The notes under the pieces are model-generated. The model had not been told where the DNA came from and did not search any database. It was given only the letters and a program-made list of their open reading frames with translations. From Fistulifera solaris (lineage: Eukaryota), in NCBI GenBank assembly GCA_030295235.1, contig AP026162.1:620001-684000 (forward strand): a stretch of 64,000 bases of DNA. Reading direction: 5' to 3'. This document shows positions 1 to 64,000 of this stretch, piece by piece. Numbering within the stretch: position 1 is the stretch's first letter; each line of letters starts with the position of its first letter. The position numbers were made by a program, and so were the translations under genes.

Positions 1-1328
1 GTGTGCTGGTCGTATATTAATTGAGGTCCTTCCAGAGGAAACTGCAAAACATCATTGCCTGGATTATGATTTGGAATTATAGCGCACGATAGACTCATAG
101 CCAGCCAAACGATCAGTCGCCAAATAATGGCCGTACAGAAAATCTTCTGGCGATTGCATTGATTCGAAAAAGTTAAAAAGCGCTCCGCGAGACCTTTCCT
201 TTTCAACCGTGTTCTGCGAAGACTCATTATTGTTTGACAGGCGTCACTGTGAAAAAGATCACAACATTATTTCATTGACGATGATCATTCAATTTTTTCA
301 CAACCAGACGAGCAGTTCGCGCATCCGGGTTTCTACTTACTCCTATGCATCCGTCGTCAACATGTCTCGAGTGAATACTATGGACAAAAATGTAGATTAC
401 CTTTTTCATGACTGCATTGTTTCAGCATCTTCATGTTCCGAGCCAGATTCTACCTACAGTAACCTTTGCTAGTTTTGCTAAAGTGTAAGGCTTCAAATGT
501 CTTTCCTATCGTGGACGTCCCTCTAGCAGCATTTGCAATGCGCACTTTGGATCTCTACGTTGAAAAGGTTTGCAATTTATTTTTTCCTTTTCATTACTAT
601 CGACCAAAGTGTTGGTTTACGAGACTGTGAGGAGTTTTTTTTATTCTTCCGAGCCAGACTGCTACCTAACTGCCGCTCGTTCTGCAAGTCTGCAAGCTTG
701 TTGAGCTCTATCGTTTGATCACAATCCAATACACTTAGCAGCGTTTGCACTGCATGAATCGTTTCTTCAAGACGAAAAACCTTGGGAGTTGTTGTATTTA
801 GTATTTTACTATAGACCAAAGTGTGGCATCCTCTTTTCCACGACTGCGTTTCAGTCACGAGACATTTCACGAAAAGACACGTACGTTTGCATTTTATTGC
901 GCTCAGCAACAACAAACGTATGCCTTAATGTCGTTGCTCATTGTTTGTTCTTCGATTATATAGATCGCTTGTAGAGGCTAGAGACTCTGTTGACTAATTA
1001 TAATACAATGCGCTAGAGGCGAATGAATAAATGGAGGGAGTTATTGCGGTCACGGACGTAAAAAGAGCCCTAACAAAATTAATCAGAACAAGTCTTGAAC
1101 AATAGTACCTGAAACACTCTACTACTATGCTAGCTATACTGCGGATTGCACTGGTACGGTACTTGCACCCCACCTCCGTGACCCCTTTCTCATTCTCGGA
1201 GAATAATGAATCAGTCCCCACCCTTTTTTCATTTCATTTTGCAATGCATCTGAGTAACTTTATTGTGTTGTCAACCCGTTTCATAAACACGGAGTCATTA
1301 ATAAAAAGTCCAACAATAGTCAATACAA

Positions 1329-2942
1329 ATGAGGACTTGCTTTTTAGCGGTTTTTCTACTATCATGGACGCGCCCTTCGACCGCGTTCGCTCCTCGTCCA
1401 GTTTCCACTCGATGTTGTAAAACACGTCTTCCGGTATTCTCATCGGGCAATGGAGATGGAGCGAGGCGAAAAAAAGAAATCACTGTCCGACCGAACACCG
1501 CAGGAAGCTATCACGTTGATACAAGATATTTTGAAAGCTGCCATCGAAGCGGGTCCGCGGGCTGGACCCGCTCGAACGTTGCAGGCCTATCGCGCCTTTG
1601 CCACCACAACACAAGAATTCTTACCGAAATTGCTGTCGCAACCCTCCAGTGTCGCATTGCCAGCTGTGTTACGGACATTATTTGAACGCATGGGTGCCAC
1701 GTACATCAAATTAGGACAATTCATTGCGAGTAGCCCCACACTCTTCCCCAAGGAATATGTTGTCGAATTTCAAAAATGCCTCGATCAGACCGAACCTCTC
1801 CCGTGGTCTACCATCAAAGAAGTGATTGAAAAGAACTAGGGCCCATTTCGAATACTTTTTCCAGCATTGATCAGACACCGCTCGCATCTGCCAGTATCGC
1901 GCAAGTCCACGTGGCGACGTTGAAGTCGACGGGGGAAGAAGTTGTCATCAAAGTACAAAAGCCGCGAATTGACGAGTGTCTGCAGGCCGATTTGGGGTTC
2001 TTGTACGTTTCCGCTCGTGTTCTCGAATTTTTACAACCCGATTGGGAACGCACGAGTTTATCGGCCGTCGCAGGGGACATTCGTCAATCCATGTTGGAAG
2101 AACTCGACTTCGAGAAAGAAGCACGCAACACGATCGAGTTTCGTCGATTTTTACAAGACAACCAGTTACTCAAACAAGCTACCGCTCCTCGTGTGTTCAC
2201 CGAACTGACGACTCGCAAAGTGATGGTCATGGAGAAATTGAATGGTGTCAGTTTGTTGGATCAAGATACGATTTCGCAAGTCGTCCAAGACCCCGAAATG
2301 GGTACCAACACCATCTTGACAGCTTTGAATATTTGGTCCATGTCCGTTACAAGTATGCCGTGGTTTCATGCCGATGTTCACGCCGGGAATCTTTTGCTAT
2401 TGGAAGATGGCCGTGTGGGTTTTATTGACTTTGGAATTGTGGGTCGCATCAGCGAAAAGGTCTTTCGAGCGGTGACCGAGTTAAGTGCTGCGCTGGTCGC
2501 GAATGACTCCAAGGGTATGGCGCAAGCGTTGTGCAACATGGGCGCCACGGACAAACAAGTGGATATTGCGAAGTTCAGTCAAGACATTGATCGCGTACTG
2601 AAGCGACTGAATGGTGTGGAGACGCAGGTATCGGTATCCGCCATGGCGGATGGGTCTGTCACAGGACGAATTGATGTAGACGACACAGAAATCACGAATC
2701 TGCTGCTCGAGATTGTGGAAGTGACCGAGAACAATGGTCTCAAACTGCCCCGGGAATTCGGATTGCTGGTCAAACAGAGCTTGTATTTTGATCGATATCT
2801 AAAGATTTTGGCCCCGAATGTCGACGTAATGAATGATTCACGAGTGATGATAGGGGGAAAGAGTCGCGACTCAGTCAGTGGCGAGGACGGTCCTATCAAT
2901 GGAGAACGAATTAACGGCAATCAAGTTGTAATTGATGTTTAG
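1329..2942 (+). CDS. ABC1/UbiB-family atypical kinase, predicted plastid-targeted (2 apparent frameshifts)
   Basis: Motifs GATYIKLGQF, PLASASIAQVH, VVIKVQKP, EELDFEKEA, FHADVHAGN, IDFGIVG. N-terminus MRTCFLAVFLLSWTRPSTA-FAP is a signal peptide with an ASAFAP-like site. Frames join by removing one A at 1469-1475 and adding one A at 1829-1832. Confidence 0.9.
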
Positions 2943-3061
2943 AAGGTTTGGGCGCGTGAATTGAAGGTAGAGTACGTCCATAAGAAAATTCTGTTTTTTT
3001 TAGTTTCGATTTTATAAAGACTACGGTAGTGTTTTTGCGCACCGTAAAGGGTTTAAATAAC

Positions 3062-3560
3062 TTATATACCACCTCCCGAATGTCCTCCTTCAAAGTCTTC
3101 ATCCGGCGAGATACTGACCGTTAGGCCTTGTCGTTGCAACCCTAGACAAAATTGTTCCGCCTGTTTCTTCCAAGTTTTTGTAATGGTAGCTTTACCAATC
3201 CCATGTGTCTGCACGCATATTTCGAAAGCAGCTTTTCGATCCAGAGTACCGATCACCTTGGTCAAAGACCGAACGACGTAATTAAATGTGTGCACTTCGT
3301 CGTTGTGCAAAACGACCCGCCACATTTCTTCCTTTTTCTTTTGCTCTTCTGCCTTTGTCTCCGTCTTGTCGATGACTTGTACACTCTTTCCCTTCTTGGT
3401 CGTACTGCTCTTTTCGACAGATGACATGTAAATTGACGTGTCGCTTAGTCGCTGTGGCGACGTTAGTGTCGAAGAGGAGCGCGGAAGCACGGCAAAGCCG
3501 TGCACCGGCGTCAACGACGCCGCCACGAAAAAGTAAAAGTTGAATCGTTCTTGTTAGCAT
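3062..3560 (-). CDS. clpS: ClpS N-degron adaptor, predicted plastid-targeted (1 apparent frameshift)
   Basis: WRVVLHNDEVHTFNYVV...AFEICVQTHGIGKATI is a ClpS core. ATG at 3560 gives MLTRTIQLLLFVAASLTPVHG-FAV after removing one T in the run at about 3528-3532. Confidence 0.85.
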
Positions 3561-4619
3561 TATTGACTGTTGAAGCAATTTTGTCTTCCTTCAGCTGTTG
3601 AATGTAGTGATGAATGAACTAAATGGTTTTGTCTCTCTAAGCTCTATGATAACGATAAGAAAGGTGGAAGTTGAAGACGGCGAGGCAGTTTCGTTTGTTT
3701 TCAAAAACATCCGCGTGGAAGGTCCACAAACAGTTGACCACGTCATGCACGTGAATGTATTCTTTAGTCTCGTCAAATGTCGTCTACACTTGAGGGGTAT
3801 ACTCAAGATGGACGATGGATGATTCGCGAGGATTATCGACGTACAAAAATGAGCGCTGTGCATTGCAAATGCTACTGTAGGCAAATGATTGTGAGGAAGA
3901 CAATAAAGCTCACTAATCGACCAAAACGATTGGTGATTAAAGAGCACTCCGACGACGACTCCTCTTCTCGTCGACATCACCGACTGAGTAGCACAGTTGG
4001 TTACTCTCCGGTTGACGAAACCGGAGGGGGCGAGGTTCGATACGGTGGTTGGTCGATCTTGGCGCCCAGCGCCGTAGATGAGAGTCTTGAGACGATCGGT
4101 GGTCCCCGGTCGTGTCTGAATCAGACAGGAGCCCCTCTGCTCCGATTGTGACCTGGCAACGGTTCGGTGTTCGGTGGATTCCATCCATTTTCCACTGGGT
4201 TAGTTGTGTTTCTCTAACTCGATTAGGGATTCGGTTCTCTTGTAGGGATAGGACGTAAGCATAGTAAATTCTAGCCATTTTTTGACAACTCATGACTGAG
4301 ATCCAGTCGTGGTTATGGTCTTCGTAAACTTTGGTCCAGTCTTACCGGTATCGAGTACTGCAAGTAGTTTTTTTGTAAAAACTCCCCCGATTGATTTTTT
4401 TCTTTGAAAAAACAATTTCGATTTCGATTTCAGTCGAGAAGACGATTGCATCCGAAAGGAAGAAAGGATGAAATACTAAAGATCATTTTAGATCGAAAGG
4501 TCAGAGGAAGTAAAAATGGAAGAGTCGTGATCATTCACTCATTATTGCAAAAAATAAGTGCTCTACGCTTCACGAAATTACGTTTCTTCCCTTTTCGAAT
4601 CCCCGCACTTTCTCGTGTC

Positions 4620-5697
4620 ATGTTCAAGACAACGTTAGGCCCATTCCTACTCCTTTTATTGTCTCATCTTTCTTCCACAGCATTGGCGTTCACCATGAAA
4701 GCGCGTGTGGCTGTGGTTGGTTCGGCCAATCAAGATCTGACCACGTATACAGCGGTTCTTCCGCAAATGGGAGAAAACTGTCACGGGGACGACCTTTGCC
4801 ACTAGTTGTGGAGGGAAGGGATCGAACCAAGCGTGCGCCGCGGCTAGTTTGGGATTGACCCCGGTAACAATGATCTGTCGCATGGGCGATGATGTTTTTG
4901 CGAAGGATCTATTAGCGAACTTTAAGAAGAAGGGCGTACACGTCGATGAGGAAGCGACTATTCTTCAAGGAATTTCGACGGGTGTTGCTAGTATTGTCGT
5001 GGATACAAAAACGGGAGACAACATGATTATTGTGACACCCGGTGCAAACCATCAAATGAAAGCCAGCGATGTTGAGAGGTCGTTGAAAGGTCTCTCGGAA
5101 AAGCCGGCAGCTGTTGTCGTCCAATTGGAAATTTTGAAAGAGGCTGCGTTGGCTGCTTTGAAAACTGGCAGTGAGTTGGGTGCTATAACCATATTGAATC
5201 CTGCTCCTGCACCAGAGGCTGGGGTACTTGACGACTTTTACAAGTATACGGATATCATCATTCCCAACGAAACAGAATTGAGGAAAATCTGCGGAGTTGT
5301 AGAAGATGCCAAGGGCGGTTCTGATATGGAAGAGTACCTTGCCAAGCAGCTTCTTACTGATAGTGGAGTCAGAAAGGCCGTTATTGTGACCTTGGGTGCA
5401 CGAGGTGCGATGGTGGTTGCGAGGGACCAAGAAGGTGCAGACGGAGTTACTGTGTCGTATGTGAATCAACCTGATGATTTGCCCTGCAAGAACGATCCCA
5501 TTGCCGATACTATCGGCGCCGGCGATGCATTCTGTGGAGCGCTTGCTGCTTACCTTTCTTCTGGAGTCGGACTAGAAGAAGCCGCTGCAATGGCTTGTGG
5601 CTTGGCTAGCATGTCGATTCGGCGCACAGGAGCCTCGTACCCATCTCCTGACGAAATACCCGATTGTCTTAAAATTAAGTCAGCGGTCGATTGCTGA
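4620..5697 (+). CDS. rbsK: Ribokinase (PfkB family) with N-terminal signal peptide (1 apparent frameshift)
   Basis: VAVVGSANQD, GGKGSNQA, NPAPA, PNETE, VTLGARGA, DTIGAGDAFCG. Extra A at about 4774-4777. Confidence 0.9.
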
Positions 5698-6348
5698 GAT
5701 GCAGACGAGGGTCCGATACTCTACAAATGGCACATATTTGATAAAGGTGACATAATAATATTCTAATAGAACGCTTTACAAGGATGAATCATTAGGAAAC
5801 CGTAGGTCAAATCTGACCTCAACAAAACCCCCAACTATCATTCAACTTATTGAATAACGAGCCAAGTCTGATTGTCAATCACTTCAGGGTTGAGCAGCTG
5901 TCCATGTTTGACGGATGAAGGGAGACCATTCTAGACCTCACAGATAGAACGCGGAGATCGCTGGAGCATGCACTGATGCGCAATGTTTTTCACACTTCTT
6001 CATTAGTTGCTACAGTACTCCGTACCAACTAACCGAGTTACTTGCTGTTGCACTTAAGGAAGTACCATGTGAAGATTTTAACAAGTATAATATAAGTAGA
6101 GCAGATATAGTCGATGTGTGAAAATTGTTTAGGCTAAATGTAAGGAGTGTGGTTCTTTTGAAGGATCAAAAAAGGAAAGTCGGGGCTTGTTATGTCTCAT
6201 CGCTCATCGCCATTGTATACAGATTGTGGCATAGGAACGGTAGAATTGAACGCTTTTTTAGAGGCTCAAACCAAGGAATGCGTCTTCGGCTTCTTGTAAG
6301 AGTCCTCCGGTAGACTCATCCGGTACGCGCAAGAGAAAGCCTTTGAGT

Positions 6349-6909
6349 TCATTCGCCGGCGCGCTCTGAGTGTACACAGGAAATCGCGTTGACTTGACGC
6401 GACTTGACAGTTTTATAGGGGTGAAATTGGCGAGGATTTTGTCGAAATTGCGACCGGGGGGAAGGACACCCAGGCACAAAGCTTGTCTCGCACAAAGACA
6501 GATCATGCATTTGCGTGAAAGGCATACCTTCATCTGACACAGTGGATGGGCACAACATATCAACAAAGTGTCCCCAAGGAGAAGGGGAATTCGGTTGAGA
6601 TCCTGGTTGATATTCCGTGTTGTATCTCCTTGGGGCGAGCTTGATTGAATCATCGCTCTCATTGAAGGAGGGACTTGAAGCGAGTTCGGAAAGCTTCATG
6701 CTAGAACTCCGCCGCCTCAATCGATTCACAGAACTATTCTGACCATCTATTGTCGGTGAGCTCGGTTCACTCGACACTTGTCGAATATCCTCATCTGATA
6801 CCATACGTGCTGCGGCGTCACGCGTGAGTAAATCAGCGGGGAAATCGAGCCAACACTGAGACAGGTCTTGTTGGCGTTGGTGGCGGCGCTTTAGGCAGAG
6901 TTTGGGCAT
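6349..6909 (-). CDS. Hypothetical Ser-rich protein with SPWGHFVD motif
   Basis: Intact 186-aa ATG-initiated ORF preceded by an A-rich leader. The SPWGxFxD-type motif is one I associate with diatom hypothetical proteins. Confidence 0.6.
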   Translation of the reverse strand: MPKLCLKRRHQRQQDLSQCWLDFPADLLTRDAAARMVSDEDIRQVSSEPSSPTIDGQNSSVNRLRRRSSSMKLSELASSPSFNESDDSIKLAPRRYNTEYQPGSQPNSPSPWGHFVDMLCPSTVSDEGMPFTQMHDLSLCETSFVPGCPSPRSQFRQNPRQFHPYKTVKSRQVNAISCVHSERAGE

Positions 6910-7437
6910 TGCGCTTGTGATGTATATTTGTTATTTATCTTTATGGGGTATTGAAAGCTCTCTTCACCGAGAAGATGTGTCCTCTTTTATTGCCTTTCCT
7001 GTGCCTTGCTTTTGATGTCAAGATTCAAGATGTGTTCAACAATGGTGTGATGCGACGTGATTGCGCAGAACACCCACGTCAACAAAATTCACCAATGGAA
7101 CGAACTGTGTCAAGAAAAGGAACAGTCGTGTCTTAAGTCATCTGGGAGTTCTATGATGAAGAAATGATCCGTTGCCTCATCGTGCTTTGACAGTGCTCGA
7201 CAATCTCCCCGGTAAGAGTTTATTAGCGGATGACCATTTTCTGAGTTCACTAATCTAAAATGTACCACAATATCAGAAACGCGACAATTTTGTGAGGCAT
7301 TGAGTACCGTTTTACAGTACGTGAGCAGAAACGTTATTGACAGCGACTTTATTCTGAATCATCATCCAGATTCTTACCAGATTTGGGAGCCAAGATCCAA
7401 GATGTCAAGCGTTTTACTTGAGACAAGCAGGACGCAC

Positions 7438-7458
7438 GACGACGACGACGACGACGAC
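7438..7458. repeat. (GAC)7 microsatellite
   Basis: Seven perfect GAC units in intergenic DNA. Confidence 0.9.
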
Positions 7459-8229
7459 ATGACATCAAGAATCCAGAATTCCTTTGGTCTCGATTCTTCT
7501 TGATGTCGACATGGCATTTGGCCGACGACAAGGCCGATAGCTGAAGTACAACTCACCCTACTACGCTTCCCATACTATGATTCAAAAATGCATGACGCTT
7601 CGAGATTCGGGCTAAATGTAAATACTGTAATGCAGAAACGGGAGACAGACGACAGACGAAGTTTTATCCGTGACTGATGGTATTCGTGAATCTTGAGTGG
7701 GAGAAGGCTCACAACTCACAACCATTTACAGAGCATCTGTTGCTGGGCGCTGGTCCCATTGCTAGATCCTAATCAAATAATGATATTGTGTTCTACATAC
7801 TGTTTGAACGTAGTTTACACCATAATTTTTATCGGCAAGATATTGTGACTGAGAATGGGTCAAGCGGGGAAAAGGGTCCTTGTTTCATTCAAAAAGTAAT
7901 TGACTCCATAACTAAGCTTTATTTTCTATTTAGTCTAAAGTAGTTACAATCACCCAAAACTAGACTATGTGAAGCGTGAACTTGTAATAATAAACCCACC
8001 GCCCACCGCCCACCGCCAAGCTACAAAGTACAAAGAACGTAGTCCGGGCGTCTGTCTGTCTACCGGTACTCATTATTCACCGCAACGTCAACAAGGCCAC
8101 GCAATGCGAAAAACGCAACACACCTTTCATTCTCAAGTGGCGATCAGAGATTCACAGAAAAACACCCATTGAATCTATAATTACCCGAAATTGATAATTC
8201 GTAATAACTTATTGTGTATGCTACAGAAA

Positions 8230-9408
8230 ATGGACGAAGAAAAAGCAATATTATTGAGCAAGGACTACGGTAGCACCGCATCCTTGACGCCCGCCTCGAC
8301 CAAACGATGTTTTGAAGAGTCGGAACAGGCCGGTTCGGTAACATCCGCGGAAAGCAACGAATCGATCATTGTCGCTGGATTTCATATTCCTTCCTTGCGG
8401 ACGATAGCGATTCAGCTTTCGCTTTATGTGAATATTCTAATTACGCTGGCAAAGCTGATAACGTACATTCAGACATTCAGTCTTTCGGTGCTCGCAGCCC
8501 TTCTCGACTCTGTTCTCGATGTGGTTTCGCAAATGGTTCTTTTTCATACTGAAAAGCACAGCTCGTTGCAACGCTCTTCTGCCTTTTATCCAGCTGGAGC
8601 TAGTCGACTGGAACCCATTGGTGTTTTGACATGCGCCGCGTTGATGGGTGTAGCATCCTTTGAGGTACTCAAAGATAGTCTTATGGCTCTCATTTTCAAC
8701 AAGACCGCCATGGATGCGGATGACTTGACGTTGTCGAGTTTCTGGAACATGCTTTCTATTGTTTTGATCAAGGTAGCCCTACTTTATTTGTGTAAGAGGG
8801 CCGCGAATCGAAGAATGCTCCGATCTAGTAGCAGTATGGAAAACGACACGGAATCTAAAACAAAGACGGAAATTGCCGATTCGACGATGGAAGCCTTGGC
8901 TAAAGACCACCTGAATGATGCACTTTCCAACGTTGTCGCCGCATTGGCTCTACTGTGCGCTCTGAAGCAACCTTCTTTGTGGTGGCTCGATCCGGTCGGT
9001 GCTGTCGTTATTTCACTTTACATCATTTATTCATGGTATACCACCGGGAAGGAACAGATTGAACATCTGACGGGCAAAGTTGCACCGGAAGAATTCATTG
9101 AAGATATTGTCAACATGGCCAACGCGTTCGACGATCGCTTAGAAGTTGATCATGTAAGAGCGTATCACTTCGGACCAAAGTTTCTGGTTGAGTTGGAAGT
9201 TGTCATGCCGAAAGAGACATTATTGTTTGAGTCACACGACGTTGGAATGGAGCTGCAGTATGAGATCGAAGGCCGGGAAGAAGTTGAGCGTTGTTTTGTC
9301 CACATTGACTATCAGACGAGGCCTTACGACGAGCATGTTGTCAGCAAAGTACCCGAACTGCGCGAAAAGTATCGACCCCGAAAACTTCGATCAACCCAAA
9401 GCGTTTGA
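8230..9408 (+). CDS. Cation diffusion facilitator, Mn-CDF type (plant MTP8-11-like)
   Basis: DSVLD and DHLND (DxxxD/DxxxD metal site), YPAGASRLEPIG, VRAYHFG, VERCFVHIDY, several TM segments. Alternative ATG at 8218. Confidence 0.9.
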   Translation: MDEEKAILLSKDYGSTASLTPASTKRCFEESEQAGSVTSAESNESIIVAGFHIPSLRTIAIQLSLYVNILITLAKLITYIQTFSLSVLAALLDSVLDVVSQMVLFHTEKHSSLQRSSAFYPAGASRLEPIGVLTCAALMGVASFEVLKDSLMALIFNKTAMDADDLTLSSFWNMLSIVLIKVALLYLCKRAANRRMLRSSSSMENDTESKTKTEIADSTMEALAKDHLNDALSNVVAALALLCALKQPSLWWLDPVGAVVISLYIIYSWYTTGKEQIEHLTGKVAPEEFIEDIVNMANAFDDRLEVDHVRAYHFGPKFLVELEVVMPKETLLFESHDVGMELQYEIEGREEVERCFVHIDYQTRPYDEHVVSKVPELREKYRPRKLRSTQSV

Positions 9409-9745
9409 GGTGACTGTATGCGATGAAGTTCATAGTATCACGAAGTTGAATTCCTATTGTTACATATTAGAATAGAAGCCGAGTAATCGGGGTCATGTTT
9501 TACTGCAGTCGAGATCGAAGTCGTAGGACGTTCAAAAGCGAGGTTAGTCCAGCTGTTAATATCTTATGCCCGCAGCGAGCTGTAGCACACTTCCATTGAC
9601 GCATCAGATGGGTTTCGCATACAACTTGGCAACGCTATACTTCCTAGTAGATAAGCATGAAGACAACATAAAAGATTTACTAGAGGTTACAAAAGCATAC
9701 ATTATAACTTATACGAAGTGGCAGATAACATGATGATCTGTCTAG

Positions 9746-10231
9746 TCAAAATCGTTTGTGCACCATGTGTGGGTGTCGAATGCGTTCCCAAAATCCAACC
9801 TCCATTGCCAGCTCCCGAGAACGCTGAATCTCTCTCACTTCCTCGCGGGTTTGCACAAGCACCTGCTTCGAAGCTCCCGCACTTTGGGCGATTTGTTCGC
9901 GCACGTACGGACTAAGTTTTCGAGCCACTTTTCCAGAAGTGTCGTGTTGGTCCAAGGAAAACGTTTCACACGAGTTGTGGGCCCAGGATAAAGTAAGAGG
10001 AACTCCTTTACTCACTGCCGGATTATCACCGACAATCAGCGAATGAAAGCACACTTTCACAGTTGAGAACTGCACCCTTTTCTTAGGCGACGATTGTTCC
10101 GACATGCTGGTGCTCGATGACGACTTCGCAAGATTAGAACTGCTGACATCGCTATTGGAAGACAAAGCCTTTGCCAGAGGAAGAGGTCTTTTGCGATGGA
10201 GACTTAACATGTTTGTCTTTAGAATGGCCAT
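9746..10231 (-). CDS. Hypothetical protein with RVxF and GDNPxVxxGxPLxLxW motifs
   Basis: ORF contains KKRVQFSTVKV..GDNPAVSKGVPLTLSW. Start codon uncertain. Confidence 0.7.
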   Translation of the reverse strand: MAILKTNMLSLHRKRPLPLAKALSSNSDVSSSNLAKSSSSTSMSEQSSPKKRVQFSTVKVCFHSLIVGDNPAVSKGVPLTLSWAHNSCETFSLDQHDTSGKVARKLSPYVREQIAQSAGASKQVLVQTREEVREIQRSRELAMEVGFWERIRHPHMVHKRF

Positions 10232-10721
10232 GATGATTGTGACGGAATCGTGTTCGTCTCGAGAGTTGAGAAATTTTATGAGCACTTTCGGAATGGATGT
10301 TAATGAGAAAGGCCTCTCGCAAAACGCGGACGCGGACGAGGGAAAAGGAAGGCTTTTTCGTGAGGATTTCCAGCGAACAACACTCGGATGAACACAAAAG
10401 AACCAACAAGGATTCTACATTTGGATTCTATATTCTTATTTTCGGACGTGTTCCTCAGTCATCGGCTCTGAGAACAATTGTGATGCTCATTCGCTGTACC
10501 AGTAAGACATCGTAGAAAATGTACACTGAGGTCTTTACCGGCTCCCGGCTTCACCCGAATCAGCCTAAGGGTTGACGACCTCCTTTTATTTTTTTATTAA
10601 AATAAACAACTATCTCCCAAACTAACAGCATTTAGCATACTTGAGACTAATAGATGCGAATGAGTAAATATTTTTTGTTTATTGACGCAGAAACGATTGT
10701 GGGTGATCATGCAGAGAGCTT

Positions 10722-12611
10722 TTACGGATCTATAGATTTGATTTGAGCGTTTGAAATTGTATGAAACTCGACACCAAGCATCCGTGACCATGACACCAAA
10801 GAAGCCGAATCACTTTCACTCATTATGCTAAACACCTTACCAGGAGTACCTGCTCGTCCAGTTCTTCCAGCTATGTGCGTGTATTCATCTGGACCATTCG
10901 GTCGTCCAAGAACCAAAACATAATCTAGACCGTCCAGATGAAGACCTCGGACGGTGTCTTCACCAGTAACGAGCACGTACCCGCTGCTCGCACTCTTGTC
11001 ATCTTGACGGCGACTTTGTCCAACCCCGTCAGCTCCCGATACTTCTCTGTAGAGCTCAATCATATGATCGGTACCATCCGCTTCTAACGTGTCCAACAGA
11101 TTTTGAGGCTCAGGTTGGCATCCGAAGTGTTTCAATGCACCGATCGAATTTTGCGTATTCATTCCAAATCCTTTGGACAATACCAAGAGAATACGCGCAT
11201 TGCTTTTCACGGCAGTGAGCGACTGAATCACTTGATACGCTGCCGTTAACACCTGACCCGGCGACGAGCCAGCAGTTGGAACAACATAATTCGTCACCGA
11301 ATCAGGGATCGTTACCGCTCTGGTGGTTGCTGCATCTTGCCCAGCGTCTCCAGTACCATCACCAGCACATATTACCGGGGGACACTCCTGTGGTGGAAGT
11401 CCGAGAACACGTGCCAGCTCGCGTCGGAGTGGTCTACCAACGGTGGCACTGGCCGCCACAATTTGCACCCGACCGAGCGTCAATCGAGTTACGGCCGCAC
11501 ATACGACCGCGGCTGGCTTTTCGTGAATTTTCTTGTATTGCTTTTCGGCTCGGCTCTTTTGCACGGCCAACATCCGGTCCACTTCATCCATTACAATGCA
11601 GCGCACATTTTTGAGAAACTCCATGGCCTCGGGTTTTTCGTGTGGGCGGAGCCGGCATCTTCCCCATCTCCGTAGAGCGAATGCATAATAGTCTTGGCAC
11701 TTCCAATAAAGAGCCTAGGTTTTGTACCCAGTTCATCAACATCAATGGGTACACCCCTTTCTTTAGCACCATCGGCCATGAGATCCGTGGGCCTCGAAAT
11801 AAAACGGACAGTTCCCGGAGGAGCCAGCACAGCAGCAATTCCAGCAATTTGCGATGCCAACTCTCTGGTCGGCGCCATAACCACGGCAAACGAGTCTCGG
11901 TCTTGTCCTTGTGTCCATAAGTACTCAGTCAAGGGGGAGAAGAAAAGCCAGTGTCTTTCCAGACCCTGTCTCCGCATGCAAAATACAGGATTCGCCTCGT
12001 ACTAATTGAGGAATGGCCGCGGCTTGAATGGGACTGGGCTTGAAAAATTTGGCCCGACCAAGCGCATCACCGGCAACCGTAGATAACTTCAACCCAGCAA
12101 AATTGATCAGTCGCTCTACTACTACTTTTGTTTCCGGCATTTCGTTGAGTATGTCGTCATCCGCCACCAATTGCTTCAACGGCACGTCCTCGTCGTCTTC
12201 TCCTTTGACAGATTCTCCGTATATTTTTCTCAAATCGTCCGCCGCTAATCGCATCGCCAAATCGGGTTTTCTGCCATTTCTGGGAAGCTTTCTGGTTTTG
12301 AGTTCGACTTTGAGAGAGTTTGCTGCTTGTAAAAGATACTGGCGATAGAGTTTCTCGCGTTCGACGCTGAGAGGATCGTACGGTCCGTTTTCGTCTATTT
12401 TCGGAGCTTGGCGCTGCCGTTTTAGTTTCTCTAAATGCGATGCGGTCTTCTCAAGTGCATCCTGCGCCAAGGGGTCGGATTTGGACGAGGATAAGAAAGT
12501 TAATGGACGGCCTGACAATGGAAGAGCCGGTGAAAAAGCCATCAAATCGCGTGCTAAACACAGCGTGAAAAGGACTCTCAACCTGCGCTTCATGTAATAT
12601 TTCTGCATCAT
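10722..12611 (-). CDS. DEAD-box RNA helicase with SAP-like domain, predicted plastid-targeted (3 apparent frameshifts)
   Basis: Q motif [40 protein letters not shown]. Presequence ..[11 protein letters not shown]. Single extra bases at about 11935, 11663 and 11636 join the frames. Confidence 0.88.
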
Positions 12612-13180
12612 AAACTGTAACTTCGTCAAGTGCTGGCTTCTTATGAATGAAATCTTTTTTTATAAAGGCTAGTATTTGTCAACAACTACTCTTCGTGTTC
12701 TGTGTTGGTGGTTGCTGGTGATGGGACGAGAACTTTTTCTTGGTGGTGGCGTGTGCGGGCTTGCGCGCACAGTAGGTAAGCGTACGTGACACTACGCAGG
12801 AAAACTAGCACTCACGTATAGGGGCTCCGCCTCCCCAATGTCAAGAAAAAAGCCAGCTGCATGTTCAATAACTACCAGGTACGTAATGAGAGCCGTACGT
12901 TTTACACTGCTTTAAATCAAAGGTTTCAGACCTTGCAACGCGATTAGTTGCAACGCTTTAGTATCCGGGACTGACACTATTCCGGGGAGTGAGTCGAGTC
13001 GTATGTCGTATCGGCGTCATGTATACTCTTTACAACATAGTACTAAAAATTCTTTTTCTTGTGACGGACAGACCGCTCCGTTGTTGATGCGATCATCACG
13101 CCGGACTTTATACCATCAACACCTTTCCCTTTTCCGTTTGCGCCATTGCAGCCCTTTACAAATATTACATCAAGGTAATA

Positions 13181-14575
13181 ATGGACACGAGCGATCTTCC
13201 CGCGCCGCAAGGTGAGAGGCATATCCTTGCCGCTGAAGAGGAGTTGCGCCTCGAAGTAGGGTTTCAAAAGCAGAGTATCTGTCAGATAATTGTGCTGAAA
13301 GGCTCCTGTGAGCTACAAGGCGTGGAGCTGGCAACCAATAAGCCGTATCAATTCACAGATGGAGGTTTAAAGCTAGCTCTTTTTACTTGGCACGGCTGTG
13401 TGGTCGATGTTCAGTGCGACGAAAGCCTTATGGAAATTAGTTACACTAGCGATGAAACGGCTTGCAACATTGCCTTTGTCAACACGCACGCGCAGTTGGA
13501 GGCGTTGCGCGACGAAGCCGCCGCTTCCAGCGGAGAAGGCCCGCGCGTATTGATTGTAGGTCCTACGGAGTCGGGAAAGTCGTCTCTTACCAAGACATTG
13601 ATTGCTTATGCTACCAAACTCGGTCGGGTCCCACTTTGGATCGATTTAGATCCGGCAGATAATGCACTCTCCGTTCCTGGTACCATGGCGGTTTGTCCTA
13701 TGGATCGGGAGGTAGTTCAAGTGGAGTTATTTGCGACGACGGGAATACCGCACGGAACAGCGGCACCGTTGGTTTTGTGGCACGGAAATACCGAAATCTC
13801 TCCGGATCTGTTTCGCGCACAAGTAACTGCTTTGGGAAAGAAGATTGATGCTCGGATGCAAACAGATGATTGGGCACGCTCCTCGGGAATTATTGTGAAT
13901 ACTAATGGATGGATCCAGGACGAGGGCTATCAGCTATTACTGCACACTGTGACGGCGTTGCGAATAACTGTCATTTTAGTGCTGGGGCATGATAGGTTGT
14001 ACAGCATGATGAAAAGCGCACTGAAGAAGCAAGACGAATCCATAAAAGTCATCAAAGTTCCGAGATCCGGGGGTGTCGTATCAAGAGGAAAGGAGTTTAT
14101 TCGACAACATAGATCAAGGAGCGTGAAACGCTATTTTTACGGTGATACCGTTGAATCCGCGCCGCAGGGTTCTACTGGACACTCATCTTCCGCGTCAACG
14201 AGAGTACCGCAGTTGACCCCCTTCCTGGCTCACGTCAAGTTCGACCAAGTCACGGCCTACAAATTTGCGTCCATGAGCTTGTCGGCTTCTCTGTTGCCGG
14301 TGGCAGCGGCACAGACTACAGAGTCCGTGCAGCTTGTGGAAGTGAGCGATCTTGCTTCGCTGCAACACAAAGTTGTTGCTGTGTGTCATCCTCAAGCTGT
14401 CGCAGCGTATCAAACAAGCAAGAAAGCTAAGGACTTGTACGAATCAGGGGTCGCAGGATTTTGTGTAGTTGAAAGGGTCATTTCCGATACCGAAACATTG
14501 CATCTGCTCAGTCCATGTGCTGGCAGCCTGCCTAGCTACACACTGCTGGTTGGAGATCTAACATGGATGGAGTAA
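13181..14575 (+). CDS. CLP1: Clp1 polynucleotide 5'-hydroxyl kinase / mRNA cleavage factor subunit
   Basis: Intact 464 aa. ELRLEV, ALFTWHGC, GPRVLIVGPTESGKSSL, GIIVNTNGW, PRSGGVV, RYFYG, LLSPCAGSLP. Confidence 0.93.
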   Translation: MDTSDLPAPQGERHILAAEEELRLEVGFQKQSICQIIVLKGSCELQGVELATNKPYQFTDGGLKLALFTWHGCVVDVQCDESLMEISYTSDETACNIAFVNTHAQLEALRDEAAASSGEGPRVLIVGPTESGKSSLTKTLIAYATKLGRVPLWIDLDPADNALSVPGTMAVCPMDREVVQVELFATTGIPHGTAAPLVLWHGNTEISPDLFRAQVTALGKKIDARMQTDDWARSSGIIVNTNGWIQDEGYQLLLHTVTALRITVILVLGHDRLYSMMKSALKKQDESIKVIKVPRSGGVVSRGKEFIRQHRSRSVKRYFYGDTVESAPQGSTGHSSSASTRVPQLTPFLAHVKFDQVTAYKFASMSLSASLLPVAAAQTTESVQLVEVSDLASLQHKVVAVCHPQAVAAYQTSKKAKDLYESGVAGFCVVERVISDTETLHLLSPCAGSLPSYTLLVGDLTWME

Positions 14576-14656
14576 AAGCTCGTACAAAACATAAGATATA
14601 TAACTATAGGATCATCTACCTCATAACAATTGAAACATACTCTTTGGGCATCGCAT

Positions 14657-16307
14657 TTATGCATGAGTCACCCGGTGCCCTGACATTTTGCTCGTATTGT
14701 CAGGCTTTTCAATAACCCAATGATCCATACAAATGTCCTCTTCATCAGGTCCCATGCAAACTGCGCATCCCAGTGCCCTATTCGTTGCACTGGATAGCGA
14801 AGGCAGCTTGAATATTTGATAATTCACTTCCCCCATGAGTTTTTGAATTCGCTGAAGTTCAACTGCCTCAGGGTCTAGTTCGCGTTGCATGTCTTCCATT
14901 GCTTCAAGTAGTGGAAATGCCAGCGACCATTGTTCGAGCGATATGTGACAAATCACCATTTTCTTCACAACATCTAATTTCTCTTCAAGACAGTCCTTGG
15001 ATCCTCGCATAGCGCTCCATATGTTCTCGTAGGCGTTCAACGCCTTCACTGGTTTTGCCAGCATAAAATAAGCATAGCCTAAGTTATCCAGTGTACTTTG
15101 CACGAGCTTGTTGTCTGTTCCCAAAACCGAACGCTGTATTTTCAAAGATTCCTCAAGAAGAGCGATTGCTTCCGTGAAACGATCTTGCTCGATCTCTACG
15201 TACGCCTTATTGCACATTGTTGATGCCATGGTTAGAATGCCAGGGCTATTTCCGTCGACTCCGCAAACAAGATTGATCCAACTTTTGAAAACCGTCTTTT
15301 GCAATTCAATAGCATCATCAAAGGACCTTCTTGCATCTCCAAAGCTTCCCGCTTCAAAGTTCACACACCCAATGTTATTCAAGACTTTTGCAATTTTCAA
15401 GTTACTTTCATCGATATCTTCTTGCGCGAAGCTTTCATCTCTTTCTTCTCGCCGTAGCTTCAAGGCACGCTCAAATACTTTCAAAGCATCCTCGTTCTCA
15501 TCCATGGATAAAAGAATGATTCCCAGTTCAACAAGTGAGTCCTGATCACACGAGATCAAATCAGATGATAGGTAAGAAAACTAAATCATTGTCGTGGTCG
15601 CATTTGAGCAATGTGTACTTACAGCGACTCTAGGATGACTCCGACCAAGAGCACGCGATCTAATCTTAATAGCTTCCTCGATGGCATCCATAGCGTCATC
15701 CAAGGAGCCTGCTCGAAGGTTCGCAATAGCGACATTATGTAGCGCTGCACCAATTCGCTCATGTCTTTCACCATATCGACCAAGCAAGTCAGATAGAATT
15801 GATTCAAACTCTGTGAGGGCTTTTTTATAAGCTCCACTCTACGCAATAGAAAGTTGACGGCTTGTGTGAGATAAAGATTATCTTGTAGATGTAGTAAACA
15901 TTGAAGCAATTTTTGGAACTTACGGACATGGCCTTGCAAGCCTTCGTATGTTTTCGCCCTCAGCGTTTTCTCAAAACGCTGAAAGGTTTCGCTACGTTCA
16001 TCTAGGCTCTCCCCTTGGTCTCTAACATCACCTTCTGTTGAAGCTGATATATCAGATACTGCAGACGACACATCGTCCTCAACATCCTCGCTTATTGCTT
16101 TTTTCCATTCTTTATTATCTTCCTTCTTCTCCGCAGTTTGCTTTCCGGCCGGTGTCGATTGGTCTCGAGGAATCTCTGCCTCAGTCTTGTTTCTTTCAAA
16201 AAAGCTGCTGACTTTCATGGTCCCAAGCACAACCGAGCTATCTTGTTGATTTTCTTTTCGCTTGGTGTTTCGTTGGACTGTGCACCTTCGACTTCCGATG
16301 TATTCAT
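14657..16307 (-). CDS. TPR-repeat protein (kinesin light chain/nephrocystin-3-like TPRs)
   Basis: IGAALHNVAIANLRAG..LGRSHPRVA, AKVLNNIGCV, STLDNLGYAY. Clear intron 15542-15622. Probable intron 15839-15923 whose phase needs a further correction. Probable missing A near 16255. 5' end uncertain. Confidence 0.75.
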
Positions 16308-16675
16308 TCCTTTGACATCGCCAAGGTCGGTGGAAAAATCGTGAGTTCGTAATGTTGTCGATCTGGCGAGAGTTTGTGGCGCTTTAATTGGGCCTACCAA
16401 ATTGAACTGTACATAGGACCAAAAATTCGCACGGTACTCGTGCTTAGATCCAAGAACGTGTACGCCCAAAAGGACAATCAGCGCGCACGTCGAATATGCA
16501 TTAGCCAACACTATCGCTGAAAAGCAAAGTACTTTTTGTACGATATGAAGGCTTATGCCCTCACAAGTTGCTATCGCTCAAATGATTCTCCTTGACCACA
16601 AAATGAGAAAAGAACAACAAGTGAGGCCGATATCTTTCCTTTTCGTTACTCCAGTATAAAGAGAAGATAAATACA

Positions 16676-17421
16676 ATGAAGTAAGTTCCTTACAACGTTT
16701 ACGATTAAAATCCAGAGGAAAGAAATTGTTGCTCACCTTCTCGTTGTTCTACGACCTCAGGGCCGGTCTTCGCGGGATGCTCCGAAAAGCTCGAGAGGCT
16801 CGGAAGAAAACAGTCGACGAGTACCAGAGTAAAAACAACAATAAGACGCTTGCCCCTATTGATGAAGCCAGTTTAGAGGAAAGTCGTGCACCAGAGGAAG
16901 GCCGCGAACCTGAGGAGTGTGCTAAACCTGGGGAACAGAAAACAAAGAGGGTGCCAAGGTTTTTCCGCGGCAAGAGTGCTAAAAATGTTGAACACAAAAA
17001 ACAAGAAAATGACGAAGAATCGAAAGCTGACAGCCATACTATCAACAATGAAGTCGAGAGTGTAAAGAAGGAAGGGCCAGAAAAACCCAAAGCCGTTGAC
17101 GATAACGAAGATAGCGATGAGACCCAGAAATTTGCTGAGCAGGAAAAAGAACCCGTTCTCTCCCCGGTATCGATCAATAGCCCAGTCTCCGACCATGACA
17201 TCCATTCGCCAGCTAGCTCCCGCTCCAGTATGGACGACGACCGCGACGCACCAATGGTGGACTCAAATCAAAGCATCGATTCCCACATTTCAATAATCCA
17301 GTCTCCCCGGGGAGCTGGTATTCGTTCCGCACCAAAAACACCTGACTATACAACCCGGATGGAAGTAGCTGAAGACACTCCTATAGCGCACAGTACCGGT
17401 TTCCTATGCGGTTGCATCTGA
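16676..17421 (+). CDS. Hypothetical charged/disordered protein ending FLCGCI
   Basis: ATGAA|gtaagt intron 16681-16760 ..cag|G GCC GGT gives MKAGLRGMLRK, followed by a long open exon. Confidence 0.75.
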
Positions 17422-17601
17422 TTTCCCGGAATTGGATGAGTTTGGAAAGCTTTAAACTTTTGGTGAACAGTGTAATGTGTTTTATATAGTTGCTTTATTA
17501 TGGGTCATCATTCATCAGATACAACTAAACTCAAAGTGACAAAGATACATCGCACAGCGTCATGTAGACATGACGCCACCAATGCTACCACTTTAGCTCT
17601 C

Positions 17602-18961
<1,360 letters not shown>

Positions 18962-19516
18962 TTGGCTGAAGTTGTCGGTCTATCTGGGATGAGAGAGTTT
19001 TGAAGATGTGGAAGTCCTGTCTCCTTCAGAAAGTGATTGAACCGATGCCGATAGCTAATTGTTAGACTTGCAAACGGTTGCTTCTACCTCTGCAGCTTCT
19101 TTGTCGCTCGATCGCTTAATCTTTCACGAAATGTTAACAGAAGAGATACCTGGTAGGTTCGAAGGTACGGCGTATCGCTTTATTATTAGAGATGCGATGG
19201 TGTTCGTTGCCTCTACCTCGGCGTTTTTTTCCGCCCTGAACTGGCGTCCTGCCGTCGTTCCGGTATTAATTATAACATTCTAGTCAATAGTGAAAAAATC
19301 TTATTCATGACTGACGTATGTGCGTGACCTACTGAGTCAAGAGAGCAAGAGAGTCTTATGAACACTTTTCTTCAACTCCACCAACATTTTATCACGAGCT
19401 AGTCAACGTTGACAATAAAAGCTTTGTTACAAAATAATAATATATCAACCGAAACACTGAAAAGTCACAAAATATGCAAGATGTAATTTAAAGAAATTTA
19501 GCATCACACTTCTGCC

Positions 19517-20281
19517 TTACTGAAGAGGATCAATTAAAGCTCCTGCTACTACAGCAGCTACTGCCAATACACCAAATCCGATCGCGGCAACTTTCGTAGC
19601 CATTTGCTCTTCGTTCGTTTGAATTTCAACCAAGCACTGGCTCAAGTCGTTCTCCGAACCATTCTTGTCTTTTTCGGTAACACGGTAAACCCAACCACCG
19701 GGCTCAACTTGATCGTCTAGGAAGCGGTAAACCCCGCCACTGGATCCTTTAGACTGCAGTGGACCGTAGTTTGCGTACGAGGCAAGAACTTCGAATTTCT
19801 CGGTTTTTGCCGGCCGACGCTTCACGATGAATCCTTGTGTGTTCGATTCTTCACCGGTCGTCCACTCCAACTCGACGGCACCATCAATGACCTTGTATTT
19901 TAACCCTGTACCAGAAAGTTCTTGGAAAGCAGAGTCGCGCAGCAAACTTCCCTGCACCTGTGTTTCCTGCTCTTTGCGCTTGCGACGGGCCTCGGCTTTA
20001 TCACGCATGACTTTACGGATTTCCTTTTCGTCTTCAGCCGTGATCTTCATCCAAGGAGCGTACTCAATACCTCTTTCGTTTCGCAAGTTGGACATTCGTT
20101 TCGTCTTTTTCAATTCCTGCTGCACCATCTCTTCAATTTCCTCTTCCAGAGTCTTTTCGAAGCAGACAGTTGTGGATTGCGGTTTCGTCGCAACATAAGA
20201 AGAAACACGAGGAAGAGGCGCAAAAGCGGCCGACTGCCCAATGAGTAGAGCCAAGCCTGTAGAAACGAGAGTCAACTTCAT
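19517..20281 (-). CDS. Plastid-targeted protein with FN3/Ig-like domain and C-terminal TM anchor
   Basis: MKLTLVSTGLALLIGQSAA-FAP presequence, charged helical region, beta-rich VELEWTTGEESNTQGFIVKR..YRFLD..YRVTE, hydrophobic tail VAAIGFGVLAVAAVVAGALI. Confidence 0.85.
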   Translation of the reverse strand: MKLTLVSTGLALLIGQSAAFAPLPRVSSYVATKPQSTTVCFEKTLEEEIEEMVQQELKKTKRMSNLRNERGIEYAPWMKITAEDEKEIRKVMRDKAEARRKRKEQETQVQGSLLRDSAFQELSGTGLKYKVIDGAVELEWTTGEESNTQGFIVKRRPAKTEKFEVLASYANYGPLQSKGSSGGVYRFLDDQVEPGGWVYRVTEKDKNGSENDLSQCLVEIQTNEEQMATKVAAIGFGVLAVAAVVAGALIDPLQ

Positions 20282-20653
20282 GATGAAATATATAACGACT
20301 GACTGAAGGATATCAACTTAGATTCGTATATTTGCATCAAGGTAAATGAGACGGCAGTTTGCAGTGTTCGATGCAGGCTTTGCTGACTGCAATACAACGA
20401 GTAACGGATGACATCATTCGATCGACGTCAGCTTGCGTGACTCGTGGCTCGTGGCAATTTTCTCCCTCCATTCGTCTGTCCTGCCAACCGTCCTACCTGG
20501 TACGATCGTTTTGAACGGATGGCGCTCGCACCTCGCACGTCTCATCGCGTCCTCCGTTCACCGTCTTCCAAAACTTTTCTTGTTGCGCGGGTGCGGTACC
20601 TTCAACATCAATTAAACCGCATCATTGAATATACGATTATCAAAACTACAAGA

Positions 20654-23600
20654 ATGGCACGAGGCAAGAAGAAAGGAGGCCGCAGAGACGACGACCGCGA
20701 CGACGAGAAACCGGCGCCGGCTCCGGCGCCTCAGGAGGCGGGCAAACAAATGAGCCGCAAAGAAAAACGACTTCAGAAACAACAACAAAAGCCGAAGCAA
20801 GCGGCCGACGACTCGGATAGTGACGTTGATGATAATCTGGCGGCATTGCTCGGTGGGAAACTGAAAACGAATTATGGTAGTGACAGTGATGACGACGATG
20901 TGCCCCGGCCCGCCAAGGCTGCTGGCAAAAAGAAAGGACGGGCGGCGATGCTGGCTCAAGCCATGGAGTCTTCTTCGGAAGAGGAGGAAGAAGAAAAGGT
21001 GGAAGAAGAAATTGACGCAACAAGTGACGCTGACGAGGACGACGGTGCTATTCAGCAAGTTTCGATGAAATTGGCTGACGACTGGGGAATCGATTCGAAA
21101 AAGAAAAAGAAGGATAAGAAAGAGAAGAAGGAGAAAAAAAGAGAAAAAGGAAAAGAAAGAAAAGAAGGATAAGAAAGACAAAAAGGATGAAGAGGAGGAG
21201 GAAAAGCAGGTAAAACCGAAAGAGAAGTCAAAGTTTGAGCTACAAATGGAAGCTGCTCTTCGAAAGAAGAACGAGGAAGCGAAAGACGAGGATAAACCTG
21301 CCAAGCCAGTTCCCGCACCGCCCAAGGTGCAGGAAGTAGCGCCTGAACCACAACCGATGGTTGTCGAGGAGAATGACGATGAGGATAATAATGAAGATAC
21401 CGAAATCGTTTATGGCGCTCCTGATGATGTTGCGTGGACGGACAAGAGTCACGCTCAAAGAGAAGCAGACAACAATGGTGATAATGATGACGATCCTTCG
21501 AAGCTACTGTATGGTCCAGACGGAAAGAAACTGAGTAATAAGGAGCGAAAGAAATTGTTGAAGGAACGAGAAGCTGCGAAGCGACAAGCGGAATACGAGG
21601 AATCTGCTGCGAAGGCATCAAAAGAAGGTGCACAATTTGCATGCTCGCAAACTGCCGTTAACGAAAATGACCCGCAATGGATGAATTCTCTGGATATCAA
21701 CATTCCCAATTTTACCATTAGTGCAGCGGGAAAGATTCTATTCAAAGATGCTGCCTTGACGATTGCACACGGTCGTCGCTATGGGTAAGAGATGATGGTT
21801 TTCTGATTAATTGTATTGAATCACTGATTGTCTAACGGCGCGTATTACACAAAGGCTTGTCGGTCCAAACGGAAGGGGAAAGAGTACGATGTTGAAGATG
21901 ATCGCCTCCCGCGATTTGAAACTGCCTCCTCGTATTGATTTCTTGTATGTGGAACAGGAGGTTGTGGCTGACGACACTCCTGCCGTCGAGGCCGTACTAC
22001 GGGCTGATCAAATACGATGGAAGTTGCTGGAAGAAGAAAAGGAACTGATGCAGGCTATCGATAATGGCGATGAAGCTGTCGACAAGCTAGAAAGACTTCA
22101 AGAAGTCGTCGACGAGTTGACGAACATGGGCGCTGACGCAGCCGAGGCGAAAGCACGTCGTATTCTGTACGGTCTTGGTTTCACTATGGATATGCAGACG
22201 AAACCTACTAAGATGTTCAGCGGTGGGTGGCGAATGCGCATTTCACTGGCTCGGGTAAGTGCTGTCAAGAGTGACAAGTCAACGAAAACATTGACAAGGA
22301 ATGCTAACACACTCGTCAAACAGGCCTTGTTTATGGAACCAACGCTTCTTATGCTGGATGAGCCCACCAATCATTTGGATCTTAACGCGGTTATCTGGTT
22401 GGACGAATACTTGCAAAAATGGAAGAAAACTCTTTTGATTGTATCGCACGATCAAGATTTTCTTAATAGTGTCTGTCAAGAAATGCTCCACATTGAAGAT
22501 CTAAAACTTATTTCCTATAAGGGCGACTACGATAGTTTTAAGAAAGCCGAGAAGACTAGGTTCCTTGAACAAGTAAAGGCGTGGGAAAAGCAAGAGAAAC
22601 GACTAAGAGAGCTCAAGAAATCTGGCCAGTCCAAAGCCAAAGCACAAGAAACAGTCAAAAACTCGAAGCGCGAAGCTGGAGCCCGAAGTCAGAAGAAGAA
22701 GAATGACGCTATAGCCGCTGGTTCTGCTACTGCTGAATTGAAGGAGCTGATCGCTCGGCCGCGCGAATACACGGTAAAGTTGGAATTTGCGGAAGTGGCA
22801 GAGCTCGGAAGACCTGTCATCGAGGTCAATAATGTGCACTTCAGATATTCGCCGAAACATCCCATCATTTTCGAGAAGATAGATTTTGGTATTGATATGG
22901 ACAGCCGAGTTTGTGTTGTTGGTGAGTATCATCGGATGCATTTCTCGCTCTTTCGATGATCATTCGTTTGGTCTGACACATTTATTTTACTTTGATAACA
23001 CCAGGCCCGAATGGATCGGGAAAGAGTACCTTAATCAAACTTCTCACTGGTGAGATTAACCCGACAACAGGAGAAGTGCGACGCAATCCTCGGTTACGCA
23101 TGGGTATCTACAATCAGCACTTTGTTGATCGACTACCAATGAACAAAACACCAGTTGAGCACCTTCGCGATCGATTTCCGGGACAAGATTATCAGAGTGT
23201 GCGAAACCGTCTAGGAAAGTATGGACTAGAAGGCCACGCGCATGAGGTTACGATGCGAGATTTGAGTGGCGGACAGAAGGCACGTGTTGTCTTTGTAGAG
23301 CTAAGTCTACAAGAGCCGCATGTCTTATTGCTGGATGAGCCTACCAACAACTTGGATATTGAGACAATTGACGCACTTTGCGAAGCCATCAATGAATTCA
23401 AAGGTGGTATTGTCGTCGTCACGCACGACCAACGTTTGATTGAAGAATGCCAATGCACCCTATGGGTGGTTGAGAAACAGGGCGTCACAAAGTGGGAGGC
23501 AGGTTTTGACGACTACAAAGCGAACATTCTCCGACAATTAGAAGAAGAGGTCGAGCGCGAGGCAGCTAGCCGAAGAGCGAAGCTTGAGGCGGCAGCCGCG

Positions 23601-23660
23601 GCCAAGGCGGAGAAACTGAAACAGCTTTCCAGCAAGTTGAAAAAGAAAGCAAAGAAATGA
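20654..23660 (+). CDS. ABC-F family ATPase (ABCF1-like) with long K/E-rich N-terminus
   Basis: Two NBDs (GPNGRGKST, FSGGWRMR, LDEPTNHLD; GPNGSGKST, LSGGQKAR, LDEPTNNLD) and no TM domain. Introns 21785-21854, 22255-22323, 22922-23004. Frameshift in the A-rich tract at 21130-21170. Confidence 0.92.
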
Positions 23661-23774
23661 GCTTCGATGATTGCTGAGGTAATGTCTCATTAGTCAAACG
23701 CAAAGCATTCATAAATACTACTACTAGTACGTTCAACTTTGCAAAGAAACGGTCTATCGACAATGTATTATTGT

Positions 23775-25019
23775 TTATTGGTTTTCCGACCTCTGAATTT
23801 CAGAGTATTTCTGTTCGACTGTAGGTTTCAGCCACGTTGTTGCCCGAGGCATGGCACGGTTCGCTGCATAGTCTACAATGAATGTGGGGAGAAGTTTCGA
23901 AACTTTGAGGCTGCAAAGCAGCCACACACGTGTTACGTTGGGCCCACGCCCATCGGGATTGCGCTGCGTGTACCAAATGCCCTTGGCATCTTGTAAAACG
24001 GCACCCTTGTTGGCGCGATCAAGAGTGAACACCATGTAGTGTCCGTCCGGGTGAGGCTGGTATTTGTGGATTGCAGCGATCTTAAGTTGGTACTTGGACA
24101 AGACGAAAGAGGCACGCGAAATACTGGCAGTACCGTAGTGGCGCATAGCTCTCGTACTCTCCGGTAACACCGGATCTTCTGCCAAATAACTCGACGCCAA
24201 GTGTGTGTTGGTGAACATTCTCATGCTTCGCACTGTCTTGATGTATTCCGGATAATTCTCAAAATCCAGCAAACATTCCCACACAACATAAGGCGGAGCG
24301 TTCACATCCACTACAACAAAACCAGATCCTTCGCGTCCCATTTTTGACTGTTCCTGTATTCTTTCTCCAGCTGCAAGCTGTTTCCTCTGCTCGTCCGAGA
24401 GCGACGGAAGTGAAAAGGGAAGTGGCGAGTTTTCGGCCGTTAACAACGCATCCACGTCGACACCCAGCTCTGTAGCTTTTCCGGCTCTTTCTTCATCGGT
24501 CAAAATAGGAGTAAGAATAAACCCTTCTGTTTTATTCCACGTCCCCGGGGACGCAGTGTTTCTGGTAAATACTAAATCCGACACTTGATCCAATCCACCG
24601 ATGGAAGCTGCTTCGGCAATTACCTGACGCGGCTCCGTCTCACTGTAATTCTTCAATCCGGTTCGTTGTTTCGCTCGTTCCAGCACATTTTTGACTCTTT
24701 TCCGCACTCCAAAACGACTACTTTTTCGTTCTTCGCCTCCCTTGGACCACGAATCTGTCGTGTTGCTGCGGATGGGCTTTTCCACGGCAAATCGAGTCAC
24801 TCGAATGGGCTCTGACAAAAATCCCCATCGAAGACACGACTGTCGAGACGATAAGAAACCATTTACCGGAAACGAAGACAGAAATGAAGCTGCCAAAACT
24901 GTTGATAGAAGGACGGAGCACAGTCGTCTGGATCGACAAGAAAGACGACTGCCTTGGTTCCTTCGCCGCCGCCGACGACTCATTCCAGTGGATTGTGTGA
25001 TTTCTGCGATGGTTGGCAT
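23775..25019 (-). CDS. START/SRPBCC (polyketide cyclase-like) domain protein
   Basis: VDVNAPPYVVWECLLDFENYPEYI..GIWY..LLPTFIVDYAANRAMPRATTWLK. Hydrophobic N-terminal segment ending VNG-FL. Start uncertain. Confidence 0.75.
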   Translation of the reverse strand: MPTIAEITQSTGMSRRRRRRNQGSRLSCRSRRLCSVLLSTVLAASFLSSFPVNGFLSSRQSCLRWGFLSEPIRVTRFAVEKPIRSNTTDSWSKGGEERKSSRFGVRKRVKNVLERAKQRTGLKNYSETEPRQVIAEAASIGGLDQVSDLVFTRNTASPGTWNKTEGFILTPILTDEERAGKATELGVDVDALLTAENSPLPFSLPSLSDEQRKQLAAGERIQEQSKMGREGSGFVVVDVNAPPYVVWECLLDFENYPEYIKTVRSMRMFTNTHLASSYLAEDPVLPESTRAMRHYGTASISRASFVLSKYQLKIAAIHKYQPHPDGHYMVFTLDRANKGAVLQDAKGIWYTQRNPDGRGPNVTRVWLLCSLKVSKLLPTFIVDYAANRAMPRATTWLKPTVEQKYSEIQRSENQ

Positions 25020-25684
25020 ACTCAAATAGACGATGTAGATTGTAACGAATTAAGACTTGCTGGATAGTCTTTTCTTGTTCTTTTTGATAAACCTCAATAG
25101 TTATTTCACACAGGCCGATCGAGTTGATGAGCACACGGTTTCTTGTCGTGACTGCGTTGACTTGGCGAAACCAACGAGGGCCTTTTCTTCGCGTTGTTCT
25201 GTGTTCTGCGGGGGTGTGACGAGCGCAAAGAGATTCCCGTCGGACGTCCGACCCATCACCATCGTCCAAGCAAAAGCACTCGTTTCCGTCTGCGCTGTTT
25301 TGTCATGACGGCACAACCGAGCGGAGTACGTCACTGTCGCCGAAGAAGCCGAAGGGTGGTGGAGAGCTCGGGAGTCACGGTGAAAACGGATTCACGAATA
25401 AGGCGTAACAACATCTTCCACGTCAACTTCATCGGTGACGTATGTTGTGACGTACCTTGTAAAATTTTAGCATCCAGGACTATGACCGGATTGTGTTCAA
25501 AAAAGTAATCTACTTTTAGCGCTATACTAGCGCTGAATACCGGAAACCAATCGCGTGCCGCGTGAAAACGAGGCGCATCGATTTTTCGCTTTTTCGCGTC
25601 TCTCGTCTCTCGCTCGCTCGTTCAGCGATGTTCACAAACGACAGAAAACCGGCCGAGACTTATCAGCAATAAAAGCAATCGAAG

Positions 25685-26151
25685 GTGAGTTTAATAAGTT
25701 ACAAGAGAACCATATATGAAGATGAATCATATAGAAATGTCGAGAGCGGTATTTGTGTCTAAGAGGAATGTGTTTGCGTCGAGATTCGGAAGAAGACGAA
25801 AGGGTCGTCATTTTGGCGGCATTTTCATCAGTCGCCCCGCGTTTTCGACATATCGCACTCCTGGCTACAGATGTGTCAACGAGTGATTTGATCTCTTTAG
25901 TCTACATCTATTTCAATGAGAGATGCTCCCCATCATTGCTGCTGCGCCTCTTGCATCGACGGTGACGAGAGTCATTCTCGGTCGTGCTTTCTACGTGCCG
26001 GCCCTACGGCGCGAAAGTGCGCGTCGTGCCCCCAAAAACCACTCAAAGTGAACCTCCAATTGCATTCCGTCATCTGACCCGGTCTTTTTTTCGCTTTCAT
26101 TATTATTTTCGTTCCCCGTCGCATTATCATTACTTCATAATTAAATCACAG
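25685..26151 (+). other. Probable 467-nt 5'UTR intron of the ADP/ATP carrier gene
   Basis: AAG|gtgagt donor at 25685, T-rich tract, and cacag acceptor directly before the ATG at 26152. Confidence 0.6.
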
Positions 26152-27062
26152 ATGTCCAGCTCTAGCGAATTTATCATCAACTTCCTTGCCGGAGGTGTGT
26201 CTGGTGCTGTTGCCAAGACTGCTACGGCTCCCATTGAGCGTGTCAAGCTCCTCATCCAAACCCAGGATGCTAACCCCAAGATTATCAGTGGAGAAGTCGC
26301 CCGTTACAATGGCATCGTCGACTGCTTCTCTCGTGTTGCGAGCGAACAGGGTGTCAAGGCTTTCTGGCGTGGAAACTTGACCAACATCATCCGATACTTC
26401 CCTACTCAGGCCTTCAACTTTGCCTTTAAGGACACCATCAAGGCCATCTTCCCCAAGGCTGACAAGAACAAGGAGTTCGGAAAGTTCTTCGCCATCAACA
26501 TGGCCTCTGGTGGTCTTGCCGGAGCCGGTTCGTTGTTGATCGTCTACCCCTCGATTACGCCCGTACCCGTCTTGCCTCGGATGTCGGTTCCGGAAAGGCC
26601 CAGTTCAGCGGCCTCTTCGACTGCCTTAAGCAGACCATCAAGACCGGTGGTCTTGCTGCCCTCTACAACGGTATCGGTGTGTCAATTGTTGGTATCATCC
26701 CCTACCGTGGTGTCTACTTCGGATTGTTCGATACCATGTCCGGCTACAACCCCTACCAGAAGAGCGATAACAATGTGCTCCGTGCCGGATCCAAGTTCGT
26801 GTGCGCTCAGTCATCTGCCATCGCCGCCGGTTACGCCTCATACCCCTTCGACACCGTCCGTCGTCGTCTGCAGATGCAGTCCGAGAAGCCCAAGGCGGAG
26901 TGGGTCTACAGCGGAACCATGGACTGCTTCGGCAAGATCGTCGCCAACGAAGGTGCGGGTGCTCTGTTCAAGGGTGCGGGTGCCAACGCCCTCCGTACCG
27001 TCGGTGCGGCCATGGTGCTTGTGCTTTACTCCGAGATCACTGCTTTCTTCAACGCCAAGTAA
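26152..27062 (+). CDS. AAC: Mitochondrial ADP/ATP carrier (1 apparent frameshift)
   Basis: [61 protein letters not shown]. Missing C at 26547-26550 restores [10 protein letters not shown]. Strong C-ending codon bias. Confidence 0.96.
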
Positions 27063-28364
27063 GCTCATGTAAAGCGGATAATGATGTAATCGCGATGTTT
27101 GGAATGACTATTGTCGTCTTTGTGGTTATTCAACGTATTCTATTGCCAAGGCGGACTAACTAGTATCAACTGCAACAATATTATTGTGTATTAGTTGATC
27201 TACATGCAAAGGAACCTGGAACTGGATTGTTGTCGTCAAAACACTTAACACAATTTCTCGGACGTGAACGAATGGGTAACTGGCATTAGACGAAAAAGCC
27301 CCAAGGATATTGTGTCGCGCATCGCTCCGTCATTCCTTTCTGATTTAGCATTAAAAAAGTTTTTGATTGTCTCATCGTTTCCGGAGCAGATGATTCGACA
27401 TGATATGTTGTCGATCAATTCCAAACATCGAGTGTACCTGGTATTCCTTTACATGCAATATTAAAAAGACAATGCTTTGTGTTTAAAAGGCAACATGTAA
27501 GCACGGTCTTGTCAGAAAAGAAGTTTTTTATGAAGAAGATGGAAAGCATACGCCACTTCCTGTGTAATACTTTGTAAAGATGCAAGATCTAATACAAGCG
27601 AGCAATTCTCTTGCTCTTTGGCAAATCAGCACCTATAGCTTGCTCGATACTTCCGACAAACTGCTCATTTGGTGATCCATTGATTCACTGGTCGATTGGA
27701 AGCACCAGTACGGAGTATCGCATGAAGACCGAGAAAGGCAAGAATGGCCGAATCTTGTGAGGGGGAACATTTCTCGGTAAACAAAGTGCTGCTACATCCG
27801 TGTCAGTATCGACGCCATGAACAAGATTTGAGACCGACTTGCTCCCGACTAGCGATCCTATTGATTAAATCAAGTACGACGTAAGAATGAAATTCCTCAC
27901 GAGGCTTGCAAGTTGTTGCAAGCAACAGAGAATAAGAGCACATTTTTGGTTTTTCTTGTTGCGTGTTGCGTGGATTTCGTCCGCTTCTTCCTTTTTCTCC
28001 GTTTCGCGTTTTGTGACCCTATGTACTTAGACCACGAGTGTCTCTGCTCGAATGTCTTATCGTGCGTTCCACATCTACAGTAGAAAAATCTAGCTACACT
28101 AATTGTCGTTTGACTGTAGGATGGAAAGTATCGGGAAGATTCCCGTTTCTTCTTTTCTATCAGCTGGAAAGTAGGCAGCCAATTCGCGTGGGAAGAACTG
28201 CTTCCATTTTCTGCCCCCAAGGGAAAAACGGCTTTACCAGTACAACAACAAACAAAAATACCAACGCCCCTTCAACTTTCATTCTCATAGTTATCATCAT
28301 AACATAACCGCAACAACAACCATCCAAGTCCGGAAACACGCCGCACTTGCCTATCTAATTAAAT

Positions 28365-28975
28365 ATGAATCGAGATTGGGGAATGAATCAGGTTTTGAAC
28401 GAGTCACCGCCTCTATCCGCTGAGGATTACGAATACGAAGAATGTGCTCCGTCACGACGGGAAAGCCCGATAGCGTTTTGCGGAAAGGGATTTAAACCAG
28501 TTCTTGATGTTCTAGTCAAAGGAGATCATGCTCCCCTGCCGGCAGATCGCTTGGCTCGGAAGCAGCGGATAGTTGGTAGAAGAGGAGGCGTCGGGCAATT
28601 GCAGCTCGTAGAAAACGCCGCCAGGGCGGCACTCGACACAAACGAATCCGATGACGAAACCGGCATCCAGCGGGAGAGCTTACCAAATTCTTCCTTGAAC
28701 GGTCCACAGCCCATGGCGGTAGATCGAACGAGTCCGCGCAAACGAGCCAGAATGGGATCGACCCATGCTGCAGAACCGGATCCTTCCGTCGCGGCAGCTG
28801 GCAAACTTTTGAAGGTTTATCCACACTGGATGACAAAGATGAAGAAGATCCTGTTCGAGGTGTTGTTCGGAGAACGTCGCGGAGAACTTCGTACGATAGT
28901 AAAATCAAAGATGCAAAGGACGATTTCTTGCTCTTATCAGCTTATGCGACGAACGCATCGCAGCTGAAGCGATGA
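28365..28975 (+). CDS. Hypothetical protein (possible frameshift near 28808)
   Basis: 200-aa ATG-initiated ORF. Adding one T at 28807-28810 gives the C-terminus KLFEGLSTLDDKDEEDPVRGVVRRTSRRTSYD..QLKR* followed by AATAAA. Confidence 0.6.
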
Positions 28976-29136
28976 ATAAAATATATGTGAAATAAATTCG
29001 AATGTCTGTTTTAATTAAAAATTAAACTTTAGAACACTATAATGTTAAGTCATTACCAGAGTTCTTCAAATAAACCGAAGGATGCGCCAAGACTTCGAAA
29101 ATCTTCGTGTACACAAACTATTCCGCGTTGTTAGCA

Positions 29137-32100
29137 TTAGCCACTGTACTCCCAAAGCTCCTTATCCATAGCGATGCGGCCCCATTCTTTACTTACAATC
29201 GAAGCGTTGTAGATATCAGTGTTCGTTAAAAAGCTGAATATATTCAGGACGGTGCGCTTGGGCTGTTTGGGTTTGCCGAATAGCGTCAACATCTCCCTCG
29301 GATTTGCTTTTGCGCGACGACGAGGGATCGAATTCTATCCGTATTGGGGGCGTTCGAGGTGCAGTATTCTTCGATGTAGTGACCGGCGGTGAAGTTTCTG
29401 GTGGACAAGATCGCTTCTTCGACGACGCAAATTTAGTCTCCGTGGCATTTGTTGACTGGTCCTCGGGCTTGTAATGTTGCATCATGGCGCGCATTTGCAT
29501 TTCGTGAGCGCGCTGCTGCTGACCGAACATAGGTGTGACTGGAGGTACACCCATTGTGGAATAACCGATATGACCCATCACCGATGAAGTCATGTAAGCC
29601 GGGTGCATATATCCACGGTGAGACATAGTTCTTTGTGGCATTTGGTGACCATGAACCGCCCCAGCTGGCACTTTGCTGCTTCGAATGTTGGCGGGGGAGG
29701 CAGCAGGGCCCTGCTGCGGGGCACGCTGTCCTTGCCAAACTTCATGAGCAACTCGTACTGCATACTCGGCGCCCTTAGAATCCTTCATTTTTCTCCTCTT
29801 GTCGATCAGCGTCTGAGACCCAGCCAGGTTTTGACAATCCACGCATTTACAGCTCGGTCCGCAAAATTGCCCGGCAACAAAACACTTTGACAAAGAAACA
29901 AACAAAAATGAGAGGTGACAGGATAGCAACAAGAAAAGGTGCGAAAATACTTACATCGCAATACTTTTTGAGGCAAAATGACCGCTTGCATCTGCAGCCG
30001 CTCGTACTTTGTTGAAAGGCTGTGGGGTTCTTGGCGCGAGCACTCTGAATCGCTTTCTCTCTTAATTCATCAAACTGAGGAAGGTTGTTGCAGTCCACGC
30101 ATTTGCATCCGTCACAGTACACTTTCGCGGAAAAGCAGAAGCAATAAAGCTTGAGACATTTCGAGTTTTTACAGTTACAGGACCTCTTCCCTGAATCATT
30201 TTCTTTCGTTGCGCTGTCTTCGCTAGCCGGAACGCTCTTCTGGGACGTTTTGACCGTACTCGGTGGGATTAGTTTCGGTACTTCTGCCGGAGTTGAAGAA
30301 GATAGGGCGGTCTGAGTTTTGGGTGTGGAGACGGGTTGTGTATTCTGAAACACATGAGGTTGCGGTGCGTATCTGTGGGCTTGGAGATGGGGTTGCGCGT
30401 ACATGTGTGGCGGATAAGCAGTTCTATAGGCCTGTGCTGAATGGTATGCTGCGCTTGAGGCTCGCATCATGTTATTGATCCCTTCGAAGGACTGCTGTGT
30501 ACTTGCATACTTCGTTCCGACTTGGCCCAGTTCAAGACGCATCCCGTTCCGGGGAACAGATGGCATCTGTCGATTCAATGTGCCATCGTTCCACAATTTC
30601 GTTGGCTTAACTTCACTCGAAGGTAGAACAGGAGATGCTTGCAGAGAAGTCGTAGCGCCGATTCGAGAAGCACTAGACATGGCGCTTTTCGAGGCTGAGA
30701 CTTTGGTAGCGGAAACTTTCGTAGCCTTTCGGACAGGTGACCTGGTCACTCCCTGCAGCCCTCCAGAAGGTGGTACGGTGATGAAGTCATTCAGAAAGCC
30801 TTTGAAGGAAGAGTCATTTTTCGAAGATCTTTGTGGTAACGGAGGAGCATCGATTTCGTCAGAGCTCGATCGCGTCAAGGAGATCTTTGGATGGTGTTCG
30901 TCGCCCGAAGGTTCAAAATAGACAAGCGATGGACCGACAGGTGAGAAAGCATCCGCCAACTGTGGATCAGGCGTTTCCACTATCCCAAAACTGGATGATA
31001 AACCCAAATGCGGTGAAGCACGAAGAGGAGATCTATTAAACCCTTTTCCAGGAGGCGAACGAAAAAGATTTGAGGTAGATTTGTTGCTCGGTGTCATGGC
31101 CATATTGACCCCGCCCAAACGTGTCAAAGGAGAGGTTCGCGCAGACGTGGCAAACAAATCGTCGACAGGCGGTGGAGAGCGCCAAACTGGTTCATGCTCA
31201 TAAAAAATGTTGTAGTGACCTTGTGGATGGGGTCGTCCATGAAAGTGTCCGGGTGTCGCGTGCGCAGTCGACGTGCCTTTCTGGTGCCACTCTCGATCTT
31301 GACCGTAAGGAGTTGAATAATCGGAAAAGTGCATGTATTGGTAATGCGAGAGCGGCGGGGAGCCGTGAGGCGAAGCAAATAGAGACGAGGGCCGATGATC
31401 ACGGTAACCTGAAGGCGATCCTCTTGGCGGTGAATCGCTTTCACCGAACGAACCAAGAGGGCCTTCCCAGATCTCAGTGGATTGAAGGGGGTCGTGGTGG
31501 CTGCCAGTGGTGTCCATATCGTTCGAAAGGGGCGCTGAAGCTGAAGCCTGTGTTGTCGAACATTATGAATAAAAGGGTGGAAAAAGCACGCGACAAGATT
31601 CGCGCCATTTTGTTGATAATAGCATTTGCAGTCGTGAATACGTCACAATTAGCAAAAACCGTTGCAATCGGTAATCGTGATACCCGTTGAATGGCAATAA
31701 ATTCCGTATGGACGAGTTTTTGACCGACCATAGTAATCATGTCAATGTATTAAACAGTATCGTGCGTAGCAAAAATACATAATGAAATAATAACAATGAC
31801 AACGGTGATAATCATCAACAAGGCAATCGTGCAACGAGAAAAGGAGGGAGGAAATGCGAATTCGAAACAAGGCAAGTGAGAAGAAGTTGATAAAAATACG
31901 ATCAATAACAGCTTGCGAAAAGTTCATCCGATTTAGATGTAAATCATTGTGAGAACGTACCTTTGGAGATTTCCGGGGCATTTTGGAGCGATGAATAGAA
32001 GATACATTACTTCGAGCTGGCGTTGCATCTTGATCACGGCGCGATGAGCCATGATCCTCTCCTTTGCGTGACTGGACTTGGGCATCGGCTGGCAACGTCG

Positions 32101-32283
32101 CTTTCCTAACAATACTCTTTGTTTGTGAAGATTTTGGAACTTGGCTGGATGGAGGAAGAAAGTCGCTGTGTGTACTCGTGGCTTCCGATTTTATTGACGA
32201 TTTTTGCCTGTTGATTTTGAGTTCTTAGAATCTTTCCGTGATGATGTATCTGCCGAGGACTGCCCTCTTGAATGCGGCTGCAT
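29137..32283 (-). CDS. CRC/CXC (tesmin/TSO1/LIN54-like) DNA-binding protein with C-terminal F-box-like domain
   Basis: CNCKNSKCLKLYCFCF..CKCVDCNN, linker KNPTAF, GCRCKRSFCLKKYCD|CF..CKCVDCQN. Intron 29885-29954. Upstream exon spliced in phase 0 through intron 31548-31960. Indels at about 32225 and 29296. Confidence 0.85.
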
Positions 32284-33900
32284 GGTGTGAGAAAATCTGA
32301 AATTCCGCACGTAGCCTATGCAAGTGTAATTGTTTCTTCAAATGTCTTTCCTCTGTTGAGCGTCAAATCCTAAGTAGACGAAAACTTCAGGATGCGCTTA
32401 AATCAATGGATCGCCCAAGTTTCAATACGAAAGACCAACTGACACAGAAAAGCGGCAAAAATGCACCTCAGGTGGTGACGATCTCTCCTGAGTCTCTTCG
32501 CGCGCCTGAACCTCGCCTGCTCTGTTCTTGCTGCGGAAAGGTCTTACTTTGTGAAAGCAATTTCCCAGACAACAAAGCCACTGATTTCGGCAAGGTTGGA
32601 TTGATAGTGACGTGATTTCTTTCTGTATCGAAGCTACAACACTACTAATTCTATTGCATTTCTTGACGATAACCAAGGTCGGTGAAGCACGGCCGCGTTT
32701 TCTGCCCCGCTTTGGCGCCACAAATGTGAGCTCAACATGACTGGGGGCAAGTCCGGCGCCGTTCCACGTGCGCAGGAGGTCCTGCTAGGAAACTTCCTCC
32801 TGCCTAAGTAATATTTCCGTTGTAGTTTACTTAAGGGATCTGGATAAATTTCCATCCGATTGAAACGCACCGAGTTCATTCCTCTAAATTTGATAAAAAT
32901 AGGTTATTCTGTGTTTTAATGTTATATTATTGAGAATTTATTTGGATATTATTTTTTATTGTATTGAAATTAGCGTTATTCGTAAAAAGTTTTACTTTCA
33001 ACTTTCATTTCGGCAGAAAACGGAGATGTAGCTTGTATCGAAGTCCTGGTTGCTCATTCCGCATAGAGTGAGCGCAATTTTTGGCGGCGAGCTCGGCGGC
33101 CAACGAAAAGCGGGAGATGCTCAACGTATCTATTTTGGCTACTTTCTTGCTTCTGAAATCCAGGTTTCCCAGAACTAAGGAAGGCCATCTTAAGGTTTGT
33201 AATCGCAGGTTCCTTTGCTCCGAGCCACTGGATAAACTAAATTTTAGCCCGATAGCTTCTATAGTAAGTTGGTTGCTTCTCTGATGTCTAGCATTCAATG
33301 AATAATGTATTCTTTTACAAAACTCCATATCATGGGGTTGGTGATAGCTGCATTCGGATTGCTATTTCAGGATGCATACTATGTTGGAAAAAATGCGTGC
33401 CTTTGTTCATAAATTAAGCGATAGCACTGAGCCTCAATCGAGCAATAGTGCATGAGGTGTCAACCTACAATGAGTCTGATTGTATCTAGTCCCCAAGATT
33501 AGGTTTAAGTTCATAGCTTCTAGCTTGAATCGACGCGGTACTCAAAAAAAAACAGCTAAAAATTCTTCTCAGCAGACAAGGCGTTAGTTTGGCACGCCAA
33601 TCACGCAGAGGAATTGCAGCCACGATGATTCTTGGCGAAGACAACTTAAATCCAAATCTAAAAACTTTAGCTCAATGATTAATTTCAATAACAAAAGGAT
33701 AGCTTTTTGATGTACAAGCTTACAAGAATTATAAGTTTGGTAGAAGCATCAACAATCACCTTATATTTGGCTATTAGGTCTGACCGAAAAGCTAAATAGT
33801 CTGTATTTTTAGAGCTCGATTCCTTTTTGTGACTCAGCGTGAAGACTCTGTCACGTGTCGCAACGAGTACAAAGTGGTGAGTTCACTGTTTGTTCGAGAG

Positions 33901-33916
33901 TACCTGGTACCCGGTA
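33901..33916. promoter_or_regulatory. Doubled element TACCTGGTACCCGGTA upstream of the Sec10-like gene
   Basis: About 270 bp upstream of the ATG at 34176. Same motif family as at 51349. Regulatory function is inferred. Confidence 0.45.
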
Positions 33917-34175
33917 CCAGTAGATACACAGTGGTCGTTGCGGCGGTTGGACGACGACCTTCAGTTGGCTTTGATCTTTGTTGTTGCAGCGAAAGGCAAA
34001 AGTAGGTGCAGTTCTCGCGACAACTAATTGACGATAATATCAATATCCTATTTGAATTGGGAAACGAAATCAGCACAAGCATTCTACAACGCCGATTTAA
34101 GAGATAGAAAACGAGAATCGATAAAAAGACTTTTTGTGGAACTTGTTATTGACTGATCTAACGCATTCAATTGTC

Positions 34176-37100
34176 ATGTCGAGAGACGGCTATCCCATGG
34201 GCGGCCCCAATCGGCGACGACAAACGATGAAATCGGGTGGTTTGGGAACGTTCATGGACGATCCTCGATCGCGCAGTCGGGGACGATCGAAATCAAAGGA
34301 CGCCGATTTGTCGATCATGAGCGGCGTGTCTGGCGTAGACAGGATTTACGATACTATACCGGATAAGTATCTTTACAACTCCAAAAATATAGAGCCAACC
34401 TTGTACTTTTGCCGCGGCTGCTGGAAAACAACGCAGAAGCTAGAAGGGATCCTACAGCTGTCGCAGGGAAGAAGAAAGCGTATCATCTTACGCTCAGAAA
34501 CTTGATCAAAGCGGCTGAGGAAGATGTCCGTCTTCACCGGGCACGGGTGCAAGCAGCTCAGGTCAAAGACGTTCGGTTGCTTCGAAACTATCAACTAGAA
34601 ACAGATCCAGAGTATAAAGAGCGCACAGATAGGTTGAAAGAACGCCAGGCTCTCATCGACGAGCTGAATGATCAAGCCCATGCTATTCTGGAAGGACTAC
34701 ATGACAACCAAGATGGCCAGGGGTTGACGCAGGCGGAACGAGCGCAGGTGCATCTAGCACGTTGGCAACGCGCACTGGAGCTCTACGTACACACGCAACA
34801 CGAAGGAATGGATTGGCAATCCATTTTCGAATATTTGCTGGGAGGTATTTCCGAAGATCAAGATATTAGCCAAGTGTTACAAGAGGCATCGCAGCTATGC
34901 TCGGCAGTTGTTGATTCGACGACACAAGCATTGAAGGACGCAGAGGCATATGTTGCCGATCTTGAGTCTCCTTACCTTATTCGGCTGGAAGCGCATTCTT
35001 TGTATGCAAATGAATGTATGCGACAAGTAGGCGAAATCGAAGACCAATTCAAAACGTCAGGACGCACTGCCCTGCAGATCGGACATCAGCTGGAGCATGC
35101 TGAACTAAAGCGCAATCAGTGCGAGGCCGCTTCGATGTTGATTCGTCGCTGGTGGATGATGGAGAGTCTTGCTGAAACCGAGAAGAACAGTGGAAAGCCA
35201 ATTGATGTAGAAGCCGAAATTCGCGGAATCATCTCTCCGGGGGCCTGTAAAATGGATCCTTTGTTTACGAGATCGGAAAACTCGCTGGATGCCGCGAAGG
35301 CATTGAAGCAGCTCCGGGCCGTTGTTCGTTCAAGAGGAAATGCAGCGGCGACGGGAAGTGCAACGACGGCAATGACTGCGGACAAGTCGTCGTCTCGTCG
35401 GTTCGCGATTACAGCGAATTTGATTACCAGAACGAGCGACGCGGTCGAAGGTCGCCTATTGAATGCGTTTTCCGAAGTCTACGGTGCTGGTGGAATCTAC
35501 GACTTTTCTTCAAAGCCCAGACCCGGTGCAATTGATTGGCGCGAGCTTCGAGCACTCGCTCAAGCTTTGCTTTTGTTTGATTCCGGACGGAATCTACACA
35601 AGCGCTATGTCGACATGGTGGTCGGTTCGCGATTCCCTGAGCTGTTTTCTCCTCAGATGGATGACGGGGATGAAGATGCTATGTATTTTAGGGAGGCATC
35701 AGACGCGGATGCCACAAGAAGTAAGCTCACAAATCTGTTTCAGAGGGTTGGTGAAGTTTGCACGGCCGAATTTGAGTTGATTGCCCACGTTTTTGGAGCC
35801 GATGAAAATCGAACTGATCTGCTGGACGGGAATGAGGAAATGCCGCTCGTTGTAGCGCGGGCACTTCTTCAGCGCGTAGTGAGTGATCCTTCCCATGGTC
35901 TACAAGCTCGTATCAACGCCTTGTTGGCCAGCATTGACCGTCAAGGCGATTTGGAAGCTGCTGCAAAGAAGCTTGATACATTCGTCGTGGTCCATGAAAA
36001 AGCAGCAGGGCTCTTTAGCCTTCTGATAGGTGCTGCAGAAGCAATGGCATTTCGTGAGGAAACATCTGGCACTTCCAAAAGTTCGTCGAAAGCAAATCAA
36101 GGGAATGCGGTGGAATCTCTTAAAGGCTTTTTAAGATCACAAGAGCTTGCGATCACAAATGCCCATAGACAGGCCTACGTCAATTTGGAGCTGCGCTTAA
36201 TGCATCACGATTGTTGCAATATTCTGGATCACGCCGGTTGTGCCATGGTAAAGAATGCCCCATTGCGCCCCGATCCTGCTTTGGCGGAAAAAGGAATATT
36301 GGAAGAGTTCCGCGCCCCTGTGTTGCCGCTACACAAGGAGTCTCTTAAGCGTATTGGGTTCACAGGAATTCTTGCTGGTCCCCTCAAGCAATCTTTAATG
36401 ATTCAAACTCTTGTTCGTGGAACAGATTCGCTTGTGCGAGCTAGACTCATGTTCGGAGCTAATAAACGTAGTGGAGAAGCAACTTCACGAGTAATTCTGA
36501 GAATTTACTCTCAGATGTGCTCTTTCTTTGGTGAAGCTTTTCTTTTCCCATTGTTGAGACATTAGGAGACATCTTACCTGTAAGCGCCCCTTCTCAGCCA
36601 CCTCAGTTACCTTTTGACGAGGAACAAGAGCCGCCGGATCTTGGTGTCCCAGCTGCTTTCTGGGTGTGTCTAGAGCATGTCAGCTCTGTTGCGAAGGCAT
36701 TTGATCGAGAGCTGTGGGCCGAAGGTCGTGAAGACAGTCAGCGAGTTTGGGAAACGTTAGAAGAATGCGGGGACAGCAACTCAATGGCTATTGCACGAGA
36801 AGAACGCGTTCTGTTTTACACGAAACTTGAAAAACGAGGCGAGGCGGCCATTCTAAAGGCGTTGAATACATTGAGCGCGCATATGCAATGGATTCTTGTA
36901 ACCGGGGGCGAATCCATGTTGGCAACGGGTGGTACACGCATACTGAGCTCCCTGACTGGACAATCAGGTGGGCCATATGCGATTCCTGCCAACACAATTG
37001 CTGAAAACAGCAACAGTCCAGCTGTCAAATCTCTACTTTACTGTTTGCGGCGTCAGCTTCCGTCAATTCAGGCAGCACTTACTCAAGAAAGCCTGACTCG

Positions 37101-37539
37101 ATTCTGGACGGCTCTTTCCATGCGCATGTATGATATTTTTGTTTCGCGTTTGTTACAATATTATTACATTACAACTGCAGGTGCTGTTATACTCTTGGAA
37201 GATATCAAGTCGATGACAAACGTTGCGCAGTTAGTTGGAACAAAGCATGACCACTGGTTCAAATTGATTGAACTCGTTGCTCTATACCTGCCGTCTCCGG
37301 GTGGAATTACTTCTATGTTGACCGGCCCCGAAGGAGACCCTGGAAAGGGTTTGTTTGCGAAAGTCGGTCGGGACCAAGCTTTGGTATTTCTTAGCCGACG
37401 ACAAGATTATCGCTACAAGGCAGCGGCGGGAATGAAAAAGAGTTCGTGGGTTACGGACATGCTGACGAGTTTAAATGTGACCGATCCGACCGATGGAGTA
37501 GTCAACATGAGTCTTTTCGCAGCTAGCAGGATGGGTTAA
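34176..37539 (+). CDS. Exocyst component Sec10/EXOC5-like (2 apparent frameshifts)
   Basis: About 1120-aa helical protein with an N-terminal coiled coil. C-terminal FWTALSMRMYDIFVSRLLQY..TAGAVILLED..LIELVALY resembles Sec10. Missing T at 34407-34410 and missing C at 36547-36549. Confidence 0.65.
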
Positions 37540-39224
37540 TCTGCGCAACTGTTCGCTGGCCAGGCTCTGCCTCCTTACGGGTTGATTCGGTAAACAAGTA
37601 AAGCGGAGTACTCTGTATTTTTGTGCTGAATTTATGTTATTGATGTGCACCACATCTGTTGTGTTTAGCCAAGGGACAAGGTCGTTGCCCCACCTTCTCG
37701 TCTTGCATTATTAGGAAGCAAGTTCAAATACAGCTAATGATGCTAGAATATACATGGTTCATTTTTTGAATGTTATGCTCCTCTTCGCAATGCCTCTTAA
37801 AATCTTTCCAGTCCCAGCAATCGTTGTTTTAGTGCGCTTCACTTTCTTGTCCTTAGGCATGAATAAAATAGCGTGTAAAATAGCAGTCGATGTAATTATA
37901 TTTCTCGTTGGAAAATGTCGGATGAAACGAATCTCACTGTGATTGTCGTGCAAACGGATGATTTGCTGAAATGAGGTCAACGCTTGAGCAACAACCTCTA
38001 GAAAATAGATTGTGTCACTTCGTTGGTCGGGTCTTTTTTGGCATTACATCGATTGGCAAGGATACTCCATGATCCACTCCGGCTCCTCATAAACAATCGC
38101 AACACACATGGGACTTAATGGCAAATGGATTGATGTAATAAGGATAATACTTCGTGCAGGCCCATAACACAAGGTCCACACTCCCCCAATCCACCGCGTC
38201 ACTCGTATCGAGCCGGACTGCGTCAATAACGTTCCAAATACGATCAATCTTTGTGGTTCAGTGTGCGCTGATGCGACGGGTCGTGAGCAGCTCCATCGAG
38301 ATCTTTGAATGTCTTTTTTGGAGTCAACGAGTAATTGCAGTGCTGTGAACATATTTTTGTGTGTTAGGTAACTCGTCCATCAATGTTCTCAATCGAAATT
38401 GCAGAACATGATATGCTTCGGTGTCTCTGATGTTGTTGTTGTTTCGACGCTAGCACCAACACATGGCTATTTTGTCGTTCTGCATTTCACTCTATCATTA
38501 TTTGCTCGGTTCTCCTTGAGTGGTAAACACTTTTTAGCAGTCAACCAAGCCGCTAGTATGCAGGAAACAACTGCGCCCCCGATGGATATTTCTCGCTACG
38601 GCTTGATAGCCCTTTCACTGTATGGAAAATGACATTTTCTTTCGTGCTATTAAACTTCATGAGGATACATCTCGCCGAAACCCTTCTCAAAAATGAAGGG
38701 TTACACCCTTACTGAAACGAATTTTCACTCGCATCCTTCCTTGACGAGTCTGCACTAGCATGAATGTAATGACGGCAGGAAAAATTGAGAAGGAAGTCAA
38801 GTATCTGCTTCAAAAGGTCACACAATTCTGTGCTATCCCCTTGCATTTTTGGCCGAAAAGCACGTTTTGAAAACTATGCATTGCTGAAGTAGGTGACAAC
38901 TAAGTGTACTACAAACAGTAGTAGCGAGATCGGAGCGGTACACGGGTTTTGGTCTATGTCGCAGTGTGCTTAAAAATGTCGCAGAGGACGCACGGACAGA
39001 CTGGACCCTCTTTTAGACTCGTGACCCACAGTAAGGAAGGGATTACTGTGACGTATACTGTAAACCTGGAAGTACACGGGACACACCTTTTTGACTCTGC
39101 CATCGTCTGCATCATCAGAGCATCAGAGCATTGCAAACGAAGCCCTGATGAAAGCCATTAACTTACGAATACGGAGTATTTTTAGCAGTAACTACAACAT
39201 CGCTAAAGCAAAGCACTATCGGCA

Positions 39225-40364
39225 ATGAATGAAGGCAAGAAGCGAAAGGCTTTTCTCGAGCTTATCGCAAATGCCAGCAAGCGACCTCGAGTTGCTCCTA
39301 TTTCGTCGAGCGGTGGACAGCGCAACTCTGTTCCGACCGGCGCCACCGATAACGGAGGAGTGGCAAATGAATCATTGAGAAAGACTTCTGTTCCACCGAA
39401 AAAGGGTGACTTGGAAAAAGGTTGCGGTGCATTATCCAATGATTTAAGCGCAAGTTCTTGTCCACGAGAAGTCGACTCGCGCGAATGGGTCTGTTTAATG
39501 TGCACGCTTCACAATTCCGGTAATCGCAAGCGATGCCAAGCTTGCGGATCTCGTGAGCCGATTTTGAATGATGCTCCACCAGTTAAGGCACTCCGTGATC
39601 CGTTACCTCGGATGGTATATTCTACGCCTGCTGTGAACAATAGGCAACAAAAAGACTCTTCAATCGTTATGAAACTTGTTAAGAAGTTGGATACACCGAA
39701 AGAAAAGACGGTGAAGAAACCAAAGACGTCGTTTCAGAGCTCGTCGGCTATTAAGAAAGTCGATCACAAAAGTCGCGCTTTAACATCCTCTGCGGATAAT
39801 GAGATTGCTCCGTCCAGAAACCGAGATGGAAACAACGAAAGGAGTCCTTCAGCACTTACGGGTCTGAAAGCTACCGCACTCACGAACAACGATTCATCTA
39901 AGAATGCAATTTCTGTTAGTGTTACCAGGGATGCACGATTGGCACCAGCGCAAATTCCTCGCGACCAAGAGACTCCGGTATCGTCGCATTGCAATCACGA
40001 ACAGATGCAACAAATGCTCGTCTCGATTGTGGATAAAGTGCATTCTCTGAGCAAGCTTATTCAGGCTCAAACGGATGAGATTCAGAGTCTCCGTAAACAA
40101 AATGAAGAACTGTTGATGATGCAGAAACAGACTCTTCACGAAGCACAGGAGATGCGGACCTCTTTGACAAGTTTCACGCTTGGTCATGCTACTGAGCGAT
40201 CTCACGCAGAACTTGATGCAGCAATCGTCACTGATTTTCCACAAACGGGTGTTTTGCAAGAAGCAAAGCAAGGTGGAAACACCATGATGGTGACAGGCAT
40301 CGTTGGGTGTTGTGTCTCCCTGATTGCGGCTCTCGTATATTCGAACTACAAGCCGTTATCTTAA
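39225..40364 (+). CDS. RanBP2/NZF zinc-finger coiled-coil protein with C-terminal hydrophobic tail; paralogue of the gene at 42010
   Basis: WVCLMCTLHNSGNRKRCQACG, coiled coil LSKLIQAQTDEIQSLRKQNEELL, tail MMVTGIVGCCVSLIAALVY. Confidence 0.8.
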   Translation: MNEGKKRKAFLELIANASKRPRVAPISSSGGQRNSVPTGATDNGGVANESLRKTSVPPKKGDLEKGCGALSNDLSASSCPREVDSREWVCLMCTLHNSGNRKRCQACGSREPILNDAPPVKALRDPLPRMVYSTPAVNNRQQKDSSIVMKLVKKLDTPKEKTVKKPKTSFQSSSAIKKVDHKSRALTSSADNEIAPSRNRDGNNERSPSALTGLKATALTNNDSSKNAISVSVTRDARLAPAQIPRDQETPVSSHCNHEQMQQMLVSIVDKVHSLSKLIQAQTDEIQSLRKQNEELLMMQKQTLHEAQEMRTSLTSFTLGHATERSHAELDAAIVTDFPQTGVLQEAKQGGNTMMVTGIVGCCVSLIAALVYSNYKPLS

Positions 40365-42009
40365 AAAAGCTTAGCGTCTTAGTTAATTGATGCTTTATTT
40401 GCAATGAAAGTTGGCCGGAATTACTGCCTTGCTTGTTTGAACATTCATGCGCTCTAGTATTAGAAGCAGCCGTTCCACGCTTGAAACAATAGACAATAGA
40501 TACAGCTGGTGTCCGATCGTCAGAGCACCATGTACCCTCATACGAAAATCTACGTGTAGTACATTTTCTACGTCCCATTTCTCCGTAGGAGTAAATTGAA
40601 AGTAAAGAATCTAAGAAAGAATAATCATGAACTCAATTTCAATTACATTTTATTCCTTCTGTTGACAATTTTACACATGTAGGAATATAATCTACGGTTA
40701 GCTGGTTCGATTTCGTGTTTTCTTGACCTTGAAATGAGATTATCCTAGATTTTCGCCTCAGTCACTAGTCAGTCATGAGTCATGTTAACTATGTTATGCA
40801 GGCGACGATTCCCACTTGTATAGGTTTGTTTGACTAAAATACATCATTGTTCATAGTTATATTTAATAGTTTACTCAGTCTGAAGCAGAACTCTATCACC
40901 AGTAAGGAAACACGATGGAAATATTGACAAATTAGTATATAAAATTATTAGTTATGCCAGTTCCTCGTCAAATTCTCTATCTGATGGCTGGTAATCGCTC
41001 CACTCATTTGATGTCTCATGCTGCTTTCTCATCAAAGATTATTTGCGCTTTGTATTCACCACTGCCCTAACGAAACACCCCTCAAAATTCATGACACAGC
41101 GGAAGTCTTTAACTTCTTTACTATCTTTTCGAGGTCTTTTGCGTGATTGCCATCGCCCCAAGTCCTCTCTTCATAAGAGCTTGCCGAAGTTATAATGAAC
41201 CGCGCGCTTGATTTCTTTATTTGGTCATAATACCTTGATTTGATTACGGTAAACTTCCGGAAGACCAAAATGAGGCATTTAATGAGGGACTTCGAATAGG
41301 ATAAGTCGGACGAAATTGGCACGTCTAGAGTCCCTCTTGAACGTAATTGCCGAAAATGGGCTGTATTTGATAAGAAACGGAAAGAAAATTTCGTCACAGA
41401 TCAACGTATTCATGATAATCGTCCAATTCAACTTGACCAACAAGTGAGTGCCTTGTTCTTGCGATGTTTTTGAAGTCCGTCATGATCTGATCTCGTGGAT
41501 CAAGTTATACCGTTCGACGCGAAATTAAAAGTTACACAATTCAAGTTTTTCGATCCACGAGGTGAGATGTTTAGAACGAGTTATCAGTGATCGAATGGTA
41601 TGATCGGCATCGTCAAAACAACACGAAATTTGTCGCGATAAAAAAGAGTTTGGAGGAGTTTTTGGACCGGTACTCAAATCATATTTTTTCCGTTGTGGTA
41701 GGCTTATACGAGGGCTACATGGAGTTGAGACGATCGGACACCAGCTGTATCAGCAAGGACAAAAAATAGTTTTGAGTCACGGATATTGATTCCCTCGATC
41801 GCGCCAGAAACTTGCGTAGAGATTTGTACTGAATGTACTGCACTGATCTGGTCGGCGGTCGGCGGCAAATGTCGGATTTCATATTCCACCTCGCTCTTTT
41901 TCTTTTTCCCTTCGTCCTGGTTCGACTAGTCTACTATGCGATAAAACACGTTGTGAAGTAAACCATTGACAGAGAATCGAACAGAATTAAACAATCTACT
42001 ACCATCGAG

Positions 42010-43877
42010 ATGACATCTACAAGCAGTGACGGCAAGAAGCGAAAGCGCTTTCTCCAGCATATCGTTAACAAGCGACCTCGACCAAATCGTGTCTCGTCCA
42101 GTGGTGTCAAAGAAGCAGCTCCAAGCGCCACCGAAGACGAAGATATTGTCTTACAAGCAACATCGCAGACACTGTCTTTTGAAAAGAAACCTGATTTAGA
42201 AAGTCCCCGTACCTCCACGAGTGATCCCTGCACACATGTTTGTGCGGAAAATAAAGAGAATGCAACGATCAAGCCAAGGGGCTGGAATTGCGGTAGCTGC
42301 ACTCTTCTGAATCCCGAGAACCGTAAACGATGTACAGCCTGTGGGTCTCGTAGACCGATTGCGGATCCGTGTGCAATCTCTGATCCACACAATGCGGAGT
42401 ATTCTACACCTGGAAAGGTACATCCGATGCAAATACCTGCTGACACCTCAGTTGATAATATGCGTTCGGAAGAGTTGAAGACACCCACAATAGAGAAGGC
42501 CGACGATGTATCGACGCTAAATGAAAACAATACGTCACGCAGAACTGCTCGACAAGTGATCTGCGATCCGCCATCTAAGATGACTGCTGGTAGTAACGAA
42601 CGTTCTGCGCAAAGGAAACGCAGTAAGAGACCCGCCCTGCAATCGGTATGCCTACGATTATCATCCCCAGCAATTGAAGAAAACACTTCTTCCAGTCAAG
42701 TGGAGTGCGCAAATGATAACGAGAACGCCCGGCTGGTACAGCATGACCACGAAACTTTGAGGAATGAACAGCAACAACTTACTTTGGCGAAAGTTCTGAA
42801 TGAACTGAAGAGCATGAACGAGCTCATTCGTATTCAGAAAGACGAAATTGGAGATTTGACGAAACTTATCCGTGACCAAAGCGAAGAAATTCGGATTTTA
42901 AGAGAGCAGAATGTAGACATGTTGTTGACGCAAGACCAGATGAAATCGTCGTTGTTCATTTTGGAAACGAGGAGCAATGCCAGGCAGCCTAACGTAGATC
43001 CGAAAGAAGCGCCAGTTCAACAGGACGAGCCATCGAGCGTCACGCCAGAGGAAAGATACGCAGATGTCGTTTCGAAAGATTGCGAGGCGACGCCACGCCG
43101 ACAAGAACATTCTCCTGTACAAAAGTGTACTCCGCCTACCGGTATTCGCACTCTTGCCGTTGAGCCTGTATTGAAATTGGTGGATCCAGTTAACCTCCTT
43201 GAGGACGACAGTGCTGAACAACTCGAGAGACGAACCGAGCATGCAGCCAAAGACAGTCAGAAACTTCCTTCATCGCCTCCTTCGCCAGCCGCGTCAACAC
43301 AAACAATCGATCCGGATGCTAGTTCACAGATGGCTGCTTCGAAGGAATCATCTGTTTCTAAACGTTCCTTACCTGATCGTTTGCTGAAGAACCGAACAAA
43401 TCAGGCATTACCCAATCAAGTGTCGAAAGCGTGGGTGAATAATAAACATGCCCGTCAGTTTATAAGCGAAATGGAGAAAGATATTCCACGAAAGGCATCA
43501 GCGTCCTGGATGACGACGCGTCCAAAGCTCACTTCGACGGCTCCCTTTTGTAGCGCCACCAACCCTGGACAGGATACCCTTTTGAAGAAAGCCCACAGCC
43601 TAAGTATGCTTACAAAGAAACGGTCCGCTGTCGTAAAGATCGGCAAGCGTTGCCCTGTCATGATTGCGATGAGTGCCGATACTGGTACCTGACGCTAAAG
43701 AATACGGGCCATGAGTTTAGTCAAGATCCATTGTCGTTCAGTCGCCATCGCTCGCGATTTCAGCCGCACGAATCCCCCGTCGATTTCTGGGAAATGTCGT
43801 TTGTTGACGAGCGTAAAGCTCGACAAGCCGAGGAAGCAGAGCGCAAGGCTCGAGAAGCAGAGGAAACTGAGAAATAG
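42010..43877 (+). CDS. CtIP/Sae2/COM1-like DNA end-resection factor with RanBP2/NZF zinc finger (1 apparent frameshift)
   Basis: Adding one C at about 43577 gives YAYKETVRCRKDRQALPCHDCDECRYWY..SRHRSRFQPHESPVDFWEMSF, i.e. the CxxC, RHR and S/TPxxFW motifs of the Sae2/CtIP C-terminal domain. Confidence 0.85.
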
Positions 43878-43905
43878 GCCTCCGTAAATGCAACAATAGA
43901 CTTTC

Positions 43906-44478
43906 TTATATTTTCTTATCATTTTGTTCCGGTGAGACTACTTCCTGTCGCGTAGCAATTTCAAAATAGGAGTGGGCACCTACTTGTTTCGTTTTGGGCT
44001 TCAGATACGATACCCAAACTTGTTCGGCTTGTTGTTCCTCGCTTGGCGATGGTTTGGATGATGCTTGCCGCACCGGTGTTTCCGTGACGCCCCGCGGAGC
44101 ATCGTAAATATCTGCATCGGTGAGCGAGTTCATTTCCGGGCATGAGAATTCCGAAATTTGATGAATCATATGCATCATGTTCCCAAGATCCTGCCGTAGC
44201 TGATGCTGTTCTTGAGCGTCAATTTCGTCCAAATCAATCAGCGCACGCTTGGCCAGAATCTCGATTTCTGCTTGTGACATTGGTTCGTGTTTTTGATCTA
44301 GCCGAAGGTCAGCAATGGACCACGTCGGGTCGGGAAAGCAATCGGTGATTGAAGGTTTGCCGGTGCCGTTTCGTGTCGACGAAAACATGTTAGAGGGCTG
44401 GTTGCGCGCCCGTATACCGGCTACGCATTGCAACGTTGCTGTATGGCTATTGCGCAGGACTAACTGGGAAAGTTTCAT
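43906..44478 (-). CDS. Glu-tRNA(Gln) amidotransferase subunit C (GatC)-like, mitochondrial
   Basis: Basic/Ser presequence, then PTWSIADL..EIEILAKRALI..LRQDLGNMMHMIHQI..YF, resembling eukaryotic GatC/GatF. Confidence 0.6.
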   Translation of the reverse strand: MKLSQLVLRNSHTATLQCVAGIRARNQPSNMFSSTRNGTGKPSITDCFPDPTWSIADLRLDQKHEPMSQAEIEILAKRALIDLDEIDAQEQHQLRQDLGNMMHMIHQISEFSCPEMNSLTDADIYDAPRGVTETPVRQASSKPSPSEEQQAEQVWVSYLKPKTKQVGAHSYFEIATRQEVVSPEQNDKKI

Positions 44479-45000
44479 GACAATTGCTTGGCCTTCAGAT
44501 CATAGAAAATGTAAGGATGTTGATGTTTATTGTGAGTTCATAATTATTTTTGTCACATCATTGAAAAACGCGTGCAAGGAAAATCCACGCAGAACGTTCA
44601 CTGTACGTGGTTTATGTACCAGCCGGTCGAGTCGGGCCAAACCTTTTGCTTTTATTTAGTCACGAATCTCTAATGAGGGTACAGTCTGTCCGTGCACTCT
44701 CTGCGACTTTTTTCAAACACACTACGACACCAGCCAAATTGTGAGTACCACTCCAAAACCACGACTACTTCTTGATGATAGACAAAATAGTAATCTACTA
44801 TACGTGCTATAGTCGCTAAACCGTGTTCCAGTCGCAAAATGCAAGGCCTTGTGCAAGGCGATAGTAAAGGAAAAAAGGAACGAATTAATCCTTGGGAACG
44901 AAAGCAAACAACACAAAACGCACGATGTGATCTTGTGTTTGAGTATGTCCAATTGCAAACAACAACAATACGTTCTACCACGCGACATACCGAAACTAGA

Positions 45001-46437
45001 ATGGAACTTTTCGAGGAGTTACCAGCCCACGAATGGCGATACCGAGTTCCGGAGTTTCGATTACTTCGAGAGCCGGTTCATTTCAAAGAATTGTTAGATG
45101 GTCTGCAAACGCAAAAGTGTCTGATATGGCTTGCAGAGGCAGAAATGTTTGTTACCCACCGCGACGCTGTATGGTGTCATGTGCACGACTTCAAAAGCTG
45201 GTCCTTTTCCGTCTCAAGAAACGACCGGGATGTCTGCCAACATCCGTTCCGATTGTATGCCAAAACGACCACCGTCGTTGAAGACTCAGTGCTGTTCCGT
45301 TTACGCGACGACTACTTCCGCCGCTTGATATTCTCGCACAATGAGTTTCCGTTTGCTCAATTTCCGTTTAGCAAAAGCTTTGTTGGCACCATTCTGGGGT
45401 CCAATCCGAGTAGATGTCACGAATTTCGCGAGTTTGTATTTTCCCCAGAACAGTCGGCTGTGATGGTGAAGCAAGCTACGCCAGTCCAGTTGGTTCTCAC
45501 AGACTGCGAGATTACGGACGAGGGAAAGCTGTTTTCCAAATCATTTAGAAACAGATCCGAAATGTTTGGATCGCTCACTCTCCAGGGCGCGCTACCTATT
45601 CGTGGCATGCACTTCTCGTCGTTCTTACGACAGCTTGATAAAGACTTGGTAACCCTGGATAAATTGAAGATCGAAGGCGCTGTTGTTCCCCGGCTTGATT
45701 GTGCCTTGTTGTCACGAATTAACGTTCAAGAGGTTATTCTACAACGTTGCGTGTTGGAAGACGACGGTGAATCATTGATACATGCGCTATCATGTGGTAC
45801 TACAGCATTTCAGACCTTGTCCGTTGACAGGATACAAGGTGGTTGTTACCGTTCTCAATTTACTTCGTCGTTGAACTGGGTTCCCAACAATCTGCTACTT
45901 TCCATAGGGGACGAAAGGTGCAGGATCAAACATTTGAGAGTTGGTTATCCTTACTTCGATGTTCCGGTATCGCTCATCGATGCGTTGCAGAACAATCAGA
46001 GGCTTGAATCGCTTTGTTTGTACAACCCTAACATACCGATGAATTTTTGGTTACGACTTTTGGACGAAATATCGCGACATCAATCACTGAGTCTCTTTGA
46101 ATTGGAGAATATGTGGAACTTCGATCCCCATAAAATTGCCTTTCTCAAGGAAATGCTTGCCATGAATTTTCGAGTGGAAGTTGTGATAAATCGCGAAATT
46201 AGTATGAAGCAGGACTGGCAGGACCGATGGGATGAAGCCATCGTCCCTCAGCTCTGTTTCAATCGCTTTCGTCGGGGTGTTATCCAATTAGGCACCACGG
46301 TTGATGGGTCGAGTAAAGTTGGCTTGTTTAACGCTGCTCTTCTCAGAAACCAATCTAGCCAGAAACGAATTGGTCTTCTCATGAGCTTTCACGCTGATGT
46401 TTTAGTAAGCTTACTTCAGACTTCCGTCAACGTGTAA
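45001..46437 (+). CDS. RNI-like/LRR-type hypothetical protein
   Basis: Intact ORF with LxxLxL-type repeats, ALQNNQRLESLCL, and a C-terminal LCFNRFRR..LFNAALL element I associate with an expanded diatom family. Confidence 0.65.
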   Translation: MELFEELPAHEWRYRVPEFRLLREPVHFKELLDGLQTQKCLIWLAEAEMFVTHRDAVWCHVHDFKSWSFSVSRNDRDVCQHPFRLYAKTTTVVEDSVLFRLRDDYFRRLIFSHNEFPFAQFPFSKSFVGTILGSNPSRCHEFREFVFSPEQSAVMVKQATPVQLVLTDCEITDEGKLFSKSFRNRSEMFGSLTLQGALPIRGMHFSSFLRQLDKDLVTLDKLKIEGAVVPRLDCALLSRINVQEVILQRCVLEDDGESLIHALSCGTTAFQTLSVDRIQGGCYRSQFTSSLNWVPNNLLLSIGDERCRIKHLRVGYPYFDVPVSLIDALQNNQRLESLCLYNPNIPMNFWLRLLDEISRHQSLSLFELENMWNFDPHKIAFLKEMLAMNFRVEVVINREISMKQDWQDRWDEAIVPQLCFNRFRRGVIQLGTTVDGSSKVGLFNAALLRNQSSQKRIGLLMSFHADVLVSLLQTSVNV

Positions 46438-46928
46438 CAGGTTGTTTGCTAGAAGTTGATCAATGCAATGCATGCATGAATTTTTGTTTTTTCGTCTTTC
46501 ATGTCAACGACATGACTTTCGCTTTTAAATCAAGTTGACAGCATTGTCTTGTGCCTCAAGAGTTTGAAGAACAAAACAAATAATCGAGAGTCCGCGGTCC
46601 TCATGGACTTAGTTCGTGTCGGGAGTCGGGAATCAGAGCTCACGTAGAAATGTTGCGTGGAATAACTACGAGGTAACGCAGAACAGCACCCAACTATAGT
46701 TACAGTACAAACTTGCTGTTCTATCCATAGATACCAAACTTCTTGAGGTGATGCTGGCGCGCACTTTGCGTCGAGTTCGACACTTCTTGTTCCTTGTCAT
46801 CACGAGCTGTGTACCTTCTGTAGAATTTGTACTGCAACGCCACTGCGAATCAATCGAGCCGGAAAATCTCCTCCCACAAAACGAAAATCATCCATTTTCG
46901 CACTTCCGCGCAAACGCTCATCACCGAA

Positions 46929-47956
46929 ATGTCGACAATCGAGCTCATTAAAGAGGCCATTACGGCTCTAAAAGACCGCACTGGATCTTCCATTGTGGCA
47001 ATCACTAAGTTTATCGAAAGCGAGAAGAAGGTAAGTTTTTGGAAAAGAGTTATCGTGTTTTTTGGAGCAACGAATTTTTCGAGTTGGCGAAAACGCGCGT
47101 TTTTCGTTGACACGGCTCACATACCACCAGCGATAACTCGTTATCGACCCCGATGTTTCTTCTTCCATTCACCTTACTTTTCAAACATCTCTTCAACTTG
47201 ATGATGTGATGTTTTAAGCCGAGTTGGGTGATGGAAGGGAGCGCTAAAGCAGTTTTATATTTGACGTTGAGTTGTACACAAAATTGACGTTGATTTTGTA
47301 CGGGAAATTGTGAGGCATGATTTTACCCCCTTCTCGACGCTTTCGGCAACTCTTTTCACGACCCCTCCTTCATTCGACTGTTACCTTACTCTTTTCTCTT
47401 TTCATTTCAGCAAAATGTCAAGAAGCACATTCTAAAGGCTGCTTTGAAGCGGGGGTCGAAACCGGTACTCTCGTACAGGTCAAAAATTCGTACAAGGTGT
47501 CCGCCGAAGCCAAGAAGAAGCCGACCAAACCTGCTGCTAAGCCCAAGATTGTGAAGAAGGTAAATTTCTTGTCAATTGTTCTTTTTTGTTATTATTTCTT
47601 CTCAAGAATTGATTTTCATTCCGTTGCTTTACCATCAATCATTGTCTAATGACCGGGCTCAACGCTAATGCAGACGACAGAGAAAAAGGTATGTTTGATG
47701 GCTAACAGCGCCGTTCACCTATATCGTTCACTAAAAATCTCTATATTTATGAAATAAACAGCTTGCAACTGGAAAGACAGCAGTGTCTAAGAAGAAAGCT
47801 CCGTCTGCAAAGAAGGCCACAGTCAGCAAGAAGACCGCCCCCGCTGCGTCGAAGAAGAAGACTGTTGCCAAAGCGCCTGCTGCCAGCAAGAAGAAGGCGG
47901 CATCGTCTAAGAAGAAAGTCGCGACGAAGGCAAAAGTTGCTGCGAAGAAGCAGTAA
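46929..47956 (+). CDS. H1: Histone H1 (4 exons, 1 apparent frameshift)
   Basis: IKEAITALKDRTGSSIVAITKFI..LKAALK.GVETGTLVQVKNSYKV plus a K/A-rich tail. Exons 46929-47030, 47411-47559, 47674-47688, 47762-47956. One base missing near 47450. Confidence 0.92.
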
Positions 47957-48338
47957 GCAAGGAGCTGGGAGCATGTCCATTCGTTCTTTGATAATCACCC
48001 GTTGCATGTTGATGTTTGTATGATACATTGGAAAGATAGACTGTACCTGTTTGGTCTCAATAACCAGTAAAACTAAAAATACCGTCTATGGAATTAGATT
48101 TATCTCGTAAGAGCTAGAGAGGGCTGCGTTCATGCCCGTTGCGGAGGATTTAGGACATGGCATCGCGTAGATATAGCAAGGATACTTTGGCGTCTTTCCG
48201 TTCTGGTTCCTACCCAGCTACTCAGATTAGCCGTAATCCTGCTTTGGCCGTGTATCAAAGTTATTCACAAGTTTCAAGCACCCAAAGTATACGAAAGCAC
48301 TCTGGTTTTAGTTTCTCTGCGCCTCCCCTCTTAGTTTT

Positions 48339-48362
48339 CGGTCTCGGTCTCGGTCTCGGTCT
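48339..48362. repeat. (CGGTCT)4 tandem repeat
   Basis: Four perfect hexamers in intergenic DNA upstream of PEN-2. Confidence 0.9.
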
Positions 48363-48726
48363 ATCCTTTACCGGAAAGACAGGAATAGAGCATGTACTTA
48401 AGATAGTACACTCTACTGGATACTCAAGTAGCCAACGGATAATTTTGCCTTAAATTAACAGATAAACTCATAGTGGGATGCCACTTTAATTGTTCAACTA
48501 AGATAGCTTGTTTTTTACTTAGCTTTATGCGTGCTACTGAGGCTACGCGGGCGCGATTAATTGATGAAATAATATGTCGCGCAAAGCGCAAAGGTGCTTT
48601 GCGCAACGAAGAAACGAACACGATGACAGATCACGACGAGGACTTGTTCGTATTAACATTCTCGTCGCCTTTCTTGTTAAATCTTCTTAATAACTTCTTC
48701 TTGGTCGACTACATTGTACAGCGACA

Positions 48727-49143
48727 ATGCGGACTGACATTCTTTCACAGCGACTTTTCTATGTTGGAGGTTTCGGCTTGCCTTGGTTGTGGATTGTTCA
48801 CGTTCTGTATTGGAGAGGAAACAAAGAAGGAAGTTCAAGCGAAGGTCTACTAAATCCAGATGATCGTAAGTACAGCTTTAGTAGCAGCAATATCGAAATG
48901 GCATCGGTCGTCTAATCTTTAATTCGCTACGCCGCAGACTTTCACGACGAGCCGACAGAAATGTCAGCAGATGAGATTAAAGAAGCAGCAGCGAAATGGG
49001 TAAATCGATGCAGAATGTGCTCTGGGCTTTTTATCATAGCGTGGATTGTATGGATTGTTTCGGCGCAGCTGCTGAGAGGTATTGTTTTTCCGACTACGTG
49101 GTATATGCTAAGTCCAAATGATTCAGCCGTAACAGGGTGGTAG
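48727..49143 (+). CDS. PEN2: Gamma-secretase subunit PEN-2-like
   Basis: LSQRLFYVGGFGLPWLWIVHVLYW and a second TM FIIAWIVWIV. Intron 48866-48937 keeps frame. Confidence 0.8.
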
Positions 49144-49390
49144 TCGGGTTTGTTGTCATCGACGACACAAAATGATATGTCAGAACAATAGGCGAAACGG
49201 CATCTCGTTGATGTCTATAACGGCTGATTCATTAAATACTGAGTTTCTCAGTATACAAATACTTTCATTATTGCTTTGCCGATGATGCAATCGCAGATCA
49301 AATACGTGTATGTGAAAATTCTACTCCGTATAGCATATGTACTGTTCGAATGACTACATTTTTGAGTTTAAAACTAGTACGATGTTTAAA

Positions 49391-51126
49391 TCAAACGTCG
49401 TTCGCAGCTCTCAGCAGGTCAGGCTTGGCTCGGAGCACTGCAAAAAGCGTTGTGCGGGCCCCTTCCTCTCGTCGGAGAATTCGGCTGGATGGCACGTGAT
49501 GAGAGCCGAGTTCATTGTCACCAGTGCTGTGGCGCTCGTTTGCAAGCAGAGCTAGCACATGCGGATAAAGAGCGGGCGCAATGATCTTTTCGCTATGAAG
49601 AGCTGGTGGATGGGCTTTCATCAAAGTGCGAAGACCATCGTCCCAGGTTCTTACCCCCGCCTTCAGTGCCAGCACCAGCGGAAGCCTTCCATTCTGCCCG
49701 TGAGGTGTGAATGCTCCTTCTGGAAATCGCTCTAGTAGAAGCTTGATAACTTTGTCAAAAGGATTCGTTGTCTGTGAAACGGTTGCTGACGAAAAGAAGC
49801 TCATCGCTTCGGAGAGGACGCTCAAGTCATCAGCATTTGCATCTGCTGGGACCGCCATGGCCGCGGCTGCTGCCATGAAGCTAGGATGCGTTTCGTTGAG
49901 ACGAGAAAGAAATGACGATGCAGTGGCTGCTATGTGAATGGGGAGGTTTCCTTCCTCATCCATCTCGCGGACTTGATGCGGATGAAGAGATAAGGCAAGA
50001 CGGATAATTTCTGGTGGGCATCCGTAGCCAGTCAGCCCCACAGATGCATGAACAATACGAAATTGTCGACGCCCGTGCTTGGAGTTGCTACTTTTCTCTT
50101 CTTCGCTGTCTTCTACTGAAGGGAAAGAAGCTTGAATTGACTTCCCAAACAAGCTGGGCTTCGGGCTGGTTGCCGCAATACATTCCGTCGCCCAAGACGC
50201 TGCCTCTTTGCGACGGCTGCTTCGCCCGGCGATCGACAGCCCTGCTCGTGTAAGCTGCGAAAATACTTGCTTTCTCGCTTCAACCTCTCTTCCGCTAACC
50301 GGGCTATGATCCATCCGGCTCGCTTCCATAGATCGCCAAGATTGACATGAACTGTCATGGCTGCTGCCAGAGCAGCCTTCTCGGGTATATCTTGGTGTTG
50401 ACGATGGAGGCTGTCGACTCTTGCAATCACCACTTTGACACGCTCCCTGTATCGCCGGAAGAGAAGTGCGAGCGGTGTCTGACCAGTGGCATCTTTCATG
50501 CCCAAGACATTCACTTCAACTTGTGGCCCTGTGCCGCTTGATAAGTACGTCTCGTCTTCTTCGATGTCATCGAAATCTTCTTCCAAAGCACATTGATTCT
50601 CCGATCCCATCCTGAGGTTACCTTCTTTGATCGATTCCTCGAAAAGCAAGCGAAAGGCATCAATTTCCAGGCCTCGAAAAGACATGCATGCATAATGTAT
50701 AGGGGCTCTCCCCATTCTGGAGAGGTCAGCCGTCGGAGAGACACTCTTTCCTTCCGAGTGGCTGTGCTGCTTGGCACATTCTATCAAGGCCCTCACCGAT
50801 TGAGCCGAGCAGCGATGGCTTGCGGCAACGTGCAATGGCGTCGCACCTTCGTGGTTCGAGATTCGACTGGCGGCGCGTAACGCCAAGATGACAGCCGGAG
50901 GAGGATCCAATCGACATGCTACATGCAGCGGAGTATTTCCAGTTACCTCGTCTTGATAAAGAATTTCGGAGGGATGCTTACGAGCACGACGAATAACCTC
51001 TTCCCAAGACTGGTTTTGGATCAGGCAGATGAGAGTCGATGGATGGAAGTGACGCATGCGACGCAGACGTCGCTGAGCGAAAGAATAAATAGGATTTCCG
51101 CGGAGATCAGTAAGCAAGTGCCTCAT
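49391..51126 (-). CDS. Ankyrin-repeat protein (1 apparent frameshift)
   Basis: GNTPLHVAC, GATPLHVAA, GRAPIHYAC, GQTPLALL, GNLPIHIAA, GRLPLVLAL. Missing A near 50208. Confidence 0.85.
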
Positions 51127-51348
51127 TTTTCAAGTCAATGGTGGTCGCTGGGATGTCGAGGAGTGATATGTGATGCTATTTTACGAAAGGAATTTGCTTA
51201 CGGTGGGTATTATCAAGACCAAATGGCTGACTTTTGTCAAGAATGATCTCGAGAACTTCCTTGAGCTTTTGCCTGACAGAACAGGAAAATATAATGGAGG
51301 GAGGTTCGGAATCACGAATATCTGGCCTCTACTATGTACAGTAAACCT

Positions 51349-51364
51349 TACCTGGTACCAGGTA
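51349..51364. promoter_or_regulatory. Perfect 16-bp palindrome TACCTGGTACCAGGTA (doubled TACCWGGTA element)
   Basis: About 220 bp upstream of the ankyrin gene ATG. The same 9-mer recurs upstream of several genes in the window. Regulatory function is inferred. Confidence 0.5.
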
Positions 51365-52420
51365 GTTGAAGTGTCAAGCGGTAATCAGATTGTTGCCGGC
51401 CGGATCTATTTTTTGTTTTCCATTTAGTACTTTTTCTTCTACTGTTAATTTTGACTAGGTTTTTGAGTCCCGATTGGGGATTGGGGCTGCGTTGCGCGTT
51501 GCAGCCTATGACGCTTCATGATTATTTGATCAATGCGTCTAGCTAGAGATCCTCTAGTCTAAAATATTATTCGACGCTAGCGCAAGCGGAAATTGTTGTT
51601 GAGGTGACATCTGGTTCCGACAATAATAATGATGTTTCATGACTCGACTGAAATGCAGTCGTGATGAAATACGAAAAAAGTAGTAAAATATTTTAAAAAC
51701 AACGTTTCGAATTCTTTTTGAAGTACAAGTATCAATGCGTGTAATCAAAGACTGCTAAAAAGACTATCTCCGTGCCACAACAACAAATAGAGCGCAAAAC
51801 ATCGGGCGAAGGAACGAAGTATACGTAGCATCGTCGCTCAAAGGTCAAAGGAACGTGACTCATGACTGAATTGCAGTCTTGGATAATTTGAGATACACTT
51901 TGGTCTATAGTAAAGCTGTTGTCCTAGTTTTTGAATCAGACGGAAATTCTGACAGACTTTAGAAATGTCGCACTTATTCTTGATTTGACACTAGATCTAG
52001 TCTATCTAGAGGCGCCGGCTGCGGATATTTTTTCGTACTCGCCCTTCCCGAACGCGGGCACAATAATCGATAAATAACTATGAATACATTATTCGAGTAC
52101 GGAGAGGCGAGACGATTAGACATACCTGGTGCCATCAAGAAGATGAAGTGAACCATCGAGGTCTAAAGGGCAGCTGGAGCTTGTCGGTTGCCAATCTGTT
52201 AGCTTATTCATCAAGCGGTCAAACCGATAGTTGCCTCTAGCTACGTTTCAGACGCATAAATGAATCATGCTATACATATATAATATAATCGCTGCTTGCT
52301 TTTGAGGGTCACCTTAATTCACTAGACGGACTAGTTATTGCTTTGTCATGAATTCAGAAAAATTGCGATACGGCAAAGGTGCTACCAGAAACATGAATGA
52401 GATTCATCATCATCGAAGTA

Positions 52421-53490
52421 TTATAGTGCGCTCAACTTGTCCCATGCTACCTGTCCGATTGCGGCATCTTGCGCTCCTGTTCCTGTCAAATCGACAACGA
52501 TCAGTTCGTCGCCCTCTCTTCCTGGTTTCCCATTCACCAACTCTCCAAGTTCCGCGTAAACATCGGCTTCCGTCATGGCGCCTTCTTTCAAGGCGGATCG
52601 TAGTTCGCCAACTTTGGACGTCTGCTTTGTCAAATCACTAATATATTTGCTAGCCTTCAAAACGTCGACGGGAATTTCTTGTTTCGTCGGTTGATCACTT
52701 CCCGAAGCAATAATAGTTGTACCCGGACGTAAATCATTGAGCTCTAATACAGTATTTCCACCGGGCGTCTGAGTGAAAATCACATTCGACATACCACACA
52801 GCTCAGCCGAAGACTTGGCCACTTGAAAGTCTAATCCGAGTTCGGCACTCATATCTGCTGCGAACTCCTCGGCTCCAGCGAGCCCATAAGCAACCCCTTG
52901 AAGTTCGGTCTTACGGCCTTCGCGGCACGTGCCATATTCCTAGCAATTGCTCCACAACCAATGAATCCTATCGTTAAATCGTCCTCCGGTCCAGTGGTAT
53001 ATTTGAGCGATACAGCACCTGCCGCACCTGTTCGAAGGTCCGTCATGAAGCGATTTTCCTGGAAGACTGCCAAGGGGGCGCCGGTCACAGCATCTACGAC
53101 AATGAAAACTCCGGAGCCTGCCGGTAAGTTTTTCTCTAGGTTCTTGTAAAAGGACACACAGGCTAGTTTGACGGTGAATGTTTTCGTTCCGGAAACGTAT
53201 CCACCTTTGATGTGACAGTCCCCCGGACCAGCAGCAGCTGTTTCATGGATTCCGATATGCATAGGCATAGGGACATCGACTTCTCCTTTAGCCAAAGCAC
53301 CAAACGCAGATTCGACGGATTCGATGGCGTCGGCGACCGAAAGATTGGACGTGACAGTTTCGTAGTCAAACAAACGCGGCGCAGGGAAAGCGGAGGTTGC
53401 CAGGGTGCGGCGGCTCGCTGCAACAGAGCATGACGTGAACTTTCCCGCGTTACGGATCAAGTGACGAGATGTAAGAGAGAAGAAAGTCAT
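52421..53490 (-). CDS. Ornithine cyclodeaminase / mu-crystallin family, mitochondrial-type presequence (1 apparent frameshift)
   Basis: CHIKGGY, TDLRTGAAGAV, GFIGCGAIA, GSDQPTKQE, VVDLTGTGAQDAAI. Missing G at 52894-52897. Confidence 0.9.
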
Positions 53491-53851
53491 GTTGATATTT
53501 TAGTCAATTATAGATCCTTGAATAACTTCATCGATCAATTCAATCAAAATCAATAGCAAGAACACGCAGCATGTTCGAGAGATCTTTTTCGTCGTACGTG
53601 GCAACCTCGACGTCATGTTTGCGTCACTTCCGTTCCCGGTGCGATAAAAGGTACAATACATTTCCGTCCGTCTGCATTCCGAATTCCTATCGTCTGCCTG
53701 CCTGTCGGACGTATCGCAAGCATTCAAACAAAATACCAGGTAATATTCATTCCACCCGATAACAAACCATGATGAGATCATTGAGCATTAGCATTGCCTT
53801 GTAGCTCTATTTCCTCATATCAAACTCGCGTCCGTACCTTTTAAGATCATA

Positions 53852-56800
53852 ATGGATCAATTTTTGAAGAGATATTCACTGCGGAGGAAGGCTCGCCTCG
53901 GGAAGAATTCCTACGTCGTCTCGATTGTGCGAAGCGGTTGGTTTTGGAGGGAGACCTGAATACGCGCTCCCGTGTCGATATTAAGACGAGTTTATATCGC
54001 CTTTCTCGTCGATCTCCGTGGCTTGTCGATCAGGGCTTAATTAGCGTTCACCACGAGCAAGAGATGGCCATGGCTTGCTTTTTTTTGGGAATTTGGAAAA
54101 CTTTTCAAGTTAAGGACAGTTCTTGAATCCTTCGCCAGATCGGTTTCTCTCCTTCGAAACCTCAGTGGCACATTTCTAGAACTTTATTTGGAGCCCGACT
54201 TCTCTTTTGCTAAGTTATTTGACGAAACTGGCAGCGGCATATTCTCGTTGCCTGGGATTCTCATGGAGGCCTCTCCTCTGATCAATCGCTTCGGCGAGCC
54301 AGACAATCGACAAATAGAGTTTCGGAATCAGCGCTGGGAAATTCCGCTAGTTTACATGCTTTGCGGTGCTGGTTTGGAACTGTATCGTGGTACATCGTCA
54401 ATGGCGGAGGTATTTCATACGCTCAGGGCGTCTCTCAACAAGCTGTCGTTTACGTTGCAATCTAGCCGAGATGCTGGACTGGCTTTGTTCATGCTAGATT
54501 CGTTCTTGTTGGATAATAAAGCTGGAAAAGCTTTACCAGGGATGACTTTGGAACTTGTCAAAAGACTCTTGCTGTCCAAAGGTTTGTGGATCGTTTTTGT
54601 ACGACGTATCTTGTCATTGTCTCTGACATCATTTTTGTTTCAGTTATTCCAGCTTGCACACCGCTGCAAAGGCTGCTTGTCTTTCGCAGACGGATATCAA
54701 CGCAAGATGCATACAACTTCTGTTGAGCTCTGAGTGTGACCATATATATACAATCGGGGACGATCTGCTTCGTTCATTTTCTATAGGGCCTTACATCAAA
54801 GAGTTGGAGAAAAAGAAAGAATCTATTATCAATCATAGCATCTCACAAACGATGCGCGCTGACATTCTGCAGCCGTCTTATGCCTTGCACGCTTTCATTG
54901 AGTATAGAATCATGTTTGGTCGCACGTTTGAAGCGATTCAAATGGCTTCAGAAATGGAACAACATCAATTTATTTTCGGTCAACGGGCGGTTGAAGATGC
55001 TTACAAACTTATCGTCAACTATTACTTTCAGTCGAACATGCTACTCTACGGAACATGGCAAAGTAGTTACGCTCAAGAATACCTCCATTTTACCGGCGTG
55101 CTTGGCTTTGAAGTTCTCCTTCAAACAGTTGCTAGCCTTCCAACCTATTTTCCAGCGTCGCATTATACTTCTGAAGAGCGACACTATATTTCGACGCAAT
55201 GCACAAAAAGCGTGATTTCTCTCTTGGTTCACAAACGTGGAGAACGAACGGCGATTAGTCTAATGTCAAAGTACATGCCCGATTTCATTCCTGAATTTAC
55301 GGATATTGACAAGGGCATTGATTGGGCCAAACGAATCATGAAACAGGCCAATCCTATTCCAACTTCAATTGAGTTAGAAGAAATTGGTCCTTTGGTGAGA
55401 GCAAAACTATATTCCTTTATGGGCAGGATGGACGAAGTAGAGGAGTCATCTGAATCGGTCATGGAGCAGGAGGAGGATGAAGAAAGCGTGCCGTCCACTA
55501 GCAATGTGGAAGTGAACGTGTTGGGAGGCACTGAAGGAGCCATTTCACAAGGAGAAGATGGATATGACGCGGAAGATAGCCAGGACCACAGCCTGACTGA
55601 AGATGATGACGAGCCGCGTACGCCCTCGCTTTCTGGGATTGCAGCTACATTGATTCATAATAAGAGGAAGATCGAAACTGACGACTTTTCTTCGGAGCAT
55701 CCAAATGCATCCTTGCAACTAGATCCGGGGTATGATGCAGATAGTCAAGGTCAAACAGATATCGAAGAAGCTAGAAAAACAAAGAAGTGCAAAGTGGAAA
55801 CTGGCTACGAAGGCGGCGAAAGTCAGGGACATACTGATGAGGAGGAAGAGGAGGAGGAAGCTTCAAGAGAGAACATAGCTGACGAAAATATTGCCGGATC
55901 ATTATCTTCTGCTTTAGCGGAGACAGAATTACAGAGACACGGTACTCTAAATGGCGTGTCTCGTGCGAGAGACGAGACACCATCTGATGGCATGAGTGCT
56001 GCTGATGAGCTTACAAGTTGCCATGATGAAGATATTGGTGCGGAGTCGTCAGAACTAGATGAGGGTAATGGACCAGCCGCTCCTATGAATTTACCAGCAT
56101 CTGTTTCACAACCACGAGGTTCAGTATTGGTTCAGTATGCAACGGAAGCACAGCAAAATTTTTTGTCAGGGCGACTATCGTTCGTCAATAGCTCTTTCGC
56201 GACCGACGACGCTGTCTTAGATAGTGCCTCTCAAGCTGCAAGCATTGAATCTATGGATGTGTCGGAAGCAGGGCACTCTGTTGAGGACCATGGGTCTAAT
56301 ATTAATCTATACGCTGGTGTAAGTGCCGAGCTTGCACAAGAATTTAACCATCAGAATGATGCTGGCGCACACGAGAACGTTCATGACTCCAGCCTGCCGA
56401 CCATGGAAAGGAATCACTTGCAAAGTGAAATGAATAAAAATGGCAAAGATGACGATTCTAAGCACGTTTGGATGGAGCGTGGTTCCGAGCAGAATGGACG
56501 AGATGAAAAGTTTTTCGAAAGTGACGCGTCGACTGATCAGGTCACACAATTGGATCAGCCAGTGATGGTATCGGCGTGGAAACGTCCGTTTGCTGATATG
56601 GAAAACGACAACGATGAATACGATATAAGCACCAAGCGAGCTGCATCTATTGTAGCAGACGCTTCAACGGAAGAACCGATGGAAAAGAGGCCGCGTCGCG
56701 AATGTTTTTCCAACGACGACGCAAAAACATTCGAAGATAGCAATGACTTGAACTTATATAGGTCCACTCGAACCGATGGCAGTCAGCAACCGTCTCATAT

Positions 56801-58852
56801 GGAGCGCCAACCGGAAATAGGTTTTAGTGAGCAAGCTTTCCGAGGTATTCACGACTCGACCCTATTCCCAATTCGCGAAGAAGCTGGATATGATGCAACA
56901 GAGCATCAAAACTTGTCGTCAACCAATGTAGACATCGATAGCGGGATGAGTGGGGATGTCCGCTCCGATAGGCAGTCCGGGGATCACATTAAGATTGATC
57001 AAATGGCCATGCAAAAGGAGGAGCGGGTGACAGAAATCGATAACGAAGAACATTCTGTTGCTTCTTCGATTGCACGGGAAAAGCCTTCTAATAGCACACG
57101 GATACAAAGAGCAGCAGACGCAAATGTAGAATCGTCCTTGCCTATGAGCACTATAGATGACCAGGCAGCAACTGTTGAAGATGAAGAGCATTCCCTGGCT
57201 GCCTCAACTGCACAAGAAAAGTCTACTTTGGAACGGAACCCCCAAAAGGCAGATGTAGAACCAGAAACCCCTTTGCGCGTGACTCGTAGTCGAAGGACAA
57301 AAATTGGAGATGATGACGAACATTCTGTTGCTTCTTCGATTGCACAGGAAAAGCCACCCTGTAGCATGAGGAAAAGTGACCAAGCAGAAACGGGTGAAAA
57401 GAAGATCTTTCCATTGCTTCTTCAGTTGCGCAGGAAAAGCCTCTATTGAAACAGAACTCTAAAATCATAGAGGCAGAATTAGGCACGCCTCTTCGCGCGA
57501 CCCGTAGTCGAACGACCACAAGTGGAGACGATGGACATTCCGTGGCTTTTTCAACTACACAGGAAAAGTCTACTTTGGAACAGATCCCCCAAAAGACAGA
57601 ACCAGAAACCCCTTTGCGCGTGACTCGTAGTCGAAAGGCAAAGATTGGAGATGACGACGAAAATTCTGTTGCTTCTTCGATTGCACGGGAAAAGCCACCC
57701 CGTAGCACGAGGAAAAGTAAAGGAATTGCTGACCAAGCAGAAAGGGGTGGGAAAGAAGATCATTCCATTGCTTCTTCGGTTGCGCAGGAAAAGTCTCTAT
57801 TGAAACAGAACCCCAAAATCATTGAGGCAGAATTAGGCACGCCTCTTCGCGCGACCCGTAGTCGAACGACCAAAAGTGGAGACGATGGACATTCCGTGGC
57901 TTCTTCTGTGGCAAAGGAAAAGCCCCCACGTAGCACGAGGATAAACAAAGCTTACGACAGCCAAGCATCAATGGAAGAAGAACAAGATCCTTCCACGGTT
58001 TCTGCAATTGCAAAGGAGAAACCTTCACTGAAACAGAACACAAAAACTCCAGCGGCAGATTTAGGACCCCCTCAGCGCGTGACTCGTAATCGCAAGAAAG
58101 AGAGTGGAGATGACGACGAAAATTCTGTTGCTTCTTCGATTGCACGGGAAAAGCCACCCCGTAGCACGAGAAAAAGTAAAGGAATTGTTGACCAAGCAGA
58201 AAGGGGTGGGAAAGAAGATCATTCCGCTTCTTCGGTTGCGCAGGAAAAGTCTCTATTAAAACAGAACCCCAAAATCATTGAGGCAGAATTAGGCACGCCT
58301 CTTCGCGCGACCCGTAGTCGAACGACCAAAAGTGGAGACGATGGACATTCCGTGGCTTCTTCTGTGGCAAAGGAAAAGCCCCCACGTAGCACGAGGAAAA
58401 ACATAGCAGCCGACGCGATTGTAAACCGTTCTTTTCATACGAGAACGACACATGCCCAAGCAGGAAAGGATAGAGAAGATGATCATCCCATAGCTGTTTC
58501 CCCTGCACAGGAAAAGCGTATTTTGAAACAGGGTCCAGAAACTCCTTTGCGCGTGACTCGTAGTCGAAACACAAAGACTGGAGATGACGACGGACATTCT
58601 GTTGCTTCTTCGAGTGCACAGAAGAAGCCTTCCTCAAGCCAGAAAAAGTGCAGAGTAGTAAACAGGAACGCAGAACCATCACAGGCTACCGGGCAGGCTG
58701 AAGATGATGACAACAAAGAAACAGTCGCAGGCTTAGCAGCATCTACTCCCATGCGCTTGACGCGCAATCGAGCAGCTAAGATCGCTGAGGAAGCTGGACA
58801 AAGCAGGATCCTTCGAAGCCAGAAAAAGACAAGAGGTGCTGATAAAAAGTGA
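53852..58852 (+). CDS. Large (~1640 aa) protein: helical N-terminal domain (possibly ELYS-like), acidic disordered middle, basic tandem-repeat C-terminus
   Basis: Four ORFs join through single-base homopolymer fixes (about 53863, 54082, 54561, 57399) and intron 54582-54643. Confidence 0.7.
57040..58630 (+). repeat. Intragenic modular tandem duplications
   Basis: Near-identical ~290-nt blocks at about 57647-57941 and 58106-58397, a more diverged copy at about 57305-57560, and shorter HSVASSxAxEK units. Confidence 0.9.
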
Positions 58853-58996
58853 GAACCTGTGTTTAAGATGCTCTAACGAGTCGTCTAGTAAGTCATGGGC
58901 AGACTACTGAACAAGTAAATCACGATAGCATTAAATAATAAAAACAACGCTACAGCTATTTTAAAGTGAAGAGCAAAACATATTACAAAACATACT

Positions 58997-60982
58997 TTAC
59001 TTGTACGTCAAATTTGCCATCAAATGAGGATCGTTTGCAGCCAGTTTGGCTATCCTTAGCATTTCTTGATCATGGTACACACTCTTACTGGGCGACGCTA
59101 AGGGTTTGCCGCTTGCTCCAGTCGAATCAGGACTGCCGATGAGCCGCCGAGCGCCAATCTCAGCTTCTAGTTTTGCTTTTGCCTTTGCCAGATAGCTTTT
59201 TGATGCCGAATTATCAGGGTCATACTTCAGTGCTGTGGTATAGGCCGAAACCGCCCCAGCGTAATCTTTCATGAAGAAGCGACTAAGGCCAAGTCGTGCG
59301 TGCGCTTTGCCGTAGGTGGGGTTTAGTGCTAAAGACTGCTGGGAGTCCTTTTCTGCCTCTGGATACCGCTCCATGTAACATAAAGAAGCCGCACGGTTTG
59401 AATAATAAACATGTGAATTAGAGCCATTTGGACAGCATTGAATGGCTTTGCTGTAAGCATCGAGAGCTTCAGCGTACTCTCTTTTCGACATGCAGCTGTT
59501 GCCAATAACTTTCCACTTTTCTGCTTCGCGTTCGCCAGATGCGTTCCCGTTGAGGTGTTTCTGATTTGATGTTTTATCCCATTCACTCACAACGGAAAAG
59601 CTTGAGCTTAAAGTCGTAGGATTATTGTCTACGGGTTCCGCCAAACGCTTAGCAGCCTTTTCAAGATAATTCTTGCTGCTTTTACTGTCGGGTTCGTATT
59701 TCAGTGCCACAGTGTAAGCTTCCATAGCTTGTCTATAATTCCCAAGCAAGAAGTGGGCCAGCCCCAAGCGGGCGTGGGCTTTGCCGTAGTCAGGGCGGAG
59801 TGACAAGCTGCGCTCCGAATCTAAAATGGCTTCATTGAACCTCTTCATGCTAACCATTGCTGCGGCTCGGTTGCTGAAATAAACATGAGAATGAGGTCCT
59901 GAAGGGGATATTTTCAAAGCCTGAGTGTAGCAATTTGCTGCCTCCTGAAACTCTTTTTCTTGCATATGCGTATTTCCCATAGATTTGAACCTTTCTGCTT
60001 CCTGAATGTCCGTTGGGTTTTGGACCGACGACGAAAGAGGCCCGTAATCTGATTCATCGACGTTCTTGGAAAGCATTCGACTTTCAGAACCTAGTCTCTG
60101 TGACGCACTACCACTATCAAGACGTCCACTTATCGCTTGCTGAATACGCTGAGTTCTACGCTGCATCAGTTGATCAGCAGCAGAATGAACAGCCAAGTCT
60201 CCCATCGTATCGTTTTCTTCTTTCGCGGCGATTTTATTACGAAACTTTGCAACAATTTTACGATAGCGATCTTCATAGATTCGTTTGTGATAGCTTTGCA
60301 AATCCTCTCCTTCTAACTGCTCAACACTCGAGGAAGATGTCGGGTCGAAGAAGCCTCTCGCTTGTACTGCCTGCAGAAATTGATCAAAGAGAGGAGACTG
60401 AATCATGTCTTTTTCTGCTTCAAGCCGCGTTCGAGCCCCCAAGCTAGCCAGGCCAGCAGTTGCAATTTCTCCCAAAGTAAGAGCGCCTTTCAAAGCAGGC
60501 CCACTCGCCAAGCCATTCAATGGGTAAAATCTGTAAACATTGCTGGGATGCGAGTCGTCGTATTCGTACCAATAATCGTCCTCCTCTTTCTGTTGACCCA
60601 ATTCACCGTTTCGACTGTTACCTTCATTTCTAACATAAAGAATCTCACTTTCCATCGCAGAGAGACTAGGAAGGTTTTCCTTCAAAGATTCGGCGGGTAG
60701 TGTAGAATGCGTTCGAGCTTTGTCGAAATATGGATCACTATCTCTGCCCAAGTGATTTGGAGAGACAAAAGCACGCCCGAGTGCCCAACACGCAACTGTC
60801 AGGTAATCGGCATCCAGGCCCTCCACGGAACGAAGAGCATGTGGCGGGTAAACTCTTCGCAGATCTCTCAAATAATCGAGACAAAGCAACACGAGTTCGT
60901 TTTCATTCGGAAGACTGGTATATTGTCCAGGATCACCGGGATCTTCCTCCAAAGCGGGATTCTTACCAGTGATGTCTCCCAT
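58997..60982 (-). CDS. SGTA/Sgt2-like co-chaperone with two 3-TPR clamps
   Basis: Intact 661 aa. Two AExxKxxGN..YxSNRAA..YGKAHARLG units, N-terminal LVLLCLDYL..YLTVACWALGRAF, short C-terminal NDPHLM. Confidence 0.8.
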   Translation of the reverse strand: MGDITGKNPALEEDPGDPGQYTSLPNENELVLLCLDYLRDLRRVYPPHALRSVEGLDADYLTVACWALGRAFVSPNHLGRDSDPYFDKARTHSTLPAESLKENLPSLSAMESEILYVRNEGNSRNGELGQQKEEDDYWYEYDDSHPSNVYRFYPLNGLASGPALKGALTLGEIATAGLASLGARTRLEAEKDMIQSPLFDQFLQAVQARGFFDPTSSSSVEQLEGEDLQSYHKRIYEDRYRKIVAKFRNKIAAKEENDTMGDLAVHSAADQLMQRRTQRIQQAISGRLDSGSASQRLGSESRMLSKNVDESDYGPLSSSVQNPTDIQEAERFKSMGNTHMQEKEFQEAANCYTQALKISPSGPHSHVYFSNRAAAMVSMKRFNEAILDSERSLSLRPDYGKAHARLGLAHFLLGNYRQAMEAYTVALKYEPDSKSSKNYLEKAAKRLAEPVDNNPTTLSSSFSVVSEWDKTSNQKHLNGNASGEREAEKWKVIGNSCMSKREYAEALDAYSKAIQCCPNGSNSHVYYSNRAASLCYMERYPEAEKDSQQSLALNPTYGKAHARLGLSRFFMKDYAGAVSAYTTALKYDPDNSASKSYLAKAKAKLEAEIGARRLIGSPDSTGASGKPLASPSKSVYHDQEMLRIAKLAANDPHLMANLTYK

Positions 60983-61638
60983 GTTTGTGCCTTGAGCACT
61001 ATTGATGTCTTTTGTTTTGTTTGTAGCTTCGATTGCCTTTCAATACCAGGTAATGTAGGTGGCGCCAAAGTAAACAAGGTCGATGTGTCTCACAGCTTGC
61101 GGTTTTGCGCGTTGTGATTGCGCACCAATTATTATTGTACTGGTATCGTACTACGTACTACGCTGTATCAAAATCCTTTCTGAATACCGCTTTCTTTGTT
61201 TTTGTACTTATATAAAACATACTGAAACGTATAGATATATAATGGATACTATGCTACGATTGGCGAGTTACTTCTAATTACTGAGTGCCGCGAAAACGAG
61301 GAAAGGAGCCGATGGGCGACGATCTGAGATTTCGTCGCACCAGTTCAAAAAGGTGTAAAGTATCATGCCGTACCGGTACCGACAGTCAGTAACGGTCAGA
61401 AAGTTCGGTCACAATCCAGTCCTCTATCAAAAGCACACTGAACGGAAAGAAAAATGTCATTGTGACATAGAACGTGGCATCCAATACTACTCAAAACGTG
61501 TAAGAGACTAAATAAATTTCATGGAATTATGACCTTATTCACAATGACCCCGAAAAGCTCACGAATTTGCCCCCATGTGACCATCATTGATCTTACGATC
61601 CATGCAAAGACCCTGGTTTTCGTGTGCCTCTTGGCATC

Positions 61639-62865
61639 ATGCAGATCGATTCCCATGCTGGCATTGACCATCAAGAAGAACCTTTTCTTCGAGAGGTATC
61701 AGCGCAGTCGACTTCTCCTAAACGCGCCGGCTTGGCGATGTCTCTTCCCACCGGTTTATCTGCCTTGATACAAGCAGCAACTTCCCAGCTTGGAATTCCT
61801 GCTGATGAACCGAAAACTGCAGTCACACACTCATCAAATCGAGTCTTCGCCATACCAAAGTCCGATGATACCAGTGAAGAGGGAGTCGATGGGCTTCGAA
61901 ATAAACCCAGTCAATCTAGAACACCAGTAATGATCCCAGAGCCAGATCCCAGGAAGCAGTCTTTTCCGGAACTGTTAATGACTCTTGCAATGGATCCTTT
62001 GAACATTGATACAATCGCTTTTCTTCCAGACGGGAAATTTTTTGCTATACGAAGTCAAACTTTCTCTCAGGAGCTTATGACAGAACATTTTGTGATAGAG
62101 ACGTTTGCTGCATTCCTTGAGGTGCTAGAGGATTGGGGTTTCACAAGAGTGAAAAAAGATGAACAGTGTCTCGGAATTGAAGTGTTTCATCATCCTTTGT
62201 TTTTGAAAGGTGATTGGATAAGATGTTCTCAGATTGAACACGGAAAATCACCCACCGAAGTAAGAATCTCAGCGCTTCCTGAGAGAGCTCGCTTAGAGTT
62301 TTCGTATTCACCCCCAGATGATAGCGAGAAATCCATCGGAGTTCACTCAAAACGAAGGCTTTCACCAGATTGTGCTTTAAACCGCGAAGCTGATACGTCT
62401 CTATCATGGCAGAAGAAGAGGGCTGATAATGTCACGAGCTATCTTCAAAACAACAGTAGCCGGCGGAGCAGCATGACTTCAGTGGCATCCGATTTACATC
62501 CTGATGCGTCCTTCACTGGCGTGAACCGCACTGACGATCTCAGAAGCATTGCGCTCTCGATAACAGCAGATAAACTTCGAATCAGATGCGGTGATTTACA
62601 ATCAAAGACATCCCAGCCGTTGATAGACTGCGCAGTCCAATCTGCAACTCATAATATTGTCACTGACGCTATTGAAACATTGCTCAGGGACGAGACTCAT
62701 ACACAAGAGACCTATCGGAGGCACGAACGCGAGCTTTCGAAGTCATCACTTCCAGGCTTAGTTCCGATCAGTAAACAGCTATTTTCGCATGTCAGTGAAG
62801 ACTTAGGCAACCATAGCACGGACGTTAAACCATCAGAGGGAGAAGACGAGCGTCAAAGTGATTGA
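61639..62865 (+). CDS. HSF-type DNA-binding domain protein (divergent)
   Basis: FPELLMTL..IAFLPDGKFFAI..F..WGFTRV..FHHPLFLKG follows the HSF domain pattern. Confidence 0.8.
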   Translation: MQIDSHAGIDHQEEPFLREVSAQSTSPKRAGLAMSLPTGLSALIQAATSQLGIPADEPKTAVTHSSNRVFAIPKSDDTSEEGVDGLRNKPSQSRTPVMIPEPDPRKQSFPELLMTLAMDPLNIDTIAFLPDGKFFAIRSQTFSQELMTEHFVIETFAAFLEVLEDWGFTRVKKDEQCLGIEVFHHPLFLKGDWIRCSQIEHGKSPTEVRISALPERARLEFSYSPPDDSEKSIGVHSKRRLSPDCALNREADTSLSWQKKRADNVTSYLQNNSSRRSSMTSVASDLHPDASFTGVNRTDDLRSIALSITADKLRIRCGDLQSKTSQPLIDCAVQSATHNIVTDAIETLLRDETHTQETYRRHERELSKSSLPGLVPISKQLFSHVSEDLGNHSTDVKPSEGEDERQSD

Positions 62866-63070
62866 GCGAACTATGTATTGCTGAGAAGTTTCTTTGCTGT
62901 CGACTATCGATTGTGCAATTTGAAGGTATGATGCTACAATACAAGAATGCGCATTTCAATTCGAAAAGCTAGACCAGTGGTATGAGATCATCTAAGAAGC
63001 GTCTTTAACGTAGTATCACTTACTGTAAGTTCGTTTTTAACAACACCTATCTTAATATCTCCGCACAAAT

Positions 63071-64000
63071 CTACTGGAGCCATAAAAAAGGCTTTCCAGG
63101 AGTCGAATTTTCGGCCAGATTATTGGGGGCATCGGTAGCTTCATCAGTCCCTAGTTTGACGACGTTTAATTCTGAAACGTTTACTTGCTTCATGATATAT
63201 TCCTTGACCTCATCCAATAAAGCCTTTTGATCGAAGGGCATTTGAACATCCATAGCGGACGCCCCAACATCTTGAACTTCACTTTTCACGAAGGATGCGT
63301 ATTGCATCGTGTTCTTCAATAGCTTTTTGTCCGAAACATTTTTCGCAGCCCAATCTTTAAGGTCTTTTCCGAAGGTAGAAGAGAAGCCCGTGTCCGGTTG
63401 ATACTGCTCTTGCATCCAAACCATAACGCTGACCTTCCAGTCAGGGAATGTATCAGACACAAGAATTGTTGCCTTGCTGTAGCTTTTCTTATGTTTTCCT
63501 GCGGTAGCACGGAAATCTCTCAAGCTGGAACTCAAAAATTTTATTTGCCTAGTTAGAATCTTGTCTTCTTCATTCGCTTCCGGCCATGGAGCATGCACGG
63601 CCAAACCAGCTTCCCCGATTTCCTTCCAGAGACTTTCTGACCTAAATTGGTGTAAGAAGTACAATCGATTAGCCTAATGAGGTATACGAACGTATGCTTA
63701 TTGACCACGGCATCACTTACCAGTGCGGGCAAATTGGACAAATCATTATGATGACACTTCGTGCCCACTTTCGAATCACATCGGCATGCATTGCTACGTT
63801 ACTATCTTTGCACCAAGAGCGGTAAAAGTCACGAGCAATCAACATTTCGAACCAACCCTGTTTCAAGCCCTCTTTAAATTGCATCGTCGAGAAAGCTTTC
63901 GCCGTGGCTTCGATGTGTCGGTTCGTTTCATTAATTAAAATCTTGTCCATTGTATTCATTTCACCTGAGCGGAGATCCGAAGAGGACAACGTTTCTTTGA
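63071..64000 (-). CDS. LARS: Leucine--tRNA ligase, cytosolic type, 3' portion (5' part outside the window)
   Basis: MQFKEGLKQGWFEMLIARDFYR, ICPICPHWSESLW, HAPWP, TPGKP. Intron 63642-63720. Confidence 0.9.

Follow-up and report, generated by a model that had tools for sequence, protein, structure and literature searches.

A CRC DNA-binding protein ending in an F-box in the diatom Fistulifera solaris and in other stramenopiles

The window analysed here is a stretch of 64,000 nucleotides from contig AP026162.1 of the diatom Fistulifera solaris. Three open frames of its minus strand share a single gene. The frame 29847-31562 (571 codons) encodes the motif CXC1 and half of CXC2; the frame 29216-29950 (244 codons) provides the remainder of CXC2 and closes on the false ending QLFNEH*; the frame 29137-29334 (65 codons) encodes an F-box tail ending in ...ELWEYSG*. 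The first two are separated by a 70-nt GT-AG intron within CXC2 (29885..29954) and the last two by a frame break, at which the G-run at 29294..29297 is two bases short. As calculated from the exon coordinates, the repaired gene comprises 521 + 249 = 770 codons and its product is about 770 aa long. Exon 1 (29955..31517, 521 codons from the first ATG, a start that agrees with the N-terminus of the protein P0002) encodes an S/P/T-rich low-complexity N-terminus, CXC1, the hinge and the first half of CXC2. Exon 2 (29137..29884, 249 codons with the two missing bases counted, plus the stop) encodes the end of CXC2, a basic helix, a linker and the F-box. The protein is thus built from about 440 low-complexity residues, the CRC domain, the basic helix with a linker of about 170 residues, and the F-box, the stop codon lying 4 residues past the last Trp of the latter. 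The basic helix, LIDKRRKMKD (29780..29809), is conserved among diatom orthologues. The segment preceding the F-box, RIEFDP...RKSK (29297..29341), is the place at which 88 of 152 relatives have an NLS-like basic patch, which may act as an NLS. Downstream, a 202-codon ORF of the plus strand (28359-28967), without Pfam match, converges on the 3' end of the gene and ends 170 bases from its stop. On a larger scale, positions 21587-43911 of the window possess a colinear second copy on another contig (C2) at 81-88% identity, as expected for the two subgenomes of a hybrid diploid.

The F-box frame had first been proposed by a first-pass annotation of the window, which joined it to the CRC gene by removing one surplus G at about 29296. 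The restored frame was inferred correctly, but the error runs in the opposite direction, as two bases are missing. The second genomic copy of the gene, on contig C2 (87% identity), has 2 extra bases at the break position, and its exon 2 is a single open frame from CXC2 into the F-box. The C-terminal 75 residues of this copy match at 100% those of FisN_1Lh290 (Fistulifera solaris, 762 aa), a record for which TCR and F-box-like domains are already precomputed. Sequencing runs gave the same result, since CC is inserted behind 29294 (plus strand) in all four runs examined (of 8 listed; 3 studies). The depth of the insertion is 11.2/11.2 in run X1, 10.5/10.5 in X3 and 2.4/2.4 in X6, the last being too shallow if taken alone; in X2, it accounts for 12.6 of a depth of 28.2, and the remainder comes from the other copy, which has its TT after 29291. 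The shortened form present in the window was seen in no contig of these four runs, of which X2 is possibly the window's own source while X1 and X6 are environmental metagenomes from other studies. All four therefore contradict the uncorrected frame ending in QLFNEH*. A contig of X3 lacks precisely the stretch 29885-29954 (with CT..AC as its ends on the plus strand), so that this run behaves as RNA, even if no listed run is recorded as such; the contigs of X3 span 29071-29465 and 29712-30362, leaving 29466-29711, between the CRC domain and the F-box, unbridged. Finally, the NCBI protein P0003, near-identical to the window's allele, is intact and reads ...KSEGEMLTLFG at the junction, one residue more than the correction first proposed. 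The frame break is an assembly error in which two G's were lost from the G-run, and the CRC domain and the F-box belong to one gene, interrupted only in this assembly.

Other explanations of the break were considered. A single surplus G is ruled out by the C2 copy, the four runs and P0003. An intron could not be made responsible for the frame change: the sole nearby GT donor (29290) leads to a 28-nt intron that deletes the conserved FG lead-in of the F-box, and no such skip occurs in any contig of the runs examined. It is highly improbable that the window copy is a true frameshifted allele in which the F-box frame survives as a relic. This explanation would agree with the presence of the break in the window and with the comparison of the homeologs, which differ over 51 tail codons by 8 synonymous and 8 non-synonymous changes, a constraint no stronger than in the rest of the gene, although this comparison is uninformative on selection; but the two bases are present in every run examined, including contigs near-identical to the window's allele and the spliced RNA-like run, P0003 is intact, and a neighbouring gene shows the same kind of shortened homopolymer. 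The latter gene, which encodes an ADP/ATP carrier 2.7 kb away, has a frameshift at 26545-26550 (plus strand), where a C-run lacks one base relative to the C2 copy, probably through the same type of assembly error. Homopolymer loss thus recurs in this region, and frameshifts in this assembly need read support.

The CRC domain is readily recognized. The window gene upstream of the tail matches Pfam TCR with E=1.8e-13, the match in P0002 falls into two stretches (E=9.2e-22) corresponding to two tandem CXC motifs, and the domain of the C2 copy aligns to human LIN54 (5FD3) with E=1.9e-16. CXC1 (30084..30188; Pfam TCR and alignment to 5FD3) contains the Tyr matching LIN54 Y536, and the intron-split CXC2 (29828..29999; Pfam and LIN54 alignment) the one matching Y610. 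Between them, the hinge core KNPTAF (30015..30032) aligns to RNPEAF of LIN54, in a linker 13 residues shorter than that of the human protein. A strict hinge core is kept in 104 of 152 two-CXC relatives, and both DNA-reading tyrosines, their positions counted from the LIN54 alignment, in all 152. Two tyrosines of LIN54 are described as entering the minor groove of TTYRAA DNA (PMC4974476). Judging from these conserved residues, the two tyrosines of the diatom protein would most likely allow its CRC domain to recognize promoter elements that are AT-rich and TTYRAA-like, in the manner of LIN54.

F-boxes serve as docking motifs for Skp1, an adaptor of ubiquitin ligases. The frame 29137-29334 reads as quoted in the first-pass annotation and exceeds the cut-offs of both Pfam families, F-box-like (E=6.5e-9, 35.9 bits for a cut-off of 24.3) and F-box (8.1e-6, 26 bits for a cut-off of 20.5), which means that the tail is not a chance resemblance: the hidden F-box is genuine. 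It occupies 29140..29292 and includes a family-specific FG lead-in (29275-29280) and the motif QPKRT (29251-29265), which replaces LPxE. When a profile of the family tails was compared with the PDB (42 sequences, E up to 1), the best matches were the F-boxes of FBXW7 (2.3e-9), KDM2B (1.6e-8) and Skp2 (3.4e-8). An AlphaFold2 model of the tail consists of four short helices (pLDDT 87.5). Its top Foldseek match is Skp2 (1FS1; rmsd 1.2 over 38 columns), with an E of 0.028 that is not significant, and the top three Z of a VIA fold search, 5.7-6.0, are modest; the matches listed by both searches are Skp1-F-box complexes. Residues 11-56 of the model overlay Skp2 109-149, and the Phe of the FG lead-in coincides with the aromatic residue that leads into known F-boxes.

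The tail of the C2 copy was also modelled in complex with the canonical Skp1 of the same genome, of which exon 3 was used (the first two exons being left out) and without alignments. The pair scored 0.90 against 0.02 for the best control, with contacts agreeing at at least 97% between runs and a partner pLDDT of at least 83; among 78 solved complexes, 51 attain the mark used for such models, as do 2 of 108 mismatches (71 of 105 and 2 of 126, respectively, for eukaryotes). The FG lead-in, near-invariant in the family (97% and 96% of 141 rows), lies within the modelled Skp1 interface. Skp1 and the F-box being a textbook pair, this result demonstrates likeness to solved structures rather than binding. 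Taken together, sequence, fold and complex model support the interaction with Skp1 that had been suggested for the tail, and it is very probable that the terminal F-box would bind this adaptor. The genome also contains a divergent second pair of Skp1-like genes (L020:1168-1653 and L021:1168-1647, on contigs C19 and C20), 52% identical to canonical Skp1 and without the C-terminal ENKW, which is a possible alternative partner for the F-box.

The architecture was then followed across lineages. A search with the CRC region returned 95 proteins, 17 of them with a precomputed F-box-like domain and 23 reaching at least 20 bits with a local model of the tail. Among the best 150 of 5,689 matches to the sequence from the CRC domain to the end, 105 combine CXC and tail, 15 are short tail-only pieces and 30 show CXC only. 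A profile of 43 tails detected 74 proteins among 7,999 candidates scored; TCR is precomputed for 58, and the remaining 16 are pieces of 118-294 residues with no further domain listed. In total, CXC and the F-box tail occur together in 174 of the 309 proteins retrieved, which is not a frequency because near-duplicates are included and the queries came from this family. The F-box is never N-terminal to CXC in these 174 proteins. It ends at most 10 residues from the C-terminus in 115 of them and at most 50 in 153, and a folded substrate-binding domain C-terminal to it is absent from every one. As the local tail model was iterated on its own matches, Pfam served as an independent check: in 30 chosen, mostly divergent members, F-box-like exceeds its cut-off in 20, and all 30 have an E of 0.0025 or better. 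The proposed architecture of a CRC protein with a C-terminal F-box is correct, and its orthologues carry the tail. Reads favouring the short frame, the lack of an F-box HMM match or orthologues devoid of the tail, which the first-pass annotation had named as grounds for abandoning its reading, were not encountered.

A survey of diatoms had been suggested, and the tail does occur in them (Fistulifera, Fragilaria, Nitzschia, Chaetoceros, Epithemia, and Cylindrotheca in a model with a cut tail), but its range is not limited to this group. It is also carried by other ochrophytes, namely the bolidophyte Triparma, the chrysophyte Mallomonas (two proteins), Pinguiococcus and Chrysoparadoxa, and by the oomycetes Phytophthora, Peronospora, Plasmopara, Hyaloperonospora, Bremia, Pythium, Globisporangium, Saprolegnia, Achlya, Aphanomyces and Thraustotheca. 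The tail of Incisomonas marina (Bigyra) is weaker, with 20.4 bits in Pfam, below the cut-off; its cluster representative obtained 39.4 bits on the first local model, built without it. In the CRC-region search, the F-box tail is absent from the named CRC proteins of plants, animals, red and green algae and Stylonychia. A protein labelled Tiarina fusus, a ciliate, carries the tail and nests among diatoms in the CRC tree, and is presumably a contamination by prey. Within the diatom group, three rows with CXC only end right where the tail should start and look truncated, and the pelagophyte protein P0025 clusters with a tailed row although it has no tail itself. In trees of the CRC domain built from a selection of 22 tailed and 20 untailed rows, a single clade of the 22 tailed rows was neither rejected nor demonstrated (p-AU 0.63 in the quick and 0.053 in the careful analysis), the deep nodes not being resolved by these trees. 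The CRC/F-box fusion is an old and retained feature of stramenopiles; if the Incisomonas tail is real, it dates to the base of this group.

The Fistulifera solaris genome contains four pairs of CRC genes, and in the flanks covered a single pair shows the tail; it is absent from the ORFs located within about 1.5 kb of the CXC matches of the other three. These untailed pairs are L009/L010 (C10, C9), L007/L011 (C2, C1) and L006/L008 (C45, C46), and two of them show three CXC matches. Different CRC fusions were encountered among the matches (P0026, P0031, P0034, P0023, P0080, P0084): HSF with CRC in Discostella and relatives, and fusions with a WRKY19-type zinc finger (under the cut-off), a CW zinc finger and ankyrin. 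A search of the ESM Atlas with the tail alone returned only short unnamed clusters and generic F-box clusters.

What the F-box does at the end of such a protein may be approached through the positions at which F-boxes touch Cul1. Positions 2 (Pro) and 4 (acidic) of the F-box are reported to contact Cul1, the Pro being important for Skp2 and Fbxo4 (PMC3237615). In the 174 members, Pro is present in 58 and the acidic residue in 17, and the two are never found together; 127 members carry Lys or Arg at position 3. The Fistulifera solaris protein keeps the Pro at position 2 and has Thr at position 4. Two features of canonical SCF receptors, the pair of Pro and acidic residue and a substrate-binding domain after the F-box, are consequently lacking here. 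Of the recruitment of SCF to promoters envisaged by the first-pass annotation, the Skp1 step is supported in silico, full SCF being less supported on both these counts. The favoured reading, to which we would give an even chance, is that the protein acts as a promoter-bound structural Skp1 adaptor rather than as a classic SCF receptor, since nothing follows the F-box and the Cul1 signature combining Pro and acidic residue has been lost in the family. Skp1 would then be retained on the promoters to which the protein binds, serving a transcription complex as its stable adaptor or assembly partner. Loading of Cul1 would be weak or regulated, as opposed to a constitutive ubiquitin ligase; this is the weakest step of the proposal. 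In line with such a role, fission-yeast F-box proteins without the Pro are described as mostly binding Skp1 outside SCF (PMC2910015).

The missing signature is nevertheless weak evidence for a use outside SCF, in view of known exceptions: beta-TrCP is reported to bind Cul1 without H1 contacts, via Skp1 alone (PMC3237615), Pof9 to be an SCF member despite having no Pro (PMC2910015), and the F-box of KDM2B to engage CUL1, KDM2B and FBXL19, both CXXC-bearing, being described in SCF/CUL1 complexes (PMC7000146). With these exceptions and the Pro kept in the Fistulifera solaris protein, a DNA-targeted SCF ligase or a self-destruction timer, as originally envisaged, stays a close rival, if a tentative one. 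Loaded with Skp1-Cul1-Rbx1, the protein would ubiquitylate its promoter neighbours (E2F/RBR, histones, LIN9) or else its own long disordered N-terminus, resulting in a turnover timed by the cell cycle. The Skp1 interface of the complex model, which is canonical, fits this possibility; the absence of Pro plus acidic residue from all 174 members, the frequent Lys or Arg at position 3 and the lack of any folded substrate-binding domain behind the F-box do not. It is also conceivable, but unlikely, that a module derived from an F-box has been re-used for a partner other than canonical Skp1, either the C-terminal bundle of LIN9, with the tail replacing the C-terminal domain of LIN54, or the divergent Skp1-like paralogue. 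The genome does encode a LIN9-like protein as well as the second Skp1-like pair, the residues conserved in this family, FG above all, are its own, and the tail occupies the position of the LIN54 domain that contacts LIN9. However, the hydrophobic core that faces Skp1 is preserved and is modelled with low error, and the Phe of FG corresponds to the aromatic lead-in of ordinary F-boxes.

The structural Skp1 adaptor favoured above can be considered in the context of the MuvB/DREAM complex, of which this paralogue, one of the four CRC gene pairs, is a candidate LIN54 subunit. In human MuvB, the C-terminal domain of LIN54 is reported to cross-link to that of LIN9 (PMC9424243), and the F-box holds the C-terminal position where animal LIN54 has this LIN9-contacting domain. 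A pair of LIN9-like DIRP genes is found in the Fistulifera solaris genome, in which E2F/DP genes are also present. One of the DIRP genes (L022:1369-1923, on contig C6) has a weak match, over the cut-off, which is followed by a stretch that appears Tudor-like by eye. LIN52 was not detected, the search giving no match anywhere. On family members, a model of the LIN54 tail built from one sponge sequence did not exceed 3 bits, but it is insensitive because plant CRC proteins also score below 4 bits. A bolder proposal is that stramenopiles rebuilt DREAM/MuvB, LIN54 having swapped its LIN9-binding tail for an F-box, with Skp1, with or without Cul1, built into the cell-cycle promoter complex; in diatoms and oomycetes, a sequence-specific DNA-binding factor would then be its own ubiquitin-ligase receptor at CHR-like promoters. 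This scenario is doubtful on present evidence. The family offers a single gene, present across the lineage, through which to study how cell-cycle transcription may be coupled to Skp1 and ubiquitin in diatoms and oomycetes, possibly in another manner than in animals and plants. Retained over such distances at the extreme end of a DNA-binding protein and lacking a substrate domain, its F-box moreover provides a clean test of this motif outside the usual SCF layout.

Automatic annotation already displays the two domains together. TCR and F-box-like are precomputed for many oomycete proteins, and two clusters of the ESM Atlas (60 and 77 members) have TCR in 100% and F-box-like in 95% and 82% of their members, respectively. 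Proteins of this architecture are named 'CRC domain-containing', 'hypothetical', 'metallothionein-like' or 'Lin-54 protein' in the databases. Some names of family members (P0021, P0289, P0309) are misleading, such as 'cation transmembrane transporter' in Fragilaria and 'metallothionein-like protein' in Plasmopara and Phytophthora. No published description of the CRC/F-box fusion was found in the open full-text literature, subscription journals and supplementary tables being outside the scope of this search; the matches it gave (PMC6927116, PMC11855123, PMC9773994) were judged off-topic, and two papers on stramenopile transcription factors (PMC4222949, PMC11267843) make no mention of CXC, tesmin or F-box.

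By every testable feature, the protein described here is both a CRC protein and an F-box protein. It shares with LIN54 and the plant TSO1-TCX proteins the two CXC motifs and their hinge, both DNA-reading tyrosines and a long unstructured N-terminus, and differs from them in that its C-terminus is an F-box. C-terminal F-boxes are already known from human FBXO30 and FBXO40 and from poxvirus ankyrin proteins. Skp2 and FBXW7, as canonical SCF substrate receptors, have the F-box sequence and its three-helix fold in common with the tail, whereas here neither WD40 nor LRR nor any further domain comes behind the F-box, which closes the protein, and LPxE is changed to QPKxT. Non-SCF partners of Skp1 provide another parallel. 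Ctf13 and Rcy1 of budding yeast are reportedly such partners, with an F-box devoid of the Cul1 signature. The fission-yeast proteins Pof6, Pof8, Pof12 and Pof13 are likewise described as Skp1-binding F-box proteins without this signature (PMC2910015); none of these yeast proteins is fused to a CRC domain, and the Fistulifera solaris protein still has the Pro. By analogy, the CRC/F-box protein would work most like KDM2B and FBXL19: these proteins and KDM2A (CXXC + PHD + F-box + LRR) also combine a DNA-binding zinc domain with a Skp1-binding F-box in a chromatin protein, although their CXXC fold, which recognizes unmethylated CpG, is unrelated to CRC, and their F-box is followed by the LRR that is missing in the CRC/F-box family.
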